A stretch of 64,000 nucleotides of DNA from assembly GCA_028534125.1 (NCBI GenBank), contig CM052841.1, positions 67,518,001 through 67,582,000 of the forward strand, given 5' to 3'. Shown piece after piece: positions 1 to 64,000 of this stretch. The DNA is from Lama glama (lineage: Eukaryota). The stretch's first letter is position 1. Every line of letters begins with the position of its first letter. The translations under genes and the position numbers were made by a program. Under the pieces are notes generated by a model. That model searched no databases, was not told the DNA's origin, and worked only from the letters and a program-made list of their open reading frames with translations.

Positions 1-329
1 GGGTGCTCCAAAGAGTTCTAGCCTGAAAATTTAGTTTAGAGTGATCACGAGGTGAGTGGTTGGGGGTAAGTGGTCATGGGCTGGCAGCACTGTGATGGAC
101 CTGACAGAAGAGAATATAAACCCCTTCTGGGGAAACTTACCTTCCAATCAAGCCTCAGAGAATCTCCCAAATAAAAGGACTTCCTGGGGTTTGAGTCCAC
201 AGCCAAAACCCCATTACACACGGGGAACAGGGATCCATGCACAAGACCTAAAGGGAAAACAAAAAGCAAAGTGCCTCAGCTGGAGGAATCAGCACACTGG
301 CCCTCACATATTGGAATTATTCAAAAATG

Positions 330-1690
330 ATATATACAAGTGTGTTTAATGTGTTTAAAGAAATAAAGAAAAGATTGAAATATGGGTAAGGAACAAGAGA
401 GCATTAAAAGAAATGAGCCAAATACAATCATTGAAAATGAAAATTATTTCAACCGAAATTAAAAGCTCAATGGATGGATTTAGCCATATCCCTTTACTTA
501 GACACAATTAAAGAGAGAATCGATAAACTGGGAGATAGAGATGTAGAAATTACACCGAATGCAGCACGAAGAGAAAAAGAGCAGAAGATACAATGAGAAA
601 TAAGAATTGCGGGAATAGAGTGAGGTTTAACTCCATTATAATCATAGGGAATAAAGGCAATAGTGGGCGAAATAATGTCCATGAACTTCAAGAACTGATA
701 AAAGACACCAATCTTCACGTTCGTCAAGCCCATCAAATCCAAATCAGGACACGTGAAAACCTCTCTGTACTCGGAGGCATATGAGTGAAAACGCAGAGCC
801 CTAAAGAACAAGAGAATATACTAAAAGTACCAAAGAGAAAAGACAAAATTTCCACAAAGGAATGACAGGTGGACTGACACCCACTTTGTCAACATAGACA
901 GTGGACACCAGAAGAGAATGGAATTGTTCTTTCATGGCAAACATGCAAACATTTGCCTTGAATGTGCACACCCCAAGGAAACACCTTTCAAAAATACTGG
1001 AAAAATAAAAATGTCTTTATTAGCAAACCTTTCCTAGAGGAAATTCTAGAGGATGTATGTCAGGCAGAAAGCAATTTCAGGTCAGAGATGAGAATCAAAG
1101 AGAAGTGATGGCTAAAGACAGTGGTACATATGTGGCAAACTAGACATTGACTGTGAAAAAAAATTTATCAAGCTAAAAAAATACAATAACAGAAAAGTCA
1201 GGAAGGAAAGGCTTGCATTAAGGTGTTTTAAACGTTTATTGTTTGGGAGTAGGGTAAATATATTGACTGACATTAAATTTTGCTAAGTTCAACGTATGTG
1301 TTGCCTTTAATAATATAAACACTATGTATAACTATAAAGGGAAAATTGGAATTAAAAATTCAATCAAGTAGAAGAGAAGAGAAAAAGAAACATGAAAGCA
1401 AGATAAATAAAAAATACAAAATACATGATGAAAATAAATCAATATTTCCACAAATCCACACATTAAAATGAATGTATATAGACTAAAAGCTCCATTAAAA
1501 GACAAAAACTGCCCAATTGTACTTTAAAAAAATTCAATTATAACCCGTTTAAAAGAAAAATATCTGAAACCTGAGGCTACAGAGAGGTGGAAGGTAAAGG
1601 ATGAAAGTTAGTAGACCGAGGACATGGTAACAAAAAACGACTTATATTCATATCTGATAAGTAGACTTTAGGACAAAAACATCTTTACTA
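330..1690 (+). mobile_element. Old LINE-1 fragment (ORF1 region into the start of ORF2), decayed
   Basis: A-rich strand. ORF1-like AAGCTCAATGGATGG...AAGAGAGAATCGATAAACTGGGAGATAGA, and endonuclease-start-like AATGTATATAGACTAAAAGCTCCATTAAAAGAC and ATATCTGATAAGTAGACTTTAGGACAAAA. Confidence 0.8.
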
Positions 1691-1694
1691 GAGT

Positions 1695-2195
1695 AACTCC
1701 CCCTCCAAACGCAAGGACTTACGTCAGTTTGACTCCGCTTACACCCCCGTGACCCGTGTGCCGTTGCTGCCTTGTGCTGTGCTTCCGCCTGCGTCGCAGC
1801 ACCAAGAAGACACTGTTGCCTCAGATAATCAGTGTTCGTTGCTGGCTGTCCATGTGTTGCCGTTCTGTGGCTCCACCTGGGACTACGCGCCACCTGGACT
1901 GTTAGCCTCCTTTTTTGTAGCATGAAAGCATCTTTATTTCATCTCAGCTTGTGAAAGACATTCTCACTGGCTGTAGAATTCTGCATTGGCCCCTTTTTTC
2001 TTTAAGTGTGTGGAAGACGNNNNNNNNNNNNNNNNNNNNNNNNNNNNNNNNNNNNNNNNNNNNNNNNNNNNNNNNNNNNNNNNNNNNNNNNNNNNNNNNN
2101 NNNNNNNNNNNNNNNNNNNCTCCTCCACCTCCCCCCAGGCTGTTTTTAAGATTTTATTTATGATTTTTAGCATCTAGACTGTGATGTGCTTCAAA
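1695..2195 (-). mobile_element. Old LINE-1 fragment in antisense orientation, spanning a gap
   Basis: TTTATTTCATCTCAGCTTGTGAAAGACATTCTCACTGGCTGTAGAATTCTG and GGCTGTTTTTAAGATTTT resemble antisense L1M ORF1. Confidence 0.6.
2020..2119. other. Assembly gap (100 N, probably of unknown size)
   Basis: Run of N. Confidence 0.99.
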
Positions 2196-2219
2196 GACTG
2201 TAATCAATCAAAGATACAC

Positions 2220-3470
2220 ACTGCAGTTTCTGAAGTATTCATTTAACTGAAAAATTGATACAGGATGAAAATGGACTCACAAATTTATTTTTTATCTTTT
2301 TAAAAAATGTAAATGAAAGCGCAAAGGGCCTAGAATAAATGGTCCAAGCAATTGTTGAGAAGAAGAAAGTGTTGGAGAGTTTTCACTCCTGAATTTCCAG
2401 ACTCATCGAAAAGCTAACAGCCCTTGGGGCAGTGTGACTTTGGTGTAAGAACACACGTGGCCATAGAACAAAACGGACAATCCAGAAGGAGGTTCACAAA
2501 GGCACCAAGTGAATTCAGTTGGGAAGATTGAATTCTGTTCAGGAAACGGCGTGGAAGTAAATGGCTATTGATACAAACAAACAAAACCAAACCAAACCTT
2601 GACTCCCACTGCACCACCTGAACAGAAGTTATTTCGACATGGATTACAAAGCTGGGGTGAAAGCTAGAACCAGGAAGCCTCTAAAAGGGGGCGCCAGGGC
2701 CATCTTCATGACCTAGGTGTAAACAGCAGGACGCAGACAAGACACCGAAGGCACTGACCGTAGAGCTACTCATTGCTGTGTCAGATTTAACCAAAACTTA
2801 AAACCTCCCACGTTCAAAAGCTGCTAGGAAAGTGTAAAGGTGATTGACAGACAGAAAGAAAAAGATCCATGTTAGGTGTACCTGCAAAGAATTCAGACCA
2901 GAATATACAAAGGACTATACAGCTCATTAATAAACAGATAGAAAACTCAAGTTCAAAAACTGACGAAACAATGAACAAAACTTCCTAATTAAAAAAAAAA
3001 TACATGGTACACAAAGGTTTACAGAAGCTTTATTCATAGGAGCCCCAAACTGGAAGCAGTACCCACAAATGCCCACCAAAGGGGGAAGAGATACACACAC
3101 GGGGGCACGTCCACAAACAGAAGGCCCCCAGGAATTAGAGAAAGGAGAAGCCGACCTGCTCACACACAGCGACGAGGCAGGATTTCAGAACTCTCCTTGG
3201 CAAGAGAAGTCAGACGCAAGCGCTCACACACTGCATCATCTCGTCTATTTGTAGTACAGGAAAAGGCAAGACCGATCTTCGGTGATCGACTGGCGATAGC
3301 AGGTACCTCCGGGGACGGGTGTTGCCTGGAGAGCTGCGACGGAGCCTTCGGGAGTGACGGAAAGGCGCACGTTTGATCTGGGCAGTGGTCACAGGGGTGT
3401 GAACGTGTAACATGCGTTGAGAGGTGCGCTGAAAGTTTCCGCATAACTGCATGTTAATAAAACACCAGTC
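2220..3470 (+). mobile_element. Old LINE-1 (L1M-type) 3' ORF2 and 3'UTR fragment
   Basis: AAAGTGTTGGAGAGTTTTCACTCCTGAATTTCCAGACT and GAAGCTTTATTCATAGGAGCCCCAAACTGGAAGCAG are L1 3'-end hallmarks. Confidence 0.8.
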
Positions 3471-3489
3471 AAATTCACCATTAATAGTC

Positions 3490-5290
3490 ATGCTTAAAAT
3501 GTAAAGTACTTGGAAATGAATCTCACAAAGTATGAGGAACGCTTTTGGTGGACAAAACTACACATTTTATTAAGAGGCTTTGAAGAAAATCTAAACAAAC
3601 GGAGAGACAGTCACGTTCGGCAATGACGGCGCATCATGTCGGTTCTTCCCAAATTCATCTGTCGATAATGCAATTCCAGTACGGCTCTTAATGTGCGTGT
3701 GTGTGTGCGCGCGCAACTTAAAAAGCTTCATATTTGAATATTTACATAGAAGATCAAAGAATCGTACGTAACAGAGGCGCTCCTGGTAAAGAACAGCGTT
3801 GTGGAAGAATTTAGCCTTCCAGACCCGAAGGAGTGTTATGAAACTGAAGTACTTGGGTCTTGTAATGTTGCAGGAGCAAACAAAGTGGCCAACGGCACAG
3901 AACCGAGGTCTCACGGCCTACCGGGAGGTATTTTTTAATTGAAGGACGGTCAGTTACAATGTGTCAGTTTCTGGTGCACAGCACAATGTCCCAGTCATGC
4001 GTAGACATACATATATTTGTTTTCATATTATTTCTTATTACACGTTATTATAAGATATTGAATATAGTTCCCGTGCTGTACAGAAGAAACTGTTTTTTGT
4101 CCAGTTTTCTATACAGAGATTAACCTCTGCAAATCGCAAACTCCCAGGCGTATCCCTTCCCACCCCCCTACCCACAAGTATTTGGAACCTTGATTTGTGG
4201 ACAAGACAGCATTTCAGATCGATAGAGCAAAGAATGGATTTTTATGTGAATTATTAAAGGGTGGCTGATCATCCAGACAAAAATTAGTTAAGTAAACTGG
4301 ACCCTGTCTACCTCCTACTACTTAGAAAAATTAATTACAGGTTGATTAAAGATCTTAATTAAAAGGCGAAAGTGTACAAGTCTTAGAAAATAGTACAGGG
4401 GCGATGTGTAAGACTTGAGGACAGGAAATTTCATACGCACGGCGAGAGGAGTGAATCCCGTGTGGGTAGAGCTGGATTTCACTGCCTGCCCCGCAGTTCA
4501 GAACTTCCGTTCATTAAACAGAGCACAGAGGGAAGAAGCTGTATTTGTAACCCATCTCATCAAAAAAAAGCATTTCTATAAATCAATAGAAAGACCAAAA
4601 AATATAGAAAAACAGTCAAAAGACTTGAAATATGCTCTTTACGACGCAGGACACTCGAATGGTCAGTTGGCACATGAAAAGACACTCAGCAGTGCCAGTC
4701 ACGGGGCAGCGATGCAGACCAAGCCCGAAATGCTACCCGCTCTCACACGTGCCGTGTCGGTAACGTCAAAGTGAGAAAATCCACATGTGGTGAGGATGTG
4801 AAGCAGCAACATTCTTATAACTGCTCCTTGGAATATAAGTATATACTTATATATTTATAAATAAATATAAGTGCTTTGGGACACGCTAAGCGTTACCAGG
4901 CCAAGCTGAGTGGGCACTGCCCTACGGCCCAGCCATCGGGTCAGGTGCGCACCGAAGGACGGGCCGGCAGGGTGTTTCCAGGATGCACACCTGTGGGTGC
5001 CCACGGAGCAGTGTTGGCGGTGACAGATTACAAAAAATCATCCAAATCTCCATCAAGGGTGGAACGGGTATCATTCACACAGTGGAGAACAGGACGAGAG
5101 CAAGGACGGAGGAACCGAGGCTGCATCCGACACCATCAACGAATCTCAGAAATAAAATGTTGGCCAAAGACGCAGCAGGGAGAGAAACGTGCAGAGCAGG
5201 GCTCCATTTGTAGCCATTTCAACAGTGCGCAAATCGAGCCACGTGGCGACAGAGAACGTGGGTGAAGCCCCACAGAAACCGTTCAAGGGT
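3490..5290 (+). mobile_element. Old LINE-1 ORF2/3'UTR fragment interrupted by a younger L1 end
   Basis: TAAAGTACTTGGAAATGAATCTCACAAAG, TTCTTCCCAAATTCATCTGTCGATAATGCAATTCCAGT and ACATGTGGTGAGGATGTGAAGCAGCAAC are L1 ORF2-like. Confidence 0.75.
3930..4175 (-). mobile_element. Younger artiodactyl/camelid-type L1 3' end
   Basis: T-tract then AATTGAAG..CAGTTACAATGTGTCAGTTTCTGGTGCACAGCA...TATAAGATATTGAATATAGTTCCCGTGCTGTACAG. Confidence 0.8.
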
Positions 5291-8200
5291 GCGGGTCCCT
5301 CGGACGGGGCAGCCGGCGGTGGAGGGCAGGAGGCTTGAAGGGTGACGTGGCCACGCTGGCCTGGCTGCAGTCCCTCGGGTCTCTGGGGACGTGTGAGCTC
5401 CCTCCCACGCCGTGGCCCTATCCCCGGGCCCCACGAGGGGGTTGTCCTTACTTGCAACAAATCAGAGAGATTCCCATCTTCTTCCGTGTAACTGGGGGGG
5501 GAAGGGCCGTGCTCTGCCAGAGTGAGGGTGGTCCTGGGAAAGTTCTCAGCTCTGGAAACAGTCCTCAGAGAGGCAGGCGTGTAAGGAGGCTTGGTGTTGC
5601 CTGGGGCCGAGGATGGCGGCGCAGAGAAGCGGCAAGAGGCCAGGCCTCGGAGGTGCCCCAGTGCCCCGGAGCCGCGTCGCCCAGCCCTCCTCTGTGCCCC
5701 GAGACCCCACCTCCCCGCCCCGGGCCCTGGCGCCCTGTGCTGCAGACAGGCCCCCGGAGCTGAGAGCAGAGCGCCTTCTCACGCAGCGGGCCCGCCCCTT
5801 CCTCCCGCCGGCTTCGCGGCCTTCTGGGTTCCAGGCCCCTGTCGGCTGTCCGCGTGTCCGGTCTCCTCTGCCCCAGAGACCTCGCCTCTAGCTCCTGGCT
5901 AGATCTGGGGACGCAGGCCCCACTCCCTGACCCTGCGCTCACCAGAGGGCCCGGCGGGGTGTCCCGGGGAAGGTGGCGCTGCGGGGCTGCCTGCGAAGCC
6001 CCCGCTCCCTCAGCCCTGCGCCGCTCGGGCCGTTTCCCGTCCTCCTCTCCAACTTAGAGCCAGTGGCTGTTACGAGCTTCCTGCAGGCCGGCACATGTGG
6101 ACCGTCAGGGCTGGCTCCCCGCCTGATGCTCAGCCCAGCTGCTCCGAAGCCCTCCTTGGCTCGGCTCGGCCCTGTTCTCTTGGTTCTCCGGCCAGAAAGC
6201 GGATTTGCTGGTTTCCATTTCCTCCAGTTCATCGGCGTTTGTTTGTCCGAAGGCTGCTTCACTTCCCCTCCTTGGGACTCGCCGACGTGCCCAGCCTGCC
6301 TGACCACCCCGGGGACCAGGGTGGACGTGGAGGCCACGTGACTCCCAGGCAGGGACCCAGCCCCTGGCCCACCTCGCTCTGCACGCAGCTCGGGCCGATC
6401 TGGGCAGCGCGAGGTACCCGCGGGAGCCCTGGTCAGACAGGCAGTGGGGGTGGGTCCTGGACCCGGGAAGGATGCTCCTGTGTCCTTCATAAGGGCCTGG
6501 GGGAGAAAGCACGGGAAAGTGTGCTGTGCGGGAGGCAGAAATCGGGAGCAGGGAGGCCGGCCCTCGGCCCTGCGCTCCCACCCCCCGTCCCCTCTGTGTC
6601 CCGGCCCAGGGTGTGAGCGTGCGCTCGGGCTGGTCTGCTGACCGCCCTGCCCTGGGGGCTCGCCCCTCTTTCCACTGGGGTCCAAGGATGTGGCGACCAG
6701 CCTCGGCCATCAGTCCACGGTCAGCGGCAGAGTTGGGGCTCACCTTGGGCTCACCTTGGTCTCCCCGGGCACCCATCTTCATGGCAAGGCTGTTTCCACG
6801 TCTCTCTCCTCGAGGGTGAGGCTGCACTGTGCCCACCGGGAACCCTAGATGGGGAGGCAACGCCTTGGATTCCCAGCACTGGAGCCCGAGCCGGGTCAGG
6901 GTGGGAGAGGATGCGGGCGCCAGGCTGGCGGGGGGCTCTGTCCTGCAGGGGGGCCCCAAGGGACACGCAGGAATGCAGCGGTGACAGCGTTTGTGGTGCC
7001 CAGGCAACCGGCTTGGACAGGACGCAGCAGCATCCGTGTGGGTCTGAGGGTGGCCTCCTCCGTGTCGCCCAAATGCGGTCCACCTGGGTGGGACCGGCAG
7101 CCCCCCGGCTGCGCCTCCGCTGGGTGAGGGTGGAGGGAATGCCCGTCTGGAAAGCTACACTATGAGCAGTGCGCCATCCCCCGACCTTGTCAAGAATCAC
7201 CCCGAGACTTGCGGGATTAGGAGAAGTGCCGCCTCGCGCAGCCCGGACCAGGGCTGAGCCTCCCTGGGGAGGGCGGAGGGGCCCGAGACAAGGCGCGCCC
7301 TGGAGGGGCGCCCGGTGCTAGTTCAGCAGGGGCTGTGGGCGCTGGCGTCATCCTCACGCACGGGCTCATGCAGGGGCAGGGTGTGAACTTGTGCCAATAT
7401 AGCAACTGAACCCTGTGATCTGGCCCCATCACCCCTTTCACAGTGGAGAGAAAGCCCAGGGCGAGTGACTAGCGAGCCCAGGGTGCCAGGCCTGACTTGC
7501 GGCCAGACGGCGCTGTCAGCGGGTGCCTGTCTGTGTGTGGCACCCCCACGTGTGTTCCTGTGGCCCCCAGGCTTCTCCAGAGAGATGGGCATTGGGTGAG
7601 CTGGTGTCTTTATGGCGCATCCAGCTCTTCACACCATCGGGAGATCCTTGGCAAGAGGCCCCGTGTCCTGTCTGTGTAGGACCCAGAGTGGGCGCGGGAC
7701 ACCCTGTGGACCCTGCGGGGTGGGGTTGGGCGCAGCGGCCATGGCACCCCGGGTCCCTGCGCCCTGCCTGTTCTGGCCGGCAGGGCTCGCCCACAGCTGC
7801 CTGGGCGTCCCCTGAGGCTGCTGGCCCACACAGCTCCTGGCTCCACCCTCGCCCACAGCCGACGTGTCCTGCCCTCGGACGAGGCCCCGGCTGCTGCCTG
7901 GGATCCTAATTGCGTCCCTGGTCAGCAACCCCAGGTGGGGGGCTGGCAGTTGTGGTTCTTGGCCCTCCCTCCGCTGACCGTCAAGTACCGGTTGGGAAGG
8001 GAGATTACGGACGGGGCAAAATTGCTGTCTTGCACAGGCCCCGGGGAGCCATAAACAGAGCAGCCTGCCCTGGCGGGGAGACTCCTCCTGGGGTGGGGTG
8101 CTTCAGATCAGTGTCGGGCTGTGCACAGACCCTGCCGGAGGCTCCTGCCCCCCGTGACGGAAGTGTCGCTCCTCCCCTAGACCTGCGGAGTAGCCCGGCG

Positions 8201-8494
8201 TCTGATAGACCAAGCGCCCCCAGGCCTCCCTGCCACCGCCGGTGACTTCTCTCACGGTGGGATTAACCCGGGCCAGTAAGTGTTCCAGCCTCTCCCGTTA
8301 ACGTCAGTCCCTCCCACTGGCCACCAGATGCTCCCTCCCTTTCCAGGAAGAGTATGGTGTTTCCAGCTCCGAGTGGGTCCCCGCAGAGGCCGACTGGGCC
8401 GAGCCCCGCCCTGGGTGGGGTGTGCCACCCCAAGGCAGGCCGCAGCCGCAGGACCGGGGGGCCCGCCCCCGCCCCCGCCGGGTTGAGGACAGGT

Positions 8495-8785
8495 TATGTG
8501 CTTCTGCTGCCCACGGGCAAATGAAGGTTTTCCCAATTTTCTAATGGTTAGTATTTTTTAAAAAGGGAGAAGACTGTTTTTTGACATACAAAAATGACAC
8601 AAAATTCAAACATCAGGGTCCACAAACCAAGTTTCGCTGGAGCACAGCGACACGCACCATCGCTCGCCGTCCGTGGCTGTTTCCACGCTACAGTCACAAG
8701 CCGAGTGGTGGCCACAGAGCCCTCTAGCCTGCAAAGCCGACAGTGTTCACCTTCTAACCCTTTGCAGGACAAGTGCCTGCTCTCG
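8495..8785 (+). mobile_element. MER58B-like hAT-Charlie DNA transposon remnant
   Basis: AAAATTCAAACATCAGGGTCCACAAACCAAGTTTCGCTGGAGCACAGC...CCTGCAAAGCCGACAGTGTTCAC..CCCTTTGCAGGACAAGT follows the recalled MER58B consensus. Confidence 0.75.
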
Positions 8786-8940
8786 GAGCCACCGGGGGCT
8801 GCGGGCTCTGTGGGCACCTGCCAAGGGCACTGGTCACTCTCCCCAGGGTGACGCCTGGGCGCGTGGGACACGGCCGAGCCCACGGCCTGGGGGTGTGGCT
8901 CGTCAGACAGGCCAGCCGAGGACCCCAAACCCGTGCATAT

Positions 8941-9153
8941 CAGTAGTCTTCAACCAGGGCAGTTTTGCTCCCAGTGGACATGCGACAAGGCCTGGAGATG
9001 CTTTTTTTTTTTTTTTAACTGCAAACGGGAGACACCACTGGCTTTAGTGGGTCGAGGCCAGGGATGTTGCTAAACTTTCTGCAGAGCCCAGTACGGCTGC
9101 AGCAGACAGTTTTCTGGCCCTAAATGTTGATAGAGCTGAGGCTGTGAGATCTG
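8941..9153 (+). mobile_element. MER20 hAT-Charlie DNA transposon, near full length
   Basis: CAGTAGTCTTCAACCAGGGCAGTTTTGCTCCC...TAGTGGGTCGAGGCCAGGGATGTTGCTAAAC...AAATGTTGATAGAGCTGAGGCTG. Confidence 0.88.
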
Positions 9154-10529
9154 CTATGAAGAAACCTGATTCCAGTCTGTGTATGCGCCCAGACCAGGCC
9201 TACTTGAGTGAGGAGGGGTCAAGGCGGGGCTGGACGGGGCGAGGTGGGGACAGCCGGAGGGGGAAGGAGGCAGACTCCGCCAGCCAGCCTTCCGAGGAGG
9301 CGCTCCGCAGCCCTGCCCCAGCCTGTGCCTGACCCTGCGGAGCGGGCTGGAAAGGAAGCTGGCCGGGGCTTTGGGTTCATTTTGATGACGGGGAGGAACA
9401 GAAACCACATCCACGATGGCGATCGAGGCCCGTCGTGGTTAACAGCCCACGCCCACTGTGGTGCCCTCGCCCTCTCCAGCCACGCCACACCGATGCCCAC
9501 GCACGTCCCTGGGAGGCCCTCCACACTTCACTTGCTACTGGAGCTTCCGTGGTCCTTATTCTTCCGAAAGCCTCCCTCCGTCCCTCTGCCCTCCCTCTCC
9601 CTCCCCCCAGAACTGGCCTCGGTCCCCTCTGGGCAGGCTTCCAAGATGGAGATCTTGGGGTGCGCTGCAGGGAGCTGCTGACCGAGCCCCTCGGAGCAGG
9701 GCTGGTGCCCTGTCTGTCCCACTCTGCAGGGCAGTGTCTAGCGCCAGACCTGGCCCAGGCCCATGAGCCTCAGCTCTCTGGTGACTGAGTGGGGACCCTG
9801 AGCGACTGGACGTCACATGGAATCAGCGTGTGGTCACATGAGAGCAGCTGGCTTGGGACAGGAGGCCGCCATGGGCTCCAGGTAATGGAGGACAGTTCCT
9901 TGGCGATGGCCGGCCAGTGGCGGGAGGAAGGGCAGGGCTGCCCCGGACATCAGAGCCGTCCTCTGGGTCACACTGATGAATTTCCCAGAGCTCGAGTGAA
10001 TCCGGCGCAGACTTGACAAGCTGTGAATGGACAGAAATAAGCATCAGTTGTGTGGCAACCAAGGGCCGGGCTCCAGCCAGCACGACATAATTCATTTTCA
10101 AGAAGCTAGCGCGCAGCGTCCCTGCCCGCGCTCTCTCCTCTCGAGGGCTGTTTCCGTTACAGCGTTCCTGGGGGCGGAGGCTGCGTTTCAGAGGATTGGA
10201 CTCGCACGCGCGCTCTGGGACAGTTGCTGTTCTCAAGGCCCTGGTTTTCACATGGGGTGACCCGTTTCATCAGGCCGTGTGCCCAGAGCGCAGCGCGCTG
10301 CAATCTGGAGAGGCCAGCGCAGCCGAGGGTGTGTGCCCTGACGCCCAGCAGACGTGGAGGCCTCGGCGGTGCGGGTGGGAAGGGTCTGAGCCTCCGGGGA
10401 CTGCTCGGCTGGTGGGGGGGGATGAGCGCCCCCGGAGCAGAAGCCCACGGCGGGAGGCCTCTCACTCCCTAGGGGCTTTGCAAGAAGCTGCACTCAGCTG
10501 CCCCGTGGGCACAGAGGATGTCCATTGGT

Positions 10530-10672
10530 CAGTATGTCACGTGTCAGAATCACCCGGCAGCTTCTGTGTGCACATCCGGGGCTCCTCGCAGCAGCACCTC
10601 CGGGGGTGGAGCACAGGGATGTGCATTTTTAACCCACATCCCAGCTGACTGTGGGCCCGACGAGGTTCTGGA
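10530..10672. mobile_element. MER5A-like remnant
   Basis: TCAGAATCACCCGGCAGCTT...GGGGTGGAGCACAGGGATGTGCATTTTTAAC. Confidence 0.6.
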
Positions 10673-10673
10673 C

Positions 10674-10920
10674 CAACGCTGTGCAAAGCCCGAAGGAGTT
10701 CTGTTGCCTGGTGGAAACGTCCTGTGTCTGTGTTGTGTAATTTGTCGGCACTTGTCACTTGTGGCCATCGGATGCTTGAAATGGACCAGTGCAACTGACA
10801 AGCTGAATTTAAAATTTTAATTCTAATGAATTTTATTTTATTTTTTGAAAATTTTGATGAAATTTAAGTTGCTATATAAATGGCCATGTGTGGCTAGTGG
10901 CTACCATGCTGTACAGAGCT
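10674..10920 (+). mobile_element. MER3-like hAT-Charlie remnant
   Basis: CTTGAAATGGACCAGTGCAACTGACAAGCTGAATTTAAAATTTTA...GCCATGTGTGGCTAGTGGCTACCATGCTGTACAG. Confidence 0.82.
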
Positions 10921-13899
10921 GCAGGCCCGCGGCCACAGCGCAGCCCTCAGCAAGGGTCAGGCGTGAATTTTACAGCTGAGTTTGCGGGGCACACCCTCCG
11001 CACTGGGCACGGGAGGAGCTCGCCATGTGAGTTATTCCATTTCATCATCGCCAGAGCCCAGGAGAAGGAAGCTTAAGTTCAGAGGGGCCGGCAAGCTGCT
11101 CGGGGTCAGGAGACCCACCAGAATTTCCACGCAGGGGTCGGTCAGTCTGTTTCTCAAACTGTTTGGAGATTTTCTCTGTGATAGAGGAATGACGGAGTAG
11201 GCTATTTTATGTGTGGGCATTCAGATTCTCTCAGAGAGAGTCTTTCTTCAGAACTAGAAATAAAAAGAAAGAAAAAGGAGAAGAAGAAGAAGAAAAAAAA
11301 CAACCTCTCCAGACCCAATGAAGAAGAATGGAACAAAGCGTCCTCTGGCCATCTGGTCTACCTTGTAAAGCCGCCACGCACAAAGGGACTGCCGACTTTC
11401 CAGAAGCCTCCACGATGCTCCAGAAGCCCTGGAGCAGCCGCCACCTGGTCTCAGAGAGGCCGTCACAAGCCTCGTCTCCGGCGTTCTGCTCGACTTGACT
11501 CTAGTCCCGCTGCCTACGTGACCCTGAACCTGCCTCTCCCAGCTCAGGGCCCACCTGCCTTGAGGTCTGCAGGCTCCTCAGTCACCAGCCGGCCTGCCAG
11601 TGAGGCTGGCACGTGAGACGTGTCTGTGGATGTCCCCCCACTCCAGCCGTTGGAAACAGTGCTCTGCAGCGGATGGGGGCCGACTCAGTGCCTCCAGTGC
11701 CCCCCGCCCCCGTCCCCCCAGCACGACTGCCCGTCACTGAGGGTGACCGAGACCTTCCTGCCGCCTGCCTCCCGCAGCCTGGGGCTCGTGCACGTGAGGC
11801 AGAGTCTTTCTGGAGCAGTAAGTCTCATTCCGAAAAACAGGAGGGTGGTTCAGCCATTTGGATTAGGCAAACGGGTGGGCCCGACAGGCCCTCCTGCCTC
11901 TAAAGCCGGCACTTTCTCGAACAGACCCAGCAGCCTCTAGAGTGACACCTCCGTGGGCGCTTGCACACAAGTCTTGTCTACATCTTCCCTCCGAGCAAGC
12001 AGCATGGCTTCCCCTGACCCTGGCTCGGGCCGACAGCTGGTCTCGGCGCCGGAGGGAGCCATCGCACGGCCTCAGCCGCAGGGGTGCCCAGGCACGGGAC
12101 GGAGCCCGAGAGCGCAGCGGGGAGACCTGGCCCACGTTCCAGCCTGGATGCCCCGTCCCTGCTCCAAGCCTCGGGTTCATCTACGAAGCAGCAGTGAGGG
12201 CATCCGGGAACCAGAATTTTTGCAAGAGTAAAAGGCGGTTTTGTGTCTTGGGGACCTACTCCACGGAGCCTGGCAGGCACCAGACGCTCAGTTCTTGGGA
12301 CCTGCTGTTTCTACAGTGCCACCGTTTCTGTGTCTCAGAAGTGGCCATTCTACACGGGAGAAAGGCCGAGCCGGTGGCCAGGAGCCCAGCGCTCCCACTC
12401 GGGCTTTGCCACACACTGCGCTGCAGTCTGGGCCAAGCCCCGCCTTTCGCCGTCTCCCTGCGGGTGTGGCGCAGAAGTAACGATGTGCTTGAAAGCGTCG
12501 CACGAACTGCAGACAACCAGCCGGTAGAACGTATTTACTGCTCACTGCCTAGTACCCACCTTTCCCGGACTCCACCGTGAGGCTGATGTCCGGCCGTGTG
12601 CAGCCCACTGGTTCCCCCAAAAGACTGTTAGCCAACCCAGTTTTATTTCTGCTGTGATTGCTCTAATTTGTCGAACAAGTAAACAAAGCAGGACAGTGTG
12701 CTTTGTGTCCAGGATGTTCAGCTGATGGTCTGAAAGAAAGCCAATTAGTTCCAGGGCCAGCAAATGTGGCCCCAGCCCCCACCAGGGTGGGAGGTGGGGA
12801 GCCTCGTTGTCCCCAGGTGCCTGAGCTGGGGGCTGTGACGGAGAAACAGTCCTCCTCGGGTGCTGGCTGAGCGACAGCGTTGGTACCCAGCTCACCTCCA
12901 AGAGCCCGCCCGGCTCCGAAGCTGCATGACCTGACGCAGCCGTGCACGGAATTCTTGCTGCAGACCAGGCCTGTGCAAAGAGCGGCGCGTGTCTCCCTTT
13001 CCTGGAGGACGACTGGTGCTGAAGCCAGGAGGACTTGGCTGCGCCTGGCGAGTGGGTGCGCGAGGGGCTCGTTCACGCTGAAAATGGGCTGAGGTTTGAG
13101 GGGCCCTCAGGCCGGAAAAGTTCTGGGACGGCTCCCTGTGGCCCTAAGACCCACGTGGAGTGAAATCTCCACCCAGTGGCGTTTCTGCTGTGCTCTGGGC
13201 CCGTGTGGGATAACCCCTCTTCCACAGGACAGTCCTTCAAACATCTGAAGACAGCTGCTTGAGAAAGACAGCTTCTTAGGAAAGCAGACGGCCGCCCCAC
13301 AGGAAATCTGAGCTTTTAAAATGGATAAGGGGGAGCATCTCCCTCCCGTCCTCCCCTGAGGGCCTGAGTCCTCGCTGGAAGTTTTCAGAGGAAGATGGCG
13401 GCCACCAAGTGGGCCTCAAGGAAGTGGCTTGAGGCCAGGCGGCCTCGAAGGGTGCAACCAGAGGCCTGCAGGTAAATATTTAATGACGAACTCTGTAAGG
13501 AAAAGGCCTGGCTCTGTGGAGTCTGCCAGTTTCCATGGTGTGAGTCCCTCCCACCACGGCTGACTTTGGGAGTCACGCGGCTGGCCTCTGTGCACAGGTA
13601 CCAGCCAGCTCCAGCCTCCACGGGGACTCTGCTGACACCTCGCAAGCGGACAGGCCCCAGGGACACAGTCAGCATCGAGCACAGGCTGTCCAGGTGTGCA
13701 GAGGTGGAAGAGGGGCAGCCGGGTGGCCTGGTCCCTGGACTGTGGGGCAGGGGCTCCTATCAGCCCGGGAACACTTCCAGTGTCGAGGCCTCTGAGTACC
13801 CGAGGTCTGCACGCCAGCCAGCCTGGAAACATGCCCCCAAGGCCCCCCGCCCCGCTTTGGCTCTCTCCGGTCTAGCCTTATGTCTGACTGACATTAGTG

Positions 13900-14070
13900 G
13901 ACTCACACCAAGCACTTCTGTGCGCCAGGCCACGGAGGGGGGGTGTTCTGTCTCACCCAGTCCTCACAAGAGCCCGTGGGGCTCCCACGATACAGATGAG
14001 GAAACTGAGGCACAGAGAGGCTGGGTAACTTGGCCAAGGCACACAGTCAGCTCACGGGGAGCCGGTCTGC
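13900..14070 (-). mobile_element. MIR SINE
   Basis: Core ACAGATGAGGAAACTGAGGCACAGAGAGGCTGGGTAACTTGGCCAAGGCACACAG. Confidence 0.85.
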
Positions 14071-14924
14071 CCTCGGTGCCTCCCCCTCATGGGTCGGGGA
14101 CAAGTCAGCACCTGTCCCTGGGGTCAGCGCAGGGAGGGGGCAGCAGAGTGGCCGGTGGCACTGGGAGTCCACAGCAGAGGGTGGTCAGCACAAGGTCCCC
14201 TGCAGGGAGGGGCCCGTGCCAGGGAAGGGGGGCGAGATGGAGCCGAGGTCCCTTCTCCCCTGGATGCCCTCCCCCACCCCCCCACCCCCTACCGTGCACA
14301 AAATTCGCAGCTGTCCTGCCCGGGGTGGGAAGCCAGGCCGCGGCTGCCGAGACCTGCAGGAGTGGAAAATCTGCAGCCTTGGTTCTGCTGGTTCCCATTA
14401 AAACAAATCTCCTTGTTGACAAAAATAAAAGAGAGCCCAGTCGACGCCAGCAGGCACCGTCGGCGCGCTGCTTTTAATTCTCCCGCAAGGACTGGGCTCC
14501 GCGCTCCAAACTGGCACAGGCCCACGGGCTTCAAAGGGGAGATTCCTGACCGGGCAGGGGCCCTGGCGGGGTGCCCTGGAGCATGGAAGTGCCCCCCCCA
14601 GGGGGAGCGGCCCGGAGATGCCCGAGCCCAGGGTCTCATTAGCGCCGAACACATTCTGTCTCCCTATGCTTGGCACGGATTCTGGGTTCTTCTCAGCTGA
14701 GAAGTGGGACTTGAGTGCAGAATGGATGGTCCTGGCAAGCTCGGCGCAGAGCCAGTGTCTTTTGGGCTCGGGCAGCTTGGCGAGTCTCAAGTGCCACTGG
14801 AAGGCCGGGCGCCTGGGCAGGTGGGCCCCCTCCACGTCACCCCCAGTTCTGGTGGGGATCAGCTGGCCTTTGCATCTTGAGCTTGGGGTCTCTGAAGGGG
14901 ACCTGGAGAGCCTGCCTCGCCCGG

Positions 14925-15260
14925 TTCACTCGCTTCCTGCATCTGCCATAACAAAGCACCACAGGTGGGAAGCGGGACATCCAGTGGGTGCCTAGAACCA
15001 GAGAAATGGGTCTCTCCGTTCTGGGGAGCTTCTGGAGGCCAGGAGTCTGCAACCAAGGTGTGGGCAGGCCGTGCTCCTCTGGCAGCTCCAGGGCAGGGTC
15101 CCTCCTGCCTCTTCCAGCTGCTGGTGGCTCCAGGCATCCCTGGGCTCGTGGCCACAGCACTGTGGTCTCTGCCTCCGTGGGCACCTGGCCTCCGCTCTTC
15201 ACCGGTGTCCCCCCTCCTTGTGTCTCTTATAAGGACACTTGTCATTGGATTTAAGACCCA
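14925..15260 (-). mobile_element. MLT1 (ERVL-MaLR) solo LTR
   Basis: CTGCCATAACAAAGCACCACAG...TTCTGGAGGCCAGGAGTCTG...TCTTATAAGGACACTTGTCATTGGATTTAAGACCCAC. Confidence 0.87.
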
Positions 15261-15569
15261 CTCTCTGCCTCCCAGAGCCCATCCTCTTCTCCCTGGACTC
15301 CGGCCTGGGGCAGCAGTCGGCTCGCAGGCCCCACAGCAGGTTTAGGGATGGCCCAGGGCTGGCGCAGTCCTGGCGCCTTCTCCAAGACCCACCCCATTGG
15401 CCCAGCAAGGGGACAGGTGTCCAGGGGCCGAGTCACCGGGTCACATCAGCTCAGGAGCCTAGGCTCAAGCCAGACCTGCCACCGGGTGTGCCCCCGGCCC
15501 CAGTCCCCCCACCGGTGCCCGTGCTCTGGGCCCACCTGCCTGGCCTGGAGGCCCCAGAAGACCAGCGTC

Positions 15570-16021
15570 TTCGTGTCCTGTGGTCGTCACAACAAATGAC
15601 CCCAGAGCAGACGATTAAAACACAGCGACTCATTCTCTCCCAGTTTTGGAGACCAGGAGTCCGGGATCAAGGTGTCCGCAGGGCCGAGCTCCTTCCGGAG
15701 GCTCCAGCGGAGGGCTCTTCCTTGTCTCTTCCGGCCCCACTGGCTCCAGGTGTTTCTGGGCACGTGGCCACGTCACCCCGGCCCCTGCCTCGTCTTCCTA
15801 CGGTCTTCTTGCCTGTGTGTCTGTTTTCAGTCTCCCTCGGTCTTCCTCTTCTAAGAGCACTTTTGATGGCCTTTAGGGCTGACCCACTCTGGTCTCCTTA
15901 TCTCAAGGTCCTTCACTTAAGCACATTCGCACAGACCCTCTTCCCAAATAAGGTCACGTTCGTAGGTTCTGAGGATCAGAGTGTGGGCCCGTCTCTGGGA
16001 GCCATTGTCAGCCTCCCACAG
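15570..16021 (-). mobile_element. MLT1 (ERVL-MaLR) solo LTR
   Basis: CAGTTTTGGAGACCAGGAGTCCGGGATCAAGGTGTC...TCTCAAGGTCCTTCACTTAA...TTCCCAAATAAGGTCACGTTC...CAGCCTCCCACA. Confidence 0.87.
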
Positions 16022-16862
16022 CCAGCCCTGCCCGGAGTCCCCAGCATCAGCTCTGCACCCCCTCCGTCCTGGTGCCGTGACGCCCCATCAGGCCCCAAGC
16101 GTCAGGATGGGTCTGATCAGCACTGTGTCTGCTGGAAGACGCAGGGAAGGAGGGTGCACCCCGGGCTGGATGGGCCTGGACGGGAGCCTGGCTCCTCCCC
16201 TCAGGGGCTGGACATCCCGGGACCCCCTTCTCAGTGCTCCGAGCCTGCATGCTTACCTGCAGACGGGGGATGCTCTTCGTGCCACGGAGCGAGTGAGGGT
16301 TAAAGGCCTTGCAGGCTGGCGCAGCTGCCGTGTCTGTTCCGCCAGCATCACTGCCCCCCCCCACGCTCCCTCTCCACTGCCCCCCACCCCCAAGCCACTT
16401 GCAGCCTGGCGGCCGCTCCACTCAGGAACTGAGCTCAAAGCTTCTGAGGCACAAGTGAGCTTGGAGTCCGGGTTGAAGTCCACTTCGGGGGAGACTCGTT
16501 TTAAATTCTATATTCCCTTCTAGTTCCTCTTATGGAAGAAAATCTAATCTGGGAGCTGTTTCCATGAAAACCATTGGTTTAACAGTAAAAATGAGAACAA
16601 GTAGGACCAGCCCGCACTGGAAAAGCCAGCAGCCCAGACGGCGTGTGGCTCCCGGGCAGCGGCTGCTGCTGCAGGACCCCATGGGCGGCCCTCATCCTCT
16701 CCCGGCTCAGCCCTGCCAGGGGGGAAACTGCTGAACCAATGCGGGGAGCGGCCCCGGTTCTGTGCGCTGCCTCCGTGCTTGGACCACGCTGGCACCGCTC
16801 GGCCTAGCGGGTGGGGACCTGAAACTCCAGGCCCTGAAGGCCCAGTTTCCTGGGCCCAGGAC

Positions 16863-17290
16863 TGCGGTGGGTAGGATGGCGCCCGTGAATGTGACCTCAC
16901 TTGCGACAAAAGCCTTTGCAGATGCACTGAATTGAAGTTAAGAGTCTTGAGATGAGGGGATCGTTCTGGAGTTCCCAGGTGGTGCTGAAATGCCACCACC
17001 AGTGTCCTTCTAAGAGAGAGACAGACAGAGGTTAAAGAGCAGACACACAGGAGAAGCCACCTGAAGATGGCGGCAGAAACCGGGGCAATGCGACCACAGC
17101 CAAGGATGAGCTGGGGCCGGCAGGTGCGGGAAGAGCCTGGACCAGCCCCTCCGCTAGGAGCCGCAGGGGAGGGCGTCCTCGCCGACCCCGGGTTGGGCTC
17201 CGGCCTCTGGAACTGGGAGCGGCTACGTTTCTGACGTTTTCCACCTGGTCTGTGGTTGTTCATCACAGCAGCCCTAGGACACTGACACAG
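16863..17290 (+). mobile_element. MLT1 (ERVL-MaLR) solo LTR
   Basis: GTGAATGTGACCTCACTTG...CTTTGCAGATG...GTTAAGAGTCTTGAGATGAGG...CAGCAGCCCTAGGACACTGACACA. Confidence 0.87.
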
Positions 17291-20200
17291 GGACCAAGGT
17301 GACGTCGATGGCCACGGGACAGGGGCCCCTTAAGCATGAAGCATGGCTGCTTGGAGGGACGGGCAGGTCCGTTTGCCCTGCCTGGACACTGTCCCACCCA
17401 GAACCGCACCACCACCCTGACGGGGAACTGAAGGTCTTGCCCTGTATTAGCATCTACTTTGCTTTCCAGGCACCCCCGCGGCCACTAAGCGTGCAAGTGC
17501 GCAGCCCACCCGAAGCCGGTGCTGCCCACCAGTGGGGGAGGAAGCTCAGGTGTGCGGCTGCCGCAGGGGCTGGGCCGAGAGGAGGGACCACCCAGCTCCC
17601 AGTCCCCGCGCACACGTCCTCCAGGTTTGGTGCTGCCCTCAGTTCCCGCGTGTGGCGTCGGTGGGAGGATGGGACGAGGTCACGTGTCCCCGGCCAGGAC
17701 TCTTTAACCAGCAGGCAGCCCCGCTTCCTGCAGAGCGTCTGCCATCTGATCCCTTAGTGGCGGCGGTGCCGTGCCGCGAGCGCTGTCCGGCAGAGACGCA
17801 GCAGGACGTGGGGGCCTGCACGCCCCTCTCCCGGGACTCTCACCTCTGAGAGCGGCCTTTGACTCCTCCCGAGACCCCGCCAGCGAAGTGTCCAGGGCCA
17901 GGCAAATGGGGTCCTGGAGGTGGCCGTGAAGGGGGCACCAGAAGGAGATGCCCGCATCGAGAACACACAGCTGGCGCCTGAGGTCCTGGTGGGATGAGGG
18001 CCCGGTGCGGCGGCGACCCTCCCTGGGCCTCAGTTCCCCATCTGCGGACGGGCAGGGAGGCGGCACCTCCCTCACGTGGGTGCCGGGGGCTCCTGTGCGA
18101 GGCGGCACTGGGTGTGAGCTCTGCAGCGGACAGCGTCCACGACAAGGGCGCGTGACGGGCAGGTCAGTGCCCCGGCTGGGCCCTGGGCTCCCGGCAAGCC
18201 CCCCCAGTGCCTCCCCAGTCTCACCTCTGCCCCCGCTCTGGCCTCATCGTCCCTGTCCTGACCTGGCTCCCCCGCATCTGCTCTTGCCTCTCCGAGCAGA
18301 TCTCCTCTCTGCAGCCAGAGATCTTTCCAGAACTCAGCTCTGAGGAACCTTCTCCTCTTAAAACTCTGCATGTGCCCCGTTTCTCCTTGGGAAGACTCCA
18401 GGCCCCCTGCCTGGACAAGCAGCCCCCCAGCCCTCGGCCTCCCCCGCTCTCCGCCCCACCCACAGCCCCGAAGTGCAGCCCACAAGTCTCCCTCTGGGCT
18501 CTGGCCTGGGCTGTGCGTTCCCGCTCTTGGTGGGGACGGCCGGGGGACGAGGCCCTGAGAGGCGGCACCAGGCCCTGAGCGACTCCTCCGGGACTTTGAG
18601 GTCTGAGTTCCCGCGTCAGCTCCTCGGGGAGCCCCCCACCCCCTGGAGGTCGAGTCCTTGGATGCCTGTCCACAGCAGCCTCTGCCTCTCCACCAGGGCA
18701 CCTGCTCCGAGCCCCCGAGCCCCAGACCCCAAGCCTCTGCTGCCCGCAGGGAGAATGGCCCTGGAGACGGTGTCTGGCCAGGCTCCTGATTCTGAGCCCC
18801 GGGGCCTGCACACAGGGGCTCATGGGGAGGGCTCAGGGAGTAAGCTCTTCCTGTGGAGGGTGACAAGCCCAGGCAGGGGTCCACGCAGCTGTGGCCAAGG
18901 CCCTTCAGAGCCGTTTTGCATCTATGTGGCCAGAGCTCGGACGTGGGGCCAGGCCCCCAGTGCCTCCACTCACTGGTCCACGCCTTCGCCCCTCTGAGGT
19001 CTGTTCCCCGACCCCGAAGCCCAGGGAAGCAGGGTGGTGGGAGCCTCTCCTAAGCACAGTCCCCGCGCCATCCCCCAAACAATTACACGGCCTGCAGAGG
19101 GGTCTCTCCTGGCCCATTTTATAGACGGGAAGCTGGGGTCCGAGGCAGCTTTGCCCACCCGGAGGGCCCTTTGCGCCGGGCTCCATGGACACCTCTGCCC
19201 GCGCCTCCAAGGTGGGGTCCTGTGCGGGCCGTCGAGGAAGACGCCACCGATGCCTACTTCGTCGGCGCTGGCACGGGCAGCCGAGAAATGCCCTGGGGAG
19301 CAGGGGAGCGGCCCCTGGCCTCTGGGCAGCTCTCACCTGCACAGACGATGCTTTATGAGAATCAGTGGAGGTTTTTCCAGCCGACGTCTTCCTGAGCTGC
19401 GGGCTCAACGCTTGTCTGTAAAGCACCTCCGGGGGGGGGGGGGTGACTTGCCCAGCGGGTCCCAGAGAGGGAGGTGTGGGGACACCTGTCGCGTGAACAA
19501 TCACAAACTCGCTCTGTGTGTTCTAAGTCCGACTGGTGTCTGACATGGGCTGTTTCGCCTGGAAATTCCATTATCTTGAAAAGTTTACTTGGCCCCGATA
19601 GGAACAGGGAGGGCATGGCGTGGAAGCAGCCGGGCTGCACGGAGCGGGGAGAGGGCCAGCCACCGAGCGGCTGCCAGGCCTGATTCACCCGCCAGGTCTG
19701 CGTCTTGGCCGATCCTGGGCGATCTGCAGCAGGCAGGCTGTGCTGTGCTGTCCTGTCCTGTCCCTGCACTCGATGTGAGGGGCGGGCTTGGCCATTGAGA
19801 AACCTGCCTGCTGGCCCCCGACGACCTCTGCAGCTACAATGAGCTCCAGCCGCCGGCAGACTCGAGGCTCTGGTCTGTGTGCTGCCCGCGGCTGACTGCC
19901 GCCTGGGGTGCAGGTGCCGTCTCGGCGGCCTCCAGGCCTGGATGTGAGCTCCGGGCGGAAGAGCTCCTTTGCTGGACTCTGCATTGGCTGGCGGTGGGTG
20001 GGTGGAGGGGAAGCCCTCATTTGTTGGCGTTTGGAAGTTTTGACATGGTGGAGGGCAGCTTCATGGGTACCATTTGAGAAAGCCTGGAGCCCTGGAGTTC
20101 AAGTGACAACCAGGGCCAGAGCACACGCTCCTGGCTCCCTGTGCCGGCTCTTCCCTGCACAGCCCACATGCTCTCTCGTTCACCCAGCAGAGCTTGATTG

Positions 20201-20727
20201 AGCACAGACTGGGGGCCGGTCGTGGGATGCGGAGATCAGGTCCCCGTGCAGGGAGGCACCTGTGTAACCACGTGGCCTTCCGGGCCCGGCTCTGCCCTCT
20301 GTGCTTTGCTGTGCCTGCTGGCCCCCGTGCTTGTCACAGAGACTGTGGGCATTCCCCTGTGCACCCTGGGGACTCAGGCTGGGGACACTGGTTCACAGGA
20401 CGGTAAGGGCGAGTGGCTGCAGGGAGGGAGGAGACCCCGGACCGAGCCTCTGCAGGGGCGGCTGTGTCTCAGCTGCGTCCTGCCCCCAGACCCCCCTCCC
20501 CTGCCCAGCGTGGACAGCGTCACAGAACAGACAGACCACTCTGCCTGCCAAAGGAGCGAGGTTGTCAGCTGGGCTGGAGGAACCGTCAGGTGAGATGCCA
20601 TCTGAGGGCTCCCGCTGGGCGGGGTCCCCACCCCCACGGGCATCAGAATGCCCCTACTGTTCCGGAGAACAGCGTGCCTCCATCCCTGGGGTTCTCCAAA
20701 AGGCCTGCAGACTGGGGCTGCCAGGGC

Positions 20728-21060
20728 GTTGGGGGCTGAGCTATGCCCCCCCAAATTCACATACTGAACCCTGACCCCCCAGCACTTCAGGCACGATTGT
20801 CTTTGATGAAAGGCCTTTACAGGGAAGATAAAGGTAAAGGAAGCCCCTGCATTTTAGGCTGGTTGTCCTTCCTGAACGTTAGGACGGAGTCACGCAAACG
20901 GCAGACGCGGGGATCAGACGGCCGTCTTCACACCCGGGGGCCGCCTCGGGAGAAGCAGCGCTGCCCGCGGCTTCCAGTCCCCAGGACGGGAGGGGGCGGC
21001 TCACTAGGCCGCCCGGCCTGGGGCGCCTTGTCAGAGCCCCGGGCAACCTGCTGTCCCGGG
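20728..21060 (+). mobile_element. MLT1A-like LTR fragment
   Basis: CCCCCCAAATTCACATACTGAACCCTGACCCCCCAGCAC...AGGCCTTTACAGGGAAGATAAAGGTAAA. The 3' part is highly diverged. Confidence 0.6.
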
Positions 21061-22094
21061 AGGCCTGGCGTCTCAGGTGCTGCCCTTGGCCGCCGGCCGG
21101 CCCACCTGGGCTCCCCCACAACTGTGTCAAAGTGGAGGTGGTGGAGCTCATGCCTCGTCCGAGGCGGGGGGAGCGCCCTGCTGGCCGGGTGGACAGGCAG
21201 CAGCCCTGGCTGCTGAGGCCTCAGCCCGCAGGGGGCGGTGGGCAGGGCCGAGGGCGGGAAGGCAGAAGTGGGGGCTCCTGGAGCCGGCAGGGCGGCCCTC
21301 CAGTGATGGACAGCGTCCCTCCTCCTGGAGAGCGGGCTCACACGGGGTTGGGGCCCGAGGCAGGAGCTGCTCCCCGGCCATGCGCACCACCTCGCTTGAT
21401 CCAGTAAAATCCCTCCCCTCGGGACAGGAGGACCTGGGGCTCCAAGCGCTGAGACTTCCTGCTCCAGGCCCACAGCAGGGTGTGGCTGAGCCGGACTTGA
21501 ACCCAGAGCTCCTCCTCATTGGTGAGGGGAGCCGTGACAGGGGTCCCTACTGTTATGCGCGACCTGATGCAAGTCCGTCTCTCAACTGGGAGGCACGGCC
21601 AAGGGCAGCCTGAGCGCCTGCGGTGCTGGCCAGTGCCCCGGCTGCGCCCACTAGAGTCTGGATCATGGTTACCCTCCTATGGTCCCGGGCAGAGGGGTCT
21701 GGCTGCTCAGGTTGGGGGTTTCTCTCTGAGTCTCCTGGTGGGACAGACCCCAGGCGTGCATGAGCTGGAAGGCCAAGCCACGGCGTTCCCGGCTCTCAGG
21801 AGGGGATGAGGCGCAGCCACCCAGTCCGCTCACAGCCAGGAGGCCAAAGCCTTCTCGTCACTGTGAAGTCAGCTCTCCAAGGGACACTGGGAGCTCTTGA
21901 GGGACCAGCTGTGTTGAGCCAAGCGGAAGTTCAGATGCCCACTGTGAGCCCAGGTGTCGGGAGGGTGGGCTAGCCAGCACACAGGCACGTGTGAGGACGG
22001 TGCAGTTATCAGGGATGAGGGACACAGCTCTGGTGATATTTCCAGTAAGGCACAATGCCTGAAGCATACAGGTACCATTTGAATTTTAGTTTTT

Positions 22095-22243
22095 AAAACA
22101 TTTTTTGGCTTTTTTTTGGATTTGTTTGTTTTGGGGGGAAGTAATTAGGTTTATTTATTTATTTTTAATGGAGTTACCGGGGATTGAACCCAGGACCGGC
22201 TGCATGCTCGGCACGCACCCTACCACTGGGCTGTGCCCTCCCC
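22095..22243 (-). mobile_element. Vic-1-type (camelid) tRNA-derived SINE
   Basis: The reverse complement reads GGGGAGGGCACAGCCCAGTGGTAGGGTGCGTGCCGAGCATGCAG..CCTGGGTTCAATCCCCGGTAACTCCATTAAAAATAAATAAATAAACCTAATTACTTCCCCCC. Confidence 0.87.
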
Positions 22244-23888
22244 GACAGAGGCATGTGTGACTGTCACTGAAGGTGCACCCCACGTCCTTGGGGAGAGCTG
22301 GAGCTCTGAAAGCTGTGCTGTCTTCTGCTGCCTAGACCCCTGACCTACGGTGGCCCCCAAGACTTCAGGAGAAGCTGGCCTTCCCAGTGTGGGGCGGGGC
22401 TGGGGGCTCAGGGAGAGTCCAATAGAACTTCTCTCTCACTGAGACATAGGACAGTAAAGGGCCAGCTCTCCAGCTGAACCAGCTCACACGACTCACAAGT
22501 CATACACGTTCCCCAGATCGTACGTGGGGTTTTACAGGGAGGAAAAACAACAGCAACGAGGAACCGTGAAAGCCAGAGGAGCATTTCTGCTGCACTTCAT
22601 GTGTCTCGTCCTTTTCCGGTGCAATATTTAACACCTCGAAGAGCACACGGGGCAAACAGGGGGCCTGAGGGCCAGAAGCGCCCCAGCGCCCCACCACCCA
22701 GCTCAGGGGGCAGCATGGGGCCATCTCAGCAAACCTCCCCTCTACCCCCTCCCCTCCCTTCCTGTTCCCAGGGTGACAGGAATCAAAGGGCATCTGGGGA
22801 ATTTCAGCCCGGTCTGGGGGGGGTAACGGGAGACAGGGAGCATGGGGGTCCCCGACGTGCTTCGGTACCACCGGCTGAGTTATTTGCTCGAAGGGGATGG
22901 GGATGGCTTAGGGCTTGGAGGCCTCCTGATCCACCTCCATTGCTCTTTAAAGCTAGCCCTACTGCTCTTCCCGGAAGGGTTCTGAGCAGGGGGGCTTTCT
23001 GAGCTTGGGGAGCCTCATGGAGGGAGCTCCCACCTGCCACCAGAGCCTGGCAGGCTCCTGCTCCAGGGGGACCTCGCCAAGGCTCAAAGAAGTGGAGGCA
23101 GAAAGGCAGCTCCCAGAGGCCGTCCCAGGGCAGGGGCCCTAACCCCTCATCCTCTGCCTGCTGTCACCTCCCAGAGGGGTGTCTTCTTTGCTTTCCTTTT
23201 CGATGCAAAGGGGTCAGCAGACAGTAGGAGGAAGCGAGGGGGGAGGGGCTGCCGGCTAACTTCGCCTGATTAATATCCCAGATGTGTGGCATCCGAGCTC
23301 CCTGGGGACCTCCTGGGAGCCTAGACCTCAGCTGGGGCAGGAGAAGCTGGGGGGCGGTGGAGGGCGGGTCGGCTGTCGGGGTGGACATGTCTGCCACAGC
23401 CTTGGGCGCCCCGATCTGGCTGGATTGGAAGTTCAGCCTCCACCCAGAAGAGGAGCTCTGTACTCTTGCAAGTGAAAGAAAAAGTTAGGCGGGGGGAACT
23501 GCAACTTTTCTAGCCCCAAACGGTGGCAATCAGGGCCCCTCCACGCTGCTTCTCGGGCTCGGCCGGGTGCAGGCACCTGGGGCGGGGAGCGTGGGGGTCC
23601 CGAGTGGGCTGCCGGGCTCCGACCGCGCGCACTCGCCGAAAGAGCGGGGACGCCGCGCGCGCCCTGAGTCAGCTCCCGCCCCGGGCCGGCCCCTTCCCTG
23701 CTGCCACTCGCCCGCTGTCCCCACCCCCTCGCCCGCGGCGCCCAGTGGGAGGCGGGGGCCGGCCTGGCCGAGCCCAGCGCCCGCTCTGATTTGCTGCGGC
23801 CGTGGGGGAGCGACAGCCTCCGCGGGTGCCTTCCAGGGGAGAGGGAGGGAGGGAAAGGGGGAGAGTGCTCGGCGCCCAAGGCGAGGTC

Positions 23889-24206
23889 CGCACTCCTCGT
23901 CCCCGCGGCCGGCGCAGGACCTCACTCGGGCGGAGCGCCCACGGGGAGCGAGTCGCGGGGCGGCGGCGGCGAGGAGCAGGCGAGCAGGAGTTGGAGGAGG
24001 CAGGGAGGCCAGGGCGAGCCAGCCGAGCGGGGCCCGGGCCGCCCCGCGGGCCAGGGTCGAGCCCTCCGCCCGTGGGCGAGCCCGCCAGCCGACCCTCCCG
24101 AGAGCCACCGCCACAAAGAGAACGGGCCAGCGCCTGCTCCCATGACTTGCTAAAGTTGTGCCGGCCCCGCTGAGTCCGCTGCCCCGGCCGTGCCCCGCGC
24201 CCCGCG
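23889..24206 (+). other. COL5A1: COL5A1 exon 1, visible 5'UTR part
   Basis: GC-rich, colinear with the recalled human 5'UTR (GGAGTTGGAGGAGG, GTCGAGCCCTCCGCCCGTGGGCGAG, CCGCCACAAAGAGAACGGG, CCCATGAC..CTAAAGT). It runs into the N gap at 24207. Confidence 0.85.
24142..24153 (+). other. Upstream ORF ATG ACT TGC TAA (Met-Thr-Cys-stop) in the 5'UTR
   Basis: Read directly from the sequence. It is the only ATG I find in the visible 5'UTR. Translation is not demonstrated. Confidence 0.7.
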
Positions 24207-24380
24207 NNNNNNNNNNNNNNNNNNNNNNNNNNNNNNNNNNNNNNNNNNNNNNNNNNNNNNNNNNNNNNNNNNNNNNNNNNNNNNNNNNNNNNNNNNNNNN
24301 NNNNNNNNNNNNNNNNNNNNNNNNNNNNNNNNNNNNNNNNNNNNNNNNNNNNNNNNNNNNNNNNNNNNNNNNNNNNNNNN
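24207..24380 (+). other. COL5A1: Assembly gap (174 N) inferred to contain the COL5A1 start codon, the signal-peptide coding part of exon 1 and the intron 1 donor
   Basis: 5'UTR-like sequence lies to the left and intron-1-like sequence (CTGTCATCCCCGGGCGCC...TGTGGAATGC) to the right. Exon 2 starts in phase 1 and needs an upstream coding exon. The gap content itself is not visible. Confidence 0.8.
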
Positions 24381-27300
24381 GCTCCGGGCGCTCGGGCGCT
24401 CGGGCGCGGCGGGCCGGGGGCCGGGGGCCGGGGCGGCGGGGCGGCGGGGCCGGGCGCGCGGCCAGCGCGGCTGTCATCCCCGGGCGCCGCCGGCCTCTTT
24501 TGCGCCTGCACAACCTTCCCCCTTTGGCTGTGGAATGCGCGGGCCGAGACTCCAAATGCCATTAGCTGGGGGCCCCGGGGAGGGAGACACGCCGATACGG
24601 CACCCCGTGCGCCGGCGGGGCTGTCGGGGAGCCGAGGAAGGGCTCCGTGTTGGATCAGCCAGAGGGGCTGTCCACCCGGCAGGCAAACTTTTGTCCCCAA
24701 ACTTGGCGTTCTCTGTCCCACATCACCAGAGCGCTGCTCTGGCCCCGCTGCAGAGCTTCGTCTCCTGAAACCCGGGAAGGGTCGCCCCCTAGAGTCACAG
24801 AGGGGTCAGTTCTCCCCCGGCCTCCTGGGATGAGGGGCCATTGAGGGGCATCCCAGGAGCCGGGCCCCCAGCCCTGGACTTCTCCCGAGCATCCTCTCCC
24901 ACTGCCTCCAGACTCTGCTGCCTCTCTTCCCAGGGAACAGGGCTTCCTGCAGTCCCTGCCACCTAAGTACTCAGTGAGACATACTGAGGGGCCCCAGGGG
25001 GTGGTAGAGCAGCCCTGCTCTTACGCCCACCTCCTGACCTCCTGGAAGGCAGTTTTTCTTGGGTTTGCCACCCAGAGACGGGATTCATGAAGGAAAGCGG
25101 GGAGATGGTCCTGGAGTCTGGGCAGTGCAGGGTTCAGATGATGTGCAGATGTGGGACCCCTCCTGCCAGAAGCCTGCCCTTAGAAGGAGCCGTCTCCAGC
25201 AGGCGGCCTCCACCAGGCGTGCCGGCACTGACAGCGGCCTGCCTGGGTGCCTGCAGCCCTGACTCGGTTCCCCACGGGGACCTCCTACGCCATCCCCTTT
25301 TGTGGTCGCCTGTGGGACGCGTCTTCATACACCCTCAGTCGCTGGCGCTCGAGGCCCCAGAAGTCCCCTGAGTCCCCATTAACAGGTGGGGAGATGAGGC
25401 TCAGAGCCACAGTGCGGGCAGAGGGATGGGGCAGTGGCTCCGTGCACAGCTGTCCACTGAGAAGGCACTGCTTCCCCATCCTCCCCCTTCTCTCCTCCGC
25501 TTCATACTTGAGGACGTGTGGGAAGCATCACTTCCCATGTTCCACTTGCCAGTTGAGCTAGTCCCTCTCTTCCTGGCTCTGCGAGTGCTTGGTGGGCCGA
25601 AGCAGGTGAACAGGAGTCGGAGTGTCTGGCCAATCGGGCTGGGGGAGGGGAGGAGAGAGTGGCATGGCCCTGGGGACCTGGGGTCTTTATCCCTAGCTGC
25701 CACCATCGTGCCCGTGGGCCCCAGGCTAACCGAGCCTTGTGTTTTTCCCGGGGTCACTGAAGCTGGGGACAATAGTGGACTCCAGGAAAGTGGTGTGGCT
25801 CAGGGTGGGCGAGGTGGTCAGGGGACCCCATGTTGGCCCAGGGACACAGCCCTGTCCCAGCTCCTCTGCTGGGCTTTCCTTCAGGAACTCAGGTAGGAAT
25901 TCGTCCGGGGCTGGGTGCAGGCGGGGGAGCACACAGCGTGCGTTTGCCTGGGTTTGGGTCGGCTGTCTGCCCCACCCCCCATCGCTGTCCCCCGTCCACC
26001 CCCACTTTCTCTCCCTGACTGAGCGTGGCACGGGGTAGCTGCCTGGACCGTGGCTGTGGAGTTGAACATGTTGCTTTTGTCCAGAAGATGTTGAGAGCCT
26101 GTGAAAAAGCCCCTTCTCTGGGTGGGTTTCACAGAGCTCCCCCGCCCTCCCAGGGTGGGACCCGTTTTGAAGTCATCCTCAGTGCTAGGCCAGCGGGAGC
26201 GGCTGTCCGCGGAGATGCAGGGGAGGCCGTCCTCCAGCAACTCGCTCCTCTCCATTTTGGGACTCGCCAGATGTTTCCCGAGTTCTCCCTGAACACGGCT
26301 CTTTTTCCTACCTGCTTCTTGGCCAAGTGTGTGAAGGAGTGAGAAGGAAGGTTGCATTTGGGGCCGCCTCACATTGTAACGGGCAAAGGGGAGTATGTGA
26401 AATGAAACATGACCCCAATATTTGGAAATTGAGGTCATCTCCTTGGCGTGTCATTGGTTGGCGCTGGTCACGTGACTGCCTTCTGCAATGATTTGGTGGG
26501 AAGAGTTGTCCAAGTTCTGTGGGGCTTGACAGGCAGCAAATGGTTAAGTTCCCTCTGACTCAATCAAGTTGGCTGGAAGGACAGCCTTTTCCATCTCCTC
26601 CTCCCACCCCCCTCCCGTAAAGGCACAGCCAGTGGGAGGGGCTGAGAAGCCAAGCTAGCTCCCCCAGGCCTCTCCCTCCTCTGGTCCAGACTTCGGTGGC
26701 TGGAGGCCTCGGAGCTGCCGTCACTGCCCAGCGCTGTGACCGCCGGCAGTGGCCGCGGGCGGGTGGGCCTTCCCCGTGTGGAGGCACGAAGTCCCCTCTC
26801 TGACGATGTCGCTCCAGGGCTGTTTCTGGGGTGCCAGCCAGAGCCTGCCCGTTACGCGCCCGGCGGAGTTTCTGGACTCTCACCACGGCCCGCCCTTAGC
26901 CGAGCACAGCTGATGCCCGCCTGCCCCGCCCTTGCCTTCTGGCTGTCTGGCCCTGTCCCCGGTCTCTGCCTCCTCCCCGGGTCACAGACATTGCTGGGTG
27001 GAGCCGAGGGGTGTGGGGGACAGACGCCCGCTGCCCCCGCCCCTCACTTACTGAGTGACAGTGAGCACAGGCCAGCTCTGAGCCCCCAAGGGTCGAGGTG
27101 CGCCACCCACAGCCCACGGCTCCGTCGCTGCGCCCGCCCTGGAGCCCGGATTTGCAGCAGGGGGCAGGGCGGGGTCCCAGCAGCTGGGAGATGGCACATG
27201 TGGTGGGTGCCCATAGGAATGGCCTGTTCTTAGCCATGTGCCCACACTGTCTCACTGGACCCTCACCCCGACCTGCAAGGTGAGGGGGGCTGGTGCTCTG

Positions 27301-28629
27301 AGCGGCCCAGGGAGCCGGGGGCTGGGACCCTGGATTCTGGGCACTTGGGTCCTGGGTGAACTCCATCTGTCTTTCCCCATCATTTACCAGCCCCCCTCCC
27401 CCACCAAGAGGCCCGCTGCCTGGAGCTGCGTTCGGCCTGGGGCTCAGCCCAGATGCAGCCCAGGGACAAGAGGGGCGGTCCATTTGGCCAGCAGAGTGTT
27501 TCTGTTTCCCTCGTGTCCCCCCTCCCTCCTTCCCTTGTCTGTTCCTCTCCTCCCTCCCCCGTTTTTATCTGAAAGTCATCAACTTGCAACTGCAACGTGG
27601 CCTGCTGTCTCCACTTCTTCTTTTACCAGGCCCATGCTCACCTGCAGGACCTGCTGGCCTCCCGAGGCTTGCCTGCACTGGGCCGGTTGTGGGGAGGCAG
27701 AGGTGAAGGTGGCGGCCCTGGCCCCAGGGGCCGGCAGGCTGGTGGGAGGCACACACGTAGCCACTGTTCATTTCACTGTTCGTCCTCTGGCTGAACGTCG
27801 TTGAGGACAGTCTGGAGGGTGGCCCCACTGGGGAGATCTGGGGCGGCTTCTTGGAGGAGGTGATGCTGAACTTGGCCTTTCCCCTCTTCCTCCCTTCCTT
27901 TTGTCCCAGAAGCACCCCAGAGTGCCTCCTTAGCAAGTGCCCTCATCATCCACCTCTGGCTTTGGTCTCGTCCGGGCCTCCTTCCTGGCAGGACATCCCC
28001 AGCCCCGCTCCACTGTTCTCCTGGGGCCACTTCCCTTGGCTGGAAAGCCCCTCATTAACTCGGTTGGCGGGGCGCCCCCGGCACTGCCTGGCCCGGGAGT
28101 GCTGTGCCAGCAAAAGTGGCCGCTGTGAGAATGAGGGGGCCTCTGAGGGGACAGGAGGGAGGCCGGGGCCTTCCTTAACTCTCTCTGGGCCCCGCACGGA
28201 GATGTTCTGACGGGTGCCGCCTGCCCAGGCCTGGGGGGTCCTGGCCACGTTGGGTCCCCATGCTGGGCGCAAGCAGCCAGCCGTGGGAGGGGCCAGTCCT
28301 TGGCGGTCAGATTGTTGAACCCAAGACAGCGGGGATGGTTGGGAGGCCAGTGTGAGCTGAGTTCCTCTGCCTCTGAGGGTTGGCTGGGCCGGGGCCAGTC
28401 ACCGTGCCTCGGCCTTCCCTGCCGGAAAACCTCTTTCTTGCTCTGAGGGTGGTTGTGGAGACCGGCTGAGTCAGTCCACGGGAACAGCGTGTTGCTGAGA
28501 CACGGGAAACACCTGATGAATGGAGGGTCTTACGTCTGCTGTCTTGGGGGGCGGTGTTTACAAAAGGAAAAAGCATTGTTGCCACAATTCTTCTGTATTT
28601 AAAAAAAATTTTAAAATTCCTCCCTTCTT

Positions 28630-29270
28630 TCTTTTTTAAATTGATGTATAGTCAGTTTACAATGTGTGTCAATTTCCAGTGCACAGCGTCATGTTTCAGT
28701 CACATGCACACACATACATTCGCTTTCATATTCTTTTCCACTGCAGGTTACTACGAGATGCTGAGTACCGTTCCCTGTGTTACACAGTATGAAATTGTTG
28801 TTTGTCTATTTTATACATAGTAGTTAGTATCTGCAGATCTCAAACTCCCAATTTATTCTTTCCCACCTCCTTCCCCCAGTAACCATGAGTTTGTTCTCTA
28901 TGTTGTGAGTCTGTTTCTGTTTCGTAGATGAGTTCACTCGTGTCTTATTTTTTTTTAGAGATTTCACATATAAGTGATATTATATGGTATTTTTCTTTCT
29001 CTTTCTGACTTCACTTAGAATGACAGTCTCCAGGTCCTTCCATGTTGCTGTAAATGGCATTACTTTATTCTTTTTTATGGCTGAGTAGTATTCCATTGTA
29101 TAAATACACCACAACTTCTTTATCCAGTCATCTGTCTGGACATCTAGGTTGCTTGTGTGTCTTGGCTGTTGTATGTAGTGCTGCTGTGGACACTGGGGTG
29201 CATGAGTCTTTCCACATTAGAGCTCCCTCCAGATACATGCCCAGGAGTGGGATTGCTGGGCCATAGCTAC
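28630..29270 (-). mobile_element. Younger L1 3' end (~640 bp) in intron 1, antisense to COL5A1
   Basis: T-tract; CATATAAGTGATATTATATGGTATTTTTCTTTCTC; TTTTATGGCTGAGTAGTATTCCATTGTAT; CCCAGGAGTGGGATTGCTGGGCCATA. Confidence 0.92.
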
Positions 29271-29929
29271 GATGCTCTTTGAATGCAAGTACTCCAGAGG
29301 GAGCCCAGTGTAGGGAGCATGTCTGTCCAAGGAGGCTCTGGGGCTGGTGAGATCCTTGGGGCTACATACGTGAAAATGCTTTACAAGCCCAGTCGAGGGT
29401 TGTGCCCATGTGTCTGCGTGTATGTGTTGAAGCATGTGGGTGCATGTGACGTGCGGGTTTGTGTGGACCCACATGTGTGTTTGTGTTTGTGGGTGTACAC
29501 AAATGTGCACACACACGTCCAGGCACAGGTACGTGTGTTTTCACCATCTGCCAAGGCAGGGCCTGATGTCTTGGCGGAACTCCTGGCGAGGCTGCGTCTC
29601 CCTCCTTATCGCACCCCACCCCTGCCAGATGGAAGAGGAGGAGATGGAAACGTGGCCGTGGAGCCAGCTGGGCGGCCGCGAGGCTGTGGGTCCAGCCCCG
29701 GGACAAGTGAGGTCCAGCGGGGTCTGAGAACCTGACGAGTCCTTTTTCACTCCTGGTAGGCAATGTTTTCTTAGAGCCTCTGCCTTTCCCTCTGTTTCTC
29801 CCCTCTAATCGGCTCATCTGATGTCTGCACTTGGCCAAATGTTAGTGTTAAGATTCTGTCCGGGCTCGTGGAGATACTGGTACCACCGGCAGAGCTGCTG
29901 GTGCCACAGGACGTGGCCTGGAGGCACAG

Positions 29930-30110
29930 TGCGGGTGATCGTCCTGGGTGGGCAGCAGGAGCGGGATGGCCTGGGTTCACATCTCGGCTCCACTCCCACC
30001 AGCTGTGCAATTGGCCTGTTTCCCCATCTGTAAGATGGGGTTTTGACTGTGGCTCCTGCAGGATTCTCAAGACTGTTCTGTGCACAGTGTGTACAAAGCA
30101 CAGAGCAAGC
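29930..30110 (+). mobile_element. MIR SINE
   Basis: CCTGGGTTCACATCTCGGCTCCAC..CCAGCTGTG..CCTGTTTCCCCATCTGTAAGATGGGG. Confidence 0.75.
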
Positions 30111-31309
30111 CCCTCTCACTGTGTCACTGTTATGTCCTCCCTGGGCCCTGAGGCGGCAGGAGGCAGTGGGTTTGGGGCCCGGTGGGAGTTCCTGGCTCTG
30201 CTCACTGGCTGGCCTTATGAGTGGCTCCCTCTGTCCTGGGAATTTTCACACTGGTGCCTCCTCACGTGTAAGCAGCAGAGGTGACCCGGGAAGTGCCCAT
30301 GGGTGGGTTTATCTGACCCCTTGCCTGAGCGTGGAACTTGCATCCTGGGGCAGTCATGGGACGTTTCATGGTCAGCACACCCCTCCCTTTCCCCTTGGAC
30401 CACTCTCTACTTCAAGGAGGAACTAGGGCCCAGTGATAGGAATGGATGTGCCTACATCCTGCCTCCAGGGCTGTGGTCTTCCCTCTGAGACAGGACCGTG
30501 AGCGATGGCTGACCATCTGAAGGGCGCATCCAGGATGGGTCCCCGCAGGGACTTTGCTAACTCAGACGCCATTACTTTCCCAGCCCGGCCCCAGGCGGCT
30601 GGAACGGGGTCCATAGAATGAGTAAATTCTTGGTCAGATGTGTGTGGCTTCGCGGTGGGCGCTGGGGCACTTTGTGTCACGTACATCCCACGGTCTGGGC
30701 CATCATCCTGTTAGCTTCGACTCACCCGCTGGCTTTTCAGGCAGATTCCCAACCTAAGGAATAGCCCGCACGAGGAGTAATGTCGCCACTCTTTGGTGAC
30801 TCAGACCTAAGAAATGGGAACACAGTCTGACCTACTTTTCTCCAAATTTCGTTACACAGAGCTCCAGGGGTAGGCGCCCACCCTGTTTCCTGTGATGCTT
30901 CTGCGGGTGAAATGGGAGTTCCTTTGTTTTCTGTTTCCTAGGCCTGTGTCCTTTCGGGAGGAAACCCGTTCTTCTGTCCTGTTGTTTCCTGCCAGCACCT
31001 TTGCAATAGGGATTTTACTGGCCTCTTTGATTTTTTAAGGAAATGCCAAAAGTGACATTGAAATGTGTGTACGCAGTGGGAGTGATCTGACTGTAAAAAC
31101 TCTGACCCTTGTGTTGGAAAAATAGCGATCTGTCAGTGCAGAAGAGCGAGCATTTCAACCTGAATGGAGGTGGGAAGCGACTGTCTTGCATTCTGCCGGC
31201 AGGGTGACGGGAGGGTGGCGGGCGAGGCGTTAGCGGGGATCCTCCCTGGGTGGCGGCGGGGGACCTCAGGGGAGGCTGGCCCCTGTGTGGAGAACTCGGG
31301 GCTGACTGG

Positions 31310-31465
31310 CTGTGTTTCGAGTGCTTGTGGACCTCTAACACGAGTCAGGCCTGTGCCAGGTATGGACAGCAGGTGCACAGGTGAGCAGGGGGCGAGCACC
31401 CCTGCCCTGGGGGAGCTTCTGGTGCACTGCAGGAATCAGACTCCTGAACAGGTGATTGTATCTGG
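31310..31465 (-). mobile_element. L2 3'-end remnant directly upstream of the minisatellite
   Basis: GAGTCAGGCCTGTGCCAGG...ACAGGTGAGCAG...CCCTGCCCTGGGGGAGCTTCTGGTGCACTGCAGGAATCAGAC resembles an antisense L2 end. Confidence 0.55.
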
Positions 31466-31500
31466 TGAAGTGCAAAGTGGGAGGTAGTGAAACACTCACC

Positions 31501-31890
31501 AGCCAATCAGAGGGAGGCACCCGCCAGCCCCTGGGCCACTGGCTAATCAGAGGGAGGCACCCGCCAGCCCCGGGGCCACTGGCCAATCAGAGGGAGGCAC
31601 CCGCCAGCCCTTGGGCCACTGGCCAATCAGAGGGAGGCACCTTCCAGTCCCTGCACCACTGGTGAATCAGAAGGAGGCACTGACAGGTCCTGGGCCACTG
31701 GCCAATCAGAGGGAGGCACCCGCCAGCCCCGGGGCCACTGGCCAATCAGAGGGTGGAACCCGCCAGCCCTTGGGCCACTGGCCAATCAGAGGGAGGCACC
31801 CGCCAGTCCCTGGGCCACTGGCTAATCAGAGGGAGGCACCCGCCAGCCCCCTGGGCCACTGGCCAATCAGAGGGAGGCACCTGCTAGCCC
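31501..31890 (+). repeat. 40-bp minisatellite, ~9.75 copies, consensus GGCCAATCAGAGGGAGGCACCCGCCAGCCCCTGGGCCACT
   Basis: Units start at 31501, 31541, 31581, 31621, 31661, 31700, 31740, 31780, 31820 and 31861 (partial). Unit length 39-41 bp. Confidence 0.97.
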
Positions 31891-32937
31891 AGTGGGGCTC
31901 TGGCCAGGCGGATACCAGCCTGTCTTGTCAGGGTCTGGCTTTTGGGGTCCCACCCCATGAGTTTGAAGGGAGGTGTCGCTTGTGGACGCAGGTGGCGCTT
32001 TCCCGTGTGTGCCCTTCCCCTGGTGCTGTTCATATGTAAGCAGACCCTGCTCTGGTCTTACCTGTGCAGTGCCCGTGACCCCCACACCTGCCGGGACAGG
32101 CGCAGAGGCGGCTGTGAGCCCAGCAGGCCCGAAGGAGTGACGGTCGCCCTCCGCCTCCCAGGGGAAGGCACACCGGTTACCGGCGTGTGTGCTGCTATTA
32201 GCTGCCGTTGTCACAGCCAGGCCGGGGGCTCTGGCAGCTCCTGGCGCCTGTTCGCTGTGGGACAGCCCCGCGGCGGCAGGGTCCTTGTGCTTCAGGAAGA
32301 GGCCCCCGGCCGCCACCAGCCGTGAGTAGCCTCTGCCCCTCCGCCTGGATTCCTCCTCCTCCGTTTCTGACGCGTAAAGCTGGGAGTGCGGCGTAGGCTC
32401 AGCTTGCTGAACGTCGAGGCCTTCTTTGGGAGGACAGCTGTGAGCCAGTGGGCCCTGGGGCCCTGGACCACGTGGGTCAGTGCAGGAGCCTGTAGGGTGG
32501 CAGGTGTCCTGCACAGGGGAGGGTGCGGTGGGGAAAGAAAGACCGGCCCTGAGCCCCAGGCTCAGTTTGTGAGGGCCCCGCTCGGGGGGCGGTGTCTGCT
32601 GGGGTGGAGTTTCTGGGACCCGTCTTTACAGTCACGTCTCTTCTTTTGCACTCTTCTTTTTCCTTTGGGGAGAATCTGAAACCTTTCCTTCTTTGAGGCT
32701 GTTCTGTGTCCTCCTGGGACAGGAGGTCGAGGAGGCAGCCTCCATTGTCAGTGTTCAGTCTAGAATTTGCTCTTCTAGGGGGAGAGGGTCCCTCGACTGG
32801 TTGCTTTCATGCAAAGAAGGAGGAAGGGGGCTGCATCTTCCGTAGCTCATGGACCAGAAAACGTTCACGTTGAGCAGGTGGGACGAAGAGCATGTTCTTG
32901 GATGGAAGTGCAGGGAACAGGGTTTCTAAGTGTAATT

Positions 32938-33108
32938 TTTTTTTAAATTGTAATAATTTTTTAAAATTTCATTTAAAAAATTTGGGGGGGGAGGGAGATA
33001 ATTAGGCTGATTTATTTATTTTTAGAGGAGGTGCTGGGGCTGGAACCTGGGCCCAGGTCCCTGTGCACGCCGGGCCTGTGCTCTGCCACTTGAGCTACAC
33101 CCTCCCCC
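32938..33108 (-). mobile_element. Vic-1-type SINE with target-site duplication
   Basis: TAATTAGGCTGATTTATTTATT...CCACTTGAGCTACACCCTCCCCC. Direct repeat AAGTGTAATT at 32928-32937 and 33111-33120. Confidence 0.87.
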
Positions 33109-36100
33109 ACAAGTGTAATTCTTTTCCAGGGAAAATTTGCTTATGTTATTTAGGTTCATACTTTAAATGATGGCTGTTTGGGGCCATGGCTCCGTTTCAG
33201 TGAACTCTGGGATCCTATGGAGATTCCGGGGCCCTCAGTGTGGTGGCACCAGCCCTCCGCTCTGGAGGGCCTAAAGTGGTGGTGCAGGGCTCACACCTGG
33301 GCAGGGCGGTGGGGCGGCTCAGCCCGGTGATGCCAGGGTCTCCGGGGGGGGAGGAGCTGGCGCCAGCTGGCTGAGTGGAGGGGTGTGGGAGGGAGGCCAG
33401 CGATCTTGCAGGACCTCTTCTCTCACCTGAAACAGGTGGAGTGCAGGCATCAGCATAAATGATGGGGTAGGGGCACCTAAGGGGGAGAAGTGCCAGGAGG
33501 GAAGCGAGGGAGAGGTAGGTGCTCCCCGACCCCGGTGTCCTCCCCGCTGTCTTCACGGCGCCCCACCTCTGGAGGGGCAGTGGTGCTTCACCTGCCTTCC
33601 TGCCTGGAGGGCGGGCTCGCCCTTCCCCTAAGGAAGGACTGCAGTAGCGCAGAACAGAGATCAGAAGACTGCAGGGCGGGGAAGGTGACCCTCGAGAGGA
33701 GGGGACGACTCGCGCTCAGCTCCAGAGCGTTGTTGTTGTTGTGTTGTTGTCGTCGTCAGGGCACATTTCAAACACAGCACAGCAGATCCCCACGATCCAC
33801 GCAGGTTTGACAAGGATCGGCCCTCGGCCAGCCCTTTCCTGTGGTCCAGCCCCCACCCGCCACCGTCCACCCAGTCACCGTGAAGCTGGTCCCTGACGGC
33901 AAGTCCCACACAACTCTCATCTGCATTCACAGCATGTTAAGCACGTGCACTTCTGTCTTTGTGGCGCCATCAGTGCGGGAGGGCATCCCCACCTAAGGGA
34001 CACAGAGGGGCTCAGCCAGTCCAGTACACTGAGTGGGGAGGGGAGGAGTTGGCGCCACTGACCCCCAGGCTCTCAGCCCCTCTGTGAGCTGGGAGGGCAG
34101 GGACCTTGCTTCCTCCCCGTCCCAATGTGCCTGGGCTCAGTACAGGTGCTAAGACACCTAGAAGTGACCATGCCGCAGTCCTCCATCTGTGAAAGGGGCA
34201 CAAACTGCACCTGTCTCACCGGCCACTGCGGGGAACGCAGGCATTCAGCACGTAGGTTGCTCAGGGCCCTCAGAGCACTCGCGCTGGGTCTTGGCTTCAT
34301 GCTGCTGTGAGTTTCAGGCACGAGGTCAGTGTTCAGGCGCCGTGGCTCATCGAGGGGCCTCAGGAGAGAACTCAGAGACCACCCTCGGTCCTGTACAGAC
34401 CTGAGGAAGACCCGGGCTGGGCTCCTGGTGCAGACTCTGGACTCTTCTGCCAGTTACAGCCACGGAAGGGGACACTCCTGAGGCGGGACACCCCGCTGTC
34501 TGCTGTTGGGAGGGGCCTGGATTCACTGTGTGAGCTGCCCCTGAGTGACTTGACCGCAGTGATGAGTCCCTCCTCCCGGGCTCAGAGCTGGGCAGCTCCT
34601 AGTCCCTGGGGTCTCAGGCCGCCACCGAGAGTAGGCCGGGCCAAGCAGCAGAGGGGACAACGTGGGTCCAGGCCTGGCTCAGCCTGGAGGCTGTGGGTGG
34701 GGACCAGAGGGAGCTTTCTGCTCAGGGTCACTTCGGCTGGAGCCCCCAGGAATGTCCCTGCTGGAGGGCTGGCCCCAGACAGCAGCTTTGCTGGCATTTT
34801 GCTGAGGGTGGAGTCCTCCAGTTCCAGGACCCTGGCCTGGGGCTACCTGGGAGCGTAGGGGGCTGGTGGCAGGTCCGGTGTCCTGCCAGGTGGGCTGTGA
34901 GGGGGCGCAGCAAGGGAGCCCTGAAGGCAAGTCGAGCGTCTTACCGGGAGGCCTCACTGAGCCAGGGGGCGGGCCTCTGGCCTTGGGGTCGTTTTGCGGA
35001 CAAATAAATTCAGACCTGGAGGACTTCGAGGTCCCCAGGGGCACAGGCCCCTGAGAAGCGAGGGACCGGAGTCCGGTGCCCTGCGGTTGGAAGCCGCCGT
35101 TGGGGCTGTGTTTGAGCCGCGCAGACCTGTTCTGAGACCCGCGGCCGGAGGGGCGTTCAGATCTGTCTCAGGGTCCCTCCTGTCCAGGGCAGAGCTGGCG
35201 CCCCCTGTCTGCCGGGCACCCTGTTGGGGAGCTTCCCCTGTGCAGGTGGCGGTGCCCAGATGGAAAGCACTGCAGCCCAGCCTCCAGGGCCGTGGGTTTA
35301 GCTCTTGTGCCACCAAACGTGGGTTTGGGGGCTTCAACCTTCCGTGCTCGAAGAACTAAATTGAAAGCTGCTCTTAAGTGGAGATGTTCACTCCATTTTT
35401 CCTGTTCATGCCCTCCCAATGGCTTCAGCGCTGCCAGGGCCGCGGTGGGGCAGAGGAGGTGCGGGGGGCCTCCCGTCCTCACACACCCTGCGGCGCCCTG
35501 GGCCCCGCAGCGGGGACGGGCTCCCACCTCCCCTTCCTGGCCGGGGCCTGTCCGATTACAAACAGCTGCTTGGCCCGCGAGCAGGATTCGCAGACACTGG
35601 GGAGGACTGTTGTCGAGGGCGGGAAGGCCCAGGGTGGCGTGGGGGGCTTCTGCACCCTGGAGAGCTGGGAGCTGCCGGGCGGGCCAGTTGGCTTGGCCGT
35701 CCTGCAGGCCCTCGGGTGCATCCATCACTCTGCGAGCGCATGGAGATGAGCCTAAAGGATCGTCAGCCTTTGGACCTGGGGGGTCCAGGGGCTGCTGGTC
35801 CGAGTCAGCCCTGGGGTCCTGGCCCCTCGGAGGCCTCGCCTTAACCCAGAGAACTGAGTAGAAGGAGTGCGTGACACAGGAGAGAGGAGTGTCTGCCTGA
35901 GAATTTTCTCCGAAGGCGAAGAGTCGGATTCTCTGGGATGTTTTCCTTTCTTTAACTTTATCCTGAGTGCCTTTTCACATTGTTTTATCCCTGATGGCAT
36001 CTTTCCAGCGTCTGAGGCATCCCCATTTTGCAGGCAAGAAAACTGAGGCTCACGGAAGCCCCACAGCTGGCAAGTGGCAGAGTTAGAGCCTTTAAAATGG

Positions 36101-36111
36101 CATTTGAAGGC

Positions 36112-36222
36112 GGGGGGAGAGTGTAGCTCAGTGCTAGAGTGCCTGCTTAGCATGCATGAGGTCCTGGGTTCAACCCCCATGGATAAATAAATAAACCGAA
36201 TTACCTCCTCCCACTTAAAAAT
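36112..36222 (+). mobile_element. Vic-1-type SINE next to a MIR remnant (~36015-36095)
   Basis: GGGGGGAGAGTGTAGCTCAGTGCTAGAGTGCCTGCTTAGCATGCATGAGGTCCTGGGTTCAACCCCC with A and B boxes. Imperfect TSD AATGGCATTTGA / AATAGCATTTGA. Confidence 0.9.
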
Positions 36223-39200
36223 AATAGCATTTGAGTTGTCAAAATTGGGTATCATCCAGCCTCCTGGGAACTGGGCCTTTGGATAGCAGACGTCACAGTG
36301 AGCTTTGGCCCCCTCAGAGGCCTGGCCTCTTTTGTCTCTTAGTGAGGAGGGTGGTGAAACCTGGTGGCCGCCCACACTTGTCCCCTGGGGTCCAGGCTGG
36401 GGGTGGGTGCCAGGCCTGGGTTCAGGGGGATGCAGCGCTGCATTCAGCCCCCACTTTGCAAAGCCACCCTGAGTCCTGGGCCCTCAGTGTCCTGCTCATG
36501 CTGCTCAGATGAGACCTACAGGATTAGATCTTGAGCCCTGCGTTCAGCTGCCAGTGGCATGTTTGTATACGGGGTCAGCGGAGGGGGGCCCTTGTTCTGA
36601 GTCAGTTTTTCCATTTTAGGGGGAAGGAAAGAGTGATGGGGAGGATTCTAGCCAGGTAAGCCCTGCCTGTTTAATGTCAGTTCACACACGAAGAGAGAGA
36701 CCCCTGGGACCCTGTGCCAGCAAACCAAATGTTGCAAGAGGTGCAGGTGGGGAACACTCAGACCACTCCCCCTCGGAGGGCAAGGTCGGGGTCGAGCAGT
36801 TGAGCAGATGTTCCCAGGGTGAGGCTGGTGTGGCTCAGCCATCACCTCTTCCGGGTCAGGGCAGCTGGACCAGGACAGCATCCACAGCTTTAAACCATCA
36901 GCGTTTCCAAAGGAGACAATCAACCGCCCTGAGGGGAGCCTGCCCAGCGGCCTGATTCCTGAGCGCGCCCTTGTCGGGAGCCCGACGCCGGCGAGTCGGC
37001 GGCCTGCCGGGGACCGGGCGCGAGAGGCCTGTTCTCGGTTTTCCCGTGGGGTGGCTCCTGAGTCTTCGAGGACTGTCAGCATCCTCAAGTTCTGCTCCTG
37101 GGAGGCCCACCTCTCCCACTGACCGGGCCGGGCAGGTTCTACTGGGAAAAGTTGGGGAGTTGCAGGGAATAGGGCTCAGCCTGCAGAGGTGGTCCCGGAC
37201 ATTTCTAGGTGTAGGTCACGTCAGTTGGCCGAGGTCACGGGAAACAACGGGGAGGCAAGACCCTGGCTCACTGTTCGGACGTCATGTTTCAAGGCCAAGT
37301 GTGGTGCGCCCCACCTAGAGGCCCGGGGCGGTACTGCAGCCCAGCTCTGCGGGACCGACACCCGGCGTGGCGGGGGCGGGGCTGCCACGCTCCGGTGCCG
37401 TGACCTCCAGAGCGTCCTTTGTCCCGTGCCTCAGCCTCTTCGCGTGCAGGACGGAGCCGAGGATGTCTTCCTTGCAGGTTTGGGTGAGGGCTGAAGAGGC
37501 ACAGTTCAGACCTCCAGGCGGGCAGCGTCTCTCTGGATCTGCCGCTTCCCGCGGTGCCCGCTGCCGGTAGGGCCGGGGGCTCAACAGAGAGCCAGGGATG
37601 GAGCTGAACGTGCTCGGTAAACCCGGAGGGCGTCGGCCCACGCGGTGTGAGCGGCTCTCCCAAGCAGAGTGGGCGGGCGTGCGGGGGCTGGGCTGCTCCC
37701 GGGGGATGGGAGGACCTCGCCCTCTGGCAGAGGCAGGTGTCCTGGTCCTGGTGCCCCTGGAGAGGCCAGAGGGGAGAGGGGGCAGGGGCCTGCCAGGGTC
37801 GCTCTGGAGCGCGGTCAGGCGAGCGTGGGCGGACAGCCGGGGGGCGAGCCCCTCGGCGTTCGCCGGGTGGAGTCTGCGGGCTCGGGGCTCTGCTGGGCGG
37901 TCGACGCTGACGTCAACCTCCAGGCTTCGCGGGCAGTCTGGGCCACCCCGACCCTTCGCGGACGCCCAAGCAGATGGCCTGTTTGCGGCAGGGTGCGCGC
38001 GTGCGTGTCAGGTGCACCTAGGCGGGTTTGAGCCCCGTCCTGGGGTCTCCGGTCACACGGGCACTGATGCGCTGGCCGCGGCGCTGGCCGCCTCCTGCAT
38101 GTTGCGTGCCTGACACCCACGGTTCTTTGCGTTACCCAACACGCCCCTGAGGTCAGTCGCGTGAGGATTTGTCCCAGTGACTCAGCAGACAGGGAAGAGG
38201 CTTTGATTTGAGCGCGGCTCTGTGCGGCACCGCGGCTGCCCCCTCCGAGAACCCCACCCGCCCCGCCCTCTGGGTAGTTTGCCCCGCTGTCACCCTGCTC
38301 CTTATCTGTGATCGCTCCAGATGACTCTTCGCAGGCCCTTTCACGCCAGGCTCCTTTCATTCCAGGATCAACGTCTTACCCTGTAAATAACTTCCAGAAA
38401 CTCTTGCAGCCATGTTTTGGAATTCTTTACATACTGCCGGTTTCGGCCTGTTCTTCTTCACTTCTGAGCCCTCACCTGGAATGGCTTCTGTTCTCCAGGA
38501 CTTCCCGGGGGGTGACAGCATCACTCACGCTGCCCTGGGACGCCGCCTCCTGCTTCTCCACCGGGAGCGCGGGCGCCGGCGTCGTGAGCACCACGTGCTC
38601 AGAGCTGCCCTCCCCGGGCCGGCTGTTCTGTCGCGTCTGCCTCTTGGTTTCCACGGTCTGCCTTCCTGTGCTGAACTTAAGCCTGGACAAAAAGCACTGG
38701 GCTCCCGCAGTATCTGGGAAGGCGTGTCTGGTTGATATCTCGGCAGAAAAAAAAAAAAAGAAAGAGAAAGAGAAATGCTCTGAAGAGGGGTAGCCTGGTC
38801 TTCTCCCTGTCACTTGCTACGGTGCTGTCCGGTCTGATTTCTGCAGTAGTGGCTGCAGCCGTGAATCTCTGCCCCCCCAGGGGCCCCGACATCCTGCTGT
38901 GCTGAGCAGCTTCCCATCTCTGGGGTGTGTCAGCTGCACTTTTAGTGCACTTTTCTCTGACGACCCGCTGCTCCCCTCATCCTACTGCCCAGATCCTGCC
39001 TTCCACGCTGACTTCCTAGCGTCCTGGGAGGCCCCGGGCTGGTACTGTCATGCTGGTGCCAGCAGGACAGATGCGGCCTGGTGCTGGCCGGGCACACAGC
39101 GTTTTCTGTCTGGGCCTTTCCAGGCTCCCTGATGGGCCGTTCCTATTCCTGGGCGGCGGGCAGAGGGGCCGCCAAGCAGCAGGGCGGCCCGGCTGGAGAA

Positions 39201-40084
39201 CTCCCCGGCTCGGTCTCCCCCTTGTGTCCTCGCTGCCCGTGGGACCTCAGCTCCCCCCAGCCCTGTTCCCGGCCTCAGCTCTCCCTCCTCAGAGGGACAG
39301 GGAGATGTGGGCACCCGGCAGCCTGGGTGGCAGGAGCTAACGTGTGTGGAGCACCCGGGCTGCGGAGGCGATGCCCGGGGTCTGTTGTTAATCACGTCTT
39401 CCCTGGGCCACAGATTCTGTGACCACATCTGTGACTCGAAACTCTGGAACTGTTGGCGACGGAGGAGCTCGCTGCCTCGTGAACTGAGCCTTGTTTGTGC
39501 CCGTGCGCACCTCCGCGTGCCCTGCCTGCTGGGTTAGGCGCGTGGTGGGAAACGCACGCGAGACGCTGCCTCTGAATTACACCCCCCTAATGTTTTTGTG
39601 GGCGCCTGCAGGGCTGAAGGCAGCGTGTGTGGCTTTGCCAAGGGGGTGGTTGAAGAGATCGTCATCCCCAAATGCAATTCAGCAACTAATGAGCACCTGC
39701 TGTATGCACACTGCTGTGCCGGGGCCATTGGATGTGGCCGTGCTGGGAAGCCTCACACCCTGGGCCCGCGGGAGGGGGCGCCCTTGCCCAACACGGGCTG
39801 AGCCCCTGGCCTTGGAAACCAGGGCTCCCCATCCTGGGGTCAGTGAGCCATGACCCCTGGATGTTCCCAGGCTCAGCTAGCCTCACTTCCCTTGTGCTGC
39901 TCCGTTTACATGACAGTCCCCGAGGAAGGAAGAGTCGCGTCCTCTGAGTGCCGGACACTGGAGGTCAGAGGTCAGTCAGACCCACGCTGACGGCATGGGC
40001 GGGGCCGGGGCCAGGCTGGGCCCTGACTGTCCAGCTCTGTGTCCCTCTCCTTCAGTGTCTTCCTCCGCCTTTTCGCCTTTAACT

Positions 40085-40131
40085 TTCTATATGTATATAT
40101 GTATATATACATATATGTACATATATATATT
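40085..40131. repeat. (TA)n/(TATG)n microsatellite
   Basis: TATATGTATATATGTATATATACATATATGTACATATATATAT. Confidence 0.9.
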
Positions 40132-40659
40132 TTAGTGAAAAAGTTACATGTTCATTAGAGGCATTTTGGAAAATCAGATAAAATAGAAAGAAGAAAATAA
40201 GGATCACCCATAACGCCCAGACTCCAACTCCGCTGGCTCTGCGCACAGAGAACAAGGAGGGAAGAGACCTCCCGGCGTCTGACCTGGAAGCTCCCGGGGG
40301 CACGCTGGGCCAGGGGCCCTGCCCACACCGGCACCCCCTCCCTGCAGAGGGAGGCCTCGGAGCCCAGCTGGGGCGTCCTCACTTTGCGTGGTACGGAAGG
40401 CACTCTGTCCCCACCTGTGACAGCTGGCAAACAGCCTAATTTACTTCAAGAGCCTCCCATTGCTGGGCGTGGGGGCATTTCCCACTTTTTGATATTGTAG
40501 GTGGCTGTGCTTTCATGAAGCACACCGATTCGGGCTTCACCTGACCTGCTTCCACTGTGGGGGCTCACACATACCGTCCTGGGGGAGGAGAGTGTCCTAG
40601 GGGGATGGGTGAGCAGCAGAACCTCCCTTCCATGTGGGACATGAAGAGGGTGCAAAGCC

Positions 40660-41750
40660 ATCACTCTGGCTTTTCAGTCACTTAGAGTTTGATAAAGGTG
40701 ACCTTTCACATTGGCTGGAAAAGAAAGGATTAGTCATTGAAATGGGCTGGGATCATGAAGAAGCCATCTGGGAAAAAGAACTTGGATGCTGCCTCACCCT
40801 TGCACCAAAACGTATTCCAGATGGATCAGTGATTGTGAACGTTAAAAACAAAACCATCAAACCACTAGAAGAAAATATGGCAGACTGGGCTTTATGATCT
40901 CGGGATGAGAAGGTCTTTCTCAGTATGACATAAGCCGGAGAAGTTATAAAAGAAAAAAAAACTAACTCTGTAAGATCAAGACTTTTCTCTCTGGCCAGAA
41001 CAACCCCCCAAACAACCCATCGCCATAAGAAAAGAGTAAGAAAATACGTGTCTCGCAGAAAAGGGGGTGTCACGCTGTTATATTCAAAGACTCCTGCAAA
41101 TCAGTAAGAAACAGCCAGGACCCAAAGCGAAAAAAAAAAGAAAAGTGGACAGAAGACACCAATGGTTCTTAGAAGGGCCCAGGGGCTGTTGGATGTGTGC
41201 GGCTGCACTTGGCCTTACTCGCCGCGCTTACAAGAAGGGAGCGCCGGTGAAGCCCAGGGAGACCCGCTTCTCCTCCGGCCCCGCGGGCCAAGAGCAACCA
41301 CGGGGAACGTGCACTGCTGGCTCTAGCAGGGGGTGGTGGGTGTCCTCCTGGGCTGTGCGTCTACAAAAGGCTTTTGCAGTGTCTGTCGGAATCTTAAAAT
41401 GCACGTACTCTGACCGGCGACTCCACAGCTGGGGGTGCCTCCTGTCGATACGCGCACACGAGTGTGCAGACACCGGTGCTTAGAGCAGCCATGGAGCCCT
41501 CCTGCAAGGGCAGAGGGCTGATATATCCAGGTGCACATCTGGGAGCTGTTCAGACAAGTGACTGAGCGGTTCTGGAAGAGAACACGGAGCAGCAGCTATG
41601 AGAGTGGGGTTTAAATGCCTTCACGCTTCCTGAAATGGATCAGTCTCCAAGACGCACAAGTAAAGGAAGGCCACGCGAAGAATGTGCCGCTCAGGATGAA
41701 TCCACCTCTGTCAAACAGACACCGAAATCCAGGCCTGCATATTTGCAGAT
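40660..41750 (+). mobile_element. Old L1ME-type 3' fragment
   Basis: TTTGATAAAGGTG...GCACCAAAACGTATTCCAGATGGATCAGTGA...AAAACCATCAAACCACTAGAAGAAAATATGG. Confidence 0.72.
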
Positions 41751-42204
41751 GGCAAGGAAGGACACACTAAAATTGGGACTCGTGGTTTTTTTTAGAGGGG
41801 CATCTGAGTACGTGGGGGTGCGCTTCTCTCCAGCACCTTTTGAGTTGGGTGAGTGTGTTGTTAAAACAGGTGGGCTGGTTGGGTTGGTGGCCCTGGGTGC
41901 TGTGTGCCTCTCCTGCAGGTGGGCAGATGCTTTTGGCTGGAATGATTCGGTCAATTAAAAAGGTTTGTGGTCCAAAAAAAGAAAAGAAAAGAAAAGAAAT
42001 AAAACCTACTCAGGAAGGGGCAGACTGGATGGATTGAGCACGTAACATTCAGTGATCATTTGAAAATAGGAACACACACTTGCAGGTTTTCAGAACTGAA
42101 ATCAACAACCCCCATCCACCCAGTCTATAGGTGGGGATAGGGAGGGCCCTAGAGTCACACAGCAGATGGAGGGCAGAGCCCTATAGGCACTGTCTGTCTT
42201 AACC

Positions 42205-42326
42205 CTCCATTCATTCATCCATCCATCCGGACATCTGTCCATCCAACCAGACGTCCACACATCCAAACGACCGTCCATTCATCTGTCCAACCAACCATCC
42301 ATCCATTCAAACATCCATCCATCCAT

Positions 42327-42357
<31 letters not shown>

Positions 42358-42505
42358 TCTGTCTATCCAACCAACCATCCATTCATCTATCCAACTGTCC
42401 ATCCATCCATCCATCCATTCATACACCCACTGACCCACACCTTAAATCCACCCATTGATCCAGATCATAAATCCATCCACCCACCCACCCACTGATCCAT
42501 CTATT
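42205..42505. repeat. Degenerate (CATC)n/(CCAG)n tetranucleotide tract
   Basis: Runs of CATCCATC with an internal CCAGCCAG run. Confidence 0.92.
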
Positions 42506-43084
42506 CTTTCATCAGAGCTCTGGGGGGCCCCCTCCACGAAACCACTTTCCATTTTTGCATCAGATTGTATAGGACCATCCGAGACTTCCACTCTCTACAC
42601 TAGAGCTCCCGAGGGCAGGGAACCACTGACTCACTTCGGAATCTGCCGTGCTTAGCATGGCACCGGGCACAGCTAGCTCCTCCTCAGGTTTATTGGCTTG
42701 AGTTGAGAGGCAGGATAAATCCCACTGCAGCAGCAGCGGGCAGTGCCGTCAGGGTAACAGTGGGGTGCTGACAGCTTTTTAAGAGTTCAGGAGAGATGGG
42801 AAGCCCATGGCTCTGGAGCAGCTGTGGGAGGTAAAGTGGGGCTCTCAGCAGAGGAGGGCATGGACAGGTGGGGAAGAGAAGGCCTCCATTTGGCAGTCAA
42901 AGATAAGATAAAGTCCACCTTGGGAGCTGGGAGGCGGAGAGTCCACGTTTCAAGGTATTTGGTCCTAGACTCAGAGATCAGACTAACGCTCCAAGTGCTT
43001 TCACTGACTTTCCTTGACTGTGAAAATAAAGCATACTCATTACAGCAAAGTTGGGAAAAATGAAAATGCCCTTTTCTTTCCTTT

Positions 43085-43345
43085 CTGTCTGGTCTGCTTG
43101 GGCTGCTGCAATAAAACACCCCGGATTGGGTGGCCTAAGAACAACAGAAATTTATTTCTTGTCGTTCTGGTGGGTGGGACGTCCAAGGTCGAGCCACCAG
43201 CCTGGGTGGGGGAGGCCCCCTTTCTGGTCCATAGCTGGCGTTCCTTGCTGTGTTCTCACACGATGGAAGGGGCGGGAGAATTCTCTAGAACTGTCATTGT
43301 TGGGGCTCAGGATTTCGCCGTAGGGACTTTGGGGGGACACAGACT
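43085..43345 (-). mobile_element. MLT1A-like LTR
   Basis: GTCTGCTTGGGCTGCTGCAATAAAACACCCCGGATTGGGTGGCCTAAGAACAACAGAAATTTATTTCTTGTCGTTCTGG. Confidence 0.82.
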
Positions 43346-45724
43346 TGCCCCCCACCCCCCCTTTGTGGCTGAGCGCACGTGTGGAAACAGTGCTGTGCGT
43401 CCGGACGCGCGGACACTTCCCGCGCCGCTCGCAGCAGGCCCTCTGCCGGCAAACTGGGCTGCCGGCGTCCCGCTGGGGGCTTGTTCTGGGCTCGCTTTGC
43501 AGCCCCTCTCGCGTTGGGCCGGGGCTGTTGCCGGCTGCTCGGATTATAAATAACACCTGGATGAACATCTTTTGGTGAATCCTTTGTGCCTCTGTGACTG
43601 TTTCCTCAGGGTGGGTTCCTAGACGTTGAGTCACTGCGTCAGAGCAGGAAGGACTTCAAGCCCGTTTACTGCAGAATTGCATTCCCACTAACCACGGGCA
43701 GCTCCTGCCCGGCTGCTGCGCCCTGGCAGCCTTATCCTCGGGAGCTAAACCCGGGTGGACCCACGGATAGCACCGGGACACCCACCCTGCCGTAGGCCGG
43801 TCACCCCCCTCTTCTGCTTCTGGGAGGCAGCGATACCTGGGAACTGACATGGCCATCGCTGGGCCTGTGACCCATCCCAGGTCACCTGGGCATTTAGGGT
43901 CGCCGACGTTTCCTCGTCTGGAGAGCGGAGTGGCACCTCCTACCCCACGGAGTTGCTGACAGGTGTTGGATTATTACTAACAGTTTCAGCGCACATGCCT
44001 TCCAAGCTTTAGACGCTGCTTTCAGTCAGTCAGAACCATGAGGGCATCTTCTCGAACCTCACAGTCAACAGATGCTAATTGTTCCCCCCCCCCCACCGTC
44101 TCCCGGGCCGTCTGTGCGTTTGCCGAGCCGCTGCCGTGGCTGGTTGAGTGGACAGTGCTGTCAGGGTCCTGCTGATGATTGGGTCTCATTCCCACCGAGG
44201 CGGTCACATTGGATGTGTGTGCTGGTGTCCGCACTGGAGGAGCGGGGAGGAGCGGGCTGGGCGGGGCTCGCGGCGGGGAGGACCACGGAGATGAGTGCTG
44301 GGCCCGGCTGGGCAGGGGAGAGGGAAGCGTGCTCTCACTTTCGGGCAGCAGTCTGCTCAGCTGCAGGGGTGGACGCGGGATTCTTGTCCGTGAATCTTCC
44401 AGTGGTGGACGTGGGCTCACGGGGGTCTATGCACATTTGTCCTTCACCTACGTCCAGGAGGGCTGAGGGTGTGAGCCTACCTGGAGAGCCCGCAGCTGTC
44501 CACCCGGGGCGGGGGGCCCTGAAGCTTGACTTCATTAAGCCAGAAAATCCAGCTGCGACTAGAGATGCAGACTTGTCGGTGATGGCTGTGGACGCTGGCT
44601 CTGAGTCTGGCTGCCTGAAGTGGTACCTTCTGGGCGGGGGGGGAGCAGGACTTGGATAGAGTCATCACACGCTTCTGTGTTCATGTGATGTCCATGCACC
44701 TGTTTTGAGTCCTATTTAGAGTCTTGAAAACTTTCATAGCTCATAGTGATTGAAAGATGCCTTCCGATCCTGGGGGACGCACCGTGCCATGTGGGAGTGA
44801 CCGGTGCAGTGTTCTTTGACTGGAATCCCATAATTGAATAACGTGATTTCAGAGTCGAATCTGTAGAACCACCGGGACAGCAGCACCCTTCTGCACCTGT
44901 GCTCTGCCCGCAGCATCCTTAGGGGCTGAATGAGGATCGGCACCTTTGGGTGAGTGTCTGAAGGCCTTGACGGTCCAGACAGTGGCTTTATTTAAGTACC
45001 AGGAAATAATCCTTTAACTTTGTCGGCCACATTGTTTGCTTTGTGACATTTAATAGGTGTTAAAACCATCATCTGCCTCTAAAGCTGTCTTTTTTGAAAG
45101 AGAATTTCAAGGCGAATCCCAGCTGACGGCAGGGCAGGAAAACGAGGGGCCAGCAGATGCTGTTGCCTCTGTCCACCTGTCGGTCCAAAGGGCAGGGGCC
45201 TGACTGAGGGGGCCCCATGACAACGCCTGGTGTGGGGGTCCCACCTCAGATGTCAGACTCTGCCCAATGGAGACATTCCTGAGAAGTGCAAATGGTGTTT
45301 TGTCTTACAAAGACCAGTTAAAAGTACCCCGTTACCCAGGCAAAGGCCAGAGGATCTGTGACTCCTGCGTTTTTAGGAAGGCCTGGGAAAGGGCAGTTGT
45401 TTAGCTATGTAATGCCATTTCCTGCTGGACATTAATGGGCATTCATTATGCCATTAATTTGTTATAAAAGCAACATACGTCCGCCATAAAATTGTTAAAA
45501 GCTACTAAAAAGTGTAAAGAAGGAAATAAAAGTTCATCAAAATCCCTTACTTTTTAAACCACAGTGCTGCTGCTCATGGTGCTGTGAAGGTTTCTGTTAA
45601 GTGCAGCCAAATAAATTACCAATTGAACATTTTGATGTATTTATTTTCCAGTACTTTTTTTGTGCCTGCTTTTATAAAATTAGGAAAACATACTACTGTG
45701 TAATTGTTTTAAACTAAAAATATG

Positions 45725-46847
45725 AGGAGCAAATCCCTGTAAATGGGGACTAAAAGGGAACTTCCTCCATCTGATAAAGGATGTCTTTGTAAAATCTACA
45801 TACAGAGTGCATTTCCTGCTGAAGGTTAGGGAAAAAAGCAAAAATATCTGCTCTTACTACGCCTATTCAACATTGTGTGGCGATGCTAGCCAGTGCAATA
45901 AGGCAAGAAAAGGAACCAAAAGGCATGTAACTGGAAAGGAAGAAATAAAACTGTCTTTATTTGAAGAGCACATGATTTCTATGTTAAACATACTAGGAAA
46001 TTTACACAAAAGTTTCTAGAACTAATGGGTATGTTTAGCATGGTCAAAGGAATCAAAACCAACATGCAAAAATCAGTTCTCTGTCTAGATAGTAGAAATG
46101 AACAATTAGAAATAGAAACGTAAATAGCCATTACAGGACCAGCAAAAATATGAAATACTTAGAGATGCATTTGACAAAATACCTGTGCACTGAAAGTGAC
46201 AAAACATAACTTAGAGATATTAAAGAAGATGTGAAGAACTGGACAGATATACCATTCTCATGGACAAAAAGGTTTAGCATTGTTAAGATACCATTTTCTC
46301 CAGATTCAATGCAATACCATTTAAAATCCTAGCATGCGTTTTTAAGAAATATATTGACAAGATGACTCTGAAATTTTTCTGAAAATGCAAAGGACTTAAA
46401 ATAACCAAACCAAAACAATGAGTATTGGAGGCCTTATAGTCTGTGATTTTAGGACTTAACGATAAAGCTACAGTGATCAAGGTGTTATGGGGTTGATGGA
46501 AGGATAGGCATGTAGACCAGTGGAACAGCGTAGACTCACACATATATGATCGTTTGATGTTTGGCAAAAGCACTAAGAAAATTCAATGGTGAAAATAGTT
46601 TTTACTCATGAATGGTGCTGGAACACTGAGACATCCATTAGCAAAAATAAAAAATTTGCTTCCAATCATATGTGAAAAATAGGAGGTATCATAGACCCAA
46701 AGGTGAGCATTACTAGTATAAAGGAGATCACCATTTTATGACCTTGAATTGGGCAAAAATTTCCTACAAAATCCACAAGAAACATGAGCCATAGGACAAT
46801 GGATAGATTGGATTTCATCACGTTCAAAGCTTCTGCTCTCCAAAACA
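45725..46847 (+). mobile_element. L1 ORF2 fragment (RT to C-terminal region), non-coding, running into a gap
   Basis: CCTATTCAACATTG..GCTAGCCAGTGCAATAAGGCAAGAAAA..GGAAAGGAAGAAATAAAACTGTCTTTATTTG, i.e. A.AIRQEK/GKEEIKLSLF-like. Many stops and indels. Confidence 0.92.
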
Positions 46848-47347
46848 NNNNNNNNNNNNNNNNNNNNNNNNNNNNNNNNNNNNNNNNNNNNNNNNNNNNN
46901 NNNNNNNNNNNNNNNNNNNNNNNNNNNNNNNNNNNNNNNNNNNNNNNNNNNNNNNNNNNNNNNNNNNNNNNNNNNNNNNNNNNNNNNNNNNNNNNNNNNN
47001 NNNNNNNNNNNNNNNNNNNNNNNNNNNNNNNNNNNNNNNNNNNNNNNNNNNNNNNNNNNNNNNNNNNNNNNNNNNNNNNNNNNNNNNNNNNNNNNNNNNN
47101 NNNNNNNNNNNNNNNNNNNNNNNNNNNNNNNNNNNNNNNNNNNNNNNNNNNNNNNNNNNNNNNNNNNNNNNNNNNNNNNNNNNNNNNNNNNNNNNNNNNN
47201 NNNNNNNNNNNNNNNNNNNNNNNNNNNNNNNNNNNNNNNNNNNNNNNNNNNNNNNNNNNNNNNNNNNNNNNNNNNNNNNNNNNNNNNNNNNNNNNNNNNN
47301 NNNNNNNNNNNNNNNNNNNNNNNNNNNNNNNNNNNNNNNNNNNNNNN
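46848..47347. other. Assembly gap (500 N)
   Basis: Run of N between an L1 fragment and a (CATC)n tract. Confidence 0.99.
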
Positions 47348-47650
47348 TCCTTCCTTTCGTTCACCCTCCCATTAATCATCTCTATCCTTCTATCCTTTCT
47401 TCTATCTGTTCAATCATCCATCCACCTTTCCATCCATCCATTCATCTGTCTGTCTATCCATCCTCCCACCCATCCATCCTTCTCCATCCACCCATCCTTC
47501 TCCATCCATCCATCCATTCTTCTCCATCCATCCATCCATCTTTCTCCATGCATCCATCCATCCATCTATTCATTTGTCCGTCCATCCTTCCATCCATCTC
47601 TCTGTTCTTCCATTCTCTTCATCCCTGTGCCCATGTGTCCATCCTTCAGT
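47348..47650. repeat. Degenerate (CATC)n tract followed by an L2-like end
   Basis: TCCATCCATCCA runs, then TTTGCTGAGCATCTCATGTGG...GAGACATAGTGAAAACGAGAAGAC. Confidence 0.88.
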
Positions 47651-50600
47651 GAGGGTTTGCTGAGCATCTCATGTGGTACTTTGAAGAGACATAGTGAAAA
47701 CGAGAAGACTGTGTCTCCAGGACGCTTTCTCGGTTGACGTTCAGATCAGTCTGTGTGGGAAGTAAGAGAGGTGCGGCATCCTCTGCTCTGTCACTCTCCC
47801 ACTCACCCAGCGCTTTGAGAGTCTCTCTAGTCTCTTGGCTCAGAGGCTGAGGATCTCCTCCCCCCAGGCCTTCCTGAGGTCCTGAACCTCCAGACGGAGC
47901 CGTTCCCCTCTGCCCTGCGGTGACCTCCCTCTGCCTCCGTGCACTCTCCTCGTCACTCCCGGGAAGGAGGGTGAGCTCTGCAGCCGGGTGCCTGGTGGGA
48001 TCTCGGGGAGCTTCCTGCCTTCTCCTCCTCGTGTCGGGGAGGAGGGGGGACGCTGAGGCCAGACAGCTGTTTGTACCTCAGTAGGGCCTTGGGCGACTCA
48101 TCTAAAATCTCTCAGCCTGAGATTCCTCATCGACAGAGGAAGAAGTCTGCTTTGCGAGGTGTCTGGGTGAGTGTGGGGGGGTAGTCGGGCAGAGAGCCCA
48201 GGGTGTGTGGGCGCAGTGGGCGCCCTCCCCGAGGCTCGGTGCAGGTGAGCTGCCATTGCCACCCGCCAGCCGTGCCCCAGACTTGTGCAGCCCCCGCCCC
48301 GTCCCGGGGCTGCCTCCTTGCAGGGTGTCCCTTCCTTTTCATAGACAGTGACGGTTCCGTATGGAGCCCACTTTGCCCAGGGCCACAGGGCTCCCGAGGG
48401 GGTTTGGAATCAGCCACGTCCGCTACGCCTGAACCCTGGAGCTCTGCATTGCCCCTGGGGTGCAGGGGTTGGGTGGGCAGCTGGTCTGGGAGACGGAGGC
48501 TTACGTGAGACAGTGCCGCCTCCTTTGGTAAAAATCTCTGCGGAAGCTGCATTGCTGGGTCCTCAGCCCTTCTTCAGAAACGGGAAAATGGGCCAGAGGC
48601 GAGTGACAGCAGTGTCACCGAGCACCGCGGGCCCGACCTGGGCTCACTGTGGCCATTCCTTGTCCCCAGGAAGCATTGAGACTGACAGGAGGTCAGGGTG
48701 GTGCAGAGGCAGGCGGGGTTCGGGCAGAGGCCGGGGGCTCCTCCCGAGCAGGCGCCTCAGGCTCGTCCCTGCATCCAGCCTTTCAGCCCCAGCGCAGGGC
48801 GGGCGCGCTGCCTGGCACCCCCCCCCGGGGCGCTGTTCTCGGGGACCCTGTAACGCGGGGCATTGGTGAGGGGGTGTCCGGGGAGAGCCGGAACCCCTGG
48901 GCAGGACTGGGGTCGGAGAGCTGGGGTGAAGGGCGGCCTGGGTGTTGGGCAGAGGGGTCGGAAGCTCTCGGGGAGGGAGGCACCGATGAGAGTTCAGGGC
49001 AGTGGTTTTCGGAGGCACAGAAGCCTGTGAGCCTGAGGACTTGCCCTGAGGTCACCTGCACCCCGTGACAGCCCTGGGTGAGCAGCAGCGGGGAGGGTCC
49101 AGGGTGGGAGGAGGGCGGCACACATTTTCCACCCCGGCCCCAGCGCTTTGTTCCGAGGCTGGGTCACTGGAGAGGAATTTCAGTCGGAGCCTCCCAAGCG
49201 GCCTGTTTGTTTTGCAGCCTGCTGGGCTGCCCTCTGGGGGGGGGTCACGGGCTTCGTGCGTGTGCTTGGCGGGGAGGGCTGGTGCCAGGGTGGGAGGCCT
49301 CAGCCGGGGCCAGGGGAGCCTCCGTGCTCCCCGCCCCCCTCGCCGTCTGCCCCTTGCTCCCATGAGAGCCCTGCCTCTCTTCACTCCTGGAAGCGCGAGG
49401 TGGAAACCAGGAGAGGCAGTGGGAAGCGCAGGCGTGCTTCCAGGGGTCTGCGCCGTGCGCCCTGCAAGCACGGGGCAGATGTGCCATTTGGTGGCAGTGA
49501 CTGCGGGTGTCCACGGGGTGCCGGGGGTTCAGCAGGGACACTGCAGCCTGGGCCCCTGCCCTCCTGAGGTTCGCAGCCCAGGAAGGCAGACCCCTCTTAC
49601 CCAGGGAATTAGCTGTGTTTACACTTAGAGAAGGCTGACACAGCAGGGTGGGGAGGGTCGGGGGCTGCAGTTTAAGGGCCACCACTGGCCCGGTGTTGCG
49701 TCTGCTTTTGCTGAGGGGAAGGAAGCTCGGGACTGGGGTGGATCAGAAGCTGCGGGCAGCTCTGTACCAGGGCCGTGTGATCCTGGGTGGCCACCCCCTC
49801 CTCCCCGCGGCTCTGCTTTCCCAGTAAAGGCTGCCAGCCAGCTGTTACTAGCGACCCTCCTGGCTCCAACTCACGCAGTCGTGAGGCGTCCGAAGGCTTT
49901 GGGCTTGGTGGGTGTTGGGAGGGCACTTCCGGTTTCTCTTGAACCGAGGGTGTTGACCCTGGCGTGAGCCAAAACCTTCCCTCCGCTCCCCCCACTGCCG
50001 GCTCCCCGGAGCGCCCGTCCGCTCCCTCTGCTCCAGGCGCCCCCAGACCCTGGCGGGACTCGGCCCTGGGCTGGGCGTCGGAGGGCTCGGCGCGGCAACG
50101 CCGGGAGGCGGCCCTGGGGGGACGGAATCCCACGCCCAGGGCCGGGAGGCCTGCGGGGCCCCCGCAGGGGTCGGCGTTGTCCCTGCTGGGCGCTGGGGGC
50201 TCGGCCACCTGCCTTGCTTCACCCCGCGGTGCTGCCTGGAACCCGAGCGTGCTGTGCATGTGTCACGGGGCCCTCTGGACCAGCGACGGCAGGTGGGGGG
50301 CCGTCCAGGTGACCATGGGCGGGGCTCGGGGGCTGGAAGAAGAGGCCACCCCCGATGGGACTCCGTCACGAGTGGGATCCAAAGGCGCGTGGTGAGCAGG
50401 TGCTGGTGAAGCTCAGAGTCCTGCCGGGGCCCCTAGGGTGGGGGCAGTGAGCAGACACAGCCCGCGCAGGGCCGCCCTGGGCCCCGGGCGGGCTTCACCA
50501 ACAGCAAGTATTTAAGGACGTTTGTAGCTGGTTTGGTGAAAGGCAAAAACGGAAGTGGAATTCGAGCGAGAGTGGATGCCAGCCCAGAGCGCCTCGTGCA

Positions 50601-51907
50601 GGCCCTGACCCTCGGGTCCTCGGCCCCGTCCCTCCCCAGCAGGTGGAACGGCCGTGTGTCCCCTGCCTACAGCTGCTTAAGCCCGATGTGGTACCGTGAC
50701 CGTAGGGCAGGCGCCAAGGTGAGGTAGGAGTTGTGCTGTTGCCGTTGCCCACCTGCCCCTGCCACCTGGCGTGTGTGAGAGCTGTGGTTCCCTCACTCAG
50801 TCACTCAGCAAACGTGGCTGAGTGCCCGGCGTGTGCACAGCTCCCGCACCGCTGACGACCAAGCCCCGCCCGCACTGGCGGCGCAGCCCCGCGTCCTGCT
50901 GCTGCCTGGTGCCCCCGCGGGGACCTCGGGGCTCAGGCAGGTCTGTGGCTGGGTCACTTCTGTTCTGAAGGCCCCGCACCGGTCTCGGGGGGCTGGGAAG
51001 GGCTGGGGAGATGAGGCGCTGACGTCAGCACTTGGCGAGAGCGCCCTGGCGGCCTTGGTCAGCAGCATCCTGATTCCATTGCAGCTCAGGGTGGTGACCC
51101 CAGGCCCTCGCCCTGCTTCCCCTCCTCCATCCCCTCCTGAGAGCAGACATTGTCGGCAGAGGTGCTTCCTTCCGTGAGGGGCTCCAGCTGCCAAGCGGGG
51201 GCTGCTGAGTCAGAGATGGGCCCTCAAGCCTGGGGACGCTGGCACCCCACCCCCGGGGGCCCCTTCTTTGCTCTGAGCACCTCTGGAGCGGTGTTCCCAG
51301 GCCAGCTGACCGCCAATTTAAATTCCTGCTGAAAGCAATTGCCTAATTCCATCTGCCCTCCTAGGCGCTGGCTGCCCGCGCCAGCCCCCACATCTCTGCT
51401 GGTTCCGGGGAGGGGAGTGGGGCATTGGGCAGGCGCAGCGATGCTGCCCGGCCGTGTCCCCAAGCTGGAGCCTTCTCAGCAGGGCTGTGTGCTGGCTTCC
51501 CAGGCTCACTGGCACGGTTTTAGTCCTGCCATCTCTGGTTCCACACACGGGGTCACAGGGGCCCACTGTGGTCAAGTCCATGGCTGCCCTGGGCACGTGG
51601 CGCACTGCGGTCATTCTGGATGGCTACTTTGGCGTCTCGTGTCCTGCCGCTGTGAAGTGAGGGCCGACGGGACCCCGGCTGCTGGGGCGCTCCAGTATTG
51701 TTATCCTGTGTCCAGAGGAGCACAGAACAGCTGGCTTTCAGGGCTGGTTGTGGAAACGCCTTTTGCAGGAGGCAGGGAGGTCGTCCTCGTGGGGTTGGTG
51801 GGGGCGTTGCCATTGGCAGCTGAAATGTTTGACTACTTAGCTGGTCAGTTGTAAAATTTGTCTCTGGTGCATCTGCTTCTTGATATTCACCATTGATGTA
51901 GGTGTTA

Positions 51908-52015
51908 CTCATCTATCCATCCGTCTGTCTGTCCATCCAAACATCCATCCGTCCATCCGTCTATCCAGCCATCTGTGCATCCATCTGTCCCTCCGTTTGT
52001 CCATCCATCCATCCT
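51908..52015. repeat. Degenerate (CATC)n tract
   Basis: CATCTATCCATCCGTCTGTCTGTCCATCC... Confidence 0.85.
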
Positions 52016-54758
52016 GCCCTCCTATATCTGAGCTCCGCCTTTGTGCCTCTGCTGTCCAGGCTCCTCACGCTGCCATCTTGGCACATGGCACCTGGAACTC
52101 AACTTTGTGTTTCCAAATCCTTTCTCAGGTGCCTCCTTTCTGCCTTAGAACTGACCTCCCCTGAGTCCATTCCTTTACAGGCCTGGAGGTATAACACCTG
52201 GTCATCTGCCCGGTCCCAGGCAGGCTTGGTGCAGAAGCAGAAAGGGAGGGGGCTGCCGTAGGGGAAGGAGACTGAGTGCAGGAATTGGGGCCCACCGCCG
52301 CTGGCCGCGCTGGAGGGGTGGGGTCACCAGGAGTGGCCCCCGGCCCGGTCCCAGGCCCCGGCACGCAGGCGCAGACCCTGCAGGCCCCTCACGCTCCGGC
52401 TCCACTCTGCGTGTGGAGCGCGCCCTGCCGCCTGAGCCCTTCCCGCAGAGGGATCTGGGAAACGTGGTTTTCGGCTCCCCGGGCTCCACGGAGCAGGAAG
52501 GCCCTGCAAGAGCATGGGTGAGCCGTGGCCTGGTGCCCGCACTCCTGGGGGCTCTGCTCCCATCACTGGGGCAGCCCTGGTCACAGCCAGGTCACGGCCG
52601 TGGCTCTCAGGCACGAGGGTCCGCTGGTCGGTGCGCAGGCCACACGGGCAGTGCCTTGTCTGTTCTCCCTGACTCGGCGGACACGCGACGTTCCGGGGTG
52701 CTCTCCGCTCGCAGGGAGGAGCCGGGAGCGGGGCTCGTGTGTCGGGCTCTGGGTCCAGGCAACTGTGCTGGGTCCAGGCCTCGAGAGAGGACGTGACCTC
52801 GAGACCTCTGTAGTGGGGGGACGCAGGCTTCAGCCCCACCGCCGGGGCGGTCTCCCGGCGGAGTTCCTGGGACAGAGGAGCTGAGACCCCGATTCCTCCT
52901 GAGCCTGCGTCGAAGCAGGGCGGTGGGGGGCGCAGGCCTGGCAGCCCCGGGAGGAGCCCACGGAGGCTGTGCCGCCAGAGGCCTCTCGGGCCCTCGCCAC
53001 ACCTTCTGTAAAGCAAAACTGCTGTTTTTAGCTCCGGCGCAGGGAGCCCCTGGCCGGCGGGAGGGGTGGCGCTGGGCCTGGAAAGGTCAGTGGCCTTTCA
53101 GCTCGTTGCCACAGAGTGCCATGAACGTGGCCCGGAAGGCTTCTGGAGACCGGCCCTCCCGCCGGCGATGGGGAAAGCAGGCCTGCGTCTGGCGAGAGCA
53201 TCGCGGCGGCTGGGCGTGAGCCCCAGGCGCCCAGCCGGAGGCTCTGGTGCCTCCCCTGGCCCAGCTGGCTTCAGAGACGAAGCCCAAAGATGAGCCACAG
53301 CTCGGCTGCGTCCCCAGGGCAGGTGAGCCAGCAGCTGGCACGGCCGCCCCTTCCCACGGGCCGCGTCCAGGCCCTGGGCTGTGCCGGCATCTGTTTCTGG
53401 TGTCAAGTGGACAGGCACCAGCCAGGCCTGTGGGGGCCGGTAGGGGGGTCGCCAGTGCCCAGCGCTTCGGGGAGGACGCTGATGAGGGGTGCTGACCACC
53501 CTGTGTGGGGGCGGGGCTCTGGGTAGCAGCTTGGAACCTCTCGGGAAAAGTAGGCCACAAGGAGGCGGATGCCAGCCTGCACTGGGAGTGTCTTGGGTCC
53601 CCCCACGCCCCTCCCTCTGCGGGGGTGGGAAACCCTCACCTGCTATGTTCTGGCCCCTTGATTAAAGTGGCAGAGGTCTGCAGCAAAGCCAGGCTGTGGA
53701 AGTGACACGGCTGGAGGCGGGGCACCTCAGAGCTCTGGAATCTGGGTGACAGGGTGCCTTGCAGGAAACTGGACAGGGGACGTGCTTTGTGATGGAGTGA
53801 CAGGGCGCTCTGACTCCACGCTTGACCGACTTTCTCTGACTGGACTCCCAGGTCGTCCTGTTGGCAGTGACATGGCAGGACTCTGCACACGAGGCCGGCT
53901 GTGATTGAGGGCAGTGGGTGTGTGGCCCCCAAGCCTGTGTCGTCCTGGGCTGGAGGCCTGGGGTCTCCGCGATGAGGGGGTGTGCACAGTCCCGTGAAGG
54001 CCACCTTTGGCATTTGGAGGGGGAACGGTTGAGCTCCCCAGAATGTCTCCCCGTCCTCAGGGGCTGCTCCCCTTCTCTGGGGAGCCATGGATGGAGGTCA
54101 GGAACTTTCCAGAAGAGACGCAGGGGCTGCCCCTCCCTCGCTCTTGGTTCTGCCCCGTCTTGCCCTGTAGCTGTCTGTCTTCTGGGGGCAAGCGGAAGCT
54201 GGCTCTTCGTGTCAGCTGTGACGGGAGAATCACATTTAATCGGTGAGGATGAGACAGTGTGCCCGGTGGGGGCAGGTGCTCCGGCCGATACGTAGCAGGC
54301 CCCCAGAGCTGTCGGTCACTCTGCTCCTCAAGGCCACCCTGGGCAGGGCTGCTTCTTCCATCCGTGGGGGACCTCGCACCACCTTGCGGCTTGGGTTGAG
54401 GTGGGTTTTCTGTGACAATGACGAGAAGCGCTGTTGAGGAGCCCAGGGGCTGCGCGGCGCGTGCCAGCCGGGGCCACGGGAGGAGAGGACCGACTAAGTG
54501 TGAGCCGGAGGCGGGTGTGCCCGGGCGGCTGCTCGCAGGGACTGGGCCGGGACCCAGCTCTGCGGAGCTCGATGTGCATGTCCGCAAAGTGGGGCGTCCT
54601 GCCCCCTGCAGCCCTGGCTTCTGGGCTGGTCCCTCGGCGCCTGCTGAGGGTCAGAGGTTGTCGTGGTGCGGGCGGGGAGGGGTCTCCCAGTTCCCTTAGC
54701 CCTCGGCTGCGCCTCTCCTGCTCGTGGCTGACCCCCCACCTCCCCTCTGTCATTTCAG

Positions 54759-54926
54759 CTCAGCCAGCAGATCTCCTGAAGGTTCTAGATTTTCACAACT
54801 TGCCTGACGGCATAACCAAGACCACAGGCTTTTGTGCAACGCGGCGATCTTCCAAAGGCCCGGACGTGGCTTACAGAGTCACAAAGGACGCCCAGCTCAG
54901 CGCGCCCACCAAGCAGCTGTACCCTG
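54759..54926 (+). CDS. COL5A1: COL5A1 exon 2 (168 bp): [56 protein letters not shown]
   Basis: Acceptor ctctgtcatttcAG|CT and donor CCCTG|GTaaga. Phase 1-1. The peptide is the start of the mature alpha1(V) N-propeptide. Confidence 0.98.
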
Positions 54927-57900
54927 GTAAGAGGCGTGCGTGTGTGCCCGGCGGGGGTGCCACTCCCCCTTCCCGTCCGCAGCCAGGGAGCAGAGCGGGG
55001 CCTGTGTGGTGGGAGAAACATGCTTGGGTTTCCGGGAGGCCCTTCAGATGAGCCCGGTTTGATCCCCGTGCAGTGGACGCACAGCCCCAGCGGCCACCAC
55101 CCCCACCAGCAAAGTGGGAGTGGGGCCTCGTCTGTTCCCGCTGCTTCTCGGGCAGGTGTGTCTCCGGCTGGAGACGGGCTGCCGGGACTCCAGGTGCAGA
55201 AAGGCGATGCATGGGTCTCGGGTGACGAGGTGAAGAGAAAGCCCTGGTCACGGGGAAGGAAGCGCTTCCCGACAGACGCTAATTGGGGGCAAGGACATTA
55301 AGAGACACACGGATCGAACCTCAGGGCTCCCGGCGAGAGAGCGCAGGCTCTTAATGAGACTCAATTGCCAAGTGTCAGATCTCTGCCTTTAATTAAGTTC
55401 CCAGAGCGGGAAGCGGCGTTAGCAGCTAGGAGACAGCACCCGAGCCAGCCCCGTCTCCGGCCGAGGGGCCGTGTGCGACCCCCCCACCCCAAGGCTGCCC
55501 TGCGCTGCGTCGGTGGGCCCGTGGTTTGTGACTTCTCCCCCGCCTCGCACGAGCTCCCCTTTCTGGTCCAGGTCAGGAGGGGGCCGGGGACCTCGGGCAG
55601 GCGAGCTCACCTCGTCCTGTGATTACCGGAAGGCTGCGCGCCGCCTTTCTGGTGACCGGGTGTGCCCCCGACACTGAACCAGAACCGGGCAGTCCTTTGA
55701 CAAGTGCTGGTGTCTCTGTCTTCTCAAGCCCCCACTGGCCCCGAGGACACGCCCCTCAGGGGCTGCACCTTCTCTTCCCCTCGCCCCTTCACTCATAACT
55801 CGTGCTTCACCCCAGCGACTTTCTCAGCCTCCCTGTAAGTCCCTGGGGACTTTCGAGAGTTTGGGAAGAGAGGCTGAGTCTGCTGTTTGCAGGAATGTCA
55901 TGAGGGGTGGGTGCCGCCCCTCAGAGGTGCCGAGTCCCGGCTCCCCCTCTTAAAGAGCCCCCACCCCTGAGGGCCCGATGTTCTCCCACCAGACCACCTG
56001 CCTCATCACCGCAGGCGGGGGTCACTGCCCGGGCTCCTGGGTCCACTTGGCACAAAGAACCGCAGGGACTTCATTTCCCCAGCGTCCAGAGGAGCGTTTC
56101 TTGGCCTTCCTGGAGCAAACGTGTCTTTCAGAGTCACCCAGAAGTTGCCTGCTGTCCTGCCCCGCGTCCCCGGTTTAGAATTCCTGTCCTGGAGGGACTG
56201 AGGGCCGGGTGCAGGGAAGGCTCCTGGGAGCGACGGCCCAGGGCCTCGGTGGCGGTGTCCTCTGGCACGGACACCGCTGCATGGTGTGTGCGTGGTGTGG
56301 CCACCCTCTGAGGCCATCTGCGGGTACGGTGTCCCACCCCGGGGTCCGCTGGAGTCGGTTTGCTGACAGTTTCATCTGACCCCTGCCACCCGGTTCAGGG
56401 TCACGGCCACTTCACTGGCGTCGGAGTCCTTGAACCTGCCCCCTTGTGTTATCTCACGATGAGAGAACACCAGAGGGTCTCAGAATACAGGCCAGTTACC
56501 GGAGATCTAGCCTGAACCCCTGAAGCAGCCAGACCTCGCTTCTCCCTCAGCGCTCACGCCAGGAGCTGGATTAGACACTCAATGAGTTTAAAAGGTGTCG
56601 CAGGGCCTTCCGGCCATAACTAACTTACGGAGCACACGGGGTCTGTACCTCGCGCTCGCCTCATTAATGCCAAATAAAACTGGGGCTTGATTCCGGGTGA
56701 TTTTAGGGAGCTTCCGTGGGGTCCTTCCTGCAGGCCCAGTGCTGGGTCAGGGGCCCGTGACCGGACATCCCGCACGTCGTCAGTGTGGTGCGGCTCTGTG
56801 GCCCTCGGGCCTGATGGAGCGTGGCGGCCCCTCCGTCCTTTCTCTCGTGGGAGCCTCGGAGTGAGAACCCCCTGTCGTGCTTTTTGCCTGGAGGCCCACC
56901 TCCCGGGGACGGGTGGTGTCCGGCTGCGTTTTAGATGCCGTGTCCACTGGGCAGCTGCAGGGAAAGGGGCCGTGGGCCCAGGGGACCACAGCGAGGCCGG
57001 GGTCCCAGTGGCCTGAGTTAAGCATAACTGTTTTAAACGTCTCAGTGCAAACGGAGTCTCGACCCGGTGACTTCTCTCCATAAGGAGAGGGGCCCCAGCG
57101 TCTTCCAGCCTCTCTGAGGACGCAGGTGCCCCAGCCCTGCAGGCCGAGGGGGTCTGGGCCATAAGTCAGGGCTCGGCGCCCGAGGCTGAGGGCTTGGGAG
57201 CCTTTGTGGGGACCTGCCCCCTTCCCCAGCCCAGGCCAGGCGCCAGCTGCCCCCTAGTGCCTACCACGCCGGCCCCCCCAGCTCGCGGGGCTCCGGCTCT
57301 GTGTGGGTTGCCTGCAGTCTGGGCCGTGTCTTGGCTGGGAAATCGGGGTTCCTTGGGCTGGGAGCCTTCAGAGGCCTCGCCCCCCCATCCCAGCAAGTGA
57401 AGCGGGGCCGTCCGTTGTACTCTGTGCTTGCCATCCAGACGGAGACCACCTCCTCCCTGATTCATGTCTTCTGGTTTTAAGGTTTGATGCTGAGTTTTGG
57501 GTGTGAGCGCGGTGGTCCAGTGCTGCGGGCGCACAGGCGGCTCAGCTGTGTGCACCTGCTCTCCCCATTCTCGCTGTCGGGGGTTGTTCCAGGCTGCTGC
57601 CTGTGGCCCCCGCGCTGCACAGCGGGCCCTCGCTGGTCACCTGTTTTACGTGTTAATCCCAAACTCTTGCCCCTCCCCCATCCCGATTCTAAGAGGATTT
57701 TCCAGTCTTGCTTAGAGCCCGTGTCCGGGTTCTGAGGTCATTGGGACTGGGAGCTGGGTTCTGAGTCGCTGGCCTTTCCCGGGGGTTGGCGCCGGGCGGC
57801 CCGGCACCGTGAAGGCCAAGCTGGGAGGATGGAAGCAGAAGCCAGGCCCGTGATGCTTTGCGGGGAGTGGACGCCACCAACAAACCAGAGAGGATCTCAC

Positions 57901-60377
57901 TGCTTGCCTTGGAGGGGTTCCCGGGCCTTGTCACCACCTGCCTGACGTGGGGGCAAGGACGTCACACCAGGGTGAGACCGGCTGAGGCCCTAGAAGAAGA
58001 CGTTAAGGGCCCTCCTTGAATACAGCAGGCAAGTGTGTCACGTGAGGCCACCTGACATCCCGGGGACTCCCCGGCCCCTGGTGGGGTGCCCCCGCGTCCA
58101 CTGAACCAGCGTGGCCGCCTGCCGTCACCCAGGTCCAAGCCGTCCCCTCTAAAGACACCCAGACAGGGCAGTGTCCCAGTGACCACTCAGCCCCCTCCTC
58201 TGTCCTCCTGCCCAGAACTGGGGTCCTCGCCCCATTGTGCTCCCTCCTGAGGCTCCGGTCCTGCTCAGGGTCCGAGGCGGGGCAGGTGTAGTGGCGTTCC
58301 CTCTCCCAACTCCCGCCGTGGGCGGAGCTGTGGAGTCTGCCTCCGTCCAGCAGGACATCTCGCCCCAAACCGTGGGCTGAGTAGAATTCAGTTTAATAGC
58401 AAATGCATTTATTAAACTCCCACTGTCTACCTACATGGCCGCAGTGCCTTTGGGCCTCAGCCCAAGTGACAAGGAAATGATCTAAGGACGTAAGCGGGCC
58501 TCTTGCCCAGCGCGCCCCTCAACTTCGACTTCTCTGAGAAATAAAATACGACACGTCCGACAGCAGGCGAGCTTCCGCAGACAGCGGGGATTGTGAAGCG
58601 CGTCTGCGCCCGGCCCGGTCAGGACTAGAGTGGACCATCGGAAGTGGCAGGGAATCTGCCGTCGTTTTGCCAGGACAGAGATGGTCGTGAAGTGCCATCT
58701 ACCCGTCCGGGCTGCCTGGGCTGAGACTGTGTCCCCGCAGCGGTTGAAACACGGGGCAGCAGACGTGGGCAGTGACCGCTGGGATCCTTCGGGTCAAACG
58801 CCAGCTGGGCCCTCAGTGCCCGCTCACCCCCAGGACTGAAGGGGCCATGAGGTCCTGGCGCTGGCCTGGCCGGGGTCTCCCCCGGGGCTGCATGCAGAGC
58901 CCCTCCCTGCCCACGGCTGTTCACGAAGGCCGGGGTCCTCGATTTCCCTCACTTCCCATGTTTGGAGGACAGTGTGGAGGGACAGCTGAGTGATACTAGT
59001 GGCCTCAGCAGCCCCCTTTCCAAATGGCGTCCGTCTGTGGATGGGCGGTCTGAGCGGGTTCCTCAGTGGAGCTGGCCTTTCCTCAGAGAGATGGCCACGC
59101 TGACCACCATCACCTGCCAGTTGGAGCTGTCCCTCTGCTCCGGGACTGGGGACCTTGAGCCGGGCCCCCTGTGGGGGAGGGCCGGGCCGCAGAGCTGAGC
59201 ACAGCAAACAGATTACACCATCCAGCTCCTCAGCACGGTGCTGGAGCCTGGGCTGCGAGCCCTGGGCCTTTCGGAGTCCTCGCCTTGGCCAGGGCTTGGG
59301 GTCCTCGGGACGGGCTCCCACCGGCCTTCGTCACGGCCTTGAGACCTCGCACAACTCTGTTGGGCCCCAGCGGGTTTCTCGGCTGCGGGCCCTCTGGCCG
59401 TCGCCCTAGCAAGACCCCTCTGCCCGGGTCTTCCGGGGCCGCAGGGGGTTTCTCCTCCGCTCGCGGGCCTTGGCAGCCGCTCCCCCCAGGGGGCACCTGC
59501 AGCATCCCCCATCCAGGGACCAGAAGCAGAGGCCGGCTGCCCGGCCGCACGGCGGTTCCGCCAGCAGAGGGCACCCACGGATAATGACCTCCCTGCAGGA
59601 AGCTGAGCCAGCCCCTGCTCTGCTGCCCCGCGGGGCCCCGAAGGCCTTCCAGGCCTCCTGGTTGACCTTGTGACCTTGGTCTGACGGAGTGGGGGCTCTG
59701 GCGTGGGCTCTGCCTCGCCCAGGACCAGCAGCTGGGCTCCAGCCCTTCCCCAGCCACGTGTCCCCGTTGCGGCCCCTCGGGGCCAGCTCCCTCTGCCGGG
59801 TTCTGAGATGCCCGGTGATGATCCACTGAGATGATCCACTCGCCAGCGCTCAGCCCGGCCCTCGCTCTCAGCACAACTGCAGATTTCAGCCGGAGAGAGA
59901 GCCACTGACGCCACCACCAGGGTCGATGGACGGGAGGAGGGGCCGGGTTTCCGGTCACGCCGCGGACCAAGGGCGCGGGGGCTGTTTGTGGGTGTGGAGT
60001 GCCCTGGGTTACAGCAGGCCTGGCACCCTCGGCCGGGCCAGCTTGGGTCTGGCTTTTAACACGCACCTTCAGACCGTTTCCAGCCTGTGTTGTAAGGCGC
60101 TTTCCCTGCCCCAGACGTACCAGTGTTTGGTTTTCCTTTTTAAGTTTGAATTGACGTCTTTTGATTTATTTTCTTTTTCTCTGGTTTGCATATCAGCCGC
60201 GAAATGTCAAAAAGCGTGGTTCTAGCCATGACCCCCCCTTGCCTTCCTTCCCCGTCTCCTGCTCCTCTCTCCCTCCAGAGGGCGCCAGAGGAGTCACACT
60301 CTGCCAGGTACAGCTGTAGGCACGGCAGAAACAGCCCCTGCCCAGAGGAAGCTCACGTTCTGGAAAGTTCTCATTAG

Positions 60378-60893
<516 letters not shown>

Positions 60894-61804
60894 TAAGTGG
60901 CATCACTCAGCACACCTCTCCCGCTGGGGGTCAGGGGAGGCCATAAAGCTCCCTGGCCAAACCGAGGACATCATAGCAGGATGGTGCCGGCACGCCCACA
61001 GGTGGGCGCCAGGCAGAGAGAGAGCCAGGCTGGGGGTCCTGGGAGCTGCGTCTTGGTCTTGGGTCACCCTCTGTGGCTCTGGGGAACCTTTCTTCTCCCC
61101 GACTTCCATGTCCCCTTTGTAAACTGCACTGAACTACATCAGATGCTGGCCTCTTAGTGTCCAAGGGGACAAGGGAGATTGTGTAGTTCCACCCAGACTG
61201 TCCTGAAAGGATTTAAAACTGTACCCTCAAGGATACAGACACAGGTGTGGGAGTGAGTGACTTTAAAAAACAAAACCCGAAACAGCCAAGTCTTTCCAGA
61301 ATTCTCTGTTGGCTGCACCCCTAAACCCTGGTAGCTTGGAAGTCACCTCTTCTGTGGCTGACACGTCTGAGGCCGCGTGTCGTGATCCTTGAAGACCCCA
61401 GGTTGTGATTCCCGCGTTTCTCATCGAGAGTTTCACGGAGGCCCGTCAATTCCACCATTTCCCATCAGACTCAGCTTCTCGGACAGCCTGCAGTTTGCTG
61501 TCGGAGAAGCCGAGCAGCACAAGGGTGCACCACCAGGCCTCCCCGCCTCTGACCCGCTGACCAGCCCACGCCCGGTTTCACGGCTCTGCTTGGGGCTGGA
61601 CGGCTGGCCTCGCCCCAGACGTGAGACACCTGGGGCCTGAGTGCGGGGGTCTCACGTGCACGCGGTGTGGACCCGTGCCCAAGCCTACCTGACTGCAGGG
61701 AGTCGGCGCGGAGCAGTTGGCCCCCGCCACACTGCGGGAAGCAGGACTCCTTCCCAGGTCTGCAGGGCTTTGGCAGCAGGGTCCCTCATGCCGCTATTTT
61801 GTGA

Positions 61805-62095
<291 letters not shown>

Positions 62096-62354
62096 TAACC
62101 TGGGGCCAGCCAAGCCGGGGGCCCCGGGGAAGGAAAGCTGCTTCTATTTAACGGTAGGAGGAGTATCTGCCAGTGGAAACAGGTGGTCGAACGGGCTGTC
62201 GGGCTTTGAGCACGTGGGGAGAATGAAGTTTGGGCCCCATCTCTCTACTGGGTCCTACTGGGGCCACGTGGCAGGATTTGGCGAACTTCAGGGGCCGGCC
62301 GGGCTCAGGGCCAAACTCTCCATTCTCTCCTGTGCTGATCCCAGGCCTCGGGCA

Positions 62355-62480
62355 GGGTGTTCTGACCTTTCTAAGCCTCAGTATCTCCATCTGTGAAATG
62401 GGGTCACGAAGGCAGCTACTTTGAAGAACGTGGCAAAAATTACACGAGGTTGAATGCTTGTAGTAAGTACTTGGCACGTG
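62355..62480 (+). mobile_element. MIR SINE
   Basis: GACCTTTCTAAGCCTCAGTATCTCCATCTGTGAAATGGGG. Confidence 0.78.
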
Positions 62481-64000
62481 GCAGCCAGCTGTTCTTGATA
62501 AATCCACGTTGGAGCAGGTGGAAGGGCGGCCTGGAGCCCAGTAGGTCAGACGTGGAGCCTCAGGGAGAGACCAGAACGGCCGCCTCACTTGGAAGCGAGG
62601 AGGGCGGGGCAGCACGTGAAGGGGGGGTCTGTGGTCCTGCTGATCTTGGCAGCCGTTCTGCGGAGCAGGCGTCCGGGACGGCTGGGTGCCTCGATCCGGC
62701 TGGCACTGTCAGACTTGCCCAGAGACGGGATGAACTGCAGGATGGCCAGGCTGGCGCGGCTTCTGGGGGGGGGTCTCATGAACTGGGACTGGGCTTTTGC
62801 TGGTGTAGACATCTTGCTGGCAGGAGGATCCAGGTAAAGCAGGTGGTGTGGGGAGCTTCAAGACTCACCTGTAAAACATGGGTGCCAAGACTCTACACTG
62901 AGAGACAGTGGGGCTCACCTGGGCTCGCCGGGCTCAGCTGGGACGCGCTGGGCTTGGGCGCCCGGGAGCCGGGGTCACTGCCGCTGCCTGTTCTGCTCGA
63001 GGTCTGAACGCGGAGGCGGGTGGGTGCGCCTGGGCGGGCCGTGCGCGGGGTTTGATTTCACGGGTTGTGCGGCAGCTTTTCTGTGCGGTCATCTCTTTCT
63101 AATGTCTAGCGCCTTTGGTGAGCGGAGAGGGTGTCTTACTGTAAAGATCCAGAAACAAGCGTTACGCATCTTAAAAAAAAATCAGGATCCTGAACGAAGA
63201 GCCAGAACAGCTGCTTTGCCGTGAGCACAGGCCTGTCGAGTCTCCGTCACTGGAGGGACGCGCCGGGGGCGGAGCCTGGCTCCGCCGCTCACATGCCGTG
63301 AGCTCCTGGGTGGCTGCCTCGCCTCCCCGGGAAGCTCGTGCGCGCGAGGCGTGCGTGAGAACCGCCGCCTGTGCCTGGCCCGCAGCCAGCATCCCGTTGT
63401 GGTCACCCACGTTCAAGACCAGAGAAGGAAGCCCATTTGTCATTTTCAGGAAGAACGGGTCTTGAACCGGAGAGCGCCGGGTTTCCCCCTCTGCCTGGCC
63501 TTCCGGCACACAAGGTAGGTCCCGTTCTGTGGCTGAAGGCAGGCGGGCTTTGGACGGAATCAGTGGCCCAGGAAGATGTTCAGAACTCCGGGGAGCCCTT
63601 CTTCCTGGTCGTGGCTCTCAACTTGAGCGGGAGTGGCCGCCGGGCACCAGACTTCTGTGAGCCGCAAGGCGTTCATGTTCTGGAGGCAGCATCTCCCTCG
63701 CTCCGGGCCTCCCTGGCTGTCGGATGTGCTCACGTTGGAAAATGTGCCCTGTCTTCCCTAAAGACCAACGGAAGGCGGCAATGCCTTCGGGTGCCCCTCC
63801 CAGCGCAAGGAGCAGGTTGGCTGGGTGTCCTCGTGTCCCCGCCGCTCTCTGTCTCAGGCCGAGTGAGACAAGAGTTTTTATTTCTTTTGCTATTAGAGTG
63901 ATGTAACTTCATGCTCCAGCAGATCCCAAGTACACACTTGCTGTTTTAACCACTTCGGTTCTTGGGAATTCCCGTCCCTTTAAAAGGAGGGGCCAGCACC

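Follow-up and report, generated by a model that had tools for sequence, protein, structure and literature searches.

A minisatellite of about ten 40-bp units lies in intron 1 of camelid COL5A1, and seven of its units carry an intact, co-oriented CCAAT box of the NF-Y type. The repeat is young and variable, since a relative that is about 5% diverged has about three units and unit content is not the same even among near-identical animals; both observations are new. On balance we favor a reading in which the array grew from about three older units, would be bound by NF-Y in certain cells, and changes COL5A1 output little.

The array and its setting in COL5A1

The array occupies positions 31502..31906 on the forward strand of the window (the whole 64-kb stretch of DNA analysed), where Tandem Repeats Finder (TRF) reports a period of 40, 10.1 copies, 86% matches and a score of 603, together with a weaker higher period of 159 bases. 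This agrees with the roughly ten 40-bp units described in an earlier note, which gave the extent as 31501..31890; the location stands, and the true end is 16 bases further on. The units are head to tail at one locus and within the 10–100 bp range of a minisatellite or VNTR, with a GC content of 0.69 and a CpG observed/expected ratio of 0.19. The seven intact boxes (GCCAATCAG) span 31503..31867 on the forward strand, with CCAAT at 31503, 31583, 31623, 31702, 31742, 31782 and 31863 and gaps of 80, 40, 79, 40, 40 and 81 bases between successive boxes. Broken boxes are present in the three remaining units (CTAAT in units 2 and 9, TGAAT in unit 5), and all of these assignments are as the earlier note had them. 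CCAAT boxes with NF-Y flanks are thus present in seven of ten units, a unit content of the type known at human ABO, and the word AATCAGA is unchanged in all ten. Units 4–5 (31620..31698, forward strand) are degenerate, with 6–12 and 8–15 differences from other units.

The motif RCCAATCAG has seven matches across the window, every one inside the array, compared with a mean of 1.28 and a maximum of 5 in shuffled sequences, a test that exaggerates the surprise as the seven boxes are copies of one site and represent one event. Among non-array 40-bp pieces of the window, RCCAATSR is found in about 0.5% and CCAAT in 3.2%. The GC-box core CCCGCC, which had been noted in most units, is present in seven of ten, although there are no array matches to KGGGCGGRRY, the fuller GC-box pattern of the Sp literature, so the CCAAT boxes lack the adjoining full GC box of an NF-Y/Sp composite module. 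Similarly, the likeness of the unit junctions to the NFI palindrome with a single mismatch holds at four of the nine junctions, while two others require two mismatches. The 40-bp spacing corresponds to 3.8 helical turns, so the boxes do not lie on one face of the DNA. G-quadruplex potential is weak (G4Hunter-type score −1.04 to 0.88, mean −0.05). A lone GAATCAGA in window 31429–31499, 71 bases ahead of the first unit, is possibly a decayed earlier unit.

The identity of the host gene, previously proposed to be COL5A1, is confirmed by the exon 3 reading frame (60678..60893, forward strand), which is 100% identical to Vicugna pacos collagen alpha-1(V) and also to a Camelus ferus protein. Exon 2 (54759..54926, forward strand), preceded by AG and followed by GT, is taken to belong to COL5A1 from its peptide and its position ahead of exon 3; it closes intron 1 and lies 22.9 kb 3′ of the array, placing the array within that intron. 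Gly-X-Y exons are found further downstream (L138–L140). The COL5A1 start codon is not readable in the 64-kb window, and Pfam and PDB searches with single exons gave no match. The CpG-rich COL5A1 promoter contains CAAAT on the reverse strand (23789..23793; ATTTG on the forward strand), matching the CCAAT-like NF-Y site of mouse Col5a1, and the array begins 7.7 kb past it.

The array sits 1.38 Mb short of the end of its contig, which measures 68,930,959 bases. In 459 kb around COL5A1 there are 18 tandem arrays (TRF, period 15–100, at least 3 copies), some of which are simple repeats, and two of the 18 have a unit with CCAAT. A second NF-Y-box minisatellite (L148:9423-9564, at C26:67711423) lies 162 kb downstream, beyond the collagen exons found, with a 25-bp unit and 5.6 copies; its right flank resembles, at 60%, the right flank of L183, one of the genomic loci described below, so it is probably an old dispersed repeat.

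Variation between animals

Variation was examined in assembled contigs of 8 of 24 listed sequencing runs, six of DNA (X1, X2, X3, X9, X12 and X14, representing organisms A–D) and two of RNA (X15 and X17). The six DNA runs differ from the window by only 0–2 letters in 632 bases of left flank, and their array interiors differ. Two forms of the junction ahead of the last unit (31851..31862, forward strand) are present: X1, X2 and X3 have the form seen in the window, X9, X12 and X14 have one resembling the 11-letter junction of the diverged relative, and both occur within organism A. Contig depth, a rough measure here taken from the contigs listed, also varies. Relative to the flank, the 31691–31730 piece has a depth of 7.1 in X9, 3.6 in X12 and 2.1 in X14 (the window predicts 2.4), and the 31502–31543 piece has 4.3 in X9 and 3.9 in X12 (the window predicts 1); from the contigs listed, X9 exceeds the window by at least 2.2 units. 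The degenerate units 4–5 are covered at about one copy in X1, X2 and X3 and at 0.6 in X14. The lower figures for X1, X12 and X14 come from the contigs listed and are no evidence of shorter alleles; holes in cover (units 4–5 in X9 and X12; unit 7 in X1–X3 and X12) were likewise rejected as proof of missing units.

A further difference is seen in the two RNA runs, which come from two studies. In each, one bridging contig joins 31571 to 31863 via 11 other letters, such that seven inner units (31572..31862, forward strand) are absent and about three remain. The source of these contigs has 60 flank differences from the window in about 1,310 bases, and we infer that it belongs to the other camelid tribe. 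At least two CCAAT boxes seem to be kept in it, as expected anyway at 5% divergence. Unit number or order thus differs between alleles, as seen in the bridging contig, the two junction forms and the unequal depths, and the earlier suggestion of variable copy number is borne out by this contig comparison both between animals and between lineages.

The short form retains both terminal units, and a junction like its own survives in some of the close animals; about three older CCAAT-bearing units would therefore be the ancestral state, a polarity drawn from two lineages. The simplest reading is that this ancestor expanded in the window's lineage, likely by unequal exchange and gene conversion. Growth would reflect the turnover common to minisatellites close to chromosome ends, and in some alleles the junction would have been overwritten afterwards. 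A deletion in the relative, rather than expansion in the window's lineage, is a possible alternative.

NF-Y-box arrays in the genome and the origin of the unit

A triple of CCAATCAG, with words 20–50 bases apart, has 663 matches in the genome and none for its reversed control. Most of the 100 listed among the 663 belong to a dispersed family (L106–L135, for example L128:1208-1786) of approximately 550–600 bases with about 80% pairwise identity and 4–7 tandem CCAAT boxes spaced about 23 bases apart. Most copies examined begin TGTTG, an octamer word is present in the seven copies examined for it, and a TATA word was not found by pattern; the family has the look of solo LTRs bearing an NF-Y array similar to that of LTR12. 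Further single-locus CCAATCAG minisatellites with a 31–32-bp period are present at C4:105872660, C4:102692150 and C3:41861982, and a repeat on five small unplaced contigs (L063–L067, 97–100% identity) is perhaps a satellite or a collapsed duplication.

The stricter GCCAATSAG triple has 16 matches at 14 loci (L176–L191), the COL5A1 array among them. Twelve of the 14 are TRF arrays whose units share little except the box, and several of the 14 are no more than 6 Mb away from one end of a contig. Six single-base mutant motifs together yield five loci, of which one is a simple repeat and another is an array also holding CCAAT words. The GCCAATSAG monomer is not commoner than its controls (6 compared with 30, 26, 7, 8, 7 and 27 in 463 kb; 2 compared with 0–2 in 122 kb). 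The binomial probability for 14 of 19 loci is 8e-9, with a motif chosen from the COL5A1 finding itself; excluding the COL5A1 locus, L181, L183, L186 and L188 leaves 9 of 14 (p=2.5e-5), a count that retains L177, which is inside a dispersed repeat. NF-Y boxes are thus over-represented in arrays although the single word is no more frequent than its controls, and pure chance is probably not what placed the box in the COL5A1 unit.

NF-Y motifs are prominent in the open chromatin of male germ cells (PMC11802806), which makes a germ-line route for seeding plausible. A less likely possibility, put forward tentatively, is that germ-line sites held open by NF-Y undergo tandem duplication far more frequently than similar words do, so that new, unrelated CCAAT arrays would arise repeatedly. 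That the COL5A1 array arose in this way, observed at a stage between three and at least ten units and possibly acting as a dial, is a doubtful extension. Since some of the GCCAATSAG loci resemble promoters (CpG observed/expected up to 0.80) or old LTRs, selection at such loci could explain the excess as well as a mutational bias such as seeding. The genome-wide excess offers the more general lead.

An LTR relic could also account for the unit, the CCAAT units having arrived with a retroelement end-repeat that has since decayed beyond recognition, and having later expanded in place; this concerns origin and is compatible with either view of function. Of the 14 loci with triple boxes, at least three are in dispersed repeats (L177; L183 with L188), the dispersed CCAAT family itself carries tandem boxes, and transposons are the source of 23% of human minisatellites (PMC3389668). 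Two other loci found with a pattern of the box plus the CCCCTGG-CCAC unit end are homologous to each other (69 compared with at most 31 for shuffles) and share the order of the unit, that is, CCAAT box, gap and CCCCTGGCCAC, but they are not homologous to the array flanks. Against such an origin, the array is a single-locus repeat: DNA searches of the genome with it recovered no second locus, and an exact 18-mer of the unit has six occurrences in the genome, all within the array. Looser patterns gave 15, 25 and 3 matches elsewhere, none of which reaches into the flanks, so that these patterns lend a dispersed-repeat origin no support; the reversed controls for two of these patterns and for the GCCAATSAG triple contain CpG, are unfairly low, and were left unused. 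A search for orthologues in other mammals via metagenome contigs returned 38 matches, the best being 43 bases at 81%, and none extends into the flanks. There is no homology between the array and the dispersed CCAAT family, L192 and L193 are no better than shuffles, and no flank match is found in 739 kb. All of these comparisons are pairwise and so weak for very old repeats, and we regard an LTR origin as rather unlikely. One kilobase past the array, window 32971–33108 resembles, at 68–71%, stretches of L113, L130 and L132 that do not belong to the CCAAT family, and is therefore another dispersed repeat.

Regulatory readings and known systems

Little effect on COL5A1 is the most likely state of affairs, in our estimate a probable but by no means assured one. 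The array would bind NF-Y in some cells, with seven copies raising the odds, and its effect on COL5A1 output would likely be small. Where the chromatin of human cells is unmodified, Polycomb or transcribed, about 20% of good motifs are occupied by NF-Y, and no histone mark and negligible Pol II are seen at 49% of NF-Y sites (PMC3730095); as NF-Y often occupies apparently inactive sites, binding here is plausible and is not proof of function. Of 33 listed substitutions relative to the diverged relative, 13 are CpG-type transitions, seven of them at the 53 flank CpGs, and this share points to methylation of the region in the germ line.

The earlier note proposed that the array is a copy-number-tunable enhancer, every unit being an extra NF-Y site that adds to transcription from the main promoter. 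The seven good NF-Y words, the genuine variation in unit content, the NF-Y-type site in the COL5A1 promoter, the reporter precedent at ABO, and the enrichment of NFYA/B ChIP sites at human variable tandem repeats (PMC12366377) are consistent with this. However, we found no evidence of activity, and the array has no full GC box, its spacing puts sites on different helix faces, about three units suffice in the relative, and the in vivo effect at ABO is disputed. The box is also broken in three of ten units, and no protection of it is seen: variant alleles at the 9-base box are 3 of 27 over 41 columns (p=0.13), or 3 of 18 with inner units only (p=0.42), both comparisons being of low power. An enhancer of this kind is thus unlikely, and unit number as a dial for a dosage-sensitive collagen gene we consider improbable. 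As loss of one COL5A1 copy causes classical Ehlers-Danlos syndrome in people, a unit number that did set COL5A1 output would have a possible bearing on skin and tendon traits.

The other function suggested in the earlier note is that of an internal or antisense promoter, which the NF-Y cluster would drive. This reading draws on the fact that several co-oriented CCAAT boxes are a promoter feature and that LTR12 works in this way (PMC3730095). Again no evidence of activity was found. There is no CpG island at the array, as its CpG ratio indicates, and there are no TATA or polyA words on either strand in 30501–33000. The X15 and X17 RNA contigs cross the array with no splice joint and no loose end, the only joint being the deletion, although these are from the three-unit relative and a reproductive-tract sample, could contain DNA, and are uninformative on starts, strand and level. 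We regard such a promoter as highly improbable. Mouse Col5a1 ATAC peaks at +644, +48085 and upstream (PMC7810463, Table 3) were considered as evidence on the array site and rejected, as they are a selected set and uninformative there.

The same gene and factor are involved at the mouse Col5a1 core promoter, whose CCAAT-like (ATTTG) NF-Y site has been tested (Sakata-Takatani 2004, as cited in PMC5768380); the NF-Y dependence stated in the earlier note is therefore in print. The matching site in the window is that at 23789. The mouse site is, however, a single promoter site, and it accounts for the known NF-Y dependence without an intron array. NF-Y-bound LTR repeats (LTR12/ERV-9 E3, the R66 tandem repeat and MLT1) share tandem co-oriented CCAAT boxes with the array, and NF-Y can occupy such boxes in inactive chromatin (PMC3730095), but these are dispersed retroviral copies, whereas neither an LTR nor a second copy was found for the COL5A1 unit. 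The human variable tandem repeats with NFYA/B ChIP enrichment also link NF-Y sites to copy-number-variable repeats, but this is a genome-wide enrichment of ChIP peaks, and the section on it neither names a COL5A1 locus nor tests for causation (PMC12366377). BORIS-MS2 was rejected as a precedent, because its CCAAT box is in the promoter and not in the repeat. A literature search, short on subscription journals, recovered no description of a camelid COL5A1 array and no study testing whether NF-Y seeds such repeats. The earlier suggestion that the repeat is undescribed thus holds for the locus in the literature searched and fails for the kind, as ABO has the same design and 13 other triple-box loci are present in the same genome.

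The closest known case is the human ABO minisatellite, in which 43-bp units at about −3.8 kb bind CBF/NF-Y; its repeats raised reporter expression in one cell line but were inactive in erythroid lines, and transcript levels are normal for a B allele that has lost three units (as given in PMC11318969 and PMC7187371, which cite Kominato 1997). The two are alike in having a unit of about 40 bp with one CCAAT box, a position several kilobases from the start, and an allele-dependent unit number. They differ in that binding and reporter activity have been measured at ABO, whereas the COL5A1 array is known from its sequence, and in that the ABO repeat is upstream, with four units or no tandem repeat, whereas the COL5A1 array is intronic, with a unit number of about 3 to 12 or more. 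The likeness to ABO is one of design, and membership of the array among enhancers is putative. CCAAT minisatellites are a kind already known, and the COL5A1 locus itself is new. The locus can serve as a length marker for camelid COL5A1, and its range of about 3 to 12 or more units constitutes a natural allelic series for asking whether NF-Y repeats alter expression, the question under dispute at ABO.
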